DNA of 6,277 nucleotides from a virus, in IMG/VR virus record IMGVR_UViG_3300020041_000040, positions 1-6,277 of that record; one strand, given 5' to 3'. The notes beneath the pieces were generated by a model. The model ran no database searches, had not been told where the DNA came from, and saw only the letters and a program-made list of their open reading frames with translations. This document shows, piece after piece, positions 1-6,277 of this stretch. Made by a program: the position numbers and the translations under genes. How positions within the stretch are numbered: position 1 is the stretch's first letter; each line of letters begins with the position of its first letter.

Positions 1-7
1 ACTAGAA

Positions 8-54
8 GCCCATCGCGGCGTTTGAGCGATATACACCCGCCGCCCGCGTAGGGC
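8..54 (+). promoter_or_regulatory. GC-rich imperfect hairpin presenting the nonamer ATATACACC in its loop (candidate origin or ssDNA structural element)
   Basis: Hand-folded pairs are 8-11/51-54, 14-18/44-48, 19-20/41-42 and 26-28/38-40. That gives 14 pairs, all G:C, with a 2x2 mismatch, a C43 bulge and a 5-nt bulge (21-25). The apical loop is 29-37, atatacacc. A duplicate lies at 6164-6210. Confidence 0.45.
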
Positions 55-66
55 CTGATCGAAATA

Positions 67-112
67 TGGAGCGGAGCGACTTCCTTAGAGAAGCGTTCCG
101 CTTCGGTATTTT
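67..112 (+). terminator. Strong hairpin followed by a T-tract: candidate intrinsic terminator of the gene array, or an ssDNA origin hairpin
   Basis: The stem pairs 67-78 with 94-105 and 80-83 with 90-93, with A79 bulged and a 6-nt loop cttaga. This is about 16 pairs including 3 G:T wobbles. It is followed by ggtATTTTa (TTTT at 109-112). It is the first strong structure downstream of the last gene on the circle, and a duplicate lies at 6223-6268. Confidence 0.4.
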
Positions 113-130
113 AGCACGAAGGTGCGCAAA

Positions 131-152
131 GGCAGATTCTATCTGATCTGCC
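131..152 (+). promoter_or_regulatory. 7-bp perfect hairpin (ggcagat / atctgcc), 8-nt loop
   Basis: 131-137 is complementary to 146-152, with loop tctatctg. The flanking gcacg (114-118) and cgtgc (152-156) could form an alternative enclosing stem. Confidence 0.35.
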
Positions 153-157
153 GTGCC

Positions 158-178
158 TATACACCTCTGTATACATCC
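158..178 (+). repeat. Two adjacent copies of TATACAYC (a third copy sits in the loop at 30-37): iteron-like motif
   Basis: tatacacc occurs at 30-37 and 158-165, and tatacatc at 170-177. All three lie in the non-coding region. Confidence 0.4.
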
Positions 179-223
179 ACTTTTCCTAGATCTATTAGTA
201 ATGGATCCAGGACTGTTAATTAA

Positions 224-249
224 GCGAAGCCCCTAGTTGTGTGCGAAGC
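224..249 (+). promoter_or_regulatory. Two copies of GCGAAGC, the stable DNA mini-hairpin heptamer, 12 nt apart
   Basis: gcgaagc occurs at 224-230 and 243-249. d(GCGAAGC) is a characterised, exceptionally stable ssDNA mini-hairpin. Confidence 0.4.
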
Positions 250-254
250 AAAAT

Positions 255-284
255 CCGAGTTATCCTCTCGGTTTCTCCTTTTCC
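255..284 (+). terminator. Weak hairpin plus T/C-rich tract (possible weak terminator or insulator upstream of the promoter)
   Basis: ccgag (255-259) pairs with ctcgg (267-271) around a 7-nt loop, followed by tttctccttttcc. The stem is only 5 bp, so support is weak. Confidence 0.2.
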
Positions 285-341
285 TCGTCCATAAACGCAC
301 AACTCACACTCTACGGTAGAATCTAAAAAAAATAGTTTTCT

Positions 342-372
342 TTTGCAATTATGAATATAGTTCGTATATTTG
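342..372 (+). promoter_or_regulatory. Bacteroidetes-type promoter (-33 TTTG / -7 TAnnTTTG) driving the gene array
   Basis: TTTG at 342-345 is followed by a 19-nt spacer and then TATATTTG at 365-372, which matches TAnnTTTG. An A8 tract lies upstream at 325-332. An AT-rich leader without a Shine-Dalgarno sequence runs about 45 nt to the ATG at 422. Confidence 0.6.
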
Positions 373-421
373 CCCCCAGTTAGAAGTTACAACTATTATT
401 AATTTTTTAAAATTTACGATT

Positions 422-616
422 ATGCAAAAATTCATTATTTCAGTTAAAGAAAAAACCACTGGTCGTGATGCTATTCCGCCTTATATCGTTAATTCTCTCG
501 ATGGTCTTGGAAATTATTCTGAGCGAGTTTCTCCGTTGGGTCTTATTGTTATTGTGGATTCGATTAAAGAGGAAAATAAGTTTGTCGAACTTAAAACCCA
601 TGATGATGAAAAGTAA
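422..616 (+). CDS. Hypothetical protein, 64 aa (first gene after the promoter)
   Basis: The ORF starts right after the promoter and leader. Its codons end mostly in T, like the recognisable genes. The overlapping Leu-rich +1 frame (465-599) shows the usual off-frame artefact pattern, which supports this frame as the coding one. I recognise no motif. Confidence 0.6.
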   Translation: MQKFIISVKEKTTGRDAIPPYIVNSLDGLGNYSERVSPLGLIVIVDSIKEENKFVELKTHDDEK

Positions 617-689
617 TAATATTTGGAAAATTATAATTGGTGCTGTATCTGCTGCCCTAGGTTATATTCTTAATTCTATTGGTTTATGA
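600..689 (+). CDS. 29-aa single-pass membrane peptide (MMMKSNNIWKIIIGAVSAALGYILNSIGL): holin-like or SAR-like partner of the downstream peptidase
   Basis: This is the only open frame across 617-685. About 19 of the 26 codons after the ATG triplet end in T, matching the genome's coding bias. It has a Lys-containing N-terminus followed by a ~22-residue Gly/Ala/Ser-rich hydrophobic helix. Its TGA stop (687-689) overlaps the peptidase ATG (686-688) as ATGA. The start could be any of ATG 600, 603 or 606. Confidence 0.55.
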   Translation: MMMKSNNIWKIIIGAVSAALGYILNSIGL

Positions 690-994
690 ATTCTACTCTT
701 ATGGATTTCCTTGAGCATTTGTTATGCTTCAACTTGCATTTTACGATAACAAGCGCTAAACGTTCTGTTATTGAAAACAAGTCTGCTGGTGGTGTTCCAA
801 ATTCTCAACATTTGTTTGGAGAGGCTATTGATATGAAACCTTATGGTTCTACCACTTATGGCCGATTGCTTGAACATATCCATAATTATTCAGACAATAC
901 TCATGTATTTGACCAATTGATATTATATCCTACATTCATTCATATTTCATTTGGCAAGCGTAATCGTCGCCAAGTGATTGACAAACGTAAATAA
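686..994 (+). CDS. Peptidase M15 (Peptidase_M15_3 / LAS-type zinc D,D- or L,D-peptidase)-like cell-wall hydrolase, 102 aa
   Basis: ITSAKRSVIENKSAGGVPNSQHLFGEAIDM...LILYPTFIHISF aligns by eye with the family pattern ITSGYRS..N...GG...SQHL.G.A.D ... YP.FVHVD. The H-x6-D pair is H42/D49 (nt 809-811 and 830-832) and the distal His is H86 (nt 941-943). Confidence 0.8.
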   Translation: MNSTLMDFLEHLLCFNLHFTITSAKRSVIENKSAGGVPNSQHLFGEAIDMKPYGSTTYGRLLEHIHNYSDNTHVFDQLILYPTFIHISFGKRNRRQVIDKRK

Positions 995-996
995 TT

Positions 997-2832
997 ATGA
1001 ACTTTTCTCCTGATTTACTGAAAGCGGCTGATCATTGTCAGCATCGTTCGTTTATTACTAATCGTTACACTGGTGCACGCATTGCCGTGGATTGTGGTCA
1101 ATGTGATTATTGTATCCATAAGCGTGCTAAAAAGGCATCCATGCGTGTGAAGACCGCTGGAAGTGCATTTAAGTATTCTTATTTTGTAACTCTTACGTAC
1201 GACAACGAACATATTCCTCTTATGAACTGTAAGGTTCTCCATAGCGAATATGAGGACGTTGTAGGTATCTCAGGAGATATTCATTTTGGTGATGAACATC
1301 ATAAATATATCCCTGTTTCCGAATATCAATGTGATGATAGCTCCGCATTGCGTCATATATTTTTCGAGCAGGTACAGGGTACTGTTCCGTTTGACCGTGA
1401 GATTAAGGAGCATGTTCCTGTTAGGGATAATTGGTTTCTTAGTATGGATGCTATTCGTAGTTTTATCGGTAAAACGCAAGCCGTTGATAAAATGGACTAT
1501 CCCGCTTCTGAACAATACGGTCGTGATAATCTTATTCCCTTCCTGAACTATGTTGATGTTCAGAATTATATAAAACGCTTACGTAAACATTTATCTTTAC
1601 AATTAGGATCTTATGAACCGCTACATTTCTACGCTGTGGGTGAGTACGGACCCGTACATTTTCGCCCGCATTATCATCTCTTATTATTCACAAACTCGGA
1701 AAAGGTCTCCGAGGTTTTACGATACTGTCACGCTAAGAGTTGGAAACTCGGTCGTTCAGATTTCCAACGTGCCGCTGGTGGATCTAGTTCGTACGTTGCG
1801 AGTTACGTTAACAGCTTGTGTTCTGCTCCCTTATTATATCGCTCATGCCGCGCATTTAAGCCCAGATCGCGAGCGTCTCTCGGATTCTTTGAGAAAGGTT
1901 GCGATTTCGTTGAAGACAATGACCCTTATGCGCAAATTGAGCAAAAACTCGATTCTGTCGTTAATGGAAGAGTCTATAACTTCAACGGAATCAGTGTTCG
2001 GTCAACTCCCCCCATGTCGTATATCCGTACCTTATTACCCCGATTCTCGTCTGCTCGCAATGACGATGGTGTTGCGATTGCTCGAATTCTTCGCGCTGTA
2101 CACTCAACGCCAAAAAGAATTGCAAAATTCGGATTCATCGATTATAAACAGGATTCAGTTTTGAGTCTTGTTCGTGCTTATTATCAATATCTTAAGGTTA
2201 ACCCGATTTTATCTGATGATGACAAAATTATATTACATTCTGCTCGGTGCCTTACTAGGTTCTGCAACAGTTCTAGTGATGTCGATGTTGAGTCTTATAT
2301 TAATAAGTTATATCGGCTATTCTTATATGTCTCTAAGTTCTTCCGTAATTGGCATTTGCCTTCCTTCGGTTCTGATCTTAGTACTTACTCCAATCGTATT
2401 CTTTTTATCATTAAAACAGGCATAGAATATGAAAAGAAAGCAGATTATGTACGAATGTGTAATTCGTTGCGAATACAAGAAGCATGTGAATTCCCTCTAT
2501 TGCGATATTTTTACTTACCAGCCACAGGATGTGAGAGGTCAATCGTTAAAGAGGAAGAAGATGGAACATTTTCCACGTACACTATTCGAGACAGAATGGC
2601 AGGAATCAAGCCCACCATCTTACATTTTGATGACCCCCGAAAATTATTACTTTCCCCAGCTCTTTCTCGTTTGGTCGGACCATCCTTTAAAGCCTCGCAA
2701 CCTTCAAATTACAACGATATGTGCGACGATTTACAAAGGTGTCTCGATTTCCGTGCATCGACATACTGCCGTGATATGATTAAGCATAAGAAGCTTAATG
2801 ATGCTAATAATATATTTAATCGTATGGTTTAA
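997..2832 (+). CDS. VP4: Rolling-circle replication initiator, HUH endonuclease (Microviridae VP4 / gene A-like), 611 aa
   Basis: Motif 1 is FVTLTY (aa 63-68). Motif 2 is HYHLLLF (aa 225-231, nt 1669-1689). Motif 3 is the two-tyrosine YVASYVNS (aa 266-273), which resembles my recollection of the phiX174 gpA active-site region (YVAKYVNK). An N-terminal Cys/His cluster (HCQH...CGQCDYC) is typical of gokushovirus/alpavirus VP4. Confidence 0.93.
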   Translation: MNFSPDLLKAADHCQHRSFITNRYTGARIAVDCGQCDYCIHKRAKKASMRVKTAGSAFKYSYFVTLTYDNEHIPLMNCKVLHSEYEDVVGISGDIHFGDEHHKYIPVSEYQCDDSSALRHIFFEQVQGTVPFDREIKEHVPVRDNWFLSMDAIRSFIGKTQAVDKMDYPASEQYGRDNLIPFLNYVDVQNYIKRLRKHLSLQLGSYEPLHFYAVGEYGPVHFRPHYHLLLFTNSEKVSEVLRYCHAKSWKLGRSDFQRAAGGSSSYVASYVNSLCSAPLLYRSCRAFKPRSRASLGFFEKGCDFVEDNDPYAQIEQKLDSVVNGRVYNFNGISVRSTPPMSYIRTLLPRFSSARNDDGVAIARILRAVHSTPKRIAKFGFIDYKQDSVLSLVRAYYQYLKVNPILSDDDKIILHSARCLTRFCNSSSDVDVESYINKLYRLFLYVSKFFRNWHLPSFGSDLSTYSNRILFIIKTGIEYEKKADYVRMCNSLRIQEACEFPLLRYFYLPATGCERSIVKEEEDGTFSTYTIRDRMAGIKPTILHFDDPRKLLLSPALSRLVGPSFKASQPSNYNDMCDDLQRCLDFRASTYCRDMIKHKKLNDANNIFNRMV

Positions 2833-2850
2833 TTTTTAATTTTATTAATT

Positions 2851-4578
2851 ATGAGTGATTTTAATCCCCTTGATCGAGCGAGGATTTCTACGCATCGATC
2901 TTCATTCGACTTGAGTTCGAAGAAACTGTTTACTGCTAAGATTGGTGAGATCTTGCCATGTTATTGGCAGATTGCTATTCCTGGTAATAAGTATCGTATT
3001 TCATCTGACTGGTTTACCCGCACTGTTCCAGTTAATACTGCTGCTTACACCCGTATTAAGGAATATTATGATTTCTACGCTGTGCCGTTACGTCTGATTT
3101 CTCGTGCGCTTCCTCAGGCATTTACTCAAATGACGGACTATATGACTAGTGCTTCTAGTTCTACTACTAATACATCTGCACTTACCGCTGTTCCCTATGT
3201 TACTCAGAGCCTCTTTAGTCAGTTTCTTCAGACGGCTAATGCTGGTGACCAGGCTAATACTCGTGATGATGCTGGCCTCCCTATCGTTTATGGTTCTTGT
3301 AAATTGCTCGATATGCTTGGTTATGGATCTCTGATTGCTAATTCTAATACAGGTAAGGCTGCTATTACTGAGAAATATCTAGGTATTGACAACCTTGGTG
3401 ATGCTGACAATCCTTTGGTTTATCAGACTTCACAGACTGTTAATTCTCTTCCGTTCCTTGCTTATCAGAAGATTTACTATGATTTCTATAGTAATCCTCA
3501 ATGGGAAAAGCACAAAGCTTACGCTTATAATGTAGACTATTGGACTGGAACTGGCAATACTGGATTGGTTACGGACATGCTCCAGTTGCGCTATGCCAAT
3601 TATCCCAAAGATTATTTTATGGGTATGTTGCCTTCTTCTCAGTATGGTTCGGTAGCTGCTTTGCCTATATCCACTTTGTCTAATTTTTCTAATACTTCTA
3701 TTGTGACTCCTTCTTCTCAGGGAGTATTGGTTAATACTTCAGGTACTTCTGTTGCTCTTTCTTCTGTTGGTCCTGGGAATAATGCTCAATTGCGTTTAAA
3801 TGCTGACCTCTCCGCTCTCTCAATTCGTGCAACTGAATATTTGCAACGCTGGAAGGAAGTAGTTCAATTCAGTAGTAAGGACTATTCAGATCAAATGGCC
3901 GCCCAGTTTGGTATTAAAGCCCCCGAATATATGGGTAACCATGCCCATTATATTGGAGGTTGGTCTAGTGTAATCAATATTAACGAGGTTATTAATACTA
4001 ATCTTGATACTGATTCTTCACAGGCTTCTATTGCTGGTAAAGGTGTTTCTAGCCAGTCAGGCCATACTATTACTTATGACTGTGGTGCAGAACATCAAGT
4101 AATTATGTGTGTATACCATGCTGTACCTATGTTGGATTGGAATTTGACAGGCCAAGCTCCTCAATTGACTGTGACTGCTATATCTGACTTCCCGCAACCT
4201 GCATTTGATCAGCTTGGTATGCAAGCCGTTCCTGCTCTTAACCTTCAGAATAATCCTGGCCGCTCCGTTTCTGGCTCTCTTGGCTATAACCTCCGCTACT
4301 GGCAGTGGAAATCTAATATTGATACTGTCCATGCTGGATTCCGTACTGGTGCTGCTTATCAGTCTTGGGTTGCTCCTCTTGACGGTTGGCAAGTGTTAAC
4401 TTCTTCTGGCGCTTGGTCTTATCAGTCTATGAAAGTTCGTCCGCAACAGTTGAATTCTATTTTTGTACCTCAGGTTGATGCTACCAATTGTTCGGTTGCA
4501 TTTGATCAGTTATTATGTAATGTTAATTTCCAAGTATATGCTGTTCAAAACTTGGATCGTAATGGTTTACCTTATTAA
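2851..4578 (+). CDS. VP1: Major capsid protein (Microviridae VP1 / F-protein family), 575 aa
   Basis: Two blocks match conserved regions of Microviridae capsid proteins as I recall them. One is the N-terminal block HRSSFDLSSKKLFTAKIGEILPCYWQIAIPGNKY...VPVNTAAYTRIKEYYDFYAVPLRLI. The other is the central block LSIRATEYLQRWKEVVQFSSKDYSDQMAAQFGIKAPEYMGNHAHYIGG. Confidence 0.93.
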   Translation: MSDFNPLDRARISTHRSSFDLSSKKLFTAKIGEILPCYWQIAIPGNKYRISSDWFTRTVPVNTAAYTRIKEYYDFYAVPLRLISRALPQAFTQMTDYMTSASSSTTNTSALTAVPYVTQSLFSQFLQTANAGDQANTRDDAGLPIVYGSCKLLDMLGYGSLIANSNTGKAAITEKYLGIDNLGDADNPLVYQTSQTVNSLPFLAYQKIYYDFYSNPQWEKHKAYAYNVDYWTGTGNTGLVTDMLQLRYANYPKDYFMGMLPSSQYGSVAALPISTLSNFSNTSIVTPSSQGVLVNTSGTSVALSSVGPGNNAQLRLNADLSALSIRATEYLQRWKEVVQFSSKDYSDQMAAQFGIKAPEYMGNHAHYIGGWSSVININEVINTNLDTDSSQASIAGKGVSSQSGHTITYDCGAEHQVIMCVYHAVPMLDWNLTGQAPQLTVTAISDFPQPAFDQLGMQAVPALNLQNNPGRSVSGSLGYNLRYWQWKSNIDTVHAGFRTGAAYQSWVAPLDGWQVLTSSGAWSYQSMKVRPQQLNSIFVPQVDATNCSVAFDQLLCNVNFQVYAVQNLDRNGLPY

Positions 4579-4588
4579 TCTGTTTGTT

Positions 4589-5032
4589 ATGAGAAGTTTT
4601 GCTTATAAGAACCCCGATTGTATTAAAAATGAGGTTATCCCCGAATTGGTTGAGGATAATCCGTGTTATCAGGAATCTGTATATGATTCTGTGATGTATG
4701 ATGAAACTCCTGATGGTGATTTGATTCAGGTCGATATGACACAAATCCTGTTAAATCAGGAAAAATATCGCCGTTCGCTTGGTGATATGAACGTTCAGAG
4801 CATCCTAGACCAGATGCATCCTACTCAGTCTACCGTGATGGATGGTATGACTGATGCAGAACGGTTTGAATGTGTCGTTTCCCGACATTGTCAGACGATG
4901 TCTGAAAGGCAGGCTGTGTTACAACAGCTGGCTGGTGAGAAGTCTGAGCTTACTAAATATGCTGAAGCTATGTTGGCAGAGCAAAAGTCAGAGCCCGCTT
5001 CTGCGTCCGCCCCTGACGCTCCTGCTCAATGA
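4589..5032 (+). CDS. Acidic 147-aa protein between VP1 and VP2: candidate internal scaffolding protein (VP3-like) or hypothetical
   Basis: ATG 4589 lies 10 nt after the VP1 stop. The track ORF starts at 4463, but that extension overlaps VP1 and is Leu-rich off-frame junk. The protein is acidic with a low-complexity tail EPASASAPDAPAQ. Its stop overlaps the VP2 ATG (ATGA at 5029-5032). The function is inferred from position and size only. Confidence 0.75.
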   Translation: MRSFAYKNPDCIKNEVIPELVEDNPCYQESVYDSVMYDETPDGDLIQVDMTQILLNQEKYRRSLGDMNVQSILDQMHPTQSTVMDGMTDAERFECVVSRHCQTMSERQAVLQQLAGEKSELTKYAEAMLAEQKSEPASASAPDAPAQ

Positions 5033-6144
5033 GATTCTATGATATTGGAGAAAGCCCCTTAATGGGGCACTCCGAAAAGCATATTGCTCCTCTTGTCCTT
5101 GGAGGTATTATTGCTGCTGGTGCTTCTCTTGCTGGTAACGCTATTGGTGCATCATCCCAGAATAAGACAAATCAGACTAGTATTGATATTAATCGTGAGA
5201 ATAACGCATTTAATGCTCATCAGGCTCAGATTCAGCGTGATTGGCAGGAAAAAATGTGGGGAATGAATAATGCCTATAACTCCCCTAATGCTATGATTTC
5301 TCGCGGTCTGAATCCGTTTGTTCAAGGTTCTGCCGCTTTGGCTGGCTCTAAGGCTCCTGCTTCAGGCGGTGCTGTTGCTTCTGCTGCTGGTATGCCTAGC
5401 TTACAAGCATTTCGCCCTGATTTCTCGGATGTAGGTTCTGCTCTTGCTTCCATGGCTCAGGCTCGTGCTGCTATGCTTAACGCTGAACAGAATGCCTCTC
5501 TTACTCCGTATAAGATGCTACAGATTCTTGGTGATACTAATTATCGTAATATTGGTGTTGGCCAGTCAGGTTATTGGAATGCGTCTACTGGCCGTCGATC
5601 TGCATTGTTGGATCAGTCTAAGGAATATCAGGAGCTTAAGAATATGGAATTTGCTGGTCGTCTTACTTCTGCTCAAGAAGCACAGATTCTCCTTGATTCT
5701 GAAGCCCAACAGGTGCTTAATAAGTATCTTGATGAGCAACAACAGGCTGATCTGTTTATCAAAGGCCAGACCTTATCTAATTTGTATGCTCAACACTCTC
5801 TTACAGAGGCTCAGTATAAAACTGAGATGGCTAAGGCTGTAAAAATTTCTGCTGAGACCAATGGTCTTCGTATTAGTAATAAGATTGCATCTCAAACCGC
5901 TGATTCTTTGATTTATGCTAATATTCAGTCTAATCGTGCTCGAGGCTTATCTTCATTATGGGAATCTAAGAATACCAATGTGCTTAAAAATATTGAGTTT
6001 TCTAAAGATAAGGCTTTGCGTGATTATTATAAGTGGAGCTCTAAGTCTAAACAGAAGGACGTTGATTCTTATGAGTTGCGTAATGCTGTAGATTATGGAT
6101 CTAGGATTTTTCAAGGTATCGGTAACAGTATTGGAAGAAGGTAG
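5029..6144 (+). CDS. VP2: Minor capsid / DNA pilot protein (Microviridae VP2, functional analogue of phiX174 H), 371 aa
   Basis: It has a Gly/Ala-rich hydrophobic N-terminus (IAPLVLGGIIAAGASLAGNAIGA). This is followed by NAFNAHQAQIQRDWQEKMWGMNNAYNSPNAMISRGLNPF, which resembles the conserved VP2 N-terminal block of gokushovirus-like phages. A long Gln/Ala/Leu-rich, presumably helical region follows. An alternative start is ATG 5062 (MGHSEKH). Confidence 0.85.
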   Translation: MRFYDIGESPLMGHSEKHIAPLVLGGIIAAGASLAGNAIGASSQNKTNQTSIDINRENNAFNAHQAQIQRDWQEKMWGMNNAYNSPNAMISRGLNPFVQGSAALAGSKAPASGGAVASAAGMPSLQAFRPDFSDVGSALASMAQARAAMLNAEQNASLTPYKMLQILGDTNYRNIGVGQSGYWNASTGRRSALLDQSKEYQELKNMEFAGRLTSAQEAQILLDSEAQQVLNKYLDEQQQADLFIKGQTLSNLYAQHSLTEAQYKTEMAKAVKISAETNGLRISNKIASQTADSLIYANIQSNRARGLSSLWESKNTNVLKNIEFSKDKALRDYYKWSSKSKQKDVDSYELRNAVDYGSRIFQGIGNSIGRR

Positions 6145-6156
6145 GCATTCTTCAGG

Positions 6157-6277
6157 ACTAGAAGCCCATCGCGGCGTTTGAGCGATATACACCCGCCGCC
6201 CGCGTAGGGCCTGATCGAAATATGGAGCGGAGCGACTTCCTTAGAGAAGCGTTCCGCTTCGGTATTTTAGCACGAAG
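6157..6277. repeat. Terminal direct repeat, copy 2 (circular-assembly overlap)
   Basis: Identical to 1-121. It starts 12 nt after the VP2 stop codon (TAG 6142-6144). Confidence 0.95.

Follow-up and report, generated by a model that had tools for sequence, protein, structure and literature searches.

The window analysed here, the whole stretch of 6,277 nt, is recorded as a complete virus genome whose ends are direct repeats: positions 1-121 are exactly those of 6157-6277, so that the genome is a circle of 6,156 nt. The phage is a microvirus of gut Bacteroidales with single-stranded DNA (ssDNA). Its recognisable genes all lie on the + strand and are tightly packed, with spacers of 0-18 nt or overlaps between them; they comprise a 64-aa ORF (422-616; first ATG at 422), an M15 peptidase (686-994), a Rep of 611 aa (997-2832), the major capsid protein (2851-4578), a scaffold-like ORF (4463-5032) and a pilot-protein-like ORF, VP2 (5029-6144, with its stop at 6144). 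The sole non-coding gap follows VP2 and consists of 6145-6156 plus 1-421, 433 nt in total. A preliminary description, made from the sequence alone, had singled out this gap as unusually long for so compact a genome, and its account of gene packing and of the gap holds. Only chance ORFs occur there, one at 122-223 (+ strand, 33 aa, GTG start), which spans an insert absent from most relatives, and one at 349-459 (- strand, 36 aa); a search of the gap for tRNA and tmRNA returned none.

Base composition changes along the gap. The first 60 nt hold 38 G+C, as had been noted, and the G+C content is 55% in 1-165, 45% in 214-312 and 24% in 313-421, against 40% for the whole genome. The layout consists of a module that we call A (1-165), a variable spacer (166-213), a module B (214-312), and then an A-tract and a promoter, the final ~100 nt being an AT-rich promoter and leader of the Bacteroidota type, in agreement with the earlier reading. 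When both DNA strands of the region were folded and compared with shuffled sequences, z-scores of -4.1 (+ strand) and -3.9 (- strand) were obtained. The short repeats that had been mentioned are TATACAYC, found three times where 0.5 are expected, and GCGNAGC, found three times on the + strand, all of them within the gap. Three hairpins had also been proposed by eye, and two of these, P3 at 67-105 and P5b at 131-152, prove genuine and are conserved. The third, at 8-54, is the minimum-energy fold of a single sequence and was discarded as a conserved fold; the comparative data instead back the helices P1, S1 and S2 described below.

The same locus is present in about 120 independent assemblies, which rules out a chimeric origin of the segment. 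These are IMG/VR genomes retrieved via two invariant blocks of the gap; in addition, the region is shared, at 70-92% identity, by 34 microviruses in GenBank that were sampled from lemurs, dogs and humans. No conserved gene occupies the region in any of the relatives compared. Alignments of the gaps of the clade contain invariant runs of up to 30 nt, and across the same genomes the lowest amino-acid identities are 63% for Rep, 64% for VP1 and 46% for VP2; because the invariant blocks persist while these proteins diverge, the gap is the best-conserved part of the genome. The clade is delimited by a break in Rep identity, which is 60-77% within it and below 31% outside. Conservation and covariation of the stems, on which the preliminary description had made its proposal depend, were borne out for most helices, with compensatory changes within the clade in P1, S1, S2, P4, P5, P6, M3 and P7.

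Module A (1-165, + strand) is a structured, clade-specific cassette that begins directly after the VP2 stop and extends across the circle junction. Its mean column identity among 20 diverse genomes is 86%, and a covariance model built from it (R2) matches the clade of the window alone. It opens with the hairpin P1 (12-16/26-30), in which the pair 15:27 is G:C, A:T or C:G among clade genomes, followed by an invariant TATACACC at 30-37. Two interleaved stems come next (38-54), S1 at 38-40/46-48 and S2 at 42-45/51-54, both with covariation among 124 parsed genomes: pair 38:48 of S1 is C:G in 113, G:C in 6 and T:A in 5, with 0 violations, and in S2 the pairs 45:51 (C:G or T:A) and 44:52 (C:G or A:T) likewise have 0 violations, and 43:53 (C:G or G:C) has one. 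S1 and S2 are predicted to form either a tight, compact pseudoknot or two alternative hairpins, between which covariation cannot choose. The long hairpin P3 (69-103) carries a mini-hairpin, M1 (GCGGAGC, 71-77), in its 5' arm and has GGTATTTTAG behind it, up to position 114. P4 (114-117/122-125) has an A:T pair at 116:123 in 70 genomes and G:C in 22, and P5 (126-128/154-156 and 131-137/146-152) varies at 132:151 (G:C or A:T) and 135:148 (G:C, G:T or A:T); the DNA fold of 114-165 has a z-score of -3.5. The module closes with a second TATACACC at 158-165.

The spacer (166-213) is a hot spot for insertions. It is entered by a small TATACA/TGTATA hairpin (158-173) and contains an optional hairpin (184-212); positions 178-213 are absent from most relatives, and others have unrelated inserts or tandem repeats there. 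Three further relationships involving module A were considered and rejected. RNAalifold proposed a long-range pairing of GGAGCG (68-77) with GCGAAGCCCC (224-233), and in one genome positions 224 and 230 have changed in concert, so that the mini-hairpin at that place is preserved and the long-range pairs are broken. A pairing of GGTAT with ATACC (105-109 with 159-163) was dropped as well, position 109 varying with no compensation. Finally, co-variation of the two TATACACC copies, which would have been a sign of one phage-encoded reader, is contradicted by the outgroups, most of which combine TATACACC with TAAACACC.

Module A is missing or replaced in five clade genomes whose Rep is 72-82% identical, and these have just a terminator and a short TTTCCGAAAGTA motif ahead of module B. 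Outgroup genomes possess an analogous block, in which the place of P1 is taken by another hairpin that has a GCGTAGC or GCGAAGC cap and leads into TATACACC or TAAACACC; this block also holds an (A)GCCGAAGGC(T) hairpin, GCGTAAGC and a second CTATAC(A)CC. Module B, for its part, is present in every clade genome. Because module A comes and goes while module B stays, we regard the former as an exchangeable cassette and the latter as the core of the element.

Module B (214-312, + strand), the universal core, forms a three-way junction of P6, M3 and P7. A mini-hairpin, M2 (GCGAAGC, 224-230), precedes the junction, which is closed by P6 (235-242/297-304) and holds a further mini-hairpin of the same sequence, M3 (243-249), the hairpin P7 (252-259/267-274) and an unpaired, single-stranded CTCGTC-CATAAAC (284-296); an invariant CACAC (305-309) stands at the end of the module. 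As a single sequence it is modestly stable when folded as DNA (z = -1.5). A covariance model of module B (R1) scores 113 bits in the window and matches 73 of 85 distant microviruses, gathered through an outgroup capsid protein, whose Rep is less than 31% identical; in outgroup genomes the match lies downstream of the pilot gene, in non-coding sequence. One further match occurs on the gene strand of phiHBP1, a cultured phage of Bacteroides fragilis (30 bits, E = 1.5e-5). In the matches from distant genomes 99.2% of the alignment cells at paired positions can pair and 14 of the 18 pairs show double changes, figures that come from an alignment fitted to the model and from phylogenetically related sequences, the effect being large nevertheless: 0 of 500 shuffles attain the observed values, and partners slid along the sequence pair at 31-41%. 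The stems of M2 and M3 covary too, giving for example GGCGAAGCC, GACGAAGTC and GGTGAAACC, and the M3 loop occurs as all four GNA triloops (GAA, GGA, GTA and GCA) as well as GNNA.

The conserved structure can be assigned to one strand. G.T pairs are common in the helices of the + strand, T242.G297 in P6 being invariant, and since the complement would have A.C mismatches in their place, the structure is that of the + strand, which we take, from the characterised Microviridae, to be the packaged strand. All single-copy matches of the module B model are on the gene strand. The same asymmetry is seen for C:G-closed GNA/GNNA mini-hairpins, of which the + strand has 3.3 per 330 nt in the clade and 4.4 in the outgroup, compared with 0.2-0.3 on the - strand; in the region they are 9-21 times as dense as elsewhere on the + strand, which has more than 10 times as many of them as its complement. 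As DNA, such mini-hairpins have an extraordinary stability that they largely lose as RNA (r(GCGAAAGC) melts at 39 C); they bind single-strand-binding protein (SSB) poorly, and cap the complementary-strand origins of G4, St-1 and alpha3, the ssiA signal of RSF1010, where the mini-hairpin is CCGAAGG, and the hairpin promoters of N4 (PMC13037366, a 2026 review). In the G4 record we found GCGAAAGC within the annotated primer site.

The element is flanked by putative transcription signals. Downstream of module B and the A-tract lies a Bacteroidota-type promoter (342-372, + strand) with a -33 TTTG at 342-345, a 19-nt spacer and a -7 TATATTTG at 365-372, with a predicted transcription start near 379 and an AT-rich leader that extends as far as the first ATG (422); a comparison of 13 genomes shows both TTTG blocks to be conserved. 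When 74 outgroup genomes were searched for a strict form of the promoter motif, 59 had it at 0-100 nt downstream of module B, and not one had it in the 450 nt that end with module B. On the upstream side, P3 has an RNA fold of -24 kcal/mol (z = -4.1), is followed by GGTATTTTAG and was called terminator-like in a scan, as was P7; P3 is thus probably the intrinsic terminator of a single operon. Promoter and terminator functions had both been anticipated for the region, and the former is seen as a Bacteroidota-type promoter, the latter being probable for P3 on sequence grounds. P3 has decayed in 8 clade genomes, and all 8 have a canonical terminator upstream of module A and retain GCGRAGC. Likewise, a strong terminator of hairpin and T-tract lies between the pilot gene and the modules in all four outgroup genomes examined (L140, L141, L142 and L144). 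With a terminator before them and a promoter after them, the modules thus probably lie in a non-transcribed spacer in many relatives, and yet they are conserved. In the window, where 12 nt alone separate the VP2 stop from module A, about 1-110 is probably transcribed.

The reading that we favour, with moderate confidence, is that the gap is a replication-control region acting as folded ssDNA of the packaged (+) strand, most likely the complementary-strand origin. Once the + strand is inside the cell, its helices would form along with the highly stable GNA mini-hairpins; folding would keep single-strand-binding protein off this stretch and give it a definite shape, which a host priming enzyme (primase, the PriA primosome or RNA polymerase) would recognise so that complementary-strand synthesis starts. 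Module B would be the universal core single-strand initiation signal and module A an accessory, exchangeable cassette, whose P3 may double as the transcription terminator of the single operon, with the putative Bacteroidota-type promoter directly 3' of module B. We infer the priming function, and the enzyme involved, from conservation, covariation, strand specificity, the enrichment of mini-hairpins and the position between terminator and promoter. An origin of this type was among the functions first suggested for the region. It is the best-supported reading, with stems that covary; the hairpin at 8-54 is no part of the conserved fold, and the element has no detectable homology to those of phiX174, G4 or ssoA.

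A different kind of origin would make use of the same structures. The gap could be the viral-strand (+) origin, with Rep binding and nicking at the CTYGTC-YATAAAC loop of the junction or at P1 and TATACACC, and with the helices extruded from the supercoiled replicative form. An invariant motif beside a variable hairpin is the pattern of HUH nick sites, as in the nonamers of CRESS viruses, the nic sites of relaxases and IS608, and P1 with TATACACC presents just such an invariant motif beside a variable, covarying hairpin, which persists across Reps less than 31% identical. Nicking at CTTG/ATA is characteristic of phiX174 and of pC194-type origins; the unpaired, AT-rich CTYG of the junction resembles this site, a likeness of only 4-5 nt. 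Module B is moreover found in every clade genome. Its retention alongside very divergent Reps, however, fits a target of a host factor at least equally well, and P1 with TATACACC is wholly missing from the five genomes that lack module A, whose Rep is closely related. The strand asymmetry in G.T pairs and GNA loops would be unneeded for a site cut in a duplex. The viral-strand origin of phiX174 (30 nt, with CAACTTG/ATA) sits within the Rep gene rather than in a gap, and its first 18 nt have no match here at up to 3 mismatches. We therefore regard a viral-strand origin as unlikely to be the main function of the gap. It is compatible with a complementary-strand origin, since both origins could share the region; the two are indistinguishable here, and a candidate Rep nick site could lie within it.

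The structure could also act as RNA, in the form of a structured 3'-UTR, a terminator complex or a non-coding RNA made from the operon transcript or an unrecognised promoter. It lies on the mRNA-sense strand, tolerates G.U-type wobbles, one of them invariant, and includes the terminator-like P3 and P7; in the window no terminator precedes module A, and some M3 variants have GAAA loops, which are stable in RNA too. The C:G-closed GNA triloops that dominate, however, are far less stable in RNA, and it is mini-hairpins of 2-3 bp that are conserved and covary. In the examined outgroups and eight clade members, moreover, the strong terminator stands ahead of the modules, and of the 74 outgroup genomes none has the promoter motif in the 450 nt that end with module B, while 59 have it just behind the module. 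A search of Rfam at E up to 10 gave chance matches only, none of them in 1-340 on the + strand. The DNA-type mini-hairpins, together with the terminator before the modules and the promoter after them, therefore favour DNA over RNA, and the structured non-coding RNA that had been put forward as an alternative is disfavoured on these grounds; as an explanation of the whole element we consider RNA distinctly improbable. About 1-110 of the window, predicted to be transcribed, may have a role as RNA.

Least probable of all, and in our judgement very improbable, is a folded ssDNA recombination site (an attP like that of CTXphi, used by XerC/D) or a DNA site with some other role outside replication, be it a packaging signal, which the analysis neither supports nor contradicts and of which we know none in Microviridae, or a regulator-binding region upstream of the promoter: module B does lie 0-100 nt upstream of the promoter, but the covariation reflects selection on intrastrand pairing and not on a protein site in duplex DNA, the sequence closest to the bacterial dif consensus departs from it at 7-8 of 28 positions and falls outside the gap, and neither conserved block has a match in 185,579 species-representative genomes, so that no integrated copies are seen. 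Integration is suggested by related proviruses of Bacteroidetes, which are flanked by dif-like sites upstream of Rep, and by CTXphi, which integrates via a folded ssDNA site (PMC3091885). Among 72,556 plasmids no similarity was found either.

Taken as a complementary-strand origin, the element is most readily compared with the oric of G4, St-1 and alpha3 (Bullavirinae). In both cases a non-coding stretch of a microvirus, present in one copy per genome, has a packaged strand that folds into a few adjacent hairpins, and in both a hairpin carries a GCGNNAGC-type or GCGNAGC DNA mini-hairpin cap, which in oric is at the priming site. The element differs in being larger and modular (about 310 nt compared with about 140), in having a three-way junction, interleaved stems and 3-5 GNA mini-hairpins, in its position between the pilot-protein gene and the promoter, whereas oric lies between F and G, and in its host, which belongs to the Bacteroidales. 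Comparing R1 and R2 with the G4 oric and the phiX174 F-G region gave no significant match (best E 0.44 to 1.8).

The phiX174 n' (PriA) hairpin and the M13 minus-strand origin are likewise folded ssDNA signals in a non-coding gap, and recruit host priming machinery (PMC9865509, and general knowledge). A profile comparison with phiX174 gave a best match of 7.9 bits (E = 1.8), which is not significant, and we found no promoter-like hairpin pair of the M13 kind in the region. A parallel in organisation may also be drawn with the ssoA, ssoU, ssoT and ssoW cassettes and the ssi signals, which are strand-specific, orientation-dependent and highly structured non-coding cassettes of 150-300 nt. The sso of rolling-circle plasmids is exchanged independently of Rep, as module A is here; module B, unlike these cassettes, is universal and not exchangeable, and the CS-6 motif of ssoA, TAGCGW, is absent from 1-421. 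Among microviruses themselves, conserved intergenic hairpins with compensatory substitutions have been described in the reekeekee- and roodoodoo-microviruses and proposed as negative-strand starts, a role that is unproven (PMC9865509). Those clades are unrelated microviruses, and their hairpins are simple, 1-2 in number and 13-64 nt long, whereas the element described here has a multi-domain fold and constitutes a covariance-model family of its own, spanning Reps less than 31% identical.

A broader proposal is possible, and we offer it tentatively, as more doubtful than a priming function as such. Module B and its mini-hairpins may represent an undescribed family of structured ssDNA, built on a three-way junction with sheared-G.A triloops, to which module A adds a compact DNA pseudoknot or a switch between two states. 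Such a family would be the general origin of Bacteroidales microviruses, and the host enzyme that primes there would read its three-dimensional shape and not its sequence. If so, it would be to DNA what a structured RNA family is to RNA, a family defined by covariation. The element is already a rare case of a DNA structure backed by covariation of the kind normally seen for RNAs.

To our knowledge, replication origins have been defined experimentally for phiX174-like coliphages only, and we know of no complementary-strand origin or Rep nick site defined in the abundant gut microviruses. The element is a testable origin candidate for these phages at base-pair resolution, and its covariance model recognises it across a large phage group. 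Its occurrence in the cultured pair of Bacteroides fragilis and phiHBP1 places it where it can be mutated, and an origin cassette that works in Bacteroides could serve ssDNA vectors. There is also a consequence for annotation: several GenBank records place ORFs or hypothetical proteins over the region, and these are not conserved among relatives.

Two of the contigs compared, L119 and L124, are non-microvirus IMG/VR contigs of 22-26 kb. Each encodes a CRISPR-Cas locus of type I-C (Cas3, Cas5d, Csd1, Cas7, Cas4, Cas1 and Cas2), and spacers in L119 (11900-12500) and L124 match the phage genome at three sites. The first matches the Rep gene at positions 2403-2432 of the window with 100% identity across 30 nt, and a second matches positions 4756-4789 with 88% identity. 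The third is identical to module B's invariant block GTCTATAAACG...AACTCACAC (equivalent to 285-309 of the window), as a variant present in some relatives. The Csd1 protein of these contigs is found as an identical protein in gut Bacteroidales genomes (e.g., GCA_000273035.1). Together, the spacer matches and the identical Csd1 link the phage clade to a Bacteroidales host.

Independent support for a host within the Bacteroidota comes from the predicted promoter. Both at 342-372 of the window and at the outgroup loci (L141-L225) it takes the form TTTG, 17-23 nt, TAnnTTTG, which is the Bacteroidota type and not that of sigma-70. A promoter of this type was detected 0-100 nt downstream of module B in 59 of the 74 distant genomes. 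Identity of the Rep protein (encoded at 997-2832) breaks sharply, from 60-77% inside the clade to <31% outside it; gene order and module B are retained across this break.

Module A (1-165) is absent in five clade genomes (L107, L109, L118, L122 and L128), where the region upstream of module B (214-312) holds only a terminator and the common TTTCCGAAAGTA(Y)CG motif, a combination that may represent a minimal alternative cassette. The inter-module spacer is an insertion hot spot, as seen at 178-213 of the window and at the same position in L056, L022, L102 and L122. At this position L056 carries tandem repeats of ~25 nt, and L102 and L122 have in common one unrelated block of ~150 nt; the window's own hairpin (184-212) is common to only ~10 relatives.

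GenBank hypothetical proteins are annotated across the structured element in the cultured Bacteroides fragilis phage phiHBP1 (L226:2326-2736) and in two further genomes (L141:3581-3784 and L007:351-677). These ORFs are not conserved in sister genomes, and they are probably spurious.

Module B is partly duplicated in tandem in L103, an IMG/VR contig of 6,307 nt, and the module B covariance model matched L220 twice, on opposite strands near its ends, possibly through an assembly artefact.

Follow-up and report, generated by a model that had tools for sequence, protein, structure and literature searches.

Introduction

Few phages are as abundant in the mammalian gut as microviruses, and to our knowledge their mode of lysis is established only for the phiX174-type protein E. 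The targets of such amurins are inner-membrane proteins of cell-wall synthesis: protein E, whose gene lies inside gene D, acts on MraY, and LysM of an ssRNA phage acts on MurJ. Amurin phages carry no muralytic enzyme, and known Sgl proteins are as small as ~35–40 residues, with one transmembrane domain. Holins are usually highly variable and typically end in a highly charged C-terminal tail, and tailed phages of Gram-negative hosts also require a component that disrupts the outer membrane. Pinholin S21 68 of phage 21, a protein of ~70 residues with two hydrophobic segments and a dual start, works with a SAR endolysin, and pinholes let out membrane-tethered SAR endolysins only. In Serratia marcescens, the L-Ala-D-Glu endopeptidase ChiX is partnered with a holin-like membrane protein.

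Peptidases of the M15_3 family were found in 11 human-associated Alpavirinae and Gokushovirinae and proposed to be horizontally acquired endolysins (Roux et al. 2012, PMC3394797), and peptidases were later counted among the accessory genes that recur in connection with lysis (Kirchberger et al. 2022, PMC9239249). phiHBP1, the first cultured Bacteroides microvirus, also has an M15 peptidase (PMC13064476). An M15A endolysin from Burkholderia phage ST79 is reported, after cloning, to be a peptidoglycan hydrolase (PMC5025407). A first-pass annotation of the DNA studied here, made from the letters alone, mentioned M15-like ORFs in microviruses without functional characterisation, and our own search of the accessible literature likewise gave no such characterisation for an M15 peptidase from a microvirus. 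Its further suggestion, that a wall-active role would be mechanistically new for the family, does not hold for the peptidase, given the 2012 proposal, the two later papers and existing GenBank labels. The peptidase gene type is thus already known in gut microviruses; the membrane gene coupled to it is new.

The locus lies in a 6.3-kb gut ssDNA phage with VP4 and VP1 genes. By the window we mean the whole stretch analysed, 6,277 nucleotides of IMG/VR record IMGVR_UViG_3300020041_000040 (positions 1 to 6,277). Its relevant features are as follows:

342–372, plus strand: Bacteroides-type promoter-like site, TTTG-N19-TATATTTG, ~50 nt 5′ of ORF64
422–616, plus strand: ORF64, a conserved 64-residue protein outside the putative cassette proper, whose gene would be shared in part by the longer membrane-protein ORF in another frame
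468–689, plus strand: likely long form of the membrane protein, with 73 residues, MLFRLISLILSMVLEIILSEFLRWVLLLLWIRLKRKISLSNLKPMMMKSNNIWKIIIGAVSAALGYILNSIGL, in the +1 frame of ORF64 and suggested by stop avoidance
606–689, plus strand: core or short form of the membrane protein, 27 residues, MKSNNIWKIIIGAVSAALGYILNSIGL, a single transmembrane helix by hydropathy
686–689, plus strand: ATGA stop/start overlap of the membrane and peptidase genes (peptidase ATG at 686, TGA at 687–689)
686–994, plus strand: minimal Peptidase_M15_3 of 102 residues, a putative endolysin with the LAS fold of zinc peptidases by profile and predicted structure
997–2832, plus strand: VP4 replication initiator (Pfam REP_ORF2-G2P, E=1e-15; PHROG 942, E=1e-35)

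Comparison with described systems

The predicted enzyme shares Pfam family, virus family, gut habitat and proposed endolysin role with other microvirus M15_3/M15A peptidases, but has 102 residues where typical members have 130–160, roughly the first 40 being missing. The coupled and conserved membrane gene, here always 5′ of the peptidase gene, is not described in PMC3394797, PMC9239249 or PMC13064476. In phiHBP1 the peptidase has 134 residues and is encoded after VP4 without a membrane partner, whereas here it precedes VP4 and has one.

Tailed-phage M15 cassettes (Siara gp026–gp030; Burkholderia KS9 and ST79) encode homologous peptidases of 37–44% identity and likewise have adjoining small membrane proteins and overlapping start/stop signals; in Stenotrophomonas phage Siara, the homologue lies directly upstream of genes annotated as holin/antiholin, holin and o-spanin. 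Unlike in those cassettes, the order here is reversed, with the membrane protein first; that protein has 27–73 residues, no charged tail and no holin-family match, its gene is overprinted in a 6.3-kb ssDNA genome, and neither a spanin nor anything else that would act on the outer membrane is evident. The likely long form resembles pinholin S21 68 in its length of ~70 residues, its two hydrophobic segments, its small-residue packing face and its possible dual start, but has no sequence homology to S21, and the peptidase, unlike the enzyme of phage 21, has no N-terminal transmembrane domain. With phiX174 E and the ssRNA-phage amurins the locus has in common a small single-pass membrane protein, a tiny genome, an overprinted gene and a constrained transmembrane helix; unlike amurins, which it does not resemble in sequence, the membrane protein is always paired with a muralytic-type enzyme. 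ChiX of the S. marcescens ChiW/ChiX system (PDB 5opz) is also a small LAS-fold protein and gave the highest query TM-score (0.64), although it is only 12% identical and belongs to the chitinase secretion system of a bacterium rather than to phage lysis.

Results

Gene block and host

The promoter-like site at 342–372 is the sole match in the window (chance expectation, 0.23). The exact consensus occurs at the equivalent position in 35 of 76 relatives, which accounts for 35 of the 58 plus-strand matches across them, and the site probably drives a block of ORF64, membrane protein, peptidase and VP4. The genome is tightly packed throughout: VP4 starts 2 nt past the peptidase stop codon, the two genes overlapping in some relatives, and ORF64 overlaps the membrane ORF, counted from its 606 start, by 11 nt.

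The phage probably infects a member of the Bacteroidota. Its broad lineage includes a cultured B. fragilis microvirus whose VP1 is 33% identical, and a search for prophages with VP1 patterns in 185,579 species genomes gave no match. Contigs of 14–17 kb that carry the peptidase were considered as possible prophages and rejected, being concatemer assemblies of several microvirus genomes.

A minimal M15_3 peptidase

The first-pass annotation had placed a 102-residue ORF with a Peptidase_M15_3 signature at 686–994, joined by an ATGA overlap to a membrane peptide at 600–689. These coordinates, the overlap and the ORF are correct, and every motif of the signature was found (S23-x-x-R26, N31, G35G36, S40-Q41-H42-L43-x-G45-x-A47-x-D49 and Y81-P82-x-F84-x-H86). 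Profile searches agree, with Pfam Peptidase_M15_3 matching at 33.8 bits (cut-off 23.2; E=4e-8) over profile positions 38–107 of 108, and PHROG 894 ‘endolysin’ at E=2.8e-13. The AlphaFold model (pLDDT 95.3, pTM 0.86) has the LAS/hedgehog-type alpha-beta sandwich fold: the best Foldseek match in the PDB is 1lbu (E=3.5e-4, rmsd 2.5 over 84 columns), with further matches to VanY, ChiX, the T5 and RB49 L-Ala-D-Glu peptidases (endolysins), the hedgehog N-domain and LdcB, the best among them being LAS-fold zinc peptidases.

Residues S23, R26, N31, G36, S40, H42, A47, D49 and H86 are invariant in homologues down to ~30% identity. The zinc triad, with predicted ligands H42, D49 and H86, is intact and the S-x-x-R substrate motif is kept; by arithmetic on the HMMER alignment, H42 and D49 align with residues 154 and 161 of 1lbu, where we take H154 and D161 to be zinc ligands. 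As for the catalytic general base, the peptidase has neither Asp/Glu at −3 nor His at −2 from H86, and D76 is the sole nearly invariant acidic candidate. The N-terminus corresponds to profile position ~25–38 and the domain is incomplete over positions 1–37, longer relatives having 40–55 additional N-terminal residues; the peptidase belongs to a truncated subfamily whose domain is nevertheless confidently predicted to fold. It has a mass of 11.8 kDa and no signal peptide, and its dN/dS of 0.21 indicates purifying selection.

Database searches returned 1732 homologues at E≤1e-3, the best 120 of which are all of 101–104 residues, mostly 102, on contigs of up to ~6.6 kb. Outside the microviruses, the nearest relatives are free-standing proteins of ~130–150 residues, one of them inside an annotated lysis cassette, and the Burkholderia phage homologues carry an endolysin annotation; M15A-type domains also occur fused to tail/baseplate (Gp5-like) proteins of tailed phages (match ranks 26, 28 and 29). 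In GenBank relatives of the window the gene is already labelled ‘peptidase’. The 124-residue ‘peptidase’ CDSs of Dulem viruses 226, 238 and 243 were considered as fusions and rejected, since they are N-terminal over-extensions across the membrane ORF.

A strongly constrained membrane protein

The small ORF has ATGs at 600, 603 and 606, reads MMMKSNNIWKIIIGAVSAALGYILNSIGL and ends in the TGA at 687–689. The 29-residue membrane peptide of the first-pass annotation is a real and coupled gene, but its proposed start at 600 does not stand: ATGs 600 and 603 are not conserved among relatives, whereas ATG 606 is, giving 27 residues, alongside a probable 73-residue form. Entropies of 0.28, 0.02 and 0.78 at codon positions 1, 2 and 3 (617–685) and a dN/dS of 0.105 at dS 0.66 show it to be a coding gene under purifying selection. 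That ratio is the lowest among the six genes compared, the other five having 0.186–0.353 at comparable dS (capsid protein, 0.19). In 62 unique sequences 12 of the 27 residues are invariant (W7, I11, G12, A13, S15, A16, A17, G19, Y20, L22, N23 and G26), while the adjacent peptidase falls to 59% identity. Five of them, G12, A16, G19, N23 and G26, form a small/polar face on one side of the helix.

By Kyte-Doolittle hydropathy (mean of 1.62 over the 22-residue core; best 19-residue window, 1.89) the product is predicted, like holins, to be a small integral membrane protein of the phage that spans the membrane at least once, its helix being 36% Gly/Ala/Ser. It lacks the charged hydrophilic C-terminal tail of holins: K8 is the last charged residue, and the C-terminus, ...LNSIGL, lies within the helix or where it ends. 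Searches of Pfam, PHROG and NCBIfam gave no significant match and no holin family, the best non-significant matches being phrog_937 (E=0.2) and, for the sister-clade peptide, phrog_443 ‘holin’ (E=0.13); in a search of 5.8 billion proteins, matches were confined to the same microvirus clade. The gene is skipped by most gene callers, missing from the GenBank annotations inspected and elsewhere present only as an unnamed ‘hypothetical protein’. This membrane partner of the peptidase is previously overlooked, and is the new element of the locus.

A likely long form overprinted on ORF64

In 75 of 76 genomes no stop interrupts the membrane frame over at least 53 codons upstream of the 606 Met, and there is a conserved ATG 45–48 codons 5′ of that Met (ATG 468 here). 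The probability of such an open frame, conditional on the protein sequence and codon usage of ORF64, is ~1%. Codons that would create a stop make up 11 of 1169 and 4 of 388 at-risk contexts in ORF64, against 35% in safe contexts and 18–37% in the peptidase gene. A 73-residue, holin-sized product from ATG 468 is therefore likely, judging by stop avoidance; it would comprise an N-terminal hydrophobic helix (hydropathy of this second hydrophobic segment, 1.8–2.2), a basic loop and the C-terminal transmembrane helix. We had dismissed the 468–599 extension on the variability of ORF64 third positions, a dismissal that the stop-avoidance tests overturned. In ORF64 codon position 3 is the most variable, dN/dS is 0.33 and dS, at 0.345, is lower than anywhere else in the genome; its third-position T content, an excess of which would reflect hydrophobic selection in the other frame, is 0.60 versus 0.59 in the peptidase gene. 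AlphaFold modelled the 73-residue form as one continuous helix at a pTM of 0.39, which carries no topology information. The 468–689 ORF corresponds to 170 database proteins, all from microvirus-sized contigs and none informatively annotated.

In the sister Dulem-257 subclade the membrane frame is closed 11–13 codons 5′ of the Met in 3 of 7 genomes, so that only the equivalent 29-residue short form is possible there. Homologues of ORF64 occur in sister clades and in phiHBP1, all without the membrane ORF.

Junction and co-occurrence

The ATGA overlap, consistent with translational coupling, is kept in 20 of 20 relatives that carry the peptidase, and the peptidase retains its own ATG at all loci except L005, which has GTG. 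When IMG/VR was scanned with the transmembrane pattern, an ATGA-overlapping peptidase gene came next at 84 of 87 unique sites, the remaining three looking like contig-end artefacts. The pair is present in every evaluable relative, the conservation that the first-pass annotation had asked to be checked, and the membrane gene, like a holin gene, adjoins an endolysin-type gene with which, judging by the overlap, it would be co-expressed. In the Dulem-257 subclade the junction is a stop, 3 nt and ATG, with both ORFs in the same frame; subclades with peptidases of only ~46% identity still have the pair, and the spacing of the small/amide residues is kept.

No homologous membrane ORF was found beside more distant microvirus peptidases (138–158 residues) or in phiHBP1. 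The search showed only unrelated small hydrophobic ORFs of doubtful reality. In sister clades that have no peptidase gene, the slot is occupied by different small ORFs for membrane proteins or lipoproteins.

Discussion

On balance, we consider it probable that the pair forms a translationally coupled two-gene cassette of membrane protein and endolysin for lysis of a Bacteroidota host by a gut microvirus. In the scheme that we infer, which extends to membrane insertion, oligomerisation, hole formation, start-codon use, the bond cleaved and the role in lysis itself, ORF64, the membrane gene, the peptidase gene and VP4 would be expressed as one packed unit from the Bacteroides-type promoter at 342–372. 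The membrane protein (the C-terminal helix of 606–689, and probably also the 73-residue form from ATG 468) would enter the inner membrane and self-associate via the invariant face G12-A16-G19-N23-G26 until, at a critical concentration, the membrane is permeabilised or depolarised. The cytoplasmic, signal-less 11.8-kDa zinc peptidase, held at a fixed ratio to the membrane protein by termination-reinitiation at the ATGA overlap, would thereby gain access to the peptidoglycan and cleave stem-peptide bonds, and the cell would burst. A signal-less cytoplasmic peptidase needs passage across the inner membrane, which makes the membrane protein a candidate for the missing component.

Several observations sit uneasily with this scheme. 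No outer-membrane disruptor is evident in the phage genome, which counts against a cassette. The membrane protein is the most conserved in the genome, which is more in keeping with a specific protein target than with hole formation of a generic kind, and its 27 residues are far below the size of any holin known to us; it resembles no holin family and has no charged tail, and the word holin is applicable by analogy only. On the side of the enzyme, the absence of Asp/Glu at −3 and of His at −2 from H86 also tells against the scheme. A full-length M15 peptidase occurs in phiHBP1 and other microviruses with no homologous membrane ORF adjacent, so that a partner is not universally required. A bolder form of the cassette reading, in which the 27-residue helix would be a new minimal lysis effector obligately linked to a mini-endolysin, either as the smallest holin-type pore former (with the 73- and 27-residue forms as dual-start regulator and effector) or as a protein antibiotic against a Bacteroidota target, seems to us rather unlikely.

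It is also unlikely, on present evidence, that the peptidase is wall-active but the membrane protein unrelated to it, serving superinfection exclusion, the anchoring of replication or assembly, or regulation, with adjacency a product of genome compaction. The junctions of 2 and 11 nt show how closely all genes are packed, and the absence of holin homology, together with peptidases elsewhere in microviruses that do without such a partner, would suit this explanation. However, it leaves a signal-less cytoplasmic peptidase without the inner-membrane route that it requires, co-occurrence and coupling hold over two subclades despite peptidases of ~46% identity, and the homologous peptidases of tailed phages neighbour holins.

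We regard it as improbable, too, that the peptide is itself the lysis effector, an amurin-like inhibitor of an inner-membrane cell-wall enzyme, with the peptidase merely speeding or completing wall breakdown. Its low dN/dS and 12 invariant residues beside a peptidase that drifts to 59% identity, with a buried Asn in the invariant face, form a pattern that is expected of a specific protein-protein interface and unusual for holins; Sgl proteins with one transmembrane domain approach it in size, and the small membrane or lipoprotein ORFs of peptidase-free sister clades suggest that small membrane proteins alone may suffice for lysis in this lineage. Yet the peptide never occurs without the peptidase (84 of 87 sites, the other three being likely artefacts), the conserved stop/start coupling points to joint function, and no known Sgl resembles it in sequence. 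A muralytic enzyme would, moreover, be redundant beside an amurin, yet the M15 peptidase here is conserved, always coupled to the peptide and clearly under purifying selection.

Action of the peptidase at entry, as a virion- or pilot-associated enzyme that opens the peptidoglycan locally for DNA delivery, appears quite improbable. The fusion of M15A-type domains to tail/baseplate proteins in tailed phages offers a precedent, but the 102-residue peptidase is free-standing, has no capsid- or pilot-binding extension and is coupled to a membrane protein, and its closest non-microviral relatives are also free-standing, one in an annotated lysis cassette. We know of no muralytic virion component in microviruses.

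Fusion of the two ORFs by frameshifting or stop-codon read-through into a membrane-tethered SAR or signal-anchor endolysin is very improbable and was rejected: although the Gly/Ala/Ser-rich helix resembles SAR domains, the Dulem-257 ORFs are in frame and parted by a stop and one codon, and the tailed-phage homologue P0357 (124 residues) combines an N-terminal transmembrane segment with a short M15 domain, every genome keeps the two ORFs apart with no transmembrane segment covalently in the enzyme, the junction has no slippery heptamer, the bases needed for a −1 shift vary freely (third position of Gly26, A42/T13/C6/G1; first of Leu27, T42/C19), the peptidase keeps its own start codon (GTG at L005), and the frame relation of −1 in one subclade and 0 in the other means that no single recoding mechanism serves both.

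A coupled membrane protein and endolysin thus remains the reading that we favour. More generally, microvirus gene catalogues that omit very short or overlapping ORFs miss functional genes. The 27-residue membrane-active peptide and the 102-residue peptidase may also become tools aimed at Bacteroidota. The microvirus peptidase has been assumed to be an endolysin since 2012; with a concrete candidate for the component that would give it passage through the inner membrane, the long-standing question of microvirus lysis becomes directly testable.

Results

The window is a complete-looking microvirus genome of 6277 nt with every gene on the plus strand:

422–616, +, ORF64 (64 aa)
600–689, +, small hydrophobic ORF (membrane ORF)
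686–994, +, 102-aa ORF (peptidase)
997–2832, +, replication initiator VP4
2851–4578, +, major capsid protein VP1
between VP1 and VP2, +, scaffold-like ORF
5029–6144, +, pilot protein VP2

In GenBank its closest records come from uncultured Microviridae sampled from dog, lemur and human (MG945488 at 88% identity). On re-reading, the coordinates and sequence features that the first-pass annotation had given for the membrane ORF and peptidase were as described.

The small ORF is a real gene. An ORF ending ...MKSNNIWKI[IV]IGAVSAALGY[IV]LN[AS]IGL* adjoins the peptidase start in 20/20 relatives fetched via the peptidase. A capsid-protein search supplied 80 relatives, of which 71 carry the peptidase and nine, all partial contigs, do not; wherever the upstream sequence is readable in this set, the membrane ORF and its ATGA stop/start overlap are present. 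When IMG/VR was scanned with a degenerate DNA pattern of the helix, 83 stretches matched, the contigs listed all being 5.5–9.4 kb and nearly all ~6 kb, and an ATGA-overlapping peptidase of 98–112 aa follows the helix at 84 of 87 unique sites; the remaining three look like artefacts of contig ends. The 29-aa ORF proposed from position 600 was correct in frame and overlap but not in its start, as the conserved start is ATG 606 and the ATGs at 600 and 603 occur only in this genome.

Entropy at codon positions 1/2/3 in 617–685 is 0.28/0.02/0.78. Across 76 genomes, whose pattern-based choice biases the comparison slightly in favour of the peptide, the membrane ORF has the lowest dN/dS of six genes (0.105 at dS 0.66; VP1 0.186, peptidase 0.213, VP4 0.271, ORF64 0.330, VP2 0.353). 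The capsid-defined set agrees, the helix being ~85–100% identical where the peptidase falls to 59%. Twelve of 27 peptide residues are invariant, and G12, A16, G19, N23 and G26, spaced 4-3-4-3, lie on one helix face. Subclades in which the peptidase is only ~46% identical (Dulem virus 257, microvirus mar62) have a diverged peptide of the same layout, such as MKSETKSKIWSAIIAAAVSLLTSIAQIFS and ...MKAETKSKLWAAIISALVSLLSNLANIL, that keeps the spacing of small and amide residues after the Trp.

In 75/76 genomes the membrane frame continues without a stop for 53 codons or more ahead of the 606 Met, and a conserved ATG stands 45–48 codons before that Met (window position 468); relative to ORF64, the extension is read in the +1 frame. 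ORF64 is a real gene too: its third positions are the most variable and it has homologues in sister clades and in phiHBP1, a cultured B. fragilis microvirus; it has no family assignment, and lies always near VP4 in those genomes. Given the ORF64 protein sequence and genome codon usage, simulation put the probability of a chance open +1 frame at ~1%; for the peptidase and VP1 genes, the same simulation matched the stop counts actually seen. At at-risk contexts in ORF64, codons creating a +1 stop number 11/1169 (xTA) and 4/388 (xTG), against xTG fractions of 35% in its safe contexts and 18–37% in at-risk contexts of the peptidase gene. ORF64 also has the lowest dS of the six genes (0.345; others 0.64–0.99). 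Because of this open frame, the avoided stop codons and the low dS, this clade probably makes a 73-aa product (468–689), in which a hydrophobic helix at the N-terminus and a basic loop (RLKRKISLSNLKPMMMK) would precede the conserved C-terminal helix. The long ORF has been called by some pipelines, giving 170 'hypothetical proteins' in databases, all on microvirus-sized contigs. Against an essential long form, the most variable position of the extension is the middle codon position, the frame is closed 11–13 codons upstream of the Met in 3/7 genomes of the Dulem-257 subclade, and a Met at or beside the short-form start is retained everywhere. Both forms may exist.

Very long open +1 stretches also occur inside VP4 (1613–2164, 2168–2425 and 2429–2779; up to 185 codons) and VP2 (5444–5842; 135 codons), and stop-creating xTA codons are depleted at VP4 at-risk contexts (0.119 vs 0.349). 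Additional overprinted genes within VP4 and VP2 are possible.

Assignment of the 102-aa protein to Peptidase_M15_3 was upheld by a Pfam match of 33.8 bits (curated cut-off 23.2, E=4e-8), and the protein also matches PHROG 894 'endolysin' (E=2.8e-13). The sequence is enough to align it with 1lbu, the zinc DD-peptidase of Streptomyces albus; counting along the alignment, H42 and D49 correspond to 1lbu residues 154 and 161, taken here as its zinc ligands (H154 and D161). The AlphaFold model, for which 32 diverse homologues were used, is of very high confidence (pLDDT 95.3, pTM 0.86), and its top PDB matches are LAS-fold enzymes: 1lbu (E=3.5e-4), then VanY, ChiX, the L-alanyl-D-glutamate peptidases of T5 and RB49, hedgehog N-domains and LdcB. 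Residues S23, R26, N31, G36, S40, H42, A47, D49 and H86 are invariant in alignments down to ~30% identity. The protein is a shortened family member, lacking the first 25–40 profile positions present in 130–160-aa relatives. The candidate for its general base is D76, an acidic residue that is nearly invariant.

A tblastn search found peptidase homologues in 179 phage records, many of them microviruses, and also in tailed phages of Stenotrophomonas, Burkholderia, Brevundimonas and Synechococcus. In phage Siara, annotated holin/antiholin, holin and spanin genes directly follow the homologue. The Burkholderia phage homologues carry endolysin annotation, and for an M15A endolysin of Burkholderia phage ST79, expression and peptidoglycan hydrolase activity are reported (PMC5025407). 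Outside the microviruses, the closest homologues come from 20–30 kb phage contigs, in one case with a portal protein just downstream. On a 37-kb tailed-phage contig (L182, 6001–6375), the 124-aa M15_3 protein P0357 has a short catalytic domain fused behind an N-terminal transmembrane/signal segment (MTSNQIKSIWLVSVFIFISLMLSFAA...), and shows that an anchored form of the minimal enzyme exists in nature. Three deposited 124-aa 'peptidase' or 'hypothetical protein' CDSs (PP511534, L024 1138–1512; PP511453, L025 1138–1512; PP511322, L004 3998–4372) start 63 nt too far upstream, crossing the conserved membrane ORF in another frame, and are probably mis-annotations.

The sole match in the window to the Bacteroides-type promoter consensus TTTG-N19-TATATTTG (0.23 expected) lies at 342–372 and precedes ORF64 by ~50 nt. 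In 35/76 relatives the same position carries the exact consensus, accounting for 35 of all 58 plus-strand matches; it points to a Bacteroidota host and to one transcription unit of ORF64, membrane protein, peptidase and VP4. The first microvirus of Bacteroidota to be cultured, phiHBP1 (PMC13064476), is a member of the same broad lineage (VP1 33%, VP4 31% identity), and together with the promoter consensus this makes a Bacteroidota host likely. A scan of 185,579 species genomes with VP1 patterns found no prophage; four longer JGI contigs (L035–L038, 14–17 kb) each join two or three distinct, related microvirus genomes head-to-tail, and were rejected as prophages in favour of concatemer assemblies or assembly chimeras.

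In phiHBP1 (L263, PV598014), the only cultured microvirus of Bacteroides, the M15 peptidase is full-length (134 aa) and follows VP4 (reverse-complement 5832–6236), with no convincing membrane ORF beside it; a 54-aa ORF64-like gene is present. Its deposited annotation names only VP1, leaving 6/7 genes, peptidase included, as 'hypothetical protein'. Sister clades (VP1 33–37% identical) are without the peptidase and have instead 63–67-aa ORFs (L180 4658–4849; L181 4173–4370; L179 6128–6331) with a signal-peptide-like helix ending ...SC and a lipoprotein look, that of contig L180 standing in exactly this place, after the ORF64 homologue and before VP4. Such ORFs may serve as alternative genes for lysis.

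Discussion

The best-supported reading of the membrane protein and peptidase is a two-component lysis cassette. From the genes, the selection on them, their coupling and the enzyme fold, all observed here, we infer the remaining mechanism: the membrane protein would enter the inner membrane, oligomerise via its small/polar face and permeabilise the membrane, while termination-reinitiation at the ATGA would supply peptidase in a fixed ratio, and this signal-less 11.8-kDa enzyme could then reach and cleave peptidoglycan. No outer-membrane disruptor is evident in the window. The chief difficulty is that the helix is extremely conserved, which is unusual for holins; the protein also differs from holins in lacking a charged C-terminal tail, and no holin homology was found for it. 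Because of that conservation, a helix aimed at a specific host target, making the membrane peptide itself a single-gene-lysis effector, would fit. A peptidase role at entry is still compatible with the fold, since M15A domains are found in tail/baseplate proteins as well. Recoding of the two ORFs into a fused, membrane-tethered SAR-type endolysin was rejected.

The peptidase is not new in microviruses, and the mention of M15-like ORFs in the first-pass annotation agrees with the literature. Roux et al. 2012 (PMC3394797) reported 11 human-associated Alpavirinae/Gokushovirinae with M15_3 peptidases, which they argued to be horizontally acquired and to act as endolysins; they also noted an adjoining unknown ORF in 5/11. 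Kirchberger et al. 2022 (PMC9239249) counted peptidases among the recurrent accessory genes associated with lysis, and stated that overprinted genes were left out. The marine Occultatumvirinae and Amoyvirinae have peptidases too. We likewise found no functional test of any microvirus peptidase in the searchable literature. The suggested novelty for the family fails for the peptidase, whose presence and proposed endolysin role were already published; of its coupled membrane partner we found no description in the searchable literature and no annotation in any GenBank relative inspected. What is new here is an obligate, coupled and most-constrained membrane-protein gene, with evidence of its overprinting, and the reading of the pair as a lysis cassette is directly testable.
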